A program made the translations under genes and the position numbers. The notes beneath the pieces are model-generated. The model searched no databases. It was not told where the DNA came from and saw only the letters and a program-made list of their open reading frames with translations. From positions 376,960,001 to 377,024,000 of the forward strand of contig NC_067398.1 of assembly GCF_016432865.1 (NCBI RefSeq): a stretch of DNA of 64,000 nt. Reading direction: 5' to 3'. How positions within the stretch are numbered: position 1 is the stretch's first letter; the number at the start of each line of letters is the position of its first letter. Below, piece after piece: positions 1 to 64,000 of the stretch. The stretch is from Antechinus flavipes. Lineage: Eukaryota.

Positions 1-881
1 ACTTGCCCAGGATTATAAAATCAATATATGTCAAAGGCAGGACTTAAATTCAAGTTTTCTGTTTCTAAGATCAGTTTTCTAGCAACAATGTTGCACATCT
101 TCTAACTTCAGAATACAAAATGATTCATTATATACCTATCTTCTAATGATTTTTATATTAGCTTGTATGGTGTAGTTCTTTCTCTCAAAGGATTATAAAC
201 TCTTTGAGAGCCCAGTGTGGGTCTCACTAAGAACTGAGCATATGACACAAGCTCAAGAATTATTTATCAATCACTCAATCAAATGATTTTAACATCAAGA
301 AAGGTTGATGTGATATTATTTCTATCATTCCTCAAAGCTCATATACTGGACAATTCCCTACCCTCACCACCAATTGTATACACATACTGAAGCTATAAGA
401 GATAATTTTTATCCAATTCATATAGAGGTAGTCCAAGTAGATTTCAACCAATCAATCAAATAATAAATATTTATTGTGCAGCTACTAAGTTTATGAGCAT
501 GGGCTAGACTCCGTACTTACCCCTAAGACCCAAGGATTTAGGAATATTGGTAGAGGATGAAAACCTGATGAGTCATTGACAAGGAATTTGAGAGGATGAC
601 AGTGGGAAAATGGATCTTGGCCTTCCCTCAAGGATCCCTCAGTATGCTTCTCCAAACTAGGGGATCCAAGACTTAAGGGACATTAGCACTTATTCTGGAA
701 GGCATTTCTCACAGGCTGATACCTTGTTCTTCCTCATTTCAATCCCAAAAGAGTCAGGAGAGTTGTTGAGCGTTCCTAGATAGTAACCCTTTCTCTTCTG
801 AAGCTACAATATCCCAGAAGCTTGGCAACAGCAAGCAAAAGGCACTGAGCATGTGGGAGGAAGTGTCTAGAGATAGGAAAT

Positions 882-884
<3 letters not shown>

Positions 885-922
<38 letters not shown>
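885..922. repeat. (CA)n microsatellite
   Basis: Direct reading. Confidence 0.98.
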
Positions 923-926
<4 letters not shown>

Positions 927-1481
927 GATGATGTATAGTAACAAGAGAATGCATCGTTTCCCATACTGTATCATAAATATCGTATTTATAACATTAATTA
1001 AATGCTGGAGACTTAAATCATTTATAATAGAGATGCAACCACTCAATGAACTGTTAGCAGAGTCAGCGCATTCTCGCTCGGGCAGGATTGGACAGAGAGC
1101 GATGGCTCCAGCTCCCAGCCCCACTGGGGAAAGCAGACCTCCCAGAGCTTTCTCCTCAGAGCAGAAGAAGTGTTGTCACAGAGCAAGAAAGCCTCTCAGT
1201 CATCCTCCTGTCTCTGGGAGGGCTACTGCTCAGGCGAGCCCTGCTTCAGGAAAAGGTTCCCTCCTCTCACTCCCTCTTGACCCCCCAATCAGTTAATTAA
1301 AAAGCATCAAGTAAATTCCTACCCTCCACTATCTGCTCTGGCCTGTGCTGAAAATTGCAAGGAGATAGAAGATAGAGATTGGAATGTGATGGGAGGACCA
1401 AAAGTCACATTCCTGAGATCATTCAAGAACAATACCATCTATTATCAAGTCTTATAGGGCAGCTAGCTGGTGCCATAGTAC

Positions 1482-1512
<31 letters not shown>

Positions 1513-4413
1513 ACTAGGTTTGGAGTCAGGAAGACTCATCTTTGTGAGTTCAAATCTGGTCTCAGACACTGGGCAAGTCACTTAACCCTGTTTGCCTGAA
1601 AAAACTGAATAACAATTTTATGAACCTATAATATGCTCAGTATCTGTTTCTCAGATTAATAGAGTCATACTAACATACTGTTATTATGGCAATTGTTATC
1701 ATGGCAACTGGGGATTATTATCCCCATTTTACAGGTGAGAAAATGTCTTTTCAGAAGGGGCATGAGGGAGGCAAGCTTTGCACAACAAATGGTGGGTGCA
1801 TGAGCTCCTTTGAGGCCACCCATCAGATCCAAACTCTTCATTTTACAGATGAAAGGTGAAATGACTTGCTCAGGGTCACCCTGATAATAAATGTGTAAGA
1901 CAGCATTTAAACTCATGACTTCCTAACTCCGAGTCCAGTGTTTTGTCTATTTATTGTGTTTGCTGTGGATTCATATGCATTTTTTATTGTTATAAAGCAG
2001 AAAAGAGATTCCTCTTCTCCCTTCTTAGGAGAATCAATGAATTTGGGGATATAGAAAGAATCATAGTTTAAGGGAAAACCCAACACATACAGACAGTGCC
2101 CAAAAATGAATTTTTCCATTTTAGTAAATGGAAATAACCAGGGCAGATCTGTTTGAAGAGGCCAGCACAGGGTCACAGACCTCATTCTAAAGTAGGGGGT
2201 CCTAGTCTTTTTTGTGTCGTGAACTCTTTTGTCATCCTGGTAAATTCTATGGACCCTTTCATAACAGATCATTGAAAATATATAAAAATGAAATTCACAG
2301 AATGTCAAAAGAGTCCTATTATAAGAAAACAAAGATATTTTTTCTCATCCAAATTTCCAATCCAAATCTATCCACAGACCCCCAAGTTAAGACTCAGAAC
2401 AGAAGCAAGGGAATCAGAAAGAAAATCCAGATTGCTCAGGGACTTGGAAAGAAAAGAAGAACCTGAAAATTATTCAATTAAGGAAAGAAGGTACTGGAGG
2501 TTTCTCCTGAGGCAAGATTGACTGAAGCTTTTTCTAGGTTGGGGTCAGGCCTCATGCCAGGTAGATAGGCAAATGAGCTACTATTGTTTACCATTCTCTC
2601 TAAGAATACAATAATGACAACAACAATAATAATCCCTCAAACGTTAAATATAAAACCAATAAGACAGCAAATTGTTCCATATCCATTTCCATCCAAATTC
2701 TATCAAAGAAGATAATGAGAATAAAAACTGGAATTTATATAACATGTTAAGGTTTTCAAAGTACTTTAGATGTAATATTTCATTTGAGCCTCTATTTGTA
2801 TGGTAGACATTAAAGGAATTATTGTCCCTATTTTTATAAGTGAGGAAATATCATTTTAGAGGGGGCAGAGTGATTTGCCGAGAATCACACGGCTAGTAAA
2901 TGTTGGCCAGCTTCAAACCCAGTCCTTCCTTACTGAAATCTGGCACTCAGCCTGTTTTGCTAGTTGGGCTACATTAGGGATGTCTTAATATTCCCAGGTC
3001 AGTACCCTCTGGTGGGGAGTCAGTCAGCAAGCCCTTATGAATGGTTACTGCAGGGCCAGACTTTGTGCTAAGTGCAAGGATACAAGGAAAGGCACGCAAT
3101 AGATGCTTCTTAGATAGACCTTATTTCTTTGAATGCTAATAAAGTTCTTAAAAAACAAACACACAGACAAGCCACCCGCTCTGACTCAGGACTTAAAGAG
3201 AGAGAAGTGGCCAGACCCAGGCAGGAAGAGAGGGCTAGGCTTGAGGTCTGGCCTCCAGCCCCTAGGGATGCTGGGCCCAGTGGGCATTGGCTCTCAGAGA
3301 GAGCTGAGAGAATCTGCCCTTCTCCTCCTGCCTGGGCTCCGATTGTCTCCCACCGGTCTCCCTCGGGGCCAGAGAATTCAGGATCTGGTGAGGAGGAAAG
3401 ACAGAAGGAAGGGAACAGGCAGGAAGGAGGAAGGAGGGGAGGGAGATGAGGCTGGAACTGTGATTCAGGCCTGGCCAGGTTCCAGAAATCTCTGTGCAAT
3501 CAACCAAAGAAACACATTTGAGAAAACAGAATTGTAAAAGTAACTTTGAAGACTCTGTTGCCATGGGAACAGATCTGTAAATACTTAACTGCAAACATTA
3601 AGTGACATGCAGCCGCGATTCCGGCCTGCACAGGGAAGGGATGGTAAATTTCACCCACTCTTTAAATAATCAACTCTGATGTTTTCTCTGTCTCTCTCGG
3701 CCTGCTCCCTCCTCCTCCCTTATTCCTACTCCTTCTCCTTCCCACCCTCTCTCTGTCCTTGCTCCCACTCCATTTTATCTCCCTCATCCTTCTCACAATC
3801 CCCTCCTTTTCAGGTTCCCTCCCATTCCCAGATCCTTCCTCTTTGTTCTTCTCTAAAACCCTCTGTCTTACAGAGAAGATAGAACCCAGACCCCAGGGGC
3901 CTTTGTCAATCCTGAGCCCAACTGAAGGCGGAAAAGATAGGAGGAGGCCCAGGTCTGATAGGGAAGATACTTCTCTTATGTCCTGTCTTATGAGAAAGAG
4001 ACATAGGGCAGCTACCTCGGAAGGGATGGAAGGGAAAATCCTACTAGTGAAGCCCTGGTCTCTCAAACACCCTTAAACAGAAAGCAAGATGATGAATTGT
4101 CCCTGTGCTCCCAGCAGGGGAGTTCTGCATGAAATCTGTCATCTTCTCATGTTAGTGCCCCTTCTGCAGTGTTAGAATCGAACTCCCCTGGGGGTAAATT
4201 ATCATCATCTAGGCCAGGGAAGGGGAGAAGGGGGAGGTGGGAGCCATTCGCAGGTGCTGGGGAAAAGGTTAGAGTGCTAAGACAGGAGGCTAGCACCAAG
4301 ATTTGCAGCATGAGTTTGGAGAGAGTAAAGGGGAAAGGTGAGTCCTCATCAGAACAGGCCAGATTGATGCCTTTAAAATTAAGTGCCAGGATGTAATTCA
4401 AAAAATACAGTGC

Positions 4414-4628
4414 CAGGATAAGGCAAAGGATTCCCAAAAAGTCCATAGTCATGACTTAGGGACAGAATCTAGATGTCTCGAATTGTAGCTCACCTTCATG
4501 AGTCAGGGCTAAAGAGAGGGCAGAGGTTCAGGACAAGGCAAAGAACTCCTGAAAAATCAATAGTCATGGCTTAGGAGACAGAGTCTAGATGTCTTGGTTG
4601 TAGCTCACTTTCGTGAGCCAGGGTTAAA
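4414..4628. repeat. Diverged tandem duplication, 2 copies, period 115 bp
   Basis: caggataaggcaaagg...atagtcatgacttagggacagaatctagatgtct...gtagctcac (4414-4513) versus caggacaaggcaaaga...atagtcatggcttaggagacagagtctagatgtct...gtagctcac (4529-4628). Confidence 0.9.
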
Positions 4629-5220
4629 TGCCTCTTGACTATTTTGAGGGAGGAAATACTTGAAAAAGAAGTCAGTTCTCAAAGAAGGTAAACCAAAGTC
4701 TAGCCAAGGGGGCCACAGCAATTTTCCAAAGTGCACTTAGGTACAAGGCAAGGTACATCACATTCAGCAAAGAGTGAGCAGGACTTATCTATAACATTAA
4801 CTCTCCCTCAACTTCTTAAGTGGTAGAAAATGCCCTTAACCCCAGAAAGAAAACCAAGGGCTAGCCTACCTGGGCTCCCATCTCTGCTCTGTGACCCAAA
4901 AAGCTCCCCCCTCTCTCGGTTTCAGTGTTTCCATGAGAGTGTTGGACAAGGTACCTTTTAGCTCTAAGACTGGGACTACCTAAGAATCCTAAAAAATTTC
5001 TTGAATTAGGGTATTCTGGGAAAAGCACTGGGTGTGAAATCGGATGACCTAAGACAGAACGGGATAGCAGAGAGTTCAATTCCCCGCTGTGAGACCTGGA
5101 CAAGTCACTTATTTGAGTGACTTCTCCAAATAAGTGTCTGAGTCCCAGTTTCTTCACTGGACAAACAAGGAGACTGGATTAGGAGGCTGCCTGGGTCCCT
5201 GGCAGCTCTAAAGCCTATGA

Positions 5221-5690
5221 CGCTGTCTCCCCATCCAAGGCTTCCTCCGCCCTCAGTGCCGGCGCGATTTTGGACCCTGCATCCCAACGCTCCAGATGCA
5301 GCCCCTCCCGGCTCTAAAGCTCGGAGCGCCTTCCCTTGGGACTTCTGCGGGGTCTGGGAGAAGCCGGGAAAGGCCGGCTGGGAAGGCTGTCCACCAAGTG
5401 GCTAAGTAAGGAAAGCCCGCCCCCTGCTGGATTTTCCGGACGCTGGCTTCGTTGCCTGAGCTCTTGACAGACAGCAGGGGGCCAAGACAAATCCCGGGGC
5501 GGAAGGTGGGTGCCGCCCCCAGCCAGGTGGTGTTCTACCCCCAAGGCATCCCCCAGAGGCAGACGCTGGGGGCCTCCCAGAAATACCCTGGAAAGGGAAT
5601 GGTGGCGCGGTGTGAGAGAGAAAGCGCTGAATTTACCCTCAGAAGAACTGGGTTTGAGTCTTGGCTCTGCCATTTCCTTCCTGCGCCACT
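5221..5690. promoter_or_regulatory. Small CpG-rich block with clustered CTCF-like motifs
   Basis: 24 CpGs counted in 470 bp, against a strongly CpG-depleted background. CCAGCAGGGGGCG on the - strand at 5418-5430; ACAGCAGGGGGCC on + at 5471-5483; CCACCAAGTGGC on + at 5391-5402. Confidence 0.55.
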
Positions 5691-8049
5691 TTGGGCAAGT
5701 CCCCCCCCCCCCCACCTACCCCGGGGCTGTACAATGAGAGAGATGGGCCAGACAAGTCAGGAAGGAAAGAATGAATGAAAAAAGTGTTAAGTACTCACCA
5801 AATCAACTGATAGCCCAGTGGATAAAGGGCTGGGTCTGAACTCAGACACTAGCTGTTACCTGGCTTTTGTTGCCTCAGTCTATTCAACTATAAAATAGAA
5901 GAAATAATGGCCTCCTAATATCCCATGGTTGTTGGAAGAATAAGTGAGAAAATATTTGTAATTTAAAAAAATAAAAGATATTTAGTACAGCGCCTAGCAC
6001 ATAGTAGGTGCTGTGTAAATGCTTACTCCCTTCCCCAAATATGCCAAGAATTTCACTGTGTAGGGACACAAGTACAAAAGGGAACATGTCCTCACTGTCC
6101 TCAGTGGTTTCATGCTAATAGGGTGTAAGTATGTGTGAGATATGGGGACAAGGGATGAAGTATTTTGGCTTAGAAGTTTACAAATTATTAGAACAAGAAG
6201 GATAGAGATTGGAAAATTCTTTCTAGTAACAATGACAATATTGATTTTATTATGGTGCCAAAACTGGGGAAGAAAAGAAATAAGAAGATAGGGGATACCT
6301 AAAGAAGGTACCTGGGAAGCCAAAGTGAAACACAGCAAGAACCAAGCAAATGGGCCATCTTAGCTGCCCACCAATCAGAACAGTGATACCCCAGGGCAAG
6401 GAATCAAACTAGGATGACAAGACTCATAAACAGGAAAGAGAGATAGTCTCTAAAATCCCTTCTAGCTCTTAAACAGTGACTTATAATCTAGCTTTCTATG
6501 GTGGCAGTGAAAAAAATTCCCAATTTTCAGTCAGACCCAAGTTCAAATCCTTCCTCAGACACTTCTTAGCTATATGACCCTCAACTACTTCACAAGGGAA
6601 AATTCAGATAATATGAGAAAAGATCTTTGCAAATCTTAAATGCACATATAAAAGTTGTTATTATTAATATTACCATTATTATCTGGCTTGGAATGAAGGC
6701 ACAAGACTCTCCAGGCAAGAGATCAGCTTTGCAAGTTGTCAGTGTAGACTGTGGCAGGTAGATTTGTGAGGATGTTTTCTATACTATTCATGGTGATTCT
6801 GTATACTGGGACACACCATGGAATGTCAATTGAGGCAAGATGGGTAAGGAAGGATGGGGAGTAGGGAACTCGGTTCTCTGTTTCCTGTTCATGAGCCATG
6901 TCTTCCCAATTTGACCATGAATTTGCCAGGACAGAAACTATCTCTTCACTTGCCCTACCCCTTCATGGGGCTTAATAAATGCTTGCTGATGGATCAATCA
7001 TTCTTTATCCATATGTATAAGTGACACCACATAGCACAGTGTTTATTGCAATATAGATGGCATTTTATAAGCATATTTGTAGGTATGTCTGTGTGTGTAT
7101 ATGGATGTCCAAAAGACATCCTCAAAAGGATGGTGAGAACGGGATTAGTAAGGAGGGTCTACATCAGACTAGATTGGAAACTACTTGCCCTTGTGTATAA
7201 TTTGATGGCAAAATCACAGAAAGGGTGGTCAGAATTGTCTCCACCCTCCTAGTTCACATGCTTAAAATCCTAATCCCTTTTGTATAGCCCTTTTTATATT
7301 AGCATTGGAATTCAAGTGCCTGCAACTAAGAAGTGCCCCTCTAAGAAAACTCAAAAGGGCCTAAACCATAAAGAACAACAGGTTAAAGGAAACCTTAGAG
7401 GGTTGGGCAGGAATTGGAAGACAGCTCCCGAAAGAGATACTAAAGACCAAGAGACATTTTTTTTGAAGGTGAGATGGCTCATTTTCCCCTCAGATGAACC
7501 AGAGAGAATCTTAACTTGTCAGAAGAGTTGAATCAGAAAACCCTGGGCCAAAAATGGCCTGGCCTTACAGATTAAAAATAGACTCCTAGATGTGAGGGGT
7601 TTCTAAATGTGGTAGGACTCCTGAGTGGAGCACAGCTGGCCTCTCTTTAGCCCTATGTCAGTGTCCTGAATTAAGGCTGGACCTGCTCACTGATTAGGCC
7701 AGGACCCTAGAAGTTTTTGCTATATCAAAACACTGGACTTGGAAAGATGTGGTGACTAAAACCTCATTCCTAGCAAAAGACAACATAGCAAAGGAGGAAG
7801 ACTGTCTTGTACAGTTAGGGATGAAGGTCAGAAGTAAATTGAGGCAGCCTTTCAAAAACTTAGAGGATCAAATAGATTTGGACACTTAGGGCAATTTCTG
7901 CTTGTTGTGTCCATCTGCTACCAAGAGGCCCAGTCAATTCTGGGAAATAGCTATCCATCAGTCCCATATTTCCTATCACATAACAATATCATAACTAGGT
8001 GGAACAGGGACAAAGTGCCAGGATAAAATCAGGAAAACTTCCCTTCCCA

Positions 8050-8210
8050 AGTTCAAATCCAGCCTCAGAGACTTACTAGCTGTGTGATCCTAGGCAAGTC
8101 ACCTGTAAAATTAACTGAAGAAGGAAATTTCAAACCACTCCAATTTTTTTGCCAAGAAAACCCCAAATGAGGTCATAAAAAGTCAAATGTGACTGAAAAC
8201 AATTGAACAA
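8050..8210 (+). mobile_element. MAR1-type CORE-SINE with RTE-like tail (representative of dozens of MIR/MAR1 copies, e.g. about 1460-1600, 9630-9890, 14600-14842, 35130-35310, 48940-49170)
   Basis: gttcaaatccagcctcagagacttactagctgtgtgatcctaggcaagtcac core plus an aaaccactccaa...gccaagaaaaccccaaatg tail. Confidence 0.8.
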
Positions 8211-11200
8211 AATGATACCAGTTGAGCAAACCCAGATGCCCTGAATCTAATCTGGCTAGTCTATATTGAGCATCTACTGGATGACAAAGGTGAGGAAGAC
8301 AGAAAACTTCATACTTGTCCACAATGAATTCCAAACCTATTTAGGGGAATATTTTGCATTCAGGAAACATCATAGAATAGTTTTGGTGAGACTTTGGGGG
8401 TCTGTAGAATCACTTAGAGAACACTGCCAGATGTCGTAAATACTGAATAAGACAGAAGCTGGGGCTGAGGCTGAAAGTTCTTCCAAAAGTTTGTTACTGT
8501 TATCCTTTAAGGCAAAAGATAACTTGGACATAACTACCCTCTATCCTTCCACTTCAGGCTCATCCTTCAAGAGCCAATTCAAGCCCTATATGCTTCATGA
8601 ATCTTCACTGATAATTGTTGTCTATTCTGATCTCTTCATTCTCTCATCACCCATGGCCATATAGTCTAAAGCATACCATCCAGCCCTTTATCATTCTCCA
8701 AATTGTTCTCTAATTGTTTTGTTTTGGAGGATCCTACCTCCCCAACTAGACAGGGCAAGAACCATATCTCCTTCCCTTGGATTTGTAGCCAAGCCTAGCA
8801 CAGAGCAGGACACAAGAAGATCTTTAGTACATGCTTGCTAGATTGAATTGAGTTAGCAGCAAAAAATTCTACTAGTTAAGGCCATTCCAGTAGATTTTGT
8901 GAAGGCAAACATTTCTGTGAAATTAGATAAAATTTCTGAAATGCTGCCAAAACATAGCAGATCTCATTTTTGAACATGCCCTTCATAAATTGTAAGCTCC
9001 TCAGATGTTTTAGGCAGGTAGGTGTTGCAGGTGCATTGAATGCTGGGTTTTGAATGCAGAAGACTTAAGTTCTAATTCTGATTGAGACATTCATTAGCTC
9101 TGTGAAAGTCTCCGAGGTCCCTTCCAACTATAAGAACCTCTGGTGCCATGTCTCCTCAGTGCCTTATGTTAGTAGGCACTCAATAAATGCTTGTTAAATA
9201 TTGGACCATATCATTCTGGAGACCCAGACTACAATGGATCGTTAGACAAAGAAAATAAGGTTCTGAGAGCAGAAGTTTGCCTAAGGTCACACAGCTAGCT
9301 AGTTCTCAGGGCTGCTAAATCTCAGGTCTTTTGACTCCTCAGTGAAAGTACTGGATTTGCTGAGGAGTACAACACAAATCTTGTGCAGGGTTTGTGGGTA
9401 TCTAATTCTGGCCCTTGCCCAGAACATCTTGAACATTATTCTGAATGTCCTAGGGCTTGTACTTCATGTAGTTTGCTACTCCAAGTTATTAAGGCAGGGC
9501 TTTTGTTCAGTTGGTCCCCACCTCAACCTTAGCACACAGGAAGGTACACTGAAAGTACCAACTAAAATTTATTGTTGATGGTCGTAACTCTTGATTGTAG
9601 GGATGAATCTAAATTTGGGATAGTATTAGAAGGGAAGGAAGGAAATAAGCATTTATATAGTACTTGCTATGTGCAGGTGTTATGCTAAGTGCCTTTTACA
9701 AATATTATTTCATTTAATCCTTAAAACAACCCTGAGAGATAGCTGCTGTTATTATCCTCATTTTACAGTTGAGGAAACTGAGGATAACAAAAGTTAAATG
9801 ACTTAACTAGATAAGCATCTGGGGCTGGATTTGAACTCAGATCTTCCTGACTCAGGCCCAGAATCCTGTCTATACTCTACTACCAGCTGCCTGATGGTTT
9901 CCATATAGCTTATATTATGTACCACAATATGTAGACTACAGCTCTGGATAGAAGATTTTGCATGGCAGGGTCATAGGCATATAGATTTGGAGATAGGAAT
10001 AACCACAGATATCATCTAGTCAAACTCCCTCGTTTTACAGATTAAGGAACTGAAACTAGGACGGTTACAAAGTCACACATGGCAGCATGGGGCAGGGCTG
10101 GCCCAGTGTAATGCAGAGGAATTGGACTTGTGCTGAGGACAACCTGACTTGGGTTCAAATTCCCCTTCAGGAATTACTAGCTGCATAACCTGAGTAATGC
10201 ACTAAACTTCTCTATCCTTCAGATTCTTCACCTATAAAATGAAGGAGTAGACCCAATGATGTTTTAAAAAGCCTCACTCTAAAACCTATGACTCCAGATT
10301 TGGAGCTGTTTCCACCATACTAAGCATGATATATACATTTTGCAGGTCCTACTCTCCAGGAGATCAAATTCCAAAGGGGAAAAATCTGGTCGTTTATTAT
10401 AGATGAAGATTTCAAAAGTCAGAAGGATTGAAGGGAAGGAAAAACTATGGGATAATTTTTCCCCCTAGGGACAGTCTTCCCCCCCCAAAAAAAAGAGGAG
10501 AGAAGGAGAAAATAAAACCTACCTTTTTCCATTGAATATTTCCATTTCCCCCCAGGCTTTCACATCTCCAAATATACCAAACTTGGTTATTTTATGTGCA
10601 AATTGAGTTACATAATACATAGTATGTTCATAAGCTAGCAAAGTAAGTAGATCTGTGAAGGATGATAAAAATAAATACTCACATATTTCAATTTTACTCA
10701 CAATTTCATTTTTAAGGGAATTTTGTCCCAGTTTTCCCATTTTCTAATTAGAATTTCTGGGAATTTTATACTTTTATCCTAGGATTAGCAAAGCAAAATT
10801 GAGAGGGTTTTTGCCCCATTTCCACAGATACCCAGAATTCCCAGTGAGGTTCTAGCCAAACTTGTTCTCCCCAAGTAGAGTTCAAGGATCTAGAATTACT
10901 CTTCCCTCTTCCCCTCTGCCATCAAAATTCCCATTCACTCTGGGCACAGCTCTCACTTAGCTGACATAGAAAAAAAAAAAATAAAACAACCTGGTAAATG
11001 AATTCTACTTAAGTATTCATGGCTGATAATATCTTAATGGTACCCTTCCCAGATGAATTTGCATTTTAAGAAAGGGGCCCAAAGGACAATTCATATAGCT
11101 AAAGAATGAAGTATTAATGGAGCATTCAAGACACCTTGGTGGAATGGAGGGAAGGGGAATACAACTCTAGCCTTAGAGTTAGGAAGATCAGAGACTATAA

Positions 11201-13621
11201 TCCTGTCTCTTACTATTTGTGTGACATTGGAAAGTCACTTTACTTTCCCAGAGTTTCTGTTTCATCTTCTGTAAAATAGACTCTGTGGTTCCTTGCAACT
11301 CAAATCTCTAATGATTTAAGGTACCTGCCTAATGGTCTTCATCTCACATTAATGGCTGATTACTCCATTTATATAAACAAGAAAAAAAAATTTAATTCTC
11401 AACCTCCACTCCTTTGTCTTTATCTTCTTTATATGTGCCCATTTCTCTCTCCTATTTCAAATCCCTCTTCCCATTGCTTTCTCATTCACTGATTCAGATT
11501 TCAGGCTAATGTCCATTGAAACAACTTGTCCTTGGTGAGCTCCTGAATTATTGATCCTGCCAAGGAAAGACACATAAGGCCATCAGGAACATTGGAGGAG
11601 GCAAGGCATTTAGTATAGAGAGGAAAACTAGAGCCATGATCATGCAGTGGGTCAGCTCAGCCTTAGGTCTTCTCTTTCAAAGATCTTGGAGCTTCAACTT
11701 ATACTTGACCAAGAATCCCATCTACAACAAAACCAACAAGTTCATCAAAGAGATTTAATGTAGTATAGTAGAAAAGACAATGGACATTAAGGACAGAAGA
11801 CCTGAGTTCAAATCCCAGTTATACTACATATGACCTTGGGGAAAATCATCTAACCTTTGTGGGTCCCCAGTTTCCTCATCTACAAAAAAAAAAAAAGTTT
11901 TTAAATTAATCTGGATAACTGTTTGTGTCTTTTCTATATCCAATCTATAAATCTCTAACAATATCTCAGAGGACCTCCTCTGCTTTGATGAGTCCCTCTT
12001 CTGTCCTCAATCTATCTAGTTAGCTCATTCATCATCATTCACTAGGTACTTACCATGTACACAGTTTGTGCTAAGATGGGCTGCAGAGAAAAGGAGAGAA
12101 AGAGAAATTATTTTCTTTGCTTATTGGGGAGCTCCCGGTCCAGTTGAGAAGATGAGACTAATACTTTTAATTTGAGACAAATAAGGGATAGTATGTGATT
12201 AAGAACAAAGTTGTATGGATTATAAGGTATTATAAGGGAACAGAAGAAGAAGGTGTAATCTGAAGGAGATAGGTTTGATATGTACGCTAAAGAATAACCA
12301 GGAGTCAGATCATAGCACTTTAGAACTGAGCAGGACCTTTATCTGGTCTAACTTCCTCATTTTGTCAATGAAGGAACTGAGGTCCAGAGATTTTAAGTGA
12401 CTTGTTCTAGTTGGTTAATGGCCAAAGTGGAACCAAAACTTAGGCATTTTGATACACAGCCCATGGGTCATTCTGCTATATAATAACTAACCAGAGACTA
12501 AGAGCTGAATATCTGGGGGAAGGAGAATGAAATGAATAAAGGCACAGAGGCAGAAATGAGCATGATGTGTAATAACCTGGGTTCAAGTGGAAAATCCTGG
12601 GTTCAAGTGTTGAAAAAGAGGTTAGGATAGGGTTGAAAAAGGAAGATGGGTCTTGTAGAACATTTTAATATAACTGTCATTATCATATTTGGTGCTTTGC
12701 AAAATCCTTTCATATTCACCCTCTAAATCAATCCTCACACCATTCCCCTCCAGTGGGCAGAATGGGGATAATTATCCCCATTTTAGAGAAAAACCTGAGG
12801 CTCAGAGAAATTAAGTGACTTGTCCAAAACCAGTCCATATGTCAGTGGTAGTGACAAACTTCCCAAACCAATATCCACTACACTATTCAATTCAACTCAA
12901 AACTCTAAAGAAGCTACAATGTGCAAGGAGCATTGAAGAAAATAACAGATAGAGAAAGATGAAAAGCAACATAGTCCCTGCCTTCAAGGACTACACTCTA
13001 TTTGGGGTAAGAGAGGAGCATAATACATATATACAAATAAGTAAGCTAGGTAGAATTAATAGAGGCAGAGATCTAAACAAAATTCTTCAGGAAAGTTGAC
13101 ACTGGAGTGGGGAAAACTCCCTTTTAACTGGATCAGGGAAGGCTTCATGGAGAAGGTAGCCACTGAATAGAGTCTTGAAGGATAAAGATTCCAAAAAATA
13201 GAGATGAGGTACTTTCTAAATCCCTAAGAGTGGCTGAATGAATGATAGTGATAGAAAAGGGCGGGACAATATCAGAGAGTCCATCTTGTCTGTAGCAAAG
13301 GCTGCATGAAGGAAAACAACATGAAATGAGGCAGAAAGATAAGTTAGAGGCAGGTTTGGAAGGACTTCAAGTGCTAAGTTGAGTTTGCGTTTTATCCTAT
13401 AGGCAGTAGGGAGAGAAGGATGGGCTTTGCTTTGGTTTATTTAGCAAGGGAGTAGCATTGTCAGATCTGTGAATGACAATGATTATTTTGGTGGCGGTGT
13501 GAACAATAGACTAAAGAGGGAAGAAACTAGAAGCATGGAGACCAGTTAGGAAGCTTCGACCACAGTCCAGGCAAGAGGTGATAAGAGCATGAATTAATCT
13601 AGCCATAGTATGAGTAGAATA

Positions 13622-14030
13622 TTGTTGTTATTGTAGTTTGTCCTTCATCCTCAAAGGGGATCATGATATCAAGAAAGTGATGTCATGACATGTAATTGAA
13701 TTGGACTTAAGTGAGAGAGGGCTGTGCAAGGTCACCAGCCTCACTTTCTCCTCCAGAGCCATCAGTGTCCAGTGGCTAGTAGATCAGGATGACTGGAGAT
13801 GGCCCTGGAAGCATTGGGAAATGTAGGCCTTTTTAAGTTAAGATCTTTAACAGGTCTCAGTTTGACTGAGGCAATGCCCATTCAGTGATAAGGTTAGGAA
13901 AGAATTGAAGCAAAGAATGACCTCTTTTACTTGGTCAAAAAAAAAATCCAATCTTAGGAGAAGAATACCCTCAATGTTTCTGGCCAAGACAGAAAAATTA
14001 CTATTCATATTCACTCTGGCTCAAAATGAA
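13622..14030. mobile_element. Marsupial RTE-related SINE-like repeat; shorter copies at about 34720-34900 and 39433-39478
   Basis: The same text (gtttgtccttcat..., cactttctcctccagagccatc..., gactggagatggccctgga) recurs within the window. Family assignment is from recall. Confidence 0.65.
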
Positions 14031-14859
14031 TGACTAAGTAAAAATCATTTATTAAGCACTTACCACAAATGCCAAGCACTGTGCTAAGCTTGGAGTGGGA
14101 GAATAAGAGAGGGAGGTTACAAATATAAAAGTAAAAATATTTCTATCTTCAAGGAGTTTACAGTTCTATGGAGACAACATACATAAAGGGACAAAACACA
14201 CATAGACTAATAGTATTTTAATTGGAAAATTGTAGGAATGGCTTAGAGGAGTAGATTGACAGACCCTTTCCAGTAACAATGACAATATTGATTTGGTTAT
14301 GGTTCCAAAATTGGAAAGGGAATAGAGTGTGTGTACACTGACCAATAGAGAAACTGATAAAAAAAAAAAAAGGGTATAAGGTAGGGCAAAGCCTGTCCAG
14401 AAAGAGAGGGCATTGACCTCAGGTTTAGGGACAAGAGACTGTCAAGGAAAGAAAAGAAGTAAATAAGAGATAAAAAAACATTGTGGAGGAAGACTTAATA
14501 GGATTTGGCACCTAATTGTATGTAAGGGGCAAAGGAGAGGAAAGAGTTAAGAATTACAAAGTTTCAAGCCTGGGTAACTGAAAGGAAAGAAGGAATAAGT
14601 GTCTATCAAATGCCTACTCTGTGCCAAACTCTGTTCCAAGTGCTTCACAAATATTCTCATTTGATCCATAAAGATAGGTGCTCTTCTTATAATACCCATT
14701 TTGTGATTGAGGAAACTGAGGCAGACAGAGCTTAAGTGACTTTCTCAGGGTCACACAGCTAGTTAGGTAGATGAGGCCAAATTTGAACTCAAGGTTTCCT
14801 GACTCTAGCCCTAGTTCTCTATCCACTGTATCACCTAGCTATCATGAGTTAAGTGGTAC

Positions 14860-15200
14860 AGGGAATAAAGTGCTATCTGGGCAGATGATAGTGCTCCTAT
14901 ACAAATAGGAAATTTGAAAAGGGGGCAAGTTGATGTGAAAAGATGATATTCATTTTAAGGTATTCTAGGAGAGATCTAAGAGGATAGAAGCAGTAGACAA
15001 TGATGCAAAACTGAAGTTCTTGAAAGATATTGTAGATGGATATATAGATTTGGGAGCCATCAACGTAGAGGTGATAATTAAAGTCATGGAAATAGATGAG
15101 ATCATCAAAGAGATGAGATGAGAGAAAAAGAAGGAAGAAGCCTGAGGACATAGGCTTGATGAACACCAACATTTGGGGGGGTCAAAAAAAGAATGAGGAA
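14860..15200 (-). mobile_element. L2 LINE RT fragment
   Basis: ORF 14897-15172 contains DDLIYFHDFNYHLYVDGSQIY, resembling L2 GDLISSHGFNYHLYADDSQIY. Confidence 0.85.
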
Positions 15201-15331
15201 CCAGCAAAAATAACTGAAAAGTATTCATATTTTTATAGTATATGGAGTATATACGTGTGTGCACAGACACATATGTCACATATATATAAATATATATACC
15301 ATGTATCATATATAGAATACATATGCTACAT

Positions 15332-15345
15332 ATGTGTGTGTGTAT

Positions 15346-15377
<32 letters not shown>

Positions 15378-15387
15378 ATACACACAT
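15332..15387. repeat. Compound (TG)n-TA-(CA)n microsatellite
   Basis: Direct reading. Confidence 0.9.
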
Positions 15388-17319
15388 CCCATACATGCAG
15401 TATAAAGAATTAAACTAATGACATAAACAAGAACAGCCCACCCCACCTCACCCCCAAACTCTGAAAAATTTGGGGGGAAATGAGTATGTTAATACTGTTT
15501 ATGCCTGTGGGTTGAGTGTGTGAGGAAAGAAGAATTATTTTTTTTGGGTTCTGTGTGTGTCTACTAAGAGGGAGTGCCTGAAAACTTGCTAATTTCTAAC
15601 ACTCAATGAGTTAGCAAGTTACCAGCTAGAGGAGTGGGGTTAAGCGGAGGGGTTTCCAAAGCAATGCTTTTCCAGAGAGTCATCAACCCAGGAGCTGCAT
15701 GAACAGAAGCAGAAACAGGTAGGTGGGGGTGGGGAGAAGGGGGTGGCCAAGCAGGGTGACCGCCTCATCTAGATAGTAAGGAACTTGGAATACAAGAAAA
15801 CAATTGCAGTGACCTTCAGAGTAGGAGATATCTTTATGCTCCTGCCTGCTGGAAAAAGTCATCAATTAAACATGCATATACAAAAGTTTCTTGGCTGAGG
15901 GGGAAAGTGAATGTGTGTGAAGACCACCTCTCTACTTCTGGTAAACTTGGTTTATCAGAAAGGTTGTTATCAGAAAAGCTTTGGGTGGGAAAGAAAAAGA
16001 TTCAGAGGGAGTGAAAGGGGTGCACTGGAGAGAAAATGAAGGAGAAAACCCAGTGCAAGTGGGATTCTCTGGGACAGGGTGATTCTAGACATTCTGAAGA
16101 AGAAACTTCTTAAAACCCTCAAGAGGATTCACAGGCACCGGTACGTGGGTGGAATCCTGTGACCTCACTCCCAAAGAAGAGATGTATCCCTGTAATTGAT
16201 GATCCCCGCAGAAGGGCACACAGGTATGTAAACCTGACGCGCTCCTCAGGATGTGTGCTATCTTCCTAGACTATGTATGCGTGGGGTGGTGGAGAGGATT
16301 CCCCATTGCTGTCCACTTCTGTTGATGTACATGGGAATAAATGATATCATCACACACGTACAAAAAAAGAATAAAACAAATTTGAACTGCATCTCTTTGA
16401 AGTTTTGATTAGCAAATGAAAAGTCTGGGGGACATGGCAAAATGGAGGATGACCTGGAGAGGGCAAATATCTTATGGTGTAGTGGAAAGACCGCTAGAGC
16501 TGGAGTTACAAGACACGGGTTCAAGTCCTTGACCTGCCACGTGCTGAGTGGCCTTGGGCAATTCAATTCCTGTCTCTGGGCTTCAACTTCCTCATCTGTC
16601 AAATGAGGGGGTTGAACTAGATAATCTCTAAGGTCCCTTCCAGTTCTAAGATTCTGTGACTCATCTCTTCTTTCATTTGAAGGTCATGACTATGGACGTG
16701 AAAGGAGGACGAGGGAAGTAAATAGCTGGCTATATAGATGGTGTCAAAGAACAGGATTTGTTTTTCTGGATCATTGCCATGGAAACCAGAAAGGTGAGCT
16801 CCTGGCAATAACAATAATAATTAATAATCATAGTAATAATAATAATAATAGCTCACATTTATAGTGTTTGAAGGTTTGCAAAGCACTTTCCTCCCCACAG
16901 CAAATATGATTGTCCCTATTTTACAGATGAGGAAACTGACTCAAAAAGGGTAACTGATTTGCTCAGGGTCACACAGCTAATAAGATCAGAGATGGGACTC
17001 AACTCCAGGACTCCTAACTCTGAAAGCAATGTTCTTTCTATTACACCATGCTGCCTGTCTGGTAAGAGGCAGAGAACACCACAGGAGGACTGGAGAGAAT
17101 GTGGCTGGTGCACAGCTCCAAGACCTACCAAACATTGAGCAGAAATTTGAGTGGGAGGGAGAAAAAAGGTCCAGACAAAACTGTAAAACTGGATATTATG
17201 CAGAAGAACATGTGTGACATAGAAAGAAACAGCATAGCAAAGGTGGTACTCAGCACTCCTTGGAGTAATGTAACAAAGAAGCTAGTTTGGAAATAATGTT
17301 CATGTTTTAAGGTGTATAT

Positions 17320-20300
17320 TTACCAAGGCACAGAGTGTGGGTTACAAAGTCAATAAATTTTAACATAACATGGTAAGTATGTATTCATGAGACTTGGTGT
17401 ATGAAATATGGCAATGGAAGAATGGGAACAGATGCCTCATTCAAAAAGCTACAGATTTGATTGTAGCCAAGATGGGTGGAAGTGGCGCTGCATCTCAAGA
17501 GGGCATGAAAATCCATCAATCTAACACAGGGAGTGTGGTTAGAGAACTGGGATAGGGATAAAAAGAGAAGTAAAGGAGAAAGGATGTTATAGTGGGTATG
17601 TACTACAGACCACCAAACCAAATAGAGACAATTGAAGATACTTTCCTATAAAGAGAGAATCCCCTGGTATGGAAACTTCCTCCACTGAATAGGTCAGCAA
17701 CTTCTCTGTCATTTTTAATTGCCTTATTTAATCGAGTGGTTCTAACTTGCCAGAATCAAACAGTATGTTTCAATGGCAAGACTTGAACAAAAGTCTTATT
17801 GCCTACAAGGCCAACTCTTTTGCTACAATGCCAGGCTGACTTTTTTCCAACATAGATTATAAATCTAGTACAGAGGCAGCCACATTAGTGGTGGGGATTT
17901 AACTCTCCTGACATCTGTCAGAAAAGCCATTAGTGATATGGAAGTCATGGAAACTTGTGGAGATTGGGACCATGCCATTTTAGAAATCATAAGAGCTAAG
18001 AATGGAAAAACACATACCAGCCATAATCATACACATTTCCTAAATTTTAGGGAAATGGCTTTCAACAATAAAATGTAAACTTCTTCAGGGCCAGAATCCG
18101 GTTTTCTTTTTGAATCCCTGGGGACCAGCATAATAATTGACACTTTGGGGGGACTGGATTTCCATTTTCACCAATATAAGGAATTCTGAGTAAAAAAATC
18201 CCTATGTGAAGGCAGTCGGCACCTACTCTGCCATTATAGTGTTGGAGATAGTCTTGGGCCCTAAGAAGCTAAGTTACTCACCCAAGTTCACACAGCTAGT
18301 ATGAGGCAGAAGTAGAGCTCAAATGCAGGTCATCTTCAGGACTCTGGAGCCAGCCCCAATCTTTTAGGTTGTGCTGCCTCTCATCTGTAATAGAGTAAGT
18401 CCTTAATAAATATTTGTTGAATGAAAACGGAATAATCAAGTTCAGAAGCAAGATAGATAGAGATTTATGACCAGAAACTCTATAAGGGAAATGGGATCAG
18501 TTCAATTTGAGTCGTAGAATCATAAATAGATATCAAGGTAGAAGGAGTGCAAAAGATATTAAGTGCCTTCCATGTTTATGACCACAAAAATTAAGGTTTA
18601 TAATCCTTGCTCTCCAGGACTTTACATTCTAAAATACGTAACTGAAAAATTATTCCACAAATGTTATAGCTGGACTTTTCAAACATTTTCCCATGATGAC
18701 AAGGGAAAATCTCATGCAATCACAATATTGGATATGTAGTCCTGGTTGTATTTGACTTGCCTTGTCATCATACCCTAGCTTTTCATGGTAAATAGACTAA
18801 ATTTTTGGGTTCAGGGGCAGACAATAAGCCTCTTCTTCTTCCTCCCTTTCCTGCAGAAAATAACACAATTATACCTCCAGTATGCCTTTTCCCAGATCAG
18901 TGCATTGACTATGATACAAAAGATGACACATAAAGAAATCTTTGAGAGACTAAGAAAATATAGTGGGGCTCTTCCTGAGTCCTAGAAATTTACTTGAAAC
19001 TGATCCCCTCTCTGCTAATACCCAGATCAGTTCAAGAATAATAGGATCAGCCTTACAAGCTAAAAACTCACCCCATACAATAATAGTGGGACTAATTACT
19101 AGTTAAACTAATAATTTCACTTGTACCCCTAGCTATTGTGCTACCATGCAAGACTGAGATAATTGTATAGAATATGTCAAACAGAAAGACACTTGCAGGG
19201 CCTTTGGTGGCACCTGACCTGACCTCACCTCAAAGGCAAAGAAAAATTCCAATTTCCAAAGTGATGGAAAGAATTCATTCCCAGAATGGGTGACAACCTG
19301 TCAAAAGCATGGAGGCAAGAGAGTACATCATTAAGTTAGGAGAATAGTTAGCAGTGTAGTTGAGCCGGAATATTGAATGTATGAAGAAGAGAGTGAAATG
19401 AGGCCCAAAAGGAATGGGAGACTCTAAAAGAAAAGGGAGAAGCATCTGATGAAGGTTATATAGCTGTACAGGGAGTCTTAGATGAACTCATATTTTTAAA
19501 AAGACAAACATAAAAAATGAAAGAAAAGTTATATTACTAAGGAAAGAATGCAAAAGAGTGATACAAACATATAAAAAGAATCAGGCAGCCCAGAATGAGT
19601 TGATACCTGTGGAAACAGGATAAGGAAACTAAAACAGGCACATATATACATACATGCAAATACATACATTTTTACTTATATACAGAATAAATTGATGAGC
19701 AAGGGAAGGCCCACAATTACACGCAAATGGTGTAATGCTAATCAATGATAAAACAGAAGAAATTACTTGACTTTTCTTCCATCTTCTTGATCAGGAAGAT
19801 GGATGTTCAAATTAGAAACAGTCAAATATCCTTGAAAGAGATTGGAAGCCCAAGATAAATGAAAAGGGAATACCTAATTACTTTAAATATTAAACTACCA
19901 AGACCCAAGCAAATTATTACCCTTGGAGCTGAATCAAAAGGAGTGATGGTGAAGTGGACAAACCTGGAGATTTTAGATTCTGTTGTTGGCTCTGCCACTA
20001 ACTTGCTATAGGATTTGAAGCAAGTTGTTTAATCTTTCTATGTCCTAGTTACTTCATATGTAAAATGAAGAGGCTGAACAAGGCAACTTCTCATATTCTT
20101 TCCAGCTCTAATATACCAGGAACAGGCAGATATGAACAAAGAGCCATTGTAGATCATTGTGAAATTGAAAAAAATAACAAAAACAAACAAACAACAACAA
20201 CAACAAAAAAAAAAAAACAAGAATGAGACCCATAATGGTCCAAAGGAAAGGAAACAATGCTAAACACTACAAACTACAAGCCAGTCAACTAGATTTCAGT

Positions 20301-20870
20301 CCTACAAAATTCTAGAACAAGTAATTAAACAGACGATTTGTGAACAATCTGAAAGAGAAAACAGTGATCACTAGGAACCAGGACATGTTCACTAAGAGGA
20401 AGGCATTTCAAAGTAACATCATTAAAAAAAAAAAAAAAAGATTATTAGGTTGATAAATCAGAGGGTTGCCATAGATAGACTTTATCTGGAATTGACAAAG
20501 AATTTTGTAATATCTTTGTGGACAAGATAAATAGATGTGGGGTCCAATTTAGGTAGGTTCTCAGCTGGTTGAATTAAACCCAAAGAGTGAAAATGAATGT
20601 ATCACTATCAACCCAGAGAGAATTCTATAACAGCAATACCACAGGACCGTGTCCTTATCCCTGTCCTCTTCAACATTCCTATCAATGCCTTGAATAAAGA
20701 CAGAAAACATGCTTATCGAATTTGCAGAAGACATGAAGTTAAGAGGAATGGCTAATATGATAGACAAAAGGATCAAGATTCAAAATGTTCTCAACAGGGC
20801 AAAACACTGGTCTGAAACCAACATAATGAAATTTAAGAGGGATAAATTCAGAAAGCTGCACATAGGCGCT
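17320..20870 (+). mobile_element. Fragmented L3/CR1 LINE ORF2 relic (endonuclease to RT), interrupted by SINEs
   Basis: VIVGMYYRPPNQ (CR1 endonuclease motif) at 17586-17621. RT remnant MLIEFAEDMKLRGMAN...KIQNVLNRAKHWSETNIMKFKRDKFRKLHIG in the ORF from 20709 resembles the CR1 FADDTKLGG...DLDRLEHW...KFNRDKCKVLHLG region. Boundaries approximate. Confidence 0.8.
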
Positions 20871-23431
20871 GCATGGGTGAAAAACAGCTTTTATAATCAC
20901 AACTTACAATCTTTGCCTCTCCTGATCCTAAATTTCCACCTATCTAACAGCCCTCAGGTCATCCAGTAGTTCTAGGCACTGAATCAGAGATGGCTGTTGT
21001 CACTCCCATGTCTAATTATGATGGGGACCCCTGATTCTTCTTCTCTTGGTCTAAAAAGGGATTTTTATCCTACTTAAGTCAGCCAAGATGAAATTGAGTG
21101 CTTTTTTTTATTATTAAAAAGGTGTTTCTTTATTATTAAAGAGAAAAAATAGATCATATTAATTACATAAGCAAATAATCCATATGTCTTATCCTAAAAT
21201 CACTAAAAATGGGTTTGGTTTATGTGATACTTGTTCCTGTCCTTATTCCTCTCTTCTATTACCCAAGGAATCCTGAGTGAGAAAACCTCTCTGTAACCCA
21301 AAGATTTTTCTACTGCAATTCAGGCCAGCCTGCACCAATGTCCTAGTAATCTTGACTTTTCTGAAATTCCTAAAAGTTCTTGATTCTGGAAATCTTGTGT
21401 TTTCCCCAACCCTCTCTGACATTGTGAAGATAAGTGTTTACATGGCCTTGTTGAACCTCTGTCATTTCTGAAATCTATCTGAATTATGTCCTTACAAATG
21501 ATTCTTTTCTCTAATTGCCAAAATGAGGTTGCTTTCTCTTCCAATTTCAAAATATCATCTTGGATGTCCTATTAAATTCCCTTTTCCTGATCAAGCAACA
21601 GATAATTAATGCATTTGTAGTGTAGAGATGTTTGGCAAAACTAAGCTCAAGAACCACTCATCTCTATTCCATTCCAAATTATCAACTCCACCTATTTCTC
21701 TAAATTCTTATTGATGACTTATGACTTTCATGTCCCCCAGGGTAGCAGTCTTCTAGAATTCTACCATTACAATTATGTCATAAAAAATACTCACACATAG
21801 TAATACATGGGTGTTAGCATTACAGTAGTAAGAATAAGTAATAATAGATAAGGGATTTTTTTCAATATACAAATGCATCAATATGCGTATTCCTCCCTAT
21901 TGATACAGATCATTCCCCTCTCTGCTTACCCATCCTGTGTGACTCTCATCTATGTCCTCCCTAGGGTTGCCACAGGAGGTCTACCCAATTTGTTAGGACC
22001 TTTCACACTTGCCAAATAGCAAGCTCATATACATTTTTTATTTTATATTTCCATAGTGATGTCTTTTGCACTATTTTCCTCATGTACATATTTATGTTTT
22101 CATACATACATGCATATATGTATGTATGTATAATGTACACACATACTCAATATGTGCTGTCTTCAGTTGGTGTATCTCTGCTTGGAATTTTTTTTTCTGA
22201 TTTTTTAAAAATTTTGCTGAAAAATGTTTGCTGACTAAGGAAGTTCTCCCTTGTCTGTCACTTATTTACATAAGTTAAACTTCAATCTAATATTATTATA
22301 ATCAGTATCCATTTTTTCTTTTTATTAGTATTGATAGCTTATTTAAATGTCATATGGAGTTATTTTTAATTGAAATACATATCTTCTCATGATTATTCTG
22401 TTTTATGATTTGGTTTCAATTTTGATCTTTGCTCTAAGTCTATGGCCTGATTGTACACACACAGCTCATTCAGGGAAAAGTCCCATATCAATAACAAGTC
22501 ATTTCCAATCCATTAGAGAATATAATCAATTTCATTTTTTGTGATATTATCTAGCACTCCCTATGTCCAGAATTATCTGATTCTCTTCTCAAAGAAAGTA
22601 TTAAAGATTTATGTGGATGAAATTTCTATATAATCTCTAAGTCTAGTCCCTCTCATTCTTTACTCCTGAACATTTTCATATATATTTTGTCATATATACA
22701 CAGATACAGAAATACACATATATACATGTCTGTGTACATGTATGTATGTGTGTATATACATAACAGCCACATATTGACTGTATTACTTTAATAAGTCACT
22801 TAACCATTCAATGATCTAGGACAAATTGCAGAAAACATATGGATCTTAATTAGTTAAAGAAATTTTCTTATCAGGAATTTCCCCATATCAGTTTTAGTCC
22901 CTCTCCCTATGTTTTACTTACCTTTCAAATGCTTTCTTTATATTATAATCACAGAGTATTTGTCCATAGAACTTCTTTGCATCGTCATCCTTTGAGGGGG
23001 AAAAATGTTGATGATTAAGCTGTAATTACTTGCATGGTAGTCTTTCTGCAAATATCTGTTATAAGCAATGCAGATTGAGGCTGAATATAAGGGAAGATGT
23101 CCCAATAATTGGAGTTGTTCCAAAATGTACTAAACTGTCTCAGGAGGCAGTGGCAAAAGATAGATGTTTACTTAGGGATTTGTTGTGGGAACTATTCCTT
23201 TTCAGAGTTGTATTGGGATAGATAGGCTCTGAGGTTCCAACTCTAAGATTCTATGATTCTGAGCATTTGGCAGCAATTCATGTAGGGAAAAAACAAAAAC
23301 AAAAAATCTCAGGGTTTTAGTGAACCATAAGCAATTATAAGCTCTACAAGGGCAAAGCCTATATGCAGTAGGTACCTAATAAGTATATGCCATTATTTTT
23401 TGCTTGTAAATTGATAGCAACCAGCAGTTTA

Positions 23432-23728
23432 NNNNNNNNNNNNNNNNNNNNNNNNNNNNNNNNNNNNNNNNNNNNNNNNNNNNNNNNNNNNNNNNNNNNN
23501 NNNNNNNNNNNNNNNNNNNNNNNNNNNNNNNNNNNNNNNNNNNNNNNNNNNNNNNNNNNNNNNNNNNNNNNNNNNNNNNNNNNNNNNNNNNNNNNNNNNN
23601 NNNNNNNNNNNNNNNNNNNNNNNNNNNNNNNNNNNNNNNNNNNNNNNNNNNNNNNNNNNNNNNNNNNNNNNNNNNNNNNNNNNNNNNNNNNNNNNNNNNN
23701 NNNNNNNNNNNNNNNNNNNNNNNNNNNN
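23432..23728. other. Assembly gap (others at 24211-24406, 40939-41353, 46201-46335, 57609-57839, 60079-60247)
   Basis: Runs of N; several border GA/CT-rich low-complexity sequence. Confidence 1.
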
Positions 23729-23729
23729 T

Positions 23730-24200
23730 GAAAGAAAGTAATGTAATGCAATCTTGGGCTGTATCAGTAGAAGCAAGTGTCCTGAGACAATAACGGTCAA
23801 AGAAAGAAGACAAGAAAAATGGTAGTTGACAGTTCTTTAATGATACCAAGGCAGATATTTATTAACCTAATAGAAGGAACTGAAATATCTGCTATCTTCA
23901 TGGAGGCATACATTTTGCACCTGGTGAAGAGCCTCTGAAGAATACTCAAAATTAATGACTACTCCTCAATTCTTATAATTCATTTGGGAGGAAAAACTAT
24001 TGCCAGAAGGGACATAGAAATTATTGGGAAGCATTATGAGGTCCTGAACAAAAAATGAAAACTTTGAGTAATCCAGGTGGTGTTTTTATCACAACTTCCA
24101 AATGAAGCTAGATGATTCATAAGAAAAAGGCAGATTTGGGAAATCAATGACTTGTGGTAAGAAGGTGGTATCTGAGAATAGAATTTGGATTTTTGTGTCC
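23730..24200 (+). mobile_element. L3/CR1 3' fragment
   Basis: aatgcaatcttgggctgtatcagtagaagc resembles the CR1 ANAILGCI region; boundaries approximate and flanked by gaps. Confidence 0.55.
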
Positions 24201-24429
24201 CAACTCAAAANNNNNNNNNNNNNNNNNNNNNNNNNNNNNNNNNNNNNNNNNNNNNNNNNNNNNNNNNNNNNNNNNNNNNNNNNNNNNNNNNNNNNNNNNN
24301 NNNNNNNNNNNNNNNNNNNNNNNNNNNNNNNNNNNNNNNNNNNNNNNNNNNNNNNNNNNNNNNNNNNNNNNNNNNNNNNNNNNNNNNNNNNNNNNNNNNN
24401 NNNNNNTGAAACAGAACCTCTTCCAGTGA

Positions 24430-27150
24430 AACTAGATCTGGTTCCTTGTTAAAGAATATGCATTACCAGAATATGTATTACAGAGGCTTTTAGTTCATCC
24501 CTCAGTTCCCCATGATGAGGGGGTAGGGGGAGGAAGAGGAAAAGGAAGATGAATACTGTACCAAAGATGATTGATTGACATACAAGCTAGGAAGAGTTGC
24601 CTCCCTCCTATTTTCAGAACCAAGGAACCAAATGTTGAGAGTACCAAGGGACCAAGCAAGCATTCCAATCCAAAGATCTGCTACACATATATTTGCATAG
24701 TCTTGCAAATCTAATCATGGGAGCTTTAAATTTAAAAGGAAGGAGGAAAGAGAAAATTGATACAGATTTGATAAGCCAAGAATAAGAGGTACAACATAGA
24801 AGAAAGAATGGCAGAACACAAGTAATTTGTGGAAGTTAAAATCCAAGAAGAAAGCCAGCAACAAATCCCATAGCAACAGATATCTATACAAATGCACAAA
24901 AAGATAAGTAATAAATATGACTCAAATGTGGAGAGGAAAGGGGAACTGCTTAAAGAGATCAACATAGATGCACATGGAATTTAGCAAATACCCTCAGATT
25001 TTTAAAAGACATAGAAAAAAGGAAAGATCAAGTAACTGATGATGAACACAAATGAATAGTCTTGTCCTGTAAGCAGGATAAAAATGTTATTAATTATATG
25101 AGTAATATTAATAAATATATTATATATTACATGATATAATTAATAAACAAAATAAATTTAGGCCATCGATGGATGTTAAGTATAGCCATACATAGCAGGG
25201 AGGTGGTTAAAGAAATGTTGAAGAAAAAAGGAAGATGGTAAAAGACATAGAACCATTGAATAGAAGACAATAATGAATAGCACAAAGAAGGCTAAACTAC
25301 TTAAGTCTTATTTTGAATGTGTTTTCTCTTTTAAATGAATGACCTTTGAACTTTGAAAAAGAAAAAATGGTTAGCAGATAGCAAAAACCAAGGATAAATG
25401 ACTGGACACCAAACTTTTCCTCCATGAACTTAAATCAATAGTTCTTGTAGCTGAAGAGACTAAAAAAAATTGGAAATGTTATGGCTGAGCTGCTGGCAGT
25501 GATCTTTGGAGAACTGGACAGTTACTAGGAAAAAATACTCATTCAATTGTCAAAAACAAAAAATAGGAAAACAGTGGTGTCTGCAGATAATAGATCATGA
25601 TCTTAACTGTCTATTCCTGGAAAAAATCTAGGACCCATTATTAAGAGGATAATTTGTCAAAATTGGGAAGTAGTTTAAGGGAATGGTATCAACATAATAG
25701 ACTTTGATAAAGACCTCTTGCGCTCTTCTTGTATATAGTCTGTAGAGATAGATAGTAACTAAATAGTAGACTCTGTAAAGATAGAACAGTTGGGTACATT
25801 TAGAAAAGATGAAATAAAAGTAGTCATTAATGAGTCCATGCCAATTTAACACTTTAAAAAAGTCTTGCTTTTTTCCTTGCTTCCAGGAATTCTGGTTGGT
25901 TTAAGCTGCATTTTTTTCTTTCAAGCTTTGCTTGCTGATTTTTTTTTTTTAATCATTCTTTTCTGGGTTTGTGTCTTAAGCTTCCCTATCACTATAACCA
26001 CTCTTTATACTGGCTTCTTCTTGTTTTCTCATTTTTCTAGCCTCCCTGACTTTGGATTTTACATGGGTTCTGGACTTTGGGCATTTCTGGAAGAAATGGC
26101 TGGCCTGAGCTTGTGTCCTTTTACATCCTTGTGCTGCTTTCACAGTTCAGACTGGGGCCAAGGTGGGGATAGCTATAAACTTTCAAGGCTCCTCACATGA
26201 TTTGATCTGAAGTGAGGTCTGTTCACTGCCCTCCAGGTATGAGCTCTGGAAGTTGGGAGTTTAGTAGATTGTTGCTGGATTCAGCTGCTGTTAGCCTGCT
26301 AGGAGGTGTTGCAAGTTCAGAGTGCCTAAACTGCAGACTCCCCTTTAGTTTGGGACTCTTGTCCCAGTTATTCTACTGCTGGCTACCTGTCTGGATTGGA
26401 AGTTAGAATTCAGGTCCCCTCTGAGCAGAGGTACACAGCTACTGTTTGCTTCTTTCCTCTATATAGCTAGAGCTCTCTAGGGACCACTATTCTTTCCCCT
26501 ATCCTCTAGTCGAACTTATAACTTGGTAGTGAGATACAGAGCTGCCAGATGACACTAATTCCTTCACCTGTTCTAGTTGAGAGATTCCCCTGTCATCTCC
26601 TTCTCTTCTGGTGGTTCTTGCCCTAGTGTCCAGTCTTGGTTCTTTTAGTTCCTGGGCTCTGAAATGCCCCCAGCATATGGTCAGACCCCATCCCAAGTGT
26701 CAACAGACCTCCCTATCACCCTAAGCTGCCCTGGGCTGAAAAAAATGATTCAATGTGATTCTTCTTGGATTTCCCAATCAGAATCCATTCCAACACATTC
26801 CAACTTGACTATATTTCTTCCTCCTATTCAGCCATTTTGACTCTGCCCTTCCTGTGTCAATTTAGAAGGATATCTCTAGTGTACGACCTCAGAAATCTGT
26901 CCTTGACCTTGAGCAATAGTACAGGATTTTAAAAAATCAATAACTTAGAATAAAGGTATGCATATCAGATTTATAGATGATATCAAGCTTGGAGGGACAA
27001 CTAACATATTGATAGGAAAAAAATACAGATCCAAAAAGATTTTGCCACAGTAGAGCAAAGAAGCAAATCCAGTAAGTAGAAATTTAAAATATATTAATAT
27101 AAAGTTTTACAACTGAGCAACTTCACAAATATAGAATTCTATGATTTTAA
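24430..27150 (+). mobile_element. Second L3/CR1 relic, split by an L1 fragment at 25850-26849
   Basis: Degenerate CR1 RT sequence (gagctgctggcagtgatctttgg...; cagatttatagatgatatcaagcttggaggg) continues on both sides of the L1 piece. Confidence 0.7.
25850..26849 (-). mobile_element. Marsupial L1/HAL1-like 5' end (5'UTR plus start of ORF1)
   Basis: Right end cagccattttgactctgccc matches the antisense of the marsupial L1 5' terminus as I recall it. The left part is T-rich antisense, ORF1-like sequence. Confidence 0.55.
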
Positions 27151-30100
27151 ACTAATCTTAATGTCTATCTCCCTTTTTTGAGTCCTTCTGCTTTCACTGA
27201 CTTATCATTATGGATCTGCTCATCTTGGCTACTACCTTCATATTCCCATTAGTTATCCTTACCATCCCACACTCTTCACCTGACCCCTCCAAACTGTCTG
27301 GGCTGAAGGAAGCAACTCTATCCCACTTGATACTGAGTGTTTCTTACTTGCCAATGGCAGAAGTTTATCAGATATCAGTTTCATGATTACACATGTCTCA
27401 GAGTCCCTCACCATGTTGCCTAACCTGGAAAAGTGGTATCACAAGTAGAGATCCCCATTTATTTTGGGGGGTTAATGCCAGTTTTCCTGGAAAAACTAAG
27501 ACTTAGCCTTATCACTAATACTTTTATGGTCTGTCTTATTCAGAAGTTGGACAGAGAATTTAAGGAACAGACATTGGGAAATGGAGAAAAATAGCAAGGG
27601 AAAATTCTAAAAAGTAATTGCCCCTTAGAGTTTTTCTGGGGCCAGTGGTTATATACCCTCCTTTTACTTCACCAGCAGTCATGGTCTAACTTCCACATAT
27701 CAATGATAGCCTTCTCTCCATTTAGACCTGATGGTCTATTTGAGGCCCAGGTACCAAGTAGTCAGTGGTAGATCGGAGGGTTAAGATGGTGGAAGGCAGG
27801 CGGCTTGGAAGGAGGGTTTGGAGTCTGAGCACATTCATCTTCATAAGTTTTATTACAGCCTGCCAGTTTAAACCTAATGACTAATTTATCGTATAAAATA
27901 CCACCAATATATTTTTTGATTTTGCTAATTAATTATCTCAAACAAAGGTGATATTTATAAAACTGTCCAGAAATGGTGTGCACAGGAAAATTGCCTTACA
28001 GCAGGAGATGAAATTATTACTAATATGGGATCAAATTATTGCTGTATTGACTTAGTTACTTTATGACTTTGTAATGGATTTCTTCATTATTTTCTCTGGA
28101 TTGTAGCATTTGTGATTGCATTAAAGTCTGTTAATCTATGCAAATATCATTAGGCACCACTAATAACCACTGCAACTTTCCTTAGTTTCGGGGACTGTGC
28201 TAAGTACTTGCAACCCTGGTTTGAGTGGGTGACTTCTTTCCTGGTAAGAGGAATAAATGAGAAATTGAAAGAATCTAGGGTGATTATCCCATCTAGAACA
28301 TTTCCATGAAACTAGGATGGAGTGATTAGGGATTGGTCTTAGAGTACTGAAATTTAGATGGTGCTGACAGCACTTAATAAGTAGAAATAACTGAGCTTAA
28401 TATAAGTAGAAATAACTGAGCCTAATATCCAGTTAGTAATAGTAACTTGTTAAGAAAGAAGCTACTAGATGATGGGCTTTTTCCCTACCCATAACTTGCC
28501 AGTGCTGTTACTATTCCTTTTCTCATGATGTTCTCAGTGGTGGTCCTACAGTATCCTAATGTCTCAGCCTATCCAGATCCTTGTGTCCTGAGAACTGAGA
28601 CTTTTCCCTAAGGGGCATAGTCCCATCTCTTCACAGCTAAATTTGCTTTAATGGTTGAGATCTCCTTTGATTCTCCTTTTGTCCTGGGTGGCAAAATGAC
28701 TAGTTATGGCTCTGAGGTAACTTTTGAAATGGAAGGCAGTGTGATGCAGTGGAAAGATTACTGGATTTCTAGTCAAAGAATCCAAATAGGAAACACAACC
28801 ACATGTTTGATTGCATGCAAGTCACTTAATTTCTCTGGCCTTCAGTCTTCCCTTCTGTAAAGTGAGTTAGAACCCCGTTCTAGCATTAAAAAGATCCCCT
28901 TAATTGAAAGTATCCCTCATCTCTATATTATAGATACTGAAATTTTACATTACTAAACTCCCATTCTTTAAAATAAGGCATTGGAGGATCCTGTTAAAAT
29001 TCAAATCATTTTGAAATGTGTTCCATGTTATCATTATGTTAACATCCCCTTGAATTTATTATGGTTATATGATTAGCAAAAAGTAGAAGCTAAGGGAAAA
29101 AGACACAAAACTAATGTTTTCATGGGGATGAATAGATGGACGTGCACAGAGGAGTGCCTGAGAGGGGCATGCCAAGGTGTGGGTGGGAGAGGGAACCCCA
29201 GTGGAGGGCACCAAGTTTCTTAAATGGTATACACCAACAGGGGAGGAGAAGAGTGCATTGACAAACTTTGATTCCCATGTTTGCTGGACATTGCATCAAG
29301 GTTTATAATTCTACATGAGAGTCTGGTCTTTTCTGATGAACCTCATTGAGCCCTTCAAATTGCAGACCTTGCCTCCAACATTGCAAACAGTCTAAAATAT
29401 TACTTATGATTTCACTGATTGACTTCTGATAATTCAACATGCTCAACCTAAGAAAAAAGAGGCTCAGAGATAGGTGGTGACTTGTGAAGATCATTAAGTT
29501 TGTGATAAAGCCAAGGGTAAAACCCTAGCCCCTAGATTTCAGATTTAGATTTGTTCTATTTCTCAAACTCTCTCTCCTTAAAAACTAGTCTAAGTACTAT
29601 TGACAAGGGTAGAGAGGATAAGCCTGAGAATTATGTCTCCAGCAACATTCATATCCATGAGCCAATATTGTATAGTTTGCCCCACACTCCAAATCCATTG
29701 AGGGAGAGAAGACATATAAGCATTCTAGAGGCTCTACATTGGACACAGAACTCAAAACCCACAAAGTCAAATGGCATAGGAAGATAAGTGTGAGAGCCAT
29801 TTTCTTTCTTCATCATCAACAACAATGTCATCATCATCATGATCATTCTATCATTACTTTTGAGCTTTCATTAAGATGCTCAGATGGGGTGGATCACTGA
29901 GGTCTATTAAGAAGCCAGTCCAGCTGGTACTTTCCTTCTCTAACATTCTAAAATGTTTCCAAGACTCCTTCATAAACAAGGCACTTGAGATGAGTTAAGT
30001 CACTTCTGCTCTCCTCTCCTTTGCTCTCCCAGCCTCAAGGGTTTCCTGCCTTCTCTTTCCTCCCACCTCTCCCTCTTGCCTGCTGCCTCCTACCTCTCTA

Positions 30101-30879
30101 CACTCTGCTTCACTCAATCAGTGACTCATTGGGGGATAGGCTGGTCTGAATTCAGAACAAGTATGAATAGAATGTTGTTAGTGGGTCTATTATTTTCAGG
30201 TGCCCATTGTCCTACTAATACTTTGCACGCTTATACAGAGCAAAGCATTTTATCCTTTTCAAATCCTTTCATAACTTGTCTTGAATTTCATTTCCACAAC
30301 ACTCCGGTGATTGTGTGTACCCCTACTATATTGGGAAAACTATAGAGAACTTCCCAGCAGTCATGTTGGGGTCAGTAACAGAACCAAAACTAGACCATAG
30401 ATTATGGGGCTCTTAATTTGTATTCTTTTTCTAGTCCATCCTACCACTCTATAATTTGAGCTAAATATTAGCAAAATATCACCAAAATGAGAGCTCTTTT
30501 AGAGGGCTGCTTTTATTAATCAATCACAAATCAACAAGGATTTGTTAAGTGCTTACTATATGATAAGCATTGAACTAGGGATACAAAGAAATGAAAAAAC
30601 ATTCCCTGCCCTCAAGAAGTTTTCCTTCTAATGGCAGAAATAATATTTAAATAAATGGAAACACAAAAGATATATGAAGTAGATGCAAAATAATCTCATA
30701 AAGAGGTCATTAACTACTGGAGGGACCAGAAAAGGCATCCTGGAAAATGAGCTTAGTCTTGAAAGAAGTCAGAAATTCTAAGAGGTAAAGAGAGTAAGGA
30801 GATTTTTTTTTACAATTAGCAATGTCATTTATGTATCAGCTCCCTTTGGAGTAGGCTTTCCATTAGGGTTCTGCTTGCT

Positions 30880-31500
30880 ACCTTGTTCTCTCCTCTTTCT
30901 CTGTCTCTCTGCATTGTAGCAAGTGGCAAACTCATCTACTGCCACAGCTTCAACTCTGACCTCTATCTATCGCACATCACTCTCTCCAACCTCACTCTCC
31001 CTCCAGACCCAAACTCCAGCTTCTTTAATATCTCCACAGATGATCTGCTGCCTTCTCCAACTCAACACATTCAAAGCCAAATTGATTTTCTTTCCCCACC
31101 TCTGCTCCCCTTTCTGACTTCACTATTCCTGTTGGTGGTATGACCATTCGCGAGGTCTTCAACGTTCATGACCTTGGAATTATCACTGGCTCTTTCCTCC
31201 CTTTTCCCTCCCACATCCAATCAGTTATAAGCCCTATTCATTCTCCCTGTTGTCTCTAGGTCAAATACAGACTCCCAAGTCTGGTATTTAAAGCCCTTCA
31301 CAAGTTGGCTATTTTTGAGGCTTATTATACATTACTTCTTTTCATGCCCTTTATAGTCCAGCCAAACTGGCATCCTTACCATGCCCCACATGTAACATTT
31401 TGTCTCCCATCTCTGTCCCTTTGTACAAGCTGTTTCCCATGCCTCCAGTATACTCCCTCCTTACTTACCCCTGGGAGTCTTCAATGTTCAGCTGAATCAC
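30880..31500 (+). mobile_element. L2 LINE fragment
   Basis: GKLIYCHSFNSDLY followed by typical L2 pyrimidine-rich 3' ORF sequence. Confidence 0.7.
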
Positions 31501-32081
31501 AGCTGCCGTTCCTGATCCCTCTCACCCCCAAGCACTTCCCCTGTCAATGTGTAAGCATATTCAAAATACATGCAAAGAAAATACTAGACATAAAAGATTA
31601 GACCAAGGCACTGGGGATATACAAAGATAAATAAGACTCAGTTCCTGCCTCATAGAACCTTATAGTACAGAAAGGGAAATGTCACATATACAAATAAGTG
31701 TGACACATACTAGCATTTGATAATAATTGGTCACATTTCTAAAGCATTTTGGAGATTTACAAAGTGCTGCTGTCCTCACCACAAATTGGCAAGATAGCTA
31801 GTAGAAGTATTATGTCCCCTGTTTTACATATGAGGGAACTAAGTCTGGGAGAGATTAAGTGACTTATCCAGAATCACATACCTCATCCATGAAAAAGCTG
31901 GGATTTAGAGCCAGCTCTCCTACTGCCTCAATTTATTCATTCAGTGCAATGATGAAAGAGCCAAGCACTCTACTAGGCCCTGGTAATACAAAGACAAAAA
32001 TAAAACATTCAGTCTTCTAAAAGATTACATTCTGTCAGAAATGAACACAAATACAAATGAAGAAAAAAAAAGTATGTGTGA

Positions 32082-32084
<3 letters not shown>

Positions 32085-32118
<34 letters not shown>
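32085..32118. repeat. (TA)n microsatellite
   Basis: Direct reading. Confidence 0.95.
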
Positions 32119-32121
<3 letters not shown>

Positions 32122-32454
32122 ACATATGTATATATTTACATATATAAAGTTTTATCTAGGAAAGTAGTAAATGGAAGCTCAGGAGAAGACCTGTGTAAAA
32201 GAAAGTAGTACTTGACCGATGTCTGAAGGATCCTAAGGATTATGAGTTGGAGGGGGCGGTGGGGGTTCAGAGTTCATTTAAAGGCTCAGAGATGAGAAAT
32301 AGAACAGCAAGTAATCTAGATGGGATAGAAAACAGAATGCTTCCTAAATCCAAGGTGACTCTATGAGCCACATTTCCCCAGTGTTCTAGAGAAGGAAACA
32401 GGAGAAAATAGATATACATCCTGTTTCATCTTCCTTTAATATAGTTTGTTATCA

Positions 32455-32723
32455 AAGAGTATGGTGATTCATACCTGTAATCCTAGCTGCCAGGAAGACT
32501 GTAGATGGCAAATATTTTGATCATAAGAGTTCTGAGTTAAAATGGATTATGCCATTTAAAAAAATTCCCACATCAAGTCTGGAATCAATATGATGAGCTC
32601 TTGGGGGTTAACTGTTTCTGGTCAGATCTCCCTTGCTGGTAAGTAATGGCATTGGGACACTGGGATAGCTGCTACTCTTCTACCTTAGGCAAGGTGGCAA
32701 AACCCAGTTATTTAAAAAAAAAA
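32455..32723 (+). pseudogene. Degenerate 7SL RNA-derived retrocopy with A tail
   Basis: Colinear with 7SL: tggtgattcatacctgtaatcctagct; gagttctgag; tatgcc; atcaatatgatgagctc; ggtcagatctcccttgctggtaagtaatgg; aaaacccagttattt plus A10. Confidence 0.8.
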
Positions 32724-33416
32724 TTTGCTCTTTAAAGTAATTGACTATCATGTTGCAATCCTATGTTTAGAACTTTAGAGTAGAATATGAGTAGAACTTG
32801 TAAAGCAAAGCTATGGTCTATCTGTGGTTTTAATTATCTCCAGTCACAAAGACCCCAACTTTTACTACATTAAAAATCTTTGCCTCCAGCCTACCCTGGT
32901 GCCTGAAATTCAACTGCATTTGTATTAAATACTTCCCCTTTCAGTCTCCTTTTATATTTAGAGCTACAGTGGACTAACTACTACCCTTTACTAGACTAGC
33001 TTTGTGATCTTGTTCACAGCCTCTTATTCTAGGAATAGTAATGAAAATTAACACTACTATTGCTTCTAGAAAGATTGTGGCAATTGTTTGTGCCACAATT
33101 CCCTCCACCATCTGAATAACTTCTTAGCCTTAAACCAAAAATTTCTTTCCCTGTCCATCACTCTTTTGTATATATGATATTCTCTAACTAGAATACAAAT
33201 TCCTTGAGAAAAAATGACTATCTCTTCTATTTGTAACCCTGAGACTCATATAATTTCTGGCACATAGTAAGTAAATACTTCAAAGTAGGTTTTTTTTTCC
33301 ATTTATTTTCATTCATTCTATGAAAATACAAAACTCCTTGAAGTAAGAAACACAGTTTGTCCTTGCGGTGGGTGAAAGATGAAATGACTGAAGAAAGAAA
33401 GGTCTGAGCTTTAGAG

Positions 33417-33898
33417 TGTAGCTTTCTTGAACAATGCACGCCAATTGCCTACAAATCCCGACTAGGGTTCTTCCTCAGCTTGAGACTGGGGCCTTAAATA
33501 GAGGGGGAGATGGACTTTTATACATTAAAAACAATTAGTTAAATAGGACCAATTAATTAAAAAGGAAACAATTAACCACAATACAATAAAGTAATCTGAT
33601 TTCTAATTAGAGGAAAGATTAAGGACTTTCTAAGTTGGGAGGGAGAGAGTAAACAGGTGCAAATCAAAAGTGTTCCACTCTCCTCCCTCCCCAAGTGGCT
33701 GTGAACAATAAAAGTAATATGGAAACAATTATTGATTGGTCCTTATGGGTCCAGTTTTCAGTTAAGATGTATAGGTGACTAAGTTGTATAATTGTGAGAA
33801 AACTCCTTGCCTCAGTCTTTGGATCTGACTAGTTTTCTAGTCACAGTTAGTTAGTCACGCTGATTCCCATCCCTCACCATCCCACCTGTGAACTGTCA
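33417..33898. mobile_element. Possible solo LTR
   Basis: About 480 bp TG...CA-bounded non-SINE/LINE block with AATAAA motifs. The putative TSD (tagag/taaaa) is poor. Confidence 0.3.
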
Positions 33899-33899
33899 T

Positions 33900-34690
33900 A
33901 AAATCACAGAATGAAACAATCTTAGAGTTAGTTGGAATCTCAGAAGACATTGATAACAACATAAACCTGAGCAAAAATCCCTTCAAGTGATCAAATTTGC
34001 CAATTTCAGATAGCTATGATTCTCAGGAAGTTTTTATTCTTTTATTAAACCTAAATCTTTCTCCCTAAAGCTTCTACTTATTGCTCTTAATTCCACCCAA
34101 GCAAAGTTGTTCTAGCCCTTCTTCCATATGATAGGCTTTAAAATACTTGATCATACTCATCCTCCCATGTGAAATCTTCTCGTGTTCTTTCCTAGCAAAA
34201 TCTTTGTTTTCCTCTTTTTATTGCTTTCTTTTTTCTGGTTATATTTGTACATTAATTTCTTTAATACACCTTTCTTTATGAGTCATGCTGGGAGAGAAAA
34301 ATCAGAACATAAGAGAAAAACTACATGAGGAAAAAAAAAGATCTTATTGAAATTCTATCATTCAGTGTTTAAGCTATTCATTCCAGTTTGGGTCAACCTA
34401 CAATTTATTAGTTCATCTGAGTCATTGATTTTTTTAAAAATATTAAATACAACAGAACCAAAAACTGCTTCCTGGAGCACTCCACTGAAGAACTTCTAAG
34501 TTGATACTCAGGTATTAATGGGTGCAATCATTCAGATGGTTCCAAACCAAATTAATTTTACTATCAAGTAGCCAAATGTCATACACATGAATAACATGAA
34601 AGACTTTGCTGGCTTTGCTAACTTCTAGATAAACTACAAAGCACCCCCTCTTTTATCAGTCTAGTAATATTAAAAAGCTTAACCACTCTC
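33900..34690 (-). mobile_element. L3/CR1 antisense fragments interrupted by a short L1 3'-end piece (about 34190-34335)
   Basis: Antisense CR1-like text (cttcctggagcactccactgaag, aaagactttgctggctttgcta); boundaries approximate. Confidence 0.5.
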
Positions 34691-35319
34691 CCTGCCCTCA
34701 AACTGCTAATAATCTACTGTTATTGTTGTTGTTTGTAATTCATTCTCAAAGAGAAGATCAGGAAGGTGTTGCCATGACTTGCAAATGAATTAAACTGGAG
34801 TTAAGGAGGACAGTGCCAGTGATACTTTCTCCTCCAGAGCCATCTGGGTCCAATGGCAAGATATAGATCATGAGGATTGGAGATGGTCCTGATGCAATAA
34901 AAGGATACTAAAGAAATACATTTGAGTATAAAGCTAATTAAGGTGTAAGAGAGCAATAGGAACTCCTACAATTGAATAGGGAGGTAAAGAATGACAGTAA
35001 GAGGTCTTGAGAGGACATGTAAGAAAATCTTCCTGGACCAAAAAAAGAGAAAAGATGAGAAAGAAGGTGAAAGATTGTCACAGGATTCTTATCTGAGAAA
35101 CTAGAGAGACAATATGGGACAGGAAGGAAGGAAGCAAACAAGTATTTATTAAGCACCTATTACGTGCTAGGCACTTTGTAAATATTATCTCATTTAGTCC
35201 TCACAACAATCCTGGGAGATAGATGCTACCATTATCTTCATTCTGCATTTGACAAGCAGACACAGGTTAAGTGACTTGTCCAGGATCACACACCTAGTAA
35301 GTGTCTGAAATGTACCTTA

Positions 35320-36385
35320 CTGTGTTTCCCCGATAATAAGACACTGTCTTATTAATTTTTGGACAGAAAAACACCAGAGGGATTATTTTCAGGGGAAGGC
35401 TTATTTTAATGAACATTGACAGCAATTTTAATAAACAGGTAAATGTGAACAAAAAAAAAAGTATCTTTATTCAATAATGATCATGTCATCTTTTTCAACA
35501 ACATCGTCATAAGTGTCCATACCCTGAATTCCATCCTGGATGTCTTGCGCCTCTATTTCCTTCAGAAGAAGTGGACCCAATCTGTCATGTCCAGCAATAT
35601 AGCTCTCTTTAAATGAACATGTCTTGTCCAGGTAACCTGCTCGTAGTGCCTTGGCAACACAGCTGTCAGTAATTTTATCCCATGACTTCTTCACCCAAGT
35701 CACGACTTCTTGCAGACAGGGCTTCACTAAGTTTCCACGCTGATTTCTTTCCATTCTATTTTCAATGTAGTCATTGACTTCCATGTGCAAATGGTCCTTG
35801 AATGGTTTGTTTATTGCAATATCAAGGGTCTGGAGATAGGCAGTCATTCCTGCAGGAATCATTACTTGATCTATTCTTCTCTCTGCAAGGAAGTTCTTCA
35901 TTTCTTTAGTGCGGTGAGTGCTGGCTAAGTTCTTCTTTTATCCTCCATCATGCCCCCTGAGTTCTTCTTTTATCCTCCATCATGCCCCTTTTATCCTCCA
36001 TCATGCCCCCTCACTCCCGCTTACATACCGGGTTTTTATGTTGTCCTGCCTCAGCTCTCCTCCGTGGCACTGCTCTCAATGGCGCCAGCAAACAAATCAC
36101 TGGGGAAGAACAGGATGATGCGCTCACTGCTGCAGCTCTGATTGGATGCAGCTCAGAAAGCAGCGTGCGTTTCACCCGGGGGGGGGGGGGAAGGGGAGGG
36201 AAGGCAGGGGGAAGATGGTGCATACAGAGGGTACCGTAATGTAGCATGTAGCGCAGGGGATCACCTTCACTACAGTAGCAATCTCAATAGGGCTTATTTT
36301 CAGGGAGGGCTTATTTTTAGAGGAATCTTACACAGTAAGGGGAGGGCTTATTTTCGGGATAGGTCTTATTATCGGGGAAACACAG
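35320..36385 (-). mobile_element. Internally deleted, non-autonomous pogo/Tc2-like (IS630-Tc1-mariner) DNA transposon, 1066 bp
   Basis: Perfect 23-bp TIRs: CTGTGTTTCCCCGATAATAAGAC (35320-35342) and GTCTTATTATCGGGGAAACACAG (36363-36385). TA on both sides (35318-19, 36386-87). Subterminal GGCTTATTTT repeats at both ends and an internal transposase remnant. Confidence 0.95.
35467..35925 (-). pseudogene. C-terminal remnant of a DDE_1 (pogo-type) transposase
   Basis: Uninterrupted frame ASTHRTKEMKNFLAERRIDQVMIPAGMTAYLQTLDIAINKPFKDHL...*. IPAGMT...QTLD..NKPFK matches the pogo motif around the third catalytic Asp. The HTH domains and first two Asp residues are deleted. Confidence 0.9.
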
Positions 36386-36499
36386 TAGTACCTCTAAGAT
36401 AAGGAAGGAAAAAGAAAAAGGAAAAAAAGACCAAAACAGGTTCTTACTGAGCTGATTAAAGGAATAACTCCAGAAATAAGCCAAGTAAATCCCCACTAA

Positions 36500-37450
36500 G
36501 AGTCAGAGATTATTTTGCATTGATGTGTGACTTTCTTTGTAATTGTGTTTATATAGTTTCTGACTTTGTCTTGACAGACAATATTGTCCCAACTATTTTA
36601 TGTTATCTACAGTTATTTTAAATGGGATTTTTCTTTCTATCTCTTGCTGCTGGGGTTTGTGGGCAACATGATGTATGACTTTCTAACCACTATCCTCATG
36701 AGGCTTCTTTATGAAACCCTTTATGAATGGGAAAAAACAGAAAAGGACAACCCGAGGCAGGAAAGGAAGTGTGCTGACAAGGGCTTCTCAGTTTGCATGG
36801 CCACAGCTTAATTCTTCTGTTTCAGTCCAATAATTAAATAATTGAGTTATACAAAGTCAGAAAAGGAGATAAAGTTGATCAGGAGGGTGAGGGGTCTGTA
36901 AATTGTGCCTTGGGAAGGACGACAGACATGAAGGAGAAGAATTGGTACACAGAATGGAAGTAGGCTGATCAGGGTTTTTGCCCATCATTCCCCAGGTTTA
37001 TGGAGAAACAATCATAACACTCTCTTGATGCTGGCGACTGGTGGAATATGTCTGGCTAGGAAGCCAACCCCTGAGGTCACAGAATGTGGAGTATGTGGAA
37101 GTGAGATGTGAACAGAGAGTTAGTGTTGTGACAAGCATGATTACTGTCATAAGTCAGAGCGAACAAGCAATTAAAGAAGAAGAATATGTATGAAAACTGA
37201 TAACAATGTCATCCAGTAAGGGTGTCCATGGGCATGTCTAGGGGTAGCTAATTCTACTCTGTGCCTCCCTCAGATCCTCACAATACCACAACCAAGCTTA
37301 TCCGTTTGTGGTAGCTTTTTACCTCTGCTGAAATAAAGCCCTTGTCTGTCTCCTTGAGAGCTAAGGACAAACTGGCCATAATTTATGTTATATGGAAGAG
37401 GGAGAGAAAAACACAAGTCTACATTATGCTATAAATTATCATGTGATAGG
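36500..37450 (+). mobile_element. Possible LTR-like repeat
   Basis: Ends with an aaataaagcccttgtctgtctccttgagag poly(A)/U5-like segment; no TSD established. Confidence 0.25.
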
Positions 37451-37682
37451 TGAAACACCAGAAAATATGCCAGATGCCTGTGGAAACCCCATTAGACAGC
37501 AAGGTTCTGTGGCAGAGAAGTCCCCACAGAAATCTTGAGAGGCCTGCAGCAGACAGTGTGCCCGGGAAGGATAAAATGCAGATAAAATGTATAATCACTC
37601 AACTGGAGAGATGAAATTCATACACCCCACACACACATCAAAAAAAGGTGACTTCCATTTATATTAGCTACATTATCTAGAA

Positions 37683-37869
37683 CAGGGCTTAAACTTTTTC
37701 CATTTGCAACCCCTTTTTGGCCAAGAAATTTTTATGTGAACCCAAGTATAGAGGTATACAATAGATATACAAGTCAAACATTTACTGATAATAAATTATA
37801 ATCTCATAACTTCTCATATTCAGTTACAAGACCCCAGATGGAGTCATGATTCCAGATTAAGAAGCTTTG
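37683..37869. mobile_element. Non-autonomous hAT (Charlie-type) MITE
   Basis: Termini cagggcttaaac... and ...ttaagaagctttg. 8-bp flanks atctagaa and gtctagta fit the NTCTAGAN Charlie target. Confidence 0.75.
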
Positions 37870-38419
37870 GTCTAGTATACCTTCATGTTTTGTATCCATG
37901 GCTTCTTTCAATTAAGATAAGGTTGGAGATAGGGTGGTGTAGAGATGAAAGGGACCAAAGAGATGGGGATTGAGACATTAGAAGAGCTAGATAGAAGATG
38001 GTAATGTTTCTGCCTCCTGAACTTTATTATCAGGCCCCTTGGGCTCAGGGAGTCTCTCTAGGTACTGACCCCCACAATCTTTTGTCATTTTAATTCAATT
38101 AAATAAATACACAATTCATAGTAGACACCAGGTATCTAAAGATATCTCTGCTTTCAAGGCATTTACTAACAGGAAGAAGGATCAGACCAAGTATCAAAAT
38201 AGGCTGGCATCACAAGGCTAGAGAGAACTTTCAGTCCAGTTGCTGATCACTTAAGAATCTCCTGGAGGTGTAGCCCCTGACACTAGCTCATTATAAGCCC
38301 AGGGCCCTGGCTCTTCTATACTTCCTCTGTTTGCCTCTGCCTCATCTTTCTTTCTCTCTATCTGCCATACTTTTCTATGTATCTTTGAGTTTGATGTGTT
38401 TCCCTTTCGTTGGCTGTAC

Positions 38420-38900
38420 TTTTATTCTTTTAAATACTCTGCAATCTAGCTTTCCAACCTTTTCAATTGAAACTGCCCTCTCCAAAGATAACAATGATCT
38501 CTTAATGTCTATCATCAATCCTCATCCTTCTTGACCCCTCTGCAGCCTTTACATATAACATCTTGCTCTTCTGTAGGTTTTCATGATCCTCTTCTCTCCT
38601 ATCTCCCCCCCCCCCTTTACCTGTTCAGCTTCTATATCCTGATCTCTTTTATTGGATCTTCATTCGTGTCATACTCTTTAACTGCTCCTGAGTTCTTTCC
38701 CCTCTTCCTACCTTTCCTTTTTATTATCAAAGGCACCATAATCCTCCCAATCTCACAAAAGCTAAAAACCTCTGTGCCATACTCAATACCTCACTACCTC
38801 ACATTGGGAGTTGTCCCTGAATCCCAGTCTTTCCTTAAAAGAAGCTTTTAGTCCTTCCTTCCTTTATCCAAGGTAATCAACCAATGTCAAGTTTTGCTTC
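38420..38900 (+). mobile_element. L2 LINE RT fragment (continues about 39240-39430)
   Basis: FSIETALSKDNNDLL and cttcttgacccctctgcagcc resemble L2 STETALSKVTNDLL...LDLSAAFD. Confidence 0.8.
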
Positions 38901-38970
38901 TCTTTCCAATTCCCTGGGAAGTCTGGGTTCCTTCTCTGATTCTTTTGCTTCTACTCTTGAGTCTAGACCC

Positions 38971-39197
38971 CAGGGATTTAAACCCCAAGATATCCAGAGA
39001 TAGATTTCAGTGACAGAGGGTGAGGGGGTGGTCATGAACTTGGATGGGAAAAAACATTTTCATCTTTATTTCAAAATAGTTGGTTTCCTCTGCACTTCTT
39101 TGTACTTTATTTCATGTATTTAAAAACATTACTCTGAAAAGGGATCCATAGGCTTTATTAGGATGTCCATGACATACAAAAAGGTTAAGAACTCCTA
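38971..39197. mobile_element. hAT-Charlie-type MITE (Charlie4-like); related copies at about 2193-2397, 41640-41875 and 44560-44730
   Basis: Shared internal text aaaaacattattctgagaagggatccataggcttc... and terminus aaaaggttaagaactcct. Flanks gtctagac and ttctaaac resemble the NTCTAGAN target. Confidence 0.7.
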
Positions 39198-39475
39198 TTC
39201 TAAACTCGCTTGTTTGATTATCTTATCCACTCCAAAAAGCTCAAATATCATCTCTATGTAGATGATTCTTATATTTGTATATCCCTAACTTCTCCTTTGA
39301 GTTCCACATTACCAATTAACTTTTTGATAGGTTGAACAGAATTTCCTGTAGTCTTCTCAAAGTCAACATATACAAAACAGAACTCCTGATCTTTTCCCCA
39401 AACTCTCCCTTCTTCCCAACTTTTCTGTTACTAGCCTCACTTTCCCCTGCAGAGCTATCTGGGTCCAATAGCTAA

Positions 39476-39477
<2 letters not shown>

Positions 39478-39510
<33 letters not shown>
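39478..39510. repeat. (CA)n microsatellite
   Basis: Direct reading. Confidence 0.95.
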
Positions 39511-39515
<5 letters not shown>

Positions 39516-40754
39516 AAACCCACATAAAAATGTGTGTGTACCTCTATCTATCCACCTATCTTGAATGTATCTGGTTGTTTAGATTTTTGTCTATTTCTGC
39601 AAAAGAATGTGAGCTTCCTGAGGATGGTGTTTTTTCTTTTCTTTGCCTGGCACTTAGTGCGGTAACTAGCACATAGAAAGCTCTTAATAAATACTTGTTA
39701 ACTGAGTTACTGACAAGACAGGACTTAGTGTGATCAAGGGCTAACATCTGTGTGGCTTAGACTCAAAGTATGGGCTTTTAGGAAAGGAGATGCAAATGGC
39801 TAGAATAGCCTGGGAAGGCTTCCTGAAGGACTCATGGATATGAGCTAATTCTTGGAAGATGAACGGGACTTAGTTAAGGAGAAAGGAGGCAATGTGTGAT
39901 GATAAAAAATGATCCCAGAATTGGTTCAACGAGACCTGAGTTTGAATCTCTGAAACATTGCTCTTCCCTCGATGGCCTGGGACAAATGCTCTGGGTCTCT
40001 TTTTTCATCTGGAAAACAAAAGGGTTGAAGAAGGTCCCTTTTGGTACCTGTAATGTTGTGATCCTAAAAAAAAGAAGTACTTTTGCCTAAGGAGGGAGGA
40101 GACACAAAGCTACCAAGATGAAAACAAGCTTGATATCTGCTGGACAAATTTTAGGAAGCGACCCTGTGCTTCTGGCCTGGGTTCCCCTTTCTCTCCCTTG
40201 CCTTCCACCTCTGTTCCAACTCCCTCAGTAAAGGCCTTGACCACACTGGTATGCAAAGTGATTTTGCCCTGCCAGTATCCCCCAGGCCCCAGAGAGGTCA
40301 AAAGGGAGCCTGGGACTTCTCTGGGACTTGGGATCTTTTGGTGGGACAAGGAGGCCTGTGATTCCCTTTCCAATGACCTTGGCAGGGAGAAGAGGAGAGA
40401 ATCTCTGAGAGGAGGAGGGAGAAAGTAAATGGTAAAGGTAGCCTATAGCTTCTCCCGGTCTATGATGGGGGTAAGGGGAGGACAGGGGGCACTGAGTGGA
40501 CATGGGGAGAAGAGGTAGTGAAGGGGCTCCTGGCCTGTCTCAGCGAGTGGGGGGGAAGGGTTATGCATATGGATGTGGCTTTTCCCATCTCCTCCCCTCC
40601 TCATCTTCCCAACATCAAACAACTCCAGATACAGCACTGGCAGATCAAACAGCCCAGCCCAGCCTGCCCCACTGGCTGCTTTGGAAGGACTTGAGTGAAA
40701 GGCCTCATTTGCATCCTGTATGTGTGCCCAGAGAGATACTGCTTCCCCAGCACC

Positions 40755-40757
<3 letters not shown>

Positions 40758-40807
<50 letters not shown>
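40758..40807. repeat. (CA)n microsatellite
   Basis: Direct reading. Confidence 0.98.
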
Positions 40808-40810
<3 letters not shown>

Positions 40811-43800
40811 TCCAGGCAGCCCTTTGATCTGGTTTGATGTCTCTTTCAGTTCTTTTTTCCAAAAAGGCTTTTATCCTCTGAAGCCTCTAACTCTCTGGGT
40901 CTTGTCTCTGGTTCTCTCCATCCTATGCCCCCTCTTGTNNNNNNNNNNNNNNNNNNNNNNNNNNNNNNNNNNNNNNNNNNNNNNNNNNNNNNNNNNNNNN
41001 NNNNNNNNNNNNNNNNNNNNNNNNNNNNNNNNNNNNNNNNNNNNNNNNNNNNNNNNNNNNNNNNNNNNNNNNNNNNNNNNNNNNNNNNNNNNNNNNNNNN
41101 NNNNNNNNNNNNNNNNNNNNNNNNNNNNNNNNNNNNNNNNNNNNNNNNNNNNNNNNNNNNNNNNNNNNNNNNNNNNNNNNNNNNNNNNNNNNNNNNNNNN
41201 NNNNNNNNNNNNNNNNNNNNNNNNNNNNNNNNNNNNNNNNNNNNNNNNNNNNNNNNNNNNNNNNNNNNNNNNNNNNNNNNNNNNNNNNNNNNNNNNNNNN
41301 NNNNNNNNNNNNNNNNNNNNNNNNNNNNNNNNNNNNNNNNNNNNNNNNNNNNNGTCTATGCACCTCCCCTCTCGCCATTCATTTTCTTCCCAGCCATAGT
41401 GAGGACAGAGCAATTGCATTATTTTAATATTTTCATAAGATCCAATATCTCATTGATCCCTCTTCCCAGTGAAGATCACTATTTACTTAGACTATCTCAT
41501 TCTTGGTGATTCTTATCCTTGTCATTCCATGAATTCTTTTTTTTTTAAATTAAGCAAAGAGTTGTCTTATCCCTCCCCCAATTAAGAAAGTAAGAAAAAG
41601 AAAATCCCTGTTATAAATTACATTTAAGTTAAACTATAATTAATTCAAACAAATTTCTATGACCCCCCCAAAATATCTGACTGCTTCATAGATGTTGTAT
41701 TTGCCCCAAGTATTCCTCAGAGTCTGTAAAGTTGTTGAGAGAGAGAGAATCAACATAATTCTTTTTCTTCCTAATCTTATATTTTAAAGACAACATTCTA
41801 AGAAGGGATCCAATAAGCTTCATCAGACTGCCCAAACTTCCATGACTCACAGCAAAGATTAAGAATCCCTGCTCTATTCAATGCCCTAAAAACTCTCCAT
41901 TAAGTCTTTTACCACTGCTGGGTACATTTAGGCTATCCAATTGCTGTCCTTCTCTCTAGTTATGGAACATGTCCTTGATCATGACTTTTACCATTTCTTA
42001 TAAGGAAGTCATTGTTGATAATGTGCTGCAGACTACTTACCTTGTATCTTTCCATTGATCTTAAGATCACCTACCGTTCTGAGATTGTAATTTCAATGAC
42101 TCTCAGTCATATCTAGCAATACAGGGAGAACATTGCTGTGAAAAAAAGATCACCAACTTCCCTTGGTGACTAATATGCAAATAAATTGATTTCTTTGGAG
42201 CCTATAGAATTCAAGACTAAAGGCATTTCTGAAGCAAGATTTATGGGATTTATGAGATTCTTGGGATCATCCATCTTGGAACACCTGAGAAGACTTCCTG
42301 AAAGAGGAGGCTGGCTAATGTTTAGAATAATTATATAATGCAGTTTGGTCTAGGACATACTATGAACCAGAAACCAATCCATTCCTCAGCACTTAGGGAC
42401 ATCCCTTTGCATACCTTTCCTCCTTGGGGACATTAATCTCCTCTCTACCCTTAAAAAGCTATAACCCCTCCCACCTTTGTGCCTTGGCTCTTGTTATTTT
42501 TTTTCCTATCTGGCATGCCCTTCTACCTCCTTACTGCTAGATAAATCTCAGACATCCTTCAAGTTGCAGCCCATTTCCTACTGCCTCCATTAAACCCTCC
42601 CTGACCACTCCAAATCCCATTGATTCCTCCTTTCTCTGACCTACTGCAGCACTTAACCTGAGCTGTGCAATCTTGGATTTAATCAATCAGTCAGCTAGCA
42701 TTCATTATAAACTTATATACTAGGAACTGTGCTGATGCATGGCTGTGTCTTAATGTCACACTGTGTCTTTTCTCGTGTTGTTTTGTGTGTGTAAGGTTTG
42801 CCTCCCTAATTAGGCTGGGAGTACTCGCTTTCAGAAGGCACAAAGTGGATCTTCTTCTGGTTCTCCCAACATGAGTAGGAATGGGTCTAAAAACATAATG
42901 GATACTCAGCATAGGTTTGCTGGCTAACTCTTTATTGACTTCTCCTTTGTGCATAGGATTAGAGTAAAGACAATGGGCTACACTAGATTGCCTTTGAGGT
43001 CTCTAATTCCCTGGATTCCATTCTTTGAGGCCCCCTGCATGTGCTCACCTGAAGATGGCAAGCTAAGATCAGAATGGAAAATATGTATGAGCCCACATAT
43101 TAAGTCAGTTGATATAATGTATGTAAACAGTGCAATCTTCTTATTTCCTCCTTAATGCAAATGCTTGTATAAACCTACCATTAAAGCACATTGGCATGCC
43201 TCACACCTACCATCCTTGGTGCCAGAAAGTGGCTGCCTAGAAACTGTGACCCTCAAAGTCCTTTACATAGCCACTGGGCAACCTAGTCATCAGGAGCCAA
43301 CCAAATCGTGACTGGTGGCCCCAGTTCCTCCCATTGTCCCTCCTTCCTGCATTAATTCAACTAGGGAGGGTCAGAACAGGTCCAGGAGTGACTATGTGCA
43401 AGAACCTCAGGCTCTCTACTCCCTCCCCCAAGAAGACTCCCAGGGCAGTGACTCCTAGAAATTCCCCCTCTGTTACCAGCCATTCTCCTTCATTTGTGGT
43501 CCCCTAACCTCCCAGAGACACGAGGACTAACTTTCCACTATGATCAATAAGAAAAGCTAGTACCATGGAAAAGTAAAACATTCAGTCAATAATAATAGCA
43601 TGTATATTGTGTTATTACATAACATATGAATGAATAAAGAAGCATGTATTAACTTCTTGCTATTTATCAGGCAGTGTGCTCATTATAATAGTGGTAAGAA
43701 TTAGTAGACAGTAGATATACCCCTAGTCTGTGAAACAGGATGAGTTGGCTTTAATTCCCCTCCCAATTCCCTTTATCCCGGATACAGACTGACTAGATGA

Positions 43801-46800
43801 ACCTCAAAAGTCATTTGATATCTCTTGGTGTCCAGCAACTCTCAAAGATCATAGGCAGTCAAAGAGTTGATCTGCATTGGGAGAGAGTTTCTCCTTGGAA
43901 GCTTCTAATTGGATGAAATAATGAGTTTGGTTTAAAATAATGACGATGATAGCATTTCTATAGCACTTTTAAAATTTACACGTAGTGCTTTTCTCACATC
44001 TCCACCATGAGATAGATACAAGTACCATTTTTACAGTTGAGGAAATTGAAGCAAAGACATTATATGATTTTTGCATAGTCACACAGCTAAGTGTTGGAAG
44101 TAGGATTTGAATTTACATCTTCTGAGTGCCCAGCAGTTCTCTTTTTATTCTTGTTGCCTCCTTCTCCTATTCCCTGAGAGGAGAAATTTGACTTAGTAAG
44201 TAAAAGTTTTTGGTTCAGAAAGGGAACATCATTCTTTTTAGAAATCCCTAAATAAATATCTGCACAATATAAAGTATCTTTAAGACCTAAGCCAGCCCCA
44301 AGCACAGAAATCCATCTTCCTGGAGGCTGCTTGAGGGAGACTGGCCTTACAAGCAGAACAAGCTGACTTGTTGATGTGACATAGGGACATCCAGATGACC
44401 TTTTTCTGTTCCCAGTTCTTCCCCTAACTTCTTCACCTGCTAAGTGTTTCAATGGAAACTCATTTCTTTGAATCAAGACATTGAAGATCTCAGCTTAAAT
44501 GGAAATACTCCTAAGAAAAGTCACAACTAAAATCAGAGGTGCTTAATTAAATTACAATCCATGGATACCCAAAGTGATGTGTGGAACTAACTTGGATGTC
44601 AAAGAACTCTAACTGAAATTGAGCATTTTCCCCAAATATCTAAAAACATTATTCTGAGAAAGTGTTCATAGGTTTCATCAGATTGCCAAAAGGGTTCAAA
44701 ATATCAATTTTAAAAAACCTACCCTTAATACACTTCATCCCTTAAGTGATTAGCTGACACATTATCGGAGACAGAAGAAAGATATTTTAAATCCTTGCAT
44801 AATGCAGGCATGACCCCAAGGAGAACCACGATAGTGAGAGGCAGAGAGACATAATTCAAGGTGTACTGTACTTGCAATGAGAAGAGGAAGGTTTGAATTC
44901 CAGATCTCCCATTAACTGAATGTAAAATCTAGAGTAAATCACTGAGTCTCGATATCCTCATCTGTAAACGAGACTTAAAGATTCTTGCCCAACTTACCTA
45001 CCAGGAGTGTCAGAAAAGATCTTCATAAATATGAAAATACTATATGAATTAGGATAATTAATAATTCAAATACCAACAAAAGTATGATAAGGGGAGAGGA
45101 GTTCCTCCATAGGCTACATCTCAACAATGACAACCTAGATGGACTTTTCTGGTTCTTGAGATAGTGAGTTAAAAATCCTCCATCCTCCTTCTTCTGAGGG
45201 AAGAGCAGCTCCTTCACTGAGTCCTGGGATCTGACCCAGGAGAAAGAGGAACTACAAGCATGTTGGCTGGAGAGGAACAGATGCCCTTACTCACATAAGC
45301 ACAAAGTTTTTGTCCAAATGCTGAAGATTGTTTTTCCAAAATAAAAGTGGGAGGTAGATACAACACTTCAGATCACAAGCTCATAGGTTGTTAATTTTGC
45401 AAGAAACCCTAGAGATTTAGTCTTTCATTTTACAGATAGGAAAAGTGAGGTTCCGCACAGGGAAAGGACTTTGCTGAAGATTCTATGTGCTTGGGATTCT
45501 TGCCCTCGCAGAGGAACCTCCTTCATGCCAACAAATATTTCCCCAATCCCTTCTCATTCCTGCTTCTATAACTCTGTTGTTATTATACCCATCCAAAGCC
45601 TGCACATCCTGCAAGGCCACAGGTTCAGATACTATCTTCTTCAAGAAGGCTTTTCCAACTACCCCAGCTCATACAACCCCTTCTCTGTCCTCTGACTTTT
45701 GAGGTTAGTAGCTGATCTTACACCTTGCTCTATGATTCTCCCCTTGTTTCAGGTGGGGAGGTTTTGTGTCCTAACCAAACTGAGAACTTTCTTAGAGTAG
45801 GAACCATATACCTTTCCACTGTCTGCTCAAACATTTAGCTCAGAGCAGGGCTGAGAATTGGGGGCACATAAAGGGATAAGGATAAACTCATTTCTTAGTG
45901 AGGCAGTTGGGGGGGGAACTGGATCTGAATTCAAACCCTCCCTCGGGCATTTCTTAGTTGTATGAGTTCAGGTCACTTCACCTCCTTTAGGCCTCAATTT
46001 CCTCATGTGCTAAATAAGGAAAAAACATAGGATCTCATTAATAGAAATTATGAACTCAATGCTGGAGTACAGAAGGAAAATGAGGAGCCAAAGGAACCTG
46101 AGGCCTACAAACTGGCCTTGCAGGGATGTGCCCAGCTGGGATTGCTGGATTACCTTCTGTATCCCCCACTTCAGTCTCTGACTCTCTTCTCCTCTCCTCC
46201 NNNNNNNNNNNNNNNNNNNNNNNNNNNNNNNNNNNNNNNNNNNNNNNNNNNNNNNNNNNNNNNNNNNNNNNNNNNNNNNNNNNNNNNNNNNNNNNNNNNN
46301 NNNNNNNNNNNNNNNNNNNNNNNNNNNNNNNNNNNCTCCCTCCTCCTCCCTCTCTCTCTCTCCTGGACTCCTCCTCTTGTCTTTCCTTGTTTCCTTCTCT
46401 AGGTCTCCCCCGCCCCATTTTTTCCATCTCCTTCCTTTTTCATTAGGATACACTAGCCTAGGCTATATAGTGGCCTTGCTTGCTGCAATATTGTTATGGC
46501 TTGCAGGGATTTATGAGGATGCCTTGTCAATTCCTGCAGACTGCCCCATGCTGTGAGTTATGCAATAGGCCATTGCCTTAATTAAGACAAACGGCCTTTA
46601 CTAGATCTGTCCCAGGGAAAAATTACTCCCTGAGCTCCCTCTGTGTAGCCTAAGAATGACAAATGCCTACCCAGGCAGGTGTGATGCAGTCCTTGTCCCT
46701 GATTCACACAGGCTCCACCTCATCAAGCCGGGTCCCCTGCCCCAGCCCTCTCATCATAGAGGTCCTGGCTTCACCACTACGGTATAATAGACCGTACACA

Positions 46801-49800
46801 AGCTTAGAGTTAGGAGTTCTGACTTCAAAGTCTGCCTCTGATCCTTACTAGCTATGACAGAAGTAACCTCTCTGAATCTGATTTATCTGTAGAATGGGAC
46901 TAATAGCTACAGTACCTGCCTCACAGGATTGTTGTGAAACTCAAATGAGAGTATACAAGTAAATATTTTACACATTCTAAAGCACAATATAAACGTCAGT
47001 TATTATTGTCTGGAGTTAAAAGCCCCAGGCTAAAATTCTGCTTCTTCCCACAACCTTTTATCCCAGATTTCCCTACTAGGTGACTGTAGGTCAGTCATTT
47101 GCCTTCATGGAGAAGCCTAGACTAGGTGATCATAGGGTTTCCCTGCTATGCTAACATTTTAAGCGTCCTCAGTCCGACCTTAGTGAAGGTTGAAGAGATA
47201 GCCACATCCTCTGGTGTGATTTTTTTAAGGCTTTCAGAAAGCCTTTCCTCCTCCCTGAAAATTTCTTTTCCACTTACTTCTCAGTGCTGAAAATTCTTGT
47301 CATGAGACACAGCCCATGAGTCCCCAGTGAGAGATCAGACCAAAGTACAAACCTCGCTGGCTGAGCAAATGCAGTGACCTACATTCGTGCTTTTCTAGAC
47401 TGGACCTGTGACGTCTTTGCTGTAAGGAACTCCCAGTGAGGAAACTCCCCTACCTACCAATGCAGCTCAGCAATGATTCTTTAGCTTACAGCCCCAGGCA
47501 TAAAAAGGTCAAAAGACCTGCCAAGAATTGGAATAGCCAACACGAATCAGAAGTAATACTTTTTAACCCAGGCTCCCTAGTTCTGAGTGGGCTCGCTATT
47601 GATTTATAGGCATGCACAAAGTAGTCTACTGGACTTAAGATGTTCTTATAATCTACATTATACTGAGGTGTAAATGACTAATGTCAAAACATTTTCAGAG
47701 AGTAGGATGCATGATGTAAAAATAGAAGGTACCACAGAGAGATGAAGGGGTGTTGGGTCACTATTAGCAAATTTCACTTCAAAATATTGCTGTGGAGGTC
47801 TCCTTCAATCATATGGAGCCAATCACCTCTTCATTCTCCCCAGCCATCGAAGGAAGAAGATATTTCCATCATAGTAAAAGAAAGAATTTATAGTGGTTCT
47901 AGACTTTCAGAGCCTGTGTGTGCAAAGTTCAAAACACACACACACACACAAACACACACAGGTACTGATTTTTTCTCCACACCAAGATAAGTGTGCATAC
48001 TAATCAGGATTTTATTGCCTCTAAATTTGTCATTTTTTCCCATATACACACTTTCCTAATATCCCCAAACTCCTCATCATATGCTTGAGAGAACAGAAAT
48101 CTTTACTACTTAGTGCCCTCTAAGGAAAGGCAGATCTTCCAACAGTAAGAAAGGAGCAAGGCCAAAGATTGGAGCTGAACTTGCATCTGCTTTCCTCTCT
48201 CACTTTTTTTTTCTACTGAAGAAGAGATAGGAAGAGTCTAGTTACTTCTCAGTTATTTGTGCAAGTGAATGGGAATAGCAATACTCATAATTGCAAATAT
48301 TCTCAAAGAGAAGAAAATCCAAATGCTGGTTCCATTGGAGCTTTATAATGTCTGTCTTTCATTTCATTTCAATCAATGTTCTTAAATATTAGCCCTCAGG
48401 ATATCTTAAAAGACCTTTCCTAACAGGAGAAGTAAAAGCTCTCCAAAGGCAGACCTCAGGCTCCAGTTTTCCCTATTATTGCTGGCTTCCCTGGGCCCTA
48501 TGCTAAAGAAATGGAAACTCTCTTTCCCCTATGTTTCTATTTTGGAGTGCTTCTATCAGCTGGCACAACAGAAGCTCCTACAATTCCAGCGTGAGAAAAG
48601 ACTCAACTTCCAGCTCCATTCCATAATACAACAAAGGACCACAAAATAAGACAGTTTCCAGCTTGTCCAATTCAGAAATGCCATTTCAACTGTAACCTAA
48701 GTGGGATGACTGGGATGTTACCCAGAGTGCCAAAATTTAGAAGGTACTGATTATACTTGCAGTCCTTCAGCAATATAGAAAGTTTTCAGTGTCCTGGGGT
48801 ATAACTTTCTCCCCTACACATACCTTTAGAATGAACCCTCCTTAACTACTTCCCAACTTCACCTCCAAGCTGGCAGCTTCCCGCTATCCCTTACCTACCT
48901 TCACATACATACAAAGAAAAAAGAGGGGAAAATAAATTTATTAAGCTCAAACAATGTTCCAGACACTGTAAGAAGTGCTTTATAAATATAAAGTCATTTA
49001 ATCCTCACAACAACCCTAAGGACTAGGGGATGTTATGACCTTCATTTTATAATAGAGGAAACTAAAACAAAGGGAAATTCTGCAAATATATATCTGAGGC
49101 AGGATTTGAATTCAGTTCTTCCCAGCTCTAGGTTCAGCACTCTGTCTACTATATCAATAGCTGCCTCATAGTTCCTGTCCCTTGCCATGGAAGCAAAATT
49201 TTTTAGTTCCAGCTCTTCCCTGAAGGCTAGAAACCTCTATCCAAATCCTGAACCTACCCCAATCATCCATCATTTGTGGCCTTCTCTACAGAGACTCTCC
49301 CAAAAGTCCTAATTCTCTGTCCTGTTTCTCCAGATTATCAGCCATCCTTGACTATCTTCTGCTCCTCATGAAGTAGCCAATCACTGCTCCCTTAGCCTTA
49401 TTCCTATCTCAGGTTGAACTCCCATGGAAACATTTCCTGTCTCTCTAAATTTAGGGCTCTTCAGATCTCTAAATGCCGTTCCTTAAAAATTCCTCTAATC
49501 ACTCCCAGTTATCCTCCTGGATACCTGGATTTTCCCTGCTCTCAGTTTCCCCTTTGTTCCTAAGGGCTCTTGCTCTTTCTTCTCCTCCTAGGATCTTACC
49601 CCTGCCTCCCCCTCTCCCTGAAAGCACAGCAGCTGGAGGGGAGAGAACAGTAAAAGTCTATTGCAGCTATAAAAGGCATTAACCATCTGAGCACTCGTCC
49701 CCATCAGGCGGAGCAGCCCATTCATACTTAAACAGGAAATATTGTTTAATGCCGATGGTAATGAGCGAATCAAATTTTGAAAATTAAACCCGAAATTGAG

Positions 49801-50880
49801 CATTAGAGCTGGGGCGCCAGCATTTGGCAAAGCAAATGGCATTGCTGCTGCCCACCCACAGCTCCCCACCCTCCTTCCCAGCCTCGGGTCTTGTCTAGGA
49901 CCACAGTCCAGCCAGACAGATGCTCCTTAAATGCTGTGGTGTGAAAGGCCATGGAAGGCTTCCAGACAAAAACATTCTTGCCTATACCAAACCTGCCATG
50001 ATGCCTGAAATTCCACCATTACTATCTCCTTTCTTTGGGTCAACCTACAGGTAATTCCTTCTAGGAAGGGCAGTATATTAACTTGGTCCTTCTTTGTGAA
50101 TGAATTAATTCAACAGATTTCCTCTCTGACAAGAAAGGTACCTGTAAAGAAAGAAGATGAGAAACTTTGGAAGACCTGAGGGAAAAAAATGTATAAAAAG
50201 GAGGGGAGGGAATGCACAGGGGCAAAGGTGCCAAAGATATACTTCAACTAATCCTCAATTTCCTTTTTCTGTAAAATGGGTCCTTTCATCAGGCAGTCAG
50301 AGCCAGTCACCCAATTTAACCCAAACTTCTTAATTAGACAGAAAAATATTATCAGAGTTGAATGGACCTCAGAGGTCATATATCAACTCAAACCTGTTCT
50401 ACATCAATAAGCCTTTCAAAAATACCCCTGACAAATGGTTATACAGCTTCTACCTAAAAACCTCCAATCAGGGGAATGGAGGTCATTACACTTTTGGACA
50501 GCTCAAAGTGTTTGGAAGTTTTCCTTGTTTTCCTCTTTCAAAGTGTTTGTACGTTGGCACATAATCAATAGTGATTCTGAAAAGATGGTAGCCATCCAGC
50601 TGCCACTAACAAGGAAAACACTCTTAAAAAGAAAAACTTATGTGATTATTAATAATCATCATAATAAATAATATTTTACATATATACAGCACTTTATATA
50701 TGCTTTCTGTATACTTTCATATCTATTATCTAATCTCACAAAACTTCTTCTGAGATGAGTAGCACAGATATTCATTTTGTAAATGACAAAGCTGAGACCT
50801 AGAGGCTAAGTAACTTGCCCCCCAAAACACAGAAAGTCAGAAGCAACTACTATGATAGAACTCAGATCTCTCAACGACAA

Positions 50881-50958
50881 CAACTACTACTACCATCATC
50901 TACTACTACTACTACTACTACTATTACCCATCACTAATACTAGTACCAGCTACTACTA
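50881..50958. repeat. Imperfect (CTA)n trinucleotide repeat
   Basis: Direct reading. Confidence 0.9.
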
Positions 50959-51109
50959 CTTGCTAGCATTGATATTATACTTTTTAAGATTCAAAGTAAT
51001 CTATAATCTAATCCATATATTTAAATATGAATTGACTCTTCAAACCAGACATTGAAATGAATAAGGGTGTAACTGATTAAATCTGAGTGCCATTAAACTT
51101 CATTTAAAC

Positions 51110-51930
51110 ATACCTAAAAGTTATCTTGGATCTCTCTACAGCTTTTGGCCCTACCATCCCTACCCTATCTCCTGCTTCCATCTATGCTTGATCTTTGTTC
51201 TTTTCTCAGCTTCTCTTACCTCACTGACTGATCTTCCATTTCCTTTGCTGGATGTTTCTACCATACATTAAAGTGGGGTATTGCCCTAAAACTCTGTCTT
51301 GAATCTTCTTTTCTTGTTCTACATTTTTCTCTCGATAATCATAGAACCTTGAATGGGTTCATTTATCATGTTTCTGCAGATGACTGATTATATAAAATCT
51401 CAAGGTCCAATGTAATATTGTCATTGGACATCTCAACCTGTACATCCTAATGACATCTCAAATTCAACCTGTCCAAAATGGAACTTACTATATTTTCCCC
51501 AAATGAAATGTCATCCAACCTTCCCTATTTCTATTGATGACATCCTTCTAATCACCCACATATCCAACTTAAAAAGTCCTTTTTAACTTCTCCCTAATTT
51601 TGTCATGATTTTATCTGTCTTCCTTCTTCCATTCATGTAGGCAACCTCCCAAACTTGGAACATACTTTCTCCTTATATTTACCCATTCACAGTTTCTCCT
51701 ATGAAGGCCTAGGTCAGATATTACCTGCTACAGAAAGTGCTCCCTGATACTCTGCTTTCCCAAACTTCTTAGGGGAGTTTGTCCTTGTTATATTTTACTT
51801 TGGTGTAGGACACTCATGAATATATCTTAATCTCCTATTATATCATAAGGTCCTTGAAGTCAGGGTCTGTGCTTTTTTTGTTTATTTTTCTGCCTCTGGG
51901 ACCTAGCATGGCAGTCACTTGAAATATTTT
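51110..51930 (+). mobile_element. L2 LINE fragment
   Basis: ttcatttatcatgtttctgcagatgac (YADD region), catctcaaattcaacctgtccaaaatggaact, and an L2-like 3' end. Confidence 0.75.
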
Positions 51931-52013
51931 ATTGAATTGAACTCAACTCTTATTTTGCTTACCTTTACAACATATATTACAGAGACACAAGTAAGGATGA
52001 AAATCACCCTACT

Positions 52014-52281
52014 CCATGTAAACCTGATACATTTATCAGGTGAGAACACATCTTAACTGTTTCACTATTAAGAAAGAGCTGCCTGGAGAGAAGCCTGGGA
52101 GAAGCATCAGGGAACCTTGGCCTGGCTTCCAACTAGCTGGATGCATTTTAGACAGGTAACATAGGGTGTAACAAAATTACTCAACTAATCCATACACAAT
52201 TTCTGTTTCACTTAGTGTCACATTCAGACCTAGTGAACAATAGAGATATTCACACCTGATAAATGTATCTGTTATACTTGG
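52014..52281. mobile_element. Unclassified MITE-like element with about 50-bp imperfect inverted termini
   Basis: Perfect 17-bp inverted core GATACATTTATCAGGTG (52026-52042) and CACCTGATAAATGTATC (52253-52269); the pairing extends imperfectly to ttcacta/tagtgaa. Confidence 0.7.
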
Positions 52282-52555
52282 TGGGGGAAGTGAAGAGGAA
52301 TGATTTTGGCTCTGCCTTTATACTATCACAGACATCCCATTGGAGGAACAGCTGTATTTTCTCTGGGTCTTTAGATTAGTAGACCCCTAATATTTCCCTC
52401 AATAGATTCCTGACACTGTAAAGGCAATCCAAATGGAGTTTCTAACTCACCCTTCACTTGGACAAGCAGGTTAACTTAAAGAAGAAAAAACTCAGAAAAA
52501 CTTCATAGATTCTTAGGCCTCTCAAAAGATTAAACATTTAGGGTTGTTTATTTGA

Positions 52556-53378
52556 AATTTTTTAGGCCAACAGGCAAAGCTCATCCTATAAATCTGTATT
52601 ATATGAAGATTTTGGACAAGTTGTTTGAACTCATGTCATCACAAGACAAGCATTCCACATTGTCTTAAAAATAAAAAAGAAAAATACAAACATTTATGAG
52701 CTCGAAGAGTATGATTAAATAAACTTCTAGGCACTAGTATTTTAGAGATCCAAGAATCCAAACTTCTCTTTTCAACCTAAAAATAAATTCTTATAATGAA
52801 TTCAGTAATACAATAGATATTAATACTTGAATATCTCAACAATTAAAAAAACCACTTACAAACATACAATGGCAGTCTAAAACAAAAAGGAAAATAGCTT
52901 GAAAACAAAGGTATTTGATAACTAAAGTCTCAGGTAAAGAATTTCTCTAGTGGGTCCCCAGAAATGCAAAGGGCCCAAAGCTTCTCCCAAATGAGTCCAG
53001 TTTCACATTGATAGCACATATAGGCTCTGGTATTCCATACTAAAGGAGCACCTTACTGCCATTGGTGAGTTAAAGTCACCAAGTCCAAAAAAAAAAAAAA
53101 AAACTCTCTCAGGATACTAAACGATCAAATGTGAGTTTTAGAATTTTTTAGGCCAAGAGGCAAAGCTTATCCTATAAACCTCTAGTCCATAAAGATCTCA
53201 GACAAGCTGTTTGGATTTGTGTCACCATAAGATAAGCATTCCATGTCCTCTTAAAAGCAAAAAAGAAAAATATGAACATTTATGATATATAAAAATGTAC
53301 TGTAGACAAACTTCTAGGCACTAGTATTTTAGGGATGCAAGAATCCAAGTTGCTCATATCAATCCAAATATAAATTCT
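52556..53378. repeat. Diverged direct duplication of about 235 bp, offset 586 bp
   Basis: aattttttaggccaa.aggcaaagct.atcctataaa...aaacttctaggcactagtattttag.gat.caagaatccaa at 52556-52791 and 53142-53378. Confidence 0.9.
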
Positions 53379-53600
53379 CAGCCACTGTCACTGATCTTTG
53401 AAAAAGTGTGGGAAGTGGAAGATAGACCATAGCATTGGATAGTCCAGATTTCAAAGAGCAAAAGAATAGAGCCTGAAAACTTGAAGCCAGTGAACCTGAC
53501 TTCTATTTATGATAAGATTCCTGACTAAATTTTTAAAGGTTAGTTAATGAACATCTAGAAAAGGAAGGGAGTGATTAAGAAGACTCAGCACAGCATTGAT
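53370..53600 (+). mobile_element. L3/CR1 fragment
   Basis: gccactgtcactgatctttgaaaaag...gaagccagtgaacctgacttct resembles the CR1 EPLSVIFEKS...YRPVSLTS region. Confidence 0.7.
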
Positions 53601-54136
53601 TCAATCCAGTGAACATTCATGAGATGCCTCCTATATGCAGACACCAGGTCCAAAGGATACAAAAATGAAACAGTCCTTACCTTCAAGAAGTTTACATTCT
53701 ATTGACCAAAACAACTTGTAGAGCAATAGGTAAATACAAAGTATTTACCAAAGAATTTTCTTGTAGGGTCGGGGAGGGGTTTGCTATTAACAACTGGGGA
53801 AATCAGGATAGACTTCCTGAAAGAAGCAGCATAACCTGAGCTTTGGAGGAAACTAGGGGGATTCTGTGAGGGAGGCAGAGGTGAGGAGAAGGAGTGCTCC
53901 CAAGTAGTAGAGAATGGTCTATGCAAGAGGGAAAAAGTCAGGAAACAGAATAACATGGAGGAAGACCAGAGAATAGGCCCACTGGGCTAGGGCATTAAGG
54001 GGATGAAAGAGAGCCTAGAAGAGGTAGTAAAGGGCTTTAAAAGCACAGGAGGAGAACCTGTTTTATCCTACAGACTGTAAGGGACTGCTAAGCTGCTTGT
54101 ACTTGAGAGTGACACAGTCAAATCTGTACTTTAGTC

Positions 54137-54383
54137 AAGGTGAGCTGGTAGATAGATGTTCAACAAGTGACTCTCCCCCAAAAAATGTACACACAAAAAA
54201 GTTTTAAATTTGCTCTGCAATATTATCTTTTTCTATTGCTTTCTTAGGTCTAGAAAAATCAACAAAATAATAAATTAACTCTGACTTGTAGCACTTACCA
54301 ATTTCTAAGTTGTAACTGCTCACACCGAAAATTTAACAACTGGTTTTTGTGATCCAGTATGAGCTGGCTCCAGTATATCACTG
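54137..54383. mobile_element. MER63-like hAT-Blackjack MITE
   Basis: Ends gaaaatttaacaactgg...gagctggctccagtatatcactg, resembling MER63 termini as I recall them. Confidence 0.6.
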
Positions 54384-54619
54384 GCTTTAAAAATAACCAT
54401 TTGTTCATTGTGGGGACAGATGTGGAATATATTGGGGAGCTAAAATTGGATTCTTAGGACAAGTTGGACTTAGGAGCTAGCTGGATGTGAGAAGAAAGGG
54501 AGAGGAAAGAGCTGAGGATGGTTCCAAACCTGGGTATATGAAAATATGGTGATAACCTAAACAGAAACAGAGAGAGTTTGTGGGGAAACATAATGAGTTC
54601 TGTCTCTGGAACATTTAAT

Positions 54620-55900
54620 TCACTGGGAATAGGTTGTATCACATTAACTCCATGTCCTTTTCGTAAGCATCAGGGAAATGCTGTTACATATAGCTTATAT
54701 AGAATTTAGTCCAGCATTTGACAAAGCCTTTCATGTTCTTCTGAACTTGAGCTAGACAGTAGTGTCATTCAGAATAGATAGACTCTCTGGAGCAGAAAGC
54801 CATCATTAAAATGGTTCAATATCACCTTGGAAGGAAGTCTGTTGTGAAGTTTCCCAGGAATCTGTGCTAATTAACATTTTTACTACTTAAATTAATGCAT
54901 AGCTAGCATGCTTAACAAATTTGCAGGTAACAAAAAAGCTGGAAAGGATAGCTAATACCCTAGATAATAGAATCATAATCCAAAAAAGATCTTGACAGGC
55001 TAGCACTTTGGGTTGATTCTATAGTAAGATGATATTTAATATGGATAAATGTAAAATCTTACACTTGGGTCCAAAACATCATTGTCACAAGTGCTAGATG
55101 AGGGATGCATGACTAGATAGCAGTTCACCTGAAAAAGAATCTGGATATTAAAGCAGACATCAAGCCTAGTATGAAACAACAGTGCAATCTAAGAACCAAA
55201 AAGCAAATGCAATTTTAGGTTGTTTGAAAAGAGACACAGGCTTCATCAGGATTAGGGAGGTGAGATTCTTTCTATTCTGCCTTTGTCATACCATGTAAGG
55301 TACATTGTGATCAGTTCTGGGTGTCCCATTTTAGGAAACTGACTACGTTTAAGTGAGATCAGCAAGGATAGTGAAGGATCCCAAGGTCATACCATATGGG
55401 GATCAGCTGAAGGAACTGAGAATGTTTAGTCTGGAGGTCAAAAGACCAAGGAAGAACATGATAGCTGCTTTTTTTTTTTTTTTGAGGCAATTGGGATTAA
55501 GTGATTGCTTAGGATCACACAGCTAGTGTTAGTCTGAATTTGAACTCAGGTCCTTCTGACTCCAGGAGCCCTGCTTTATCCACTGTACCATCTAGCTGCT
55601 CCTATGATAGCTGTTTCAAGTGTCACTATGTGGCATAAGGAATGAACTTGTATTTTTGGCCTCAGAAAGCAGGAAACCATGGTCCCATTGCCCCAGGAAC
55701 AATATGGGAAAAGTTTCAAAGAAGCAAATTTAGGCTTGAGGTAAGAAAAAATGTTCTAACAAACACAACTTTCTAGAAGTAGAATGGACTATCTTGGGAA
55801 GCCATAGTTTTTGTCTTCTCTGGAGGGTTTTGAGTAAAGACTGGATGACTTGATAGAGGTACTTCTAGTCCTCTAGAACAGTCTAAATGGCCCATATAGT
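54620..55900 (+). mobile_element. L3/CR1 LINE 3' region (RT to 3' end)
   Basis: Typical CR1 RT remnants (gcatttgacaaag, aaatttgcaggtaacaaaaaagctggaaagg, gatcttgacaggct, gataaatgtaaaatcttacacttggg); contains a nested SINE. Confidence 0.8.
55468..55603 (-). mobile_element. WSINE1-like short tRNA/CORE SINE nested in L3, with TSD
   Basis: Poly(T) tail at 55469-55483 followed by gaggcaattggg...atccactgtaccatctagctgc. Flanked by the direct repeat ATGATAGCTG at 55458-55467 and 55604-55613. Confidence 0.85.
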
Positions 55901-57431
55901 CTCATAACTTTGAGATTCTCCAGTTTAATGAATTCAACTAAAATAAGGTGATGGGGGGCATTGGTAGCAATGCCTTTGATGTCTTCTTGACCCAGACTGA
56001 GGAAGCCTGCATATATGTACATGAAGATATCAAGGATAAGAGGCTAGAATCATCAATTCATTTCTGCCCATATTTGCACTGAATTAATATGTGGCATCTT
56101 TCATGTAAGGTCAGACCCAATGTGGACTTTAAACTGAATTCTCATGTGTGGGATGTATTATACTGAACTGTCCCTTTATTGTGAGATAGCTAGTGGGTTA
56201 AGGAGTTAGATTATGCTGAGCATTAGATGGGTCAGTCAGTAACTAAAATTAGAGAATTTCCCTAATGGAGTTTTATTGTCTACTCAAGATGGAGTTCAAA
56301 TCCTAAACTTTGACCTTATTGGCAACATTCATTCCAATGTATGCATGTGATGGGCTCCAGCAGTGTGGAGTAGTGGAAAAAGCACTGTGTTGAAAGAAGG
56401 AAATATGAAGGTTGTCCATCTTGGGTTCTTGGTTATGAGTGAGGAGAGGTCCTGACTGCCATGATTCTTCTCCCTCAGTTCCAAAGCTCTTCTATCTCTT
56501 TATCCTCAAAGCTGTAGCCATTCCTAACACTCATCAATTGACCAGACCAGCCAGAAACAGTTTGCCTGCCTCTTGGCCTTAATCCCTACCCTCATCTCCA
56601 ACTCTCTAAGGAAGACAAGTTCCCAGTCTTAGTCTTCAATACCCATATGTAAGAGACTTTTAGTGCAAGACATAGAAAATCTTAACAGAACAGTGTACAA
56701 ACAAGTGCCTGCAGAATGCCAACTGATCACACTGGGGATCTCAAGGAGAGCAATTCTAAGAATTGTATAAGTATTATCCAGGGAGGCTTCCTGGAGGAGA
56801 TACTCTGGAAGTCAGGTTTCTTTTGTGGACAACAACTCTGGAGAGTACTTTGTAACTCATATATAATCCCTGAGGAGGTCAGAGACAGGAGGCAAGAGCC
56901 CAATCAAGCCTCCAATTTAGAAGTATTCCAAAGAAGGAGTTACCTTATCAGTGTATTAGGCAGATTTGGGGGATAGGGTGTGGGTGGGAGTTAAAGGTGG
57001 GATAGAAGAGAGAGAGTTGGCAAAAAAAAATAACTGGCAAAAGAGAAGTGGCAATGTGGAGAGGAGCGTGTGGATGAATTTTAATGCAATCAGAAAGCTG
57101 TAATAATGATAATAAAGGAATATATTCAGACGTCAGGAGAGGGAGAAGAGGACCAGGCTGCAGCTCCAGAATTTAAATCAGGCAGAGGCGGAGAATTCTC
57201 TCTATCCTTTTTTCCTTTCCTTTTTTTCCCTCCCAATGAAGGAAATGGAATTTTTAAGCAGGAGGGCAAGAGATTAGCAATTGGCAGTTTTTCACCTCTT
57301 TGTCTTCCAGCAAATCCCATTTAATCAGGGACTTTAATAGAAGGAGGTTCTGGCCCCAAAGGCTGGCTAGGGCACTGGGTGAGATGAGAGTCATTGATCC
57401 CTGGGGTGGGGGAAGTGCAGATCCATGGCAT

Positions 57432-57432
<1 letters not shown>

Positions 57433-57513
<81 letters not shown>
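57433..57513. repeat. Compound (CA)n(GA)n microsatellite
   Basis: Direct reading. Confidence 0.98.
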
Positions 57514-57517
<4 letters not shown>

Positions 57518-59875
57518 AATAACCTCCCACTGAAGTCTTTAAAAGCCCAGGTTTAATTTGATCTGAAATGTCATCACCACTTCTGAGAGAAAATATGTTG
57601 ACTTTTCCNNNNNNNNNNNNNNNNNNNNNNNNNNNNNNNNNNNNNNNNNNNNNNNNNNNNNNNNNNNNNNNNNNNNNNNNNNNNNNNNNNNNNNNNNNNN
57701 NNNNNNNNNNNNNNNNNNNNNNNNNNNNNNNNNNNNNNNNNNNNNNNNNNNNNNNNNNNNNNNNNNNNNNNNNNNNNNNNNNNNNNNNNNNNNNNNNNNN
57801 NNNNNNNNNNNNNNNNNNNNNNNNNNNNNNNNNNNNNNNTCAATTTCTCTATCTCTTTATCTTTCCATTCTGCCTTCTCCCATTTCTTCTTTATGGGTCC
57901 TTTCTGAAAAGGGTCCTTGTCTCTTTTTCTCCACTTCTAACTCTACTTCTTCTCTTTCTCTGTCTGTCCCTCTCTTCCTCTATTCTGGCCCTACCACCTG
58001 CATCAGTCCATTTCTCTGGCTATCCTTAACTTTGATATTCAGAGATAAGTAATATCTCAGTGGCCAAGTCAATTTGAGGATTGAGAAGGGAGCTTAGAAG
58101 ACCACCCAGGATACTAATGGCCACCTTGGCAAAAGGCATCTCCCTATCTAGTATATATTTGTGCTCCATTCCTTCTAACAATCCATATCCCAATTCTCTA
58201 GCCACACCCAACTCCAAATTCCCATTCCCCTTTAGGAGATCTTTTCTGACCCCAACCCTGGGAAAACTGGAAGGAAACTCAGATTTCAAAGAAAGCCTGG
58301 AGAGAAGATCCAGAATGAAGAATGGACTAGCTTTGAAAATGGGGCACAAGTCCCTAAGGCTCCAGGGATCTATGGCTCCTGAACTGTCCATAGCCAACCC
58401 TCTCTCTGCCTCCTGGACAAACTACAGTTCTAGACTGAACCTGAGCTTGATCCTTGATTCCTCTTAATATGGGAGGCATGGACTTTCCAATGAAATGGGG
58501 CAACAAGCATGAGAGCACACCTGCCCATGACTTGCCCAAGGAGAATTGATCCCTGAGGCCTTAGGGTGGAGCAAATAAGCACCACAGCCTGATTGGGGGG
58601 CAGGGGACAGCCTGGTACAGTGGAGAGCGGATTGACTCAGCAGACAACAGTCATCTGATATTACTTGTGTGAACTTGGGTAAATCACTTAACAACCTTTC
58701 TTCCAGTTGGACTAGAGGTTATACATAAGGTATAAAAGGGTCCTTCTTGGCTAAAGGACAATATCGAGGGTGGTAGGGTGGGGGTGGAGGAGCAGGTCAA
58801 TCATGGAAAGCTTCCTGGAAAAAAGGCAGTTCTGATCAGGGTTTGGTGGGAGAGCAGAAAAAGAAACAAGCACCTGCATTTCTCCATCACTGCCATCATC
58901 TCATTTTGAACTGGCCTCAGTCAGTGTATCTTATATGATAGGGGAGAGGAAGCAGCATGCAGATGTTTGGGCATATGCAAGGGGTGAGTTCTGCCTGCAG
59001 GGAATAGCTCCTAGTGGGAGAAGAGTAAACAATGCCCTACAGAGGGTATGTGCCCCTAAATTCTTTGTATACCCCTATGTCCATTTATGCTTGTTTGTCT
59101 CTACCCTAGTTGTCCTTCTGTGTTGGTGTATATGTGTCTGAATGTATGCCCTGAGTATATGCTCTTTGTGCCTTTTGGGGTGCACCTATAGACTTATGTA
59201 TATGGGAGCATATTTTTGCATGTGTTTGTATATAGTTGTGTGAATATTTTCAGGTAAGTGTGCATGAGTGCATTTGCATATGCTTGTGTATGTGTGTTTA
59301 TACAGGTGGAATAAAGCCCTTTCTGCTCTGAAGGCTATGTTTGATCTCTGAATCAGACATCAAATTACACTGGGCCTGGGTTTCCTGGAGAAAATGTAAT
59401 TCTATTCCATATAGGAGGGTAGAGGATCTGCTTGCACACAACACTGGATATGTCTTGTGCATGCACACATGCATGCTTGGGTGCATATGTGTATGTATGT
59501 AGGCAAGGGAGAGAGAAAGGGAGAGGTGTGTGTATAGATGTATGTGTTTGAAGTCTACCATGTATTATCATGTTTAAAACTGAGGAACGCTAAAGTTTTT
59601 GAAAAGCAATGTGAAAGAACATGAAAGAGATGGTGTGGTAGGTGCATTGAGCCAGGAGTGGTGGGTGAGGGAAGAAAATATGAAATTTCTCGTCAAATTT
59701 TGAAGCCCTTTCCAATGATGTGACCTAAGGTCATCCATTTGCTTTTTCACAAAGTTGTCCCAGCCTTCTCTACAGAACAGATGGAGGAACGAGGTGGTCT
59801 GAGATTGAGTCCCCCTTGGTCCTCATAAGGCTCCCCAGTTGGAACCCCGGTAAGCATCTCCTAATTTTGTTCCAG

Positions 59876-60004
59876 AAGACAGAAAACTCTTTGTTGGCAT
59901 GCTCAACAAGCAACAATCTGAGGATGACGTCCGCCGGCTCTTTGAGGCCTTTGGAAACATTGAGGAATGCACGATCCTCCGGGGGCCAGATGGCAACAGC
60001 AAAG
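59876..60004 (+). CDS. CELF4: CELF4 internal coding exon (RRM2 N-terminal half; equivalent to human exon 4)
   Basis: Acceptor ttttgttccag| and donor AAAG|gtagga; 129 nt, phase 1 to phase 1. Translates (E)[42 protein letters not shown](G), including the RNP2 motif LFVGML. It joins in frame to the next exon. Confidence 0.96.
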
Positions 60005-60667
60005 GTAGGAGACGGGCCAATCTGATGAGGGATATGTGGCCCCCACTATTATGGGGTTCCAGCGAGAGAGAGTAAGTGNNNNNNNNNNNNNNNNNNNNNN
60101 NNNNNNNNNNNNNNNNNNNNNNNNNNNNNNNNNNNNNNNNNNNNNNNNNNNNNNNNNNNNNNNNNNNNNNNNNNNNNNNNNNNNNNNNNNNNNNNNNNNN
60201 NNNNNNNNNNNNNNNNNNNNNNNNNNNNNNNNNNNNNNNNNNNNNNNAGAAAGACAGAGATAGAGAGATAAGAGACAGGCAGTAAACAACAGGCAGAATT
60301 CATCACTGCCAGACTGATCTGAGGGGGCTGTGTCATGGAGAGTTTTCCCTATTGAAGCCGTGGTTAGCAATAGGTGAGGGAAGGATTCTGAAGGAGAATA
60401 GAGAGCAGAGTTTAGAAGATGGAAATTTATAAGACCCTCTTTATCCAAGCTACCAAGAGGCAGAGAGGGGAATGGGTCTGCTGTCCTCCCCCTCCCCCTC
60501 TTTCTCTTTCTCCCCCATCATCTGGTTCTTCTTGTCTCTGAAGCTCTGTCTCCAGTTATCTCTCCCTGTGCCCTCTTCTGCTCCATTGTCCCATGGGTTG
60601 GGTCAGGGTTTGGGCTGAATGGGGTTCAGAGCTCCATTTTCTCACCAGATCACTCTCCCCTCATCAG

Positions 60668-60747
60668 GGTGTGCCTTTGTGAAATACTCCTCCCATGCTG
60701 AGGCCCAAGCTGCCATTAACGCCCTGCACGGCAGCCAGACCATGCCG
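60668..60747 (+). CDS. CELF4: CELF4 internal coding exon (RRM2 RNP1 region; equivalent to human exon 5)
   Basis: Acceptor ctctcccctcatcag| and donor CCG|gtgagt; 80 nt. Translates (G)[26 protein letters not shown]. As I recall, [22 protein letters not shown] is the CELF4 version and differs from CELF3, CELF5 and CELF6. Confidence 0.96.
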
Positions 60748-63700
60748 GTGAGTGAGATCCTTGGGTTGGGGAGGGGGGGAGGGAAGGGCATCCTGCAAGA
60801 TAAAAACCCCCTATCTGCAAACACACGAATTTCCAGGGCTCCAGAATCTTATCTGTCTCTTCAATGCCAGGAATTAAAGCTCACTGAGTGCTAATTGTCT
60901 ACTAGGCATTATCATGACTGTTTCTAGGTTGAGTTTGGAAAGGCTCTATGTCAGGAATAAAGTAATATAGTCTGTTTATTAAGTGGATGGGATAGCAGCT
61001 AGGTATTCTTGATAGTTATAATGGCGAACTTGTTATGAATGAACGACCAAGATGGTTGGCCATGGGGGCTTCTTGGGATTGAGGAATAATTGTCAGATGT
61101 CCTCAATTATATAAATGCCTTGTTCGAGGGATCTTAGAATTTAGTACTAGAAATAACCACAGAGATAATACAAGTCAGGAGTAAAATAATTTGCACAAAA
61201 TCAAAGAGATAGTGAATGCTAGAATCAAGATTTAAACAAAGATTTTTTTCGTTTTCTTTTTTTATGAACCAGGCTTTCTACATAGTTTTTAATGTTTCTC
61301 CCTTTAAATGTCACAGAGTCCTAGAACTAGAAAAGATCTCAGAGATTCTTTCATATAGTCCACCTTTTCAGTTTATAGATAAGGAAAATGAGGCCCAAAG
61401 TGACATAGGTAGCCAGCACTTATCATGATAGCAGCACGTTGTAAGCACTTAATTAATTTGTTGACTGACTGAATAGGATTCAAATCCAGTATTTTTTTAT
61501 TATTCTTCATTGTCCTCCTGCACTAGGATGCTTCTGTCCTGAGTTTGTTCCCTGGTTCAAGTGGGGTGGGGGTGGGGGTGGGGGGGAAGGATTCTTTCCC
61601 CTGAGATCTTTAATTGTTGGTTGTCACTACCCCCTTCTTGCACATGGATCATCCTCTACTCTTGATCATTTGAGAATACAATTTTCAACTTGGCCCTTAC
61701 ACTGGTATCTCTGAAATATATGTGACCTTTTTCTTTTTTCCTTTTTTAGAATATTTATAAGAATTTTCCCCAGTAGACATTATAAGAAAACAAAGGTGTC
61801 TCTGGTCTTCATGGAAATTTCTGTGGCTTTAGGCTTACTGGGTCTTAGCCCTTTTAACTGACCCATTCCTTAAAGTCTTAAAGACCCAATTTTATTCAAG
61901 CCTTCCTTTAATATCTGATGCTCCATTAGGCCCATAGGATTTGCCTACATCTCAGAGGGACTCTATAACTTTGGTCACCTCAAGTCATTTCCTCACAGAT
62001 AGGGTCTTCAGTGTTAAGGAGAGAGACTAAGGGCCAGGGATAGGGACATATTAAGGGAATAAAGGACTGAGTTTCATTAAGAGGGGCTTGAATATTGGTG
62101 ATGAGGTCTGAGTATCAAAAACTAAGATAAAGATTTCAGTATCCAGGATGGAGACTATATATCAAGGAAGAGGGCAAAGGATGCAAATGTGGGCCCAGTA
62201 TGAAGGATGCAGGAAGGTTAAGAATAGAAGCTGAGGATCGGGATAGAGATCAGTGACAAAGACTCTGAATAAAAGGAATAAAAACTAAAAGTTGGGAATA
62301 TGGGTTAAGGGTCAGGATGGGTGCTCAATGTCAGGTATGAGAACCAAAGTTAAGGACAGGAATTCTTTCTTTGAGATGGGGAAGATAAGAAGTTAAGGTT
62401 TAGAGAAAGAGCAAGCAGATCTATCTTCTCAACACTATGAAAGGTTCAGTTTGGGAGTTGTGTATCCCATATGATACATAGTAGCTTATTGAAATAGATT
62501 GAAACTCAGTACTTTAAAATTTAAAGGATTTCTGAATGGGAATCAATGGAACAGTTCAAGTTCCTCAAGTGTTATCTTTCTGGATTAAAAAATAAAAAAA
62601 AAAAAAGAAAAAACTTTTTTTTAAAGAACAGAAAAACCGAAAGTGAATTTAGATGTAAGAAAATGAGTTCTTGATGTACATTGTATAATTTTTGTGTGTG
62701 ATTATGTGATTGTATAGTTCTTTTAAATTGTGTGCACATGCACATGGAGAAGCGAGTGTCAAAGCTACCAAATTGACCTCTCTCTCAAGAAAGACTTGCA
62801 CCTGCCCCTCCTAATAATCATCAATCCCATCAGCTCAAGCTCCCTCAGGGAAGAAGCCATTTTTCTTCTCTGATCTCCTCCAGCCAGGCAGGGGGAAAAG
62901 GCAAGTGCCTGGGTAAAAAACAAACAAACAAACAAAAAGTAACATTGATGCAGGATCTTGTTTAGAGTGCACTTTTATGAGGAAGACCCACATGTTCTGA
63001 GAAACACTCCTCAGGTAGCCAGGCACTAATGGAATATTTTATTCAATCTGCCCAGGTCTATCTCTTGTTATCTTGGGCAAGTCCCTATGAAACTCAGTTT
63101 TTATATTTATAAAATGGGGCTAATGAAACCAATCCTCCCTAGTTCACAGTGTTGTAGTGAGGATTCAGTGATATACTGGATGGGAATATTCTGGGAAATT
63201 CTATAAAAGTTCTATAGAAATCACATTGGAGTCAGCATCGAAAGAGAGCTTTAAGGCCATCAACTCTCATCTATACCTGACCCAAACATGCCCCCCACAC
63301 TACCACCGATGAGAGGGGCATCCAGCCTTTCCTGGAGACCTTTAGTGAAAGGGGAATCAATCCTGCTTTTGCCCAGCTCTAATTGTTAAGAAGGTTTTCA
63401 AAGAAGATAAGTAAGGTAAGGATGGTCTGTCAAGCCTAAATCTGACCCTCTATAAGTTCTATTTTTGGTCCAAGTTCTGATGAGGGAAAAAAGTCTTAGA
63501 TCTGGAGGAACCTTAGAGGATTTGGGAGCTGGAACTCCCAATTCAAGTCAAATACTTTATTACCTCTATCACACAGGTTAATAAGTACAAGAGTCAGGAT
63601 TTATACTCCATTCTGATTCCTAATTCATCTTTCTTCTCACTATATTATGGTGCTAATTATCAATAATCAGATATGTTGAGTACTTTGCGAATTCTCTTCT

Positions 63701-64000
63701 GCTAATATATAGAGATAGATATAGACATACATAAATACAGACATACATAGATATAGACACAGACATGAAGTGATAGATCTGTTCTAATCCTATCCCATCC
63801 TAATTCCTATACGTATTCATTTTAATGGAAATGCATATGAGATATAACAAGACCTTTTATTTCATGACTCTAAGGAACTTCCTCTCTCAATTTGGATGAA
63901 TACCTTCTCTTCAACTCTTGTCTCTAAGTACTAGGCACTAAAGGGGTAAGTGACTTATCCAGGGTCACAGACAGTAGAGCTAAAAGGCAAGGCTTGAACC

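What the first reader, a model, noticed from the sequence alone, without database searches (positions are those of the whole stretch)
35320..36385. Young-looking pogo/Tc2 (DD35D-type) DNA transposon: horizontal-transfer candidate
Seen: perfect 23-bp TIRs, intact TA TSD, about 150 codons with no stop or frameshift, and many retained CpGs, unlike every other repeat here. Inference: if the deleted second Asp lay two residues before ASTH (DxASTH), the spacing to the QTLD Asp is 35, which is the DD35D/Passer (Tc2-related) group. Established: recent DNA transposons in mammals generally entered by horizontal transfer. From memory the termini resemble elements in squamates and bats; this is unverified.
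Basis: partly seen in the sequence, partly recalled or inferred. Interest (0 to 1): 0.7.

Follow-up and report, generated by a model that had tools for sequence, protein, structure and literature searches.

The report
Deleted Passer transposon copy in marsupial
This is a real, fairly young (a few million years old) but crippled copy of a cut-and-paste "jumping gene" of the known Passer/pogo family. The same family, almost unchanged, also sits in the sugar glider, so it very probably entered Australian marsupials sideways from another animal rather than by descent.

Summary
At 35320-36385 lies a 1066-bp element with perfect 23-bp inverted ends and TA on each side. On the minus strand it keeps an unbroken 152-codon tail of a DDE_1 transposase. 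Its CpG content is about 4 times the window's.

It is an internally deleted, non-autonomous copy of a Passer (pogo superfamily, DD35D) transposon. The first 280 codons, including two of the three catalytic Asp, are gone, and the break is patched by a small perfect tandem duplication.

An intact 432-aa partner, P0192, is 96% identical to the remnant. P0192 has HTH_Tnp_Tc5 and DDE_1 domains and D-35-D spacing. Its 90% cluster also holds a sugar glider (Petaurus breviceps) protein: a SCAN domain fused to the whole transposase, 94% identical to this copy. The next relatives drop to 82% (horseshoe bat) and 79% (common lizard), in a tree that scrambles host relationships.

Six private amino-acid changes put this copy about 1.8% from its founder, roughly 3-11 My. 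That is far too similar to the glider copy for vertical descent over about 60 My, if the host is Antechinus as earlier scan notes say; I did not verify the host.

The scan already found this family elsewhere in this genome (s1-180310). New here are the deletion anatomy, the sugar glider link and the age estimate. It is a new member of a known kind, of moderate interest.

The parts
35318..35319 (.). Left target-site duplication, TA
   Evidence: the inverted-repeat arms extend to 25 nt because the flanking TA is palindromic.
35320..35342 (+). Terminal inverted repeat; this is the 3' end in the transposase sense
   Evidence: perfect 23-nt match to the other end; 0 chance matches in shuffles.
35334..35354 (.). 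Short palindrome made by the inner TIR half and an inverted copy of it
   Evidence: self-match 20/21, reverse orientation; 9-bp stem in the fold; overall z-score only -1.9, so weak.
35380..35412 (+). Two subterminal TIR-like 15-nt motifs (35380-35394 and 35398-35412)
   Evidence: the degenerate motif hits 5 times, all inside the element, with 0.08 expected; 35378-35407 is 90% identical to 36289-36317. The second motif here is a near match seen by eye.
35467..35469 (-). Natural stop codon of the transposase
   Evidence: the C-terminus ...DDMIIIE aligns with the ends of full-length relatives.
35470..35925 (-). Transposase remnant of 152 codons, equal to residues 281-432 of the intact 432-aa family protein. 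It keeps only the third catalytic Asp (QTLD).
   Evidence: Pfam DDE_1, profile positions 98-174 of 177, E 3.8e-7; 146/152 identical to P0192; tblastn match runs exactly 35925 to 35470.
35926..36009 (.). Deletion junction with filler: a perfect tandem duplication giving three copies of a roughly 21-nt unit. Homology to the transposase stops here.
   Evidence: period 32 x1.9 and period 21 x2.0, both 100% matches; no N-terminal coding left anywhere in the window.
36010..36362 (-). 5' non-coding part, 52% GC with 11 CpGs counted over 35938-36362. Presumed 5' UTR or promoter of the parent element; not tested.
   Evidence: Assigning it to the parent is inference, because no DNA of a full-length copy could be fetched.
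36291..36359 (+). Three subterminal TIR-like 15-nt motifs (36291-36305, 36308-36322, 36345-36359), all in the same orientation as the inner half of the adjacent TIR
   Evidence: for the first two; the third is a near match seen by eye.
36363..36385 (-). Terminal inverted repeat; this is the 5' end in the transposase sense
36386..36387 (.). Right target-site duplication, TA

Best explanation
The element is a non-autonomous, internally deleted copy of a Passer-family (pogo superfamily, DD35D) cut-and-paste DNA transposon. Shown: it inserted at a TA. It kept both 23-bp ends and the last 152 codons of the transposase gene. It lost the first 280 codons, which encode the DNA-binding domain and the first two catalytic Asp. 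Inferred: the deletion arose by interrupted gap repair, which left the short perfect tandem duplication at the junction. The copy cannot encode an active enzyme. With both ends and the TIR-like subterminal motifs intact, it could only have been moved by transposase supplied in trans by full-length copies of the P0192 type (432 aa). It has since decayed neutrally by about 1.8% (range about 0.8-3.5%), which is roughly 3-11 My at the marsupial rate of 3.21e-9 per site per year. Two of its six private amino-acid changes are CpG-to-CpA transitions. The family as a whole most probably entered Australian marsupials by horizontal transfer from an unidentified donor. It reached two orders (dasyurids and the sugar glider) within about the last 10 My, either through separate invasions or through transfer between them.
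For: Anatomy. Family: DDE_1 hit. Relatives read WDSASTH...QTLD with 35 residues between the Asp and 103 between the first two. Full-length relatives are 431-461 aa with HTH_Tnp_Tc5 plus DDE_1 and no CENP-B_N domain. The TIR is 17/23 identical to published Passer TIRs. Autonomous partner: P0192 is intact at 432 aa and 96% identical to the remnant. Sugar glider XP_068919392.1 carries the whole transposase, 98% identical to P0192 and 94% to this copy. Age: 6 private changes in 152 codons fit about 1.8% divergence; the rate comes from PMC3621081. The 31-mer shares of 0.30-0.70 in 10 coded organisms from 7 studies fit a multi-copy family at 1-4% divergence. Horizontal transfer: the window copy, P0192 and Petaurus form a clade with 100% support on a 0.17 stem, nested among lizard, bat, frog, snake and nematode sequences with host relationships scrambled. 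The nearest non-marsupial proteins are 82% and 79% identical. At the divergence expected for neutral copies separated about 60 My per lineage (at least 30%), simulation gives about 83 amino-acid differences, against 9 observed. Marsupials are absent from both published Passer host surveys.
Against: Host identity (Antechinus flavipes, order Dasyuromorphia) rests on earlier scan notes only; I could not verify it, and the cross-order argument depends on it. The organism behind P0192 is unknown (Logan contig); its zero-length branch suggests a consensus-like assembly rather than a proven intact locus. The nearest non-marsupial relative is only 82% identical, so no donor is identified. The gap-repair origin of the deletion and the role of the subterminal motifs are inferences.
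Confidence: 0.8

Rival explanations
1. Vertical persistence. A Passer lineage has lived in australidelphian marsupials since before the orders split about 60 Mya. Its autonomous copies were kept intact by selection for transposition, and this copy is a recent offshoot. No horizontal transfer occurred within marsupials, though an old one into their ancestor remains possible.
For: The family occurs in at least two marsupial orders if the host is Antechinus. The marsupial sequences form one clade on a distinct 0.17 stem. No donor above 82% identity was found.
Against: All 9 differences between this copy and the Petaurus protein over 152 aa are singletons relative to P0192: 6 are private to this copy and 3 to the Petaurus protein. 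No fixed lineage differences are therefore visible. P0192 and Petaurus differ at only 9 of 432 residues. DNA transposons are reported to evolve neutrally within genomes between transfers (PMC7070016; OC1_Das in PMC3621081), which predicts far greater divergence after 60 My.
Confidence: 0.1
2. A single-lineage story. The window's genome belongs to the same order as, or is close kin to, Petaurus, so the 94% match is simply another copy in a related genome. Horizontal entry into marsupials would then rest on patchiness alone.
For: I did not verify the host species with any tool. Organism names in the run search were coded.
Against: Eleven earlier follow-up notes on this genome name Antechinus flavipes, some citing annotated records. 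A prior follow-up of another copy reports the family in carnivorous marsupials.
Confidence: 0.05
3. A domesticated or exapted fragment. The intact 144-152-codon frame is preserved because the host uses it, for example as a truncated regulatory protein, rather than because the copy is young.
For: The frame is unbroken over 156 codons. Passer transposases have been domesticated before (POGK, POGZ; PMC7386202). The sugar glider has a SCAN-transposase gene model.
Against: At 1.8% neutral divergence about 70% of such frames stay open by chance. The six private changes hit positions where P0192 and Petaurus agree with each other (H47, L66 and I124 also depart from the residue of the wider alignment), and two are CpG decay. 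The fragment lacks the DNA-binding domain and two catalytic residues. It still has both TIRs and the TSD, like an ordinary insertion. RNA evidence could not be examined: the one run search asked for DNA only and no reads could be laid.
Confidence: 0.03

Closest known systems
Passer family (DD35D) of the pogo superfamily (Gao et al. 2020, PMC7386202; Wang et al. 2023, PMC9976928)
   Same: [quoted passage not shown] HTH_Tnp_Tc5 DNA-binding domain. A 432-aa protein, within the published range of 400-500 aa. TA target-site duplication. Short TIRs under 30 bp whose sequence is 17/23 identical to the published Helobdella and Eptesicus Passer TIRs. The closest proteins come from species listed as Passer hosts (Helobdella robusta, Pipistrellus kuhlii, Crotalus horridus).
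   Different: The host group is new: neither survey lists any marsupial; the mammals they list are bats, Afrotheria, a few rodents, one insectivore, cetartiodactyls and monotremes. This particular copy is a 1066-bp deletion derivative, below the 1.6-4.0 kb given for intact elements. It carries six extra TIR-like subterminal motifs, which were not compared with other Passers.
OC1_Das and hAT-1_MEu, horizontally transferred hAT transposons of dasyurids and other Australian marsupials (PMC3621081, PMC4408412)
   Same: A DNA transposon family in dasyurids with low copy divergence, neutral decay after insertion and a patchy distribution across marsupial orders. OC1 occurs in dasyuromorphs and, outside them, in one diprotodontian, the honey possum. 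The dating logic is also the same.
   Different: A different superfamily (pogo/Passer, TA duplication, rather than hAT with an 8-bp duplication). This copy is younger: about 1.8%, against a mean of 5.4% for OC1_Das.
Bat and squamate Passers (PasserC-bats, PasserC-snakes and PasserC-lizards in the Wang et al. supplementary table)
   Same: The nearest named protein relatives are Rhinolophus at 82% and Zootoca at 79%. The termini are similar, and several of these families are also young.
   Different: At 18-21% amino-acid divergence, none of them is the direct donor.
Internal-deletion derivatives (MITE precursors) of Tc1/mariner/pogo elements
   Same: Both ends are kept, the middle of the transposase gene is lost, there is filler or duplication at the junction, and movement depends on transposase supplied in trans.
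   Different: It still carries a long intact coding tail. Whether this deletion form was itself amplified into a subfamily is unknown.

Membership tests
pogo superfamily | Transposase with a Pfam DDE_1 (PF03184) catalytic domain | tested here: met
   E 3.8e-7, 30.3 bits against a cut-off of 22, profile positions 98-174 of 177. Full-length family mate P0192: E 2e-19.
Passer | [quoted passage not shown] | tested here: met
   The second Asp is deleted in this copy. In P0192, Petaurus P0267 and four other relatives, D2 to D3 is exactly 35 residues, and the remnant aligns without gaps from ASTH to QTLD.
Passer | TA target-site duplication and short TIRs (under 30 bp) of the CCGTA/CTGTA type | tested here: met
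   TA on both sides and a 23-bp TIR starting CTGTG. Identity to published TIRs is 17/23, 17/23, 15/23 and 14/23, against a shuffle maximum of 16.
Passer | DNA-binding region of HTH_Tnp_Tc5 with or without BrkDBD, and no CENP-B_N; protein of 400-500 aa | tested here: met
   Met for the family mate, not for this copy, where the region is deleted. P0192 is 432 aa with HTH_Tnp_Tc5 at residues 71-134 plus DDE_1. Relatives show weak BrkDBD or HTH_Tnp_1 hits.
Passer | Placement inside the Passer clade in a tree that includes reference pogoR, Tigger, Lemi, Mover and Fot transposases | tested here: inconclusive
   The tree contains only relatives retrieved here. They come from species reported to host Passer, but no labelled reference sequences of the other pogo families were available.
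Tc2 (C. elegans) group | Specific relationship to Tc2 transposase | not tested
No Tc2 sequence was available.
Horizontally transferred transposon | Similarity between host lineages far above that expected from their divergence time | tested here: inconclusive
   This copy differs from the Petaurus protein at 9 of 152 residues, against about 83 expected under neutral descent. Three things prevent a firm result: the comparison is at protein level only, the host order comes from earlier notes, and no dS comparison with host genes was possible.
Horizontally transferred transposon | Patchy distribution and a tree incongruent with host phylogeny | tested here: met
   marsupial, lizard, bat, frog, snake, nematode, leech, octopus and spider sequences are interleaved; no other marsupial protein, and none between 82% and 96% identity.
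Horizontally transferred transposon | Absence at orthologous sites or from sister lineages | not testable with these tools
Autonomous (active) transposon | Complete transposase ORF between the TIRs | tested here: not met
   Only residues 281-432 remain, and there is no N-terminal coding sequence anywhere in the window.

The most novel reading that the evidence does not exclude
Passer is, or was until very recently, a live DNA transposon in Australian marsupials that moved between orders (dasyurids and petaurid gliders) within the last few million years. The sugar glider still carries a complete, near-consensus transposase ORF. That ORF is either still capable of transposition, which would make this one of very few candidate active DNA transposons in mammals, or it is being captured as a SCAN-transposase fusion gene.
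Probability: 0.25. Interest if true: 0.7.

Novelty: new member of a known kind. Interest (0 to 1): 0.42.

Why it matters
Most mammalian DNA transposons died out tens of millions of years ago; recent ones are rare and are taken as markers of horizontal transfer. A Passer family at about 2% divergence in a dasyurid, almost identical in a sugar glider, adds marsupials to the host range of a family that has been shown to be highly active in fish. It gives a second superfamily, after hAT (OC1 and hAT-1_MEu), showing cross-order spread in Australian marsupials. It also points to an intact transposase in a mammal that could be tested for activity or domestication. For this locus alone the finding is ordinary: one dead deletion copy with no sign of host function.

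Tried and rejected
This ruled out copy-number, variant, empty-site and full-length-junction evidence.
As a result, no DNA, sample or organism could be obtained for P0192, P0153, P0154 or P0166.
3. The exact TIR was scanned against viral contigs with 0 hits. A profile of the family against viral contigs found no relative.
4. P0192 against JGI metagenome contigs gave one locus at 71% identity and nothing closer.
5. Searching the Passer paper's supplements for family protein motifs and for DNA words from this copy gave 0 hits; the stored rows appear to be cut.
6. Rfam on the element found nothing.
7. Earlier-findings look-ups by sequence and by a seven-word query were blank.
8. The Tasmanian devil TE paper does not mention pogo, Tigger or mariner elements, and no supplement is held for it.
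9. I looked for a lineage-specific ORF in the window to confirm the host species and found none suitable.
10. The hairpin at the left end is not significantly more stable than shuffles (z -1.9), so I make nothing of it.

Full report
**Observation.**
Positions 35320-35342 and 36363-36385 are perfect 23-nt reverse complements, each flanked by TA. The 23-mer occurs nowhere else in the 64-kb window even with three mismatches, and no shuffle produced a match. On the minus strand the frame is open for 156 codons, from 35937 down to 35470, and is followed by the stop codon at 35467-35469. The element has 19 CpGs, an observed/expected ratio of 0.36. Both flanks give 0.08 and the whole window 0.10. The only sliding windows that score higher lie in a GC-rich stretch near 4400-5750, which looks like a CpG island rather than a repeat.

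**What the ORF is.**
Pfam places it in DDE_1, covering profile positions 98-174 of 177 (E 3.8e-7). That is the last third of a pogo-type catalytic domain.

- An exhaustive search of 1.84 billion cluster representatives gave 1130 hits. Word searches added named relatives.
- Alignments show that relatives read ...W-D-S-A-S-T-H-R...L-Q-T-L-D.
- In six full-length relatives the second and third Asp are separated by exactly 35 residues, and the first and second by 103.
- The remnant ends at the family's natural C-terminus.

**What is missing.**
tblastn with the family's intact protein matches the window only at 35925-35470, which corresponds to residues 281-432 of 432. Homology therefore starts precisely at the Ala of ASTH. 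The 280 upstream codons are gone; they encode the HTH_Tnp_Tc5 DNA-binding domain and the first two catalytic Asp.

At the break (35926-36009) lies a perfect tandem duplication with three copies of a roughly 21-nt unit. I read this as filler left by interrupted gap repair, which is an inference. The remaining 353 bp, up to the other TIR, are non-coding and GC-rich. They are presumably the parent's 5' region, but I could not fetch a full-length copy's DNA to check.

**Ends.**
Besides the TIRs, a 15-nt motif resembling the inner half of the TIR recurs near both ends. The degenerate pattern hits five times in the window, all inside the element, with 0.08 expected. Two further near matches are visible by eye, plus an inverted copy beside the left TIR (35334-35354), which gives the six extra motifs. 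All of these are co-oriented, so they are direct repeats of the TIR at the transposase-sense 5' end and inverted relative to the TIR at the 3' end. They are plausible extra transposase-binding sites, but this was not tested.

**Family.**
The features published for Passer are DD35D spacing, a TA duplication, TIRs under 30 bp, an HTH_Tnp_Tc5 domain with or without BrkDBD, and a protein of 400-500 aa (PMC7386202; PMC9976928).

- All are met here or in the intact family mate.
- The TIR matches those in the Passer paper's supplementary table. It is 17/23 identical to Helobdella PasserB and to Eptesicus PasserC-bats, 15/23 to Protobothrops and 14/23 to Anolis. The maximum over 10,000 shuffles was 16.
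- I could not include labelled reference sequences of the other pogo families in a tree, so the phylogenetic criterion is only partly met.

**The autonomous partner and the sugar glider.**
Among 5.8 billion clustered proteins, the best match is P0192. It is an intact 432-aa protein with HTH_Tnp_Tc5 and DDE_1 domains, from a 1602-bp Logan contig of unknown organism, and it is identical to the remnant at 146 of 152 residues.

Its 90% cluster has one other member, XP_068919392.1 of Petaurus breviceps papuanus. That 626-aa model is a SCAN domain (residues 48-136) followed by the complete transposase. The transposase part is 98% identical to P0192 and 94% identical to the window copy.

In the tree these three form a clade with 100% support. 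P0192 sits on a zero-length branch, so it looks founder- or consensus-like. That may simply reflect collapsed assembly of many copies, so it does not prove that an intact locus exists. The Petaurus ORF, in contrast, lies on a 2.3-Mb contig.

**Age.**
The window copy differs from P0192 at six residues: T6, H47, L66, C103, I124 and K145 of the remnant.

- At all six positions Petaurus agrees with P0192, so the changes are private to this copy.
- Two are CpG-to-CpA changes.
- Simulated neutral mutation of this coding sequence gives six amino-acid changes at about 1.8% divergence (plausible range about 0.8-3.5%). At that level about 70% of frames remain open and about 40% of TIR pairs remain perfect, so the intact look needs no selection.
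- At the marsupial neutral rate used for OC1_Das, 3.21e-9 per site per year (PMC3621081), this is about 5-6 My (range 3-11 My).
- The run search agrees. Ten coded organisms in seven studies hold 0.30-0.70 of the element's 31-mers in low-coverage contigs, as expected for a multi-copy family 1-4% diverged.

**Horizontal transfer.**
Outside the marsupial clade, identity to P0192 drops at once to 82% (Rhinolophus ferrumequinum), 79% (Zootoca vivipara) and 72-76% (Pipistrellus, frogs, Crotalus). For the shorter or partial sequences compared with the window remnant, it is about 70-76% (Helobdella, Stegodyphus, Trichuris). The tree interleaves these hosts with short, poorly resolved branches. This is the usual signature of repeated transfer.

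Neither Passer survey lists a marsupial. I found no paper describing one.

Earlier notes of this scan name the genome as Antechinus flavipes; eleven follow-ups say so. I could not verify this. If it is correct, this copy and the Petaurus copy sit in orders that separated about 60 Mya (PMC4408412). Neutral copies would then differ by 30% or more, which is about 83 amino-acid differences over these 152 codons. Nine are observed, all of them singletons. Vertical descent of neutral copies is therefore excluded.

Long-term vertical persistence under selection is unlikely but not formally excluded without synonymous-site data.

**Limits.**
I worked beside those places and sent none of their letters to any search tool afterwards.
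- As a result I have no copy-number estimate of my own, no orthologous empty site, no DNA of the full-length form and no donor.
- Scans of viral and JGI metagenome contigs gave nothing closer than 71%.

**Relation to earlier scan findings.**
The scan has met this family before on other DNA of this genome. Finding s1-180310 was followed up as an old Passer copy present in thousands of copies in carnivorous marsupials. At least three other first-reader notes describe similar pogo/DD35D insertions. My results agree with these notes. They add the deletion anatomy of this copy, the sugar glider (diprotodontian) link with an intact SCAN-fused transposase, and an explicit age estimate.

**Verdict.**
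The element is a new host-group member of a known transposon family. This locus itself is a dead passenger. The interest lies in the family's cross-order distribution and in the intact glider ORF.

Noticed in passing
P0267 (XP_068919392.1, Petaurus breviceps papuanus), not in the window: The sugar glider gene model fuses a SCAN domain (residues 48-136) to a complete, near-consensus Passer transposase; three isoform accessions are listed. Separate SCAN- or KRAB-linked relatives also appear: P0195 (695 aa, SCAN plus transposase, 79% to P0192, beside the Zootoca sequence in the tree) and P0311 (a Pantherophis 'zinc finger protein 197-like' with SCAN and KRAB). These may be recurrent host-transposase fusions or annotation read-through.
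   Followed up: partly
window 4400-5750: This is the only other stretch of the window with CpG observed/expected above 0.33. GC reaches 0.63 at 5250-5749. It looks like a CpG island or promoter rather than a repeat.
   Followed up: partly
window 35311-35319 and 36386-36393: The hexamer GTACCT lies on both sides of the insertion, at different offsets from the TA. The pre-insertion site would therefore read GTACCT-TA-GTACCT. This may be chance or a target-site preference.
   Followed up: no
window 35220-35317 and 36388-36430: By eye, the element sits at the end of a CORE-SINE/MIR-like repeat followed by an A-rich tail, so it would be younger than that SINE.
   Followed up: no
relatives: Close relatives of this Passer clade occur in parasites and small invertebrates: the whipworms Trichuris suis and T. 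trichiura, a mite, a leech and the microsporidian Enteropsectra breve. Several bat and snake gene models are chimeras of host exons with this transposase (R3HDM1 and DNAJC17 in bats, among others).
   Followed up: no
window 23400-23700, 40940-41360, 46130-46260, 57610-57840, 60080-60250: Runs of N interrupt the window (1443 N in all).
   Followed up: no
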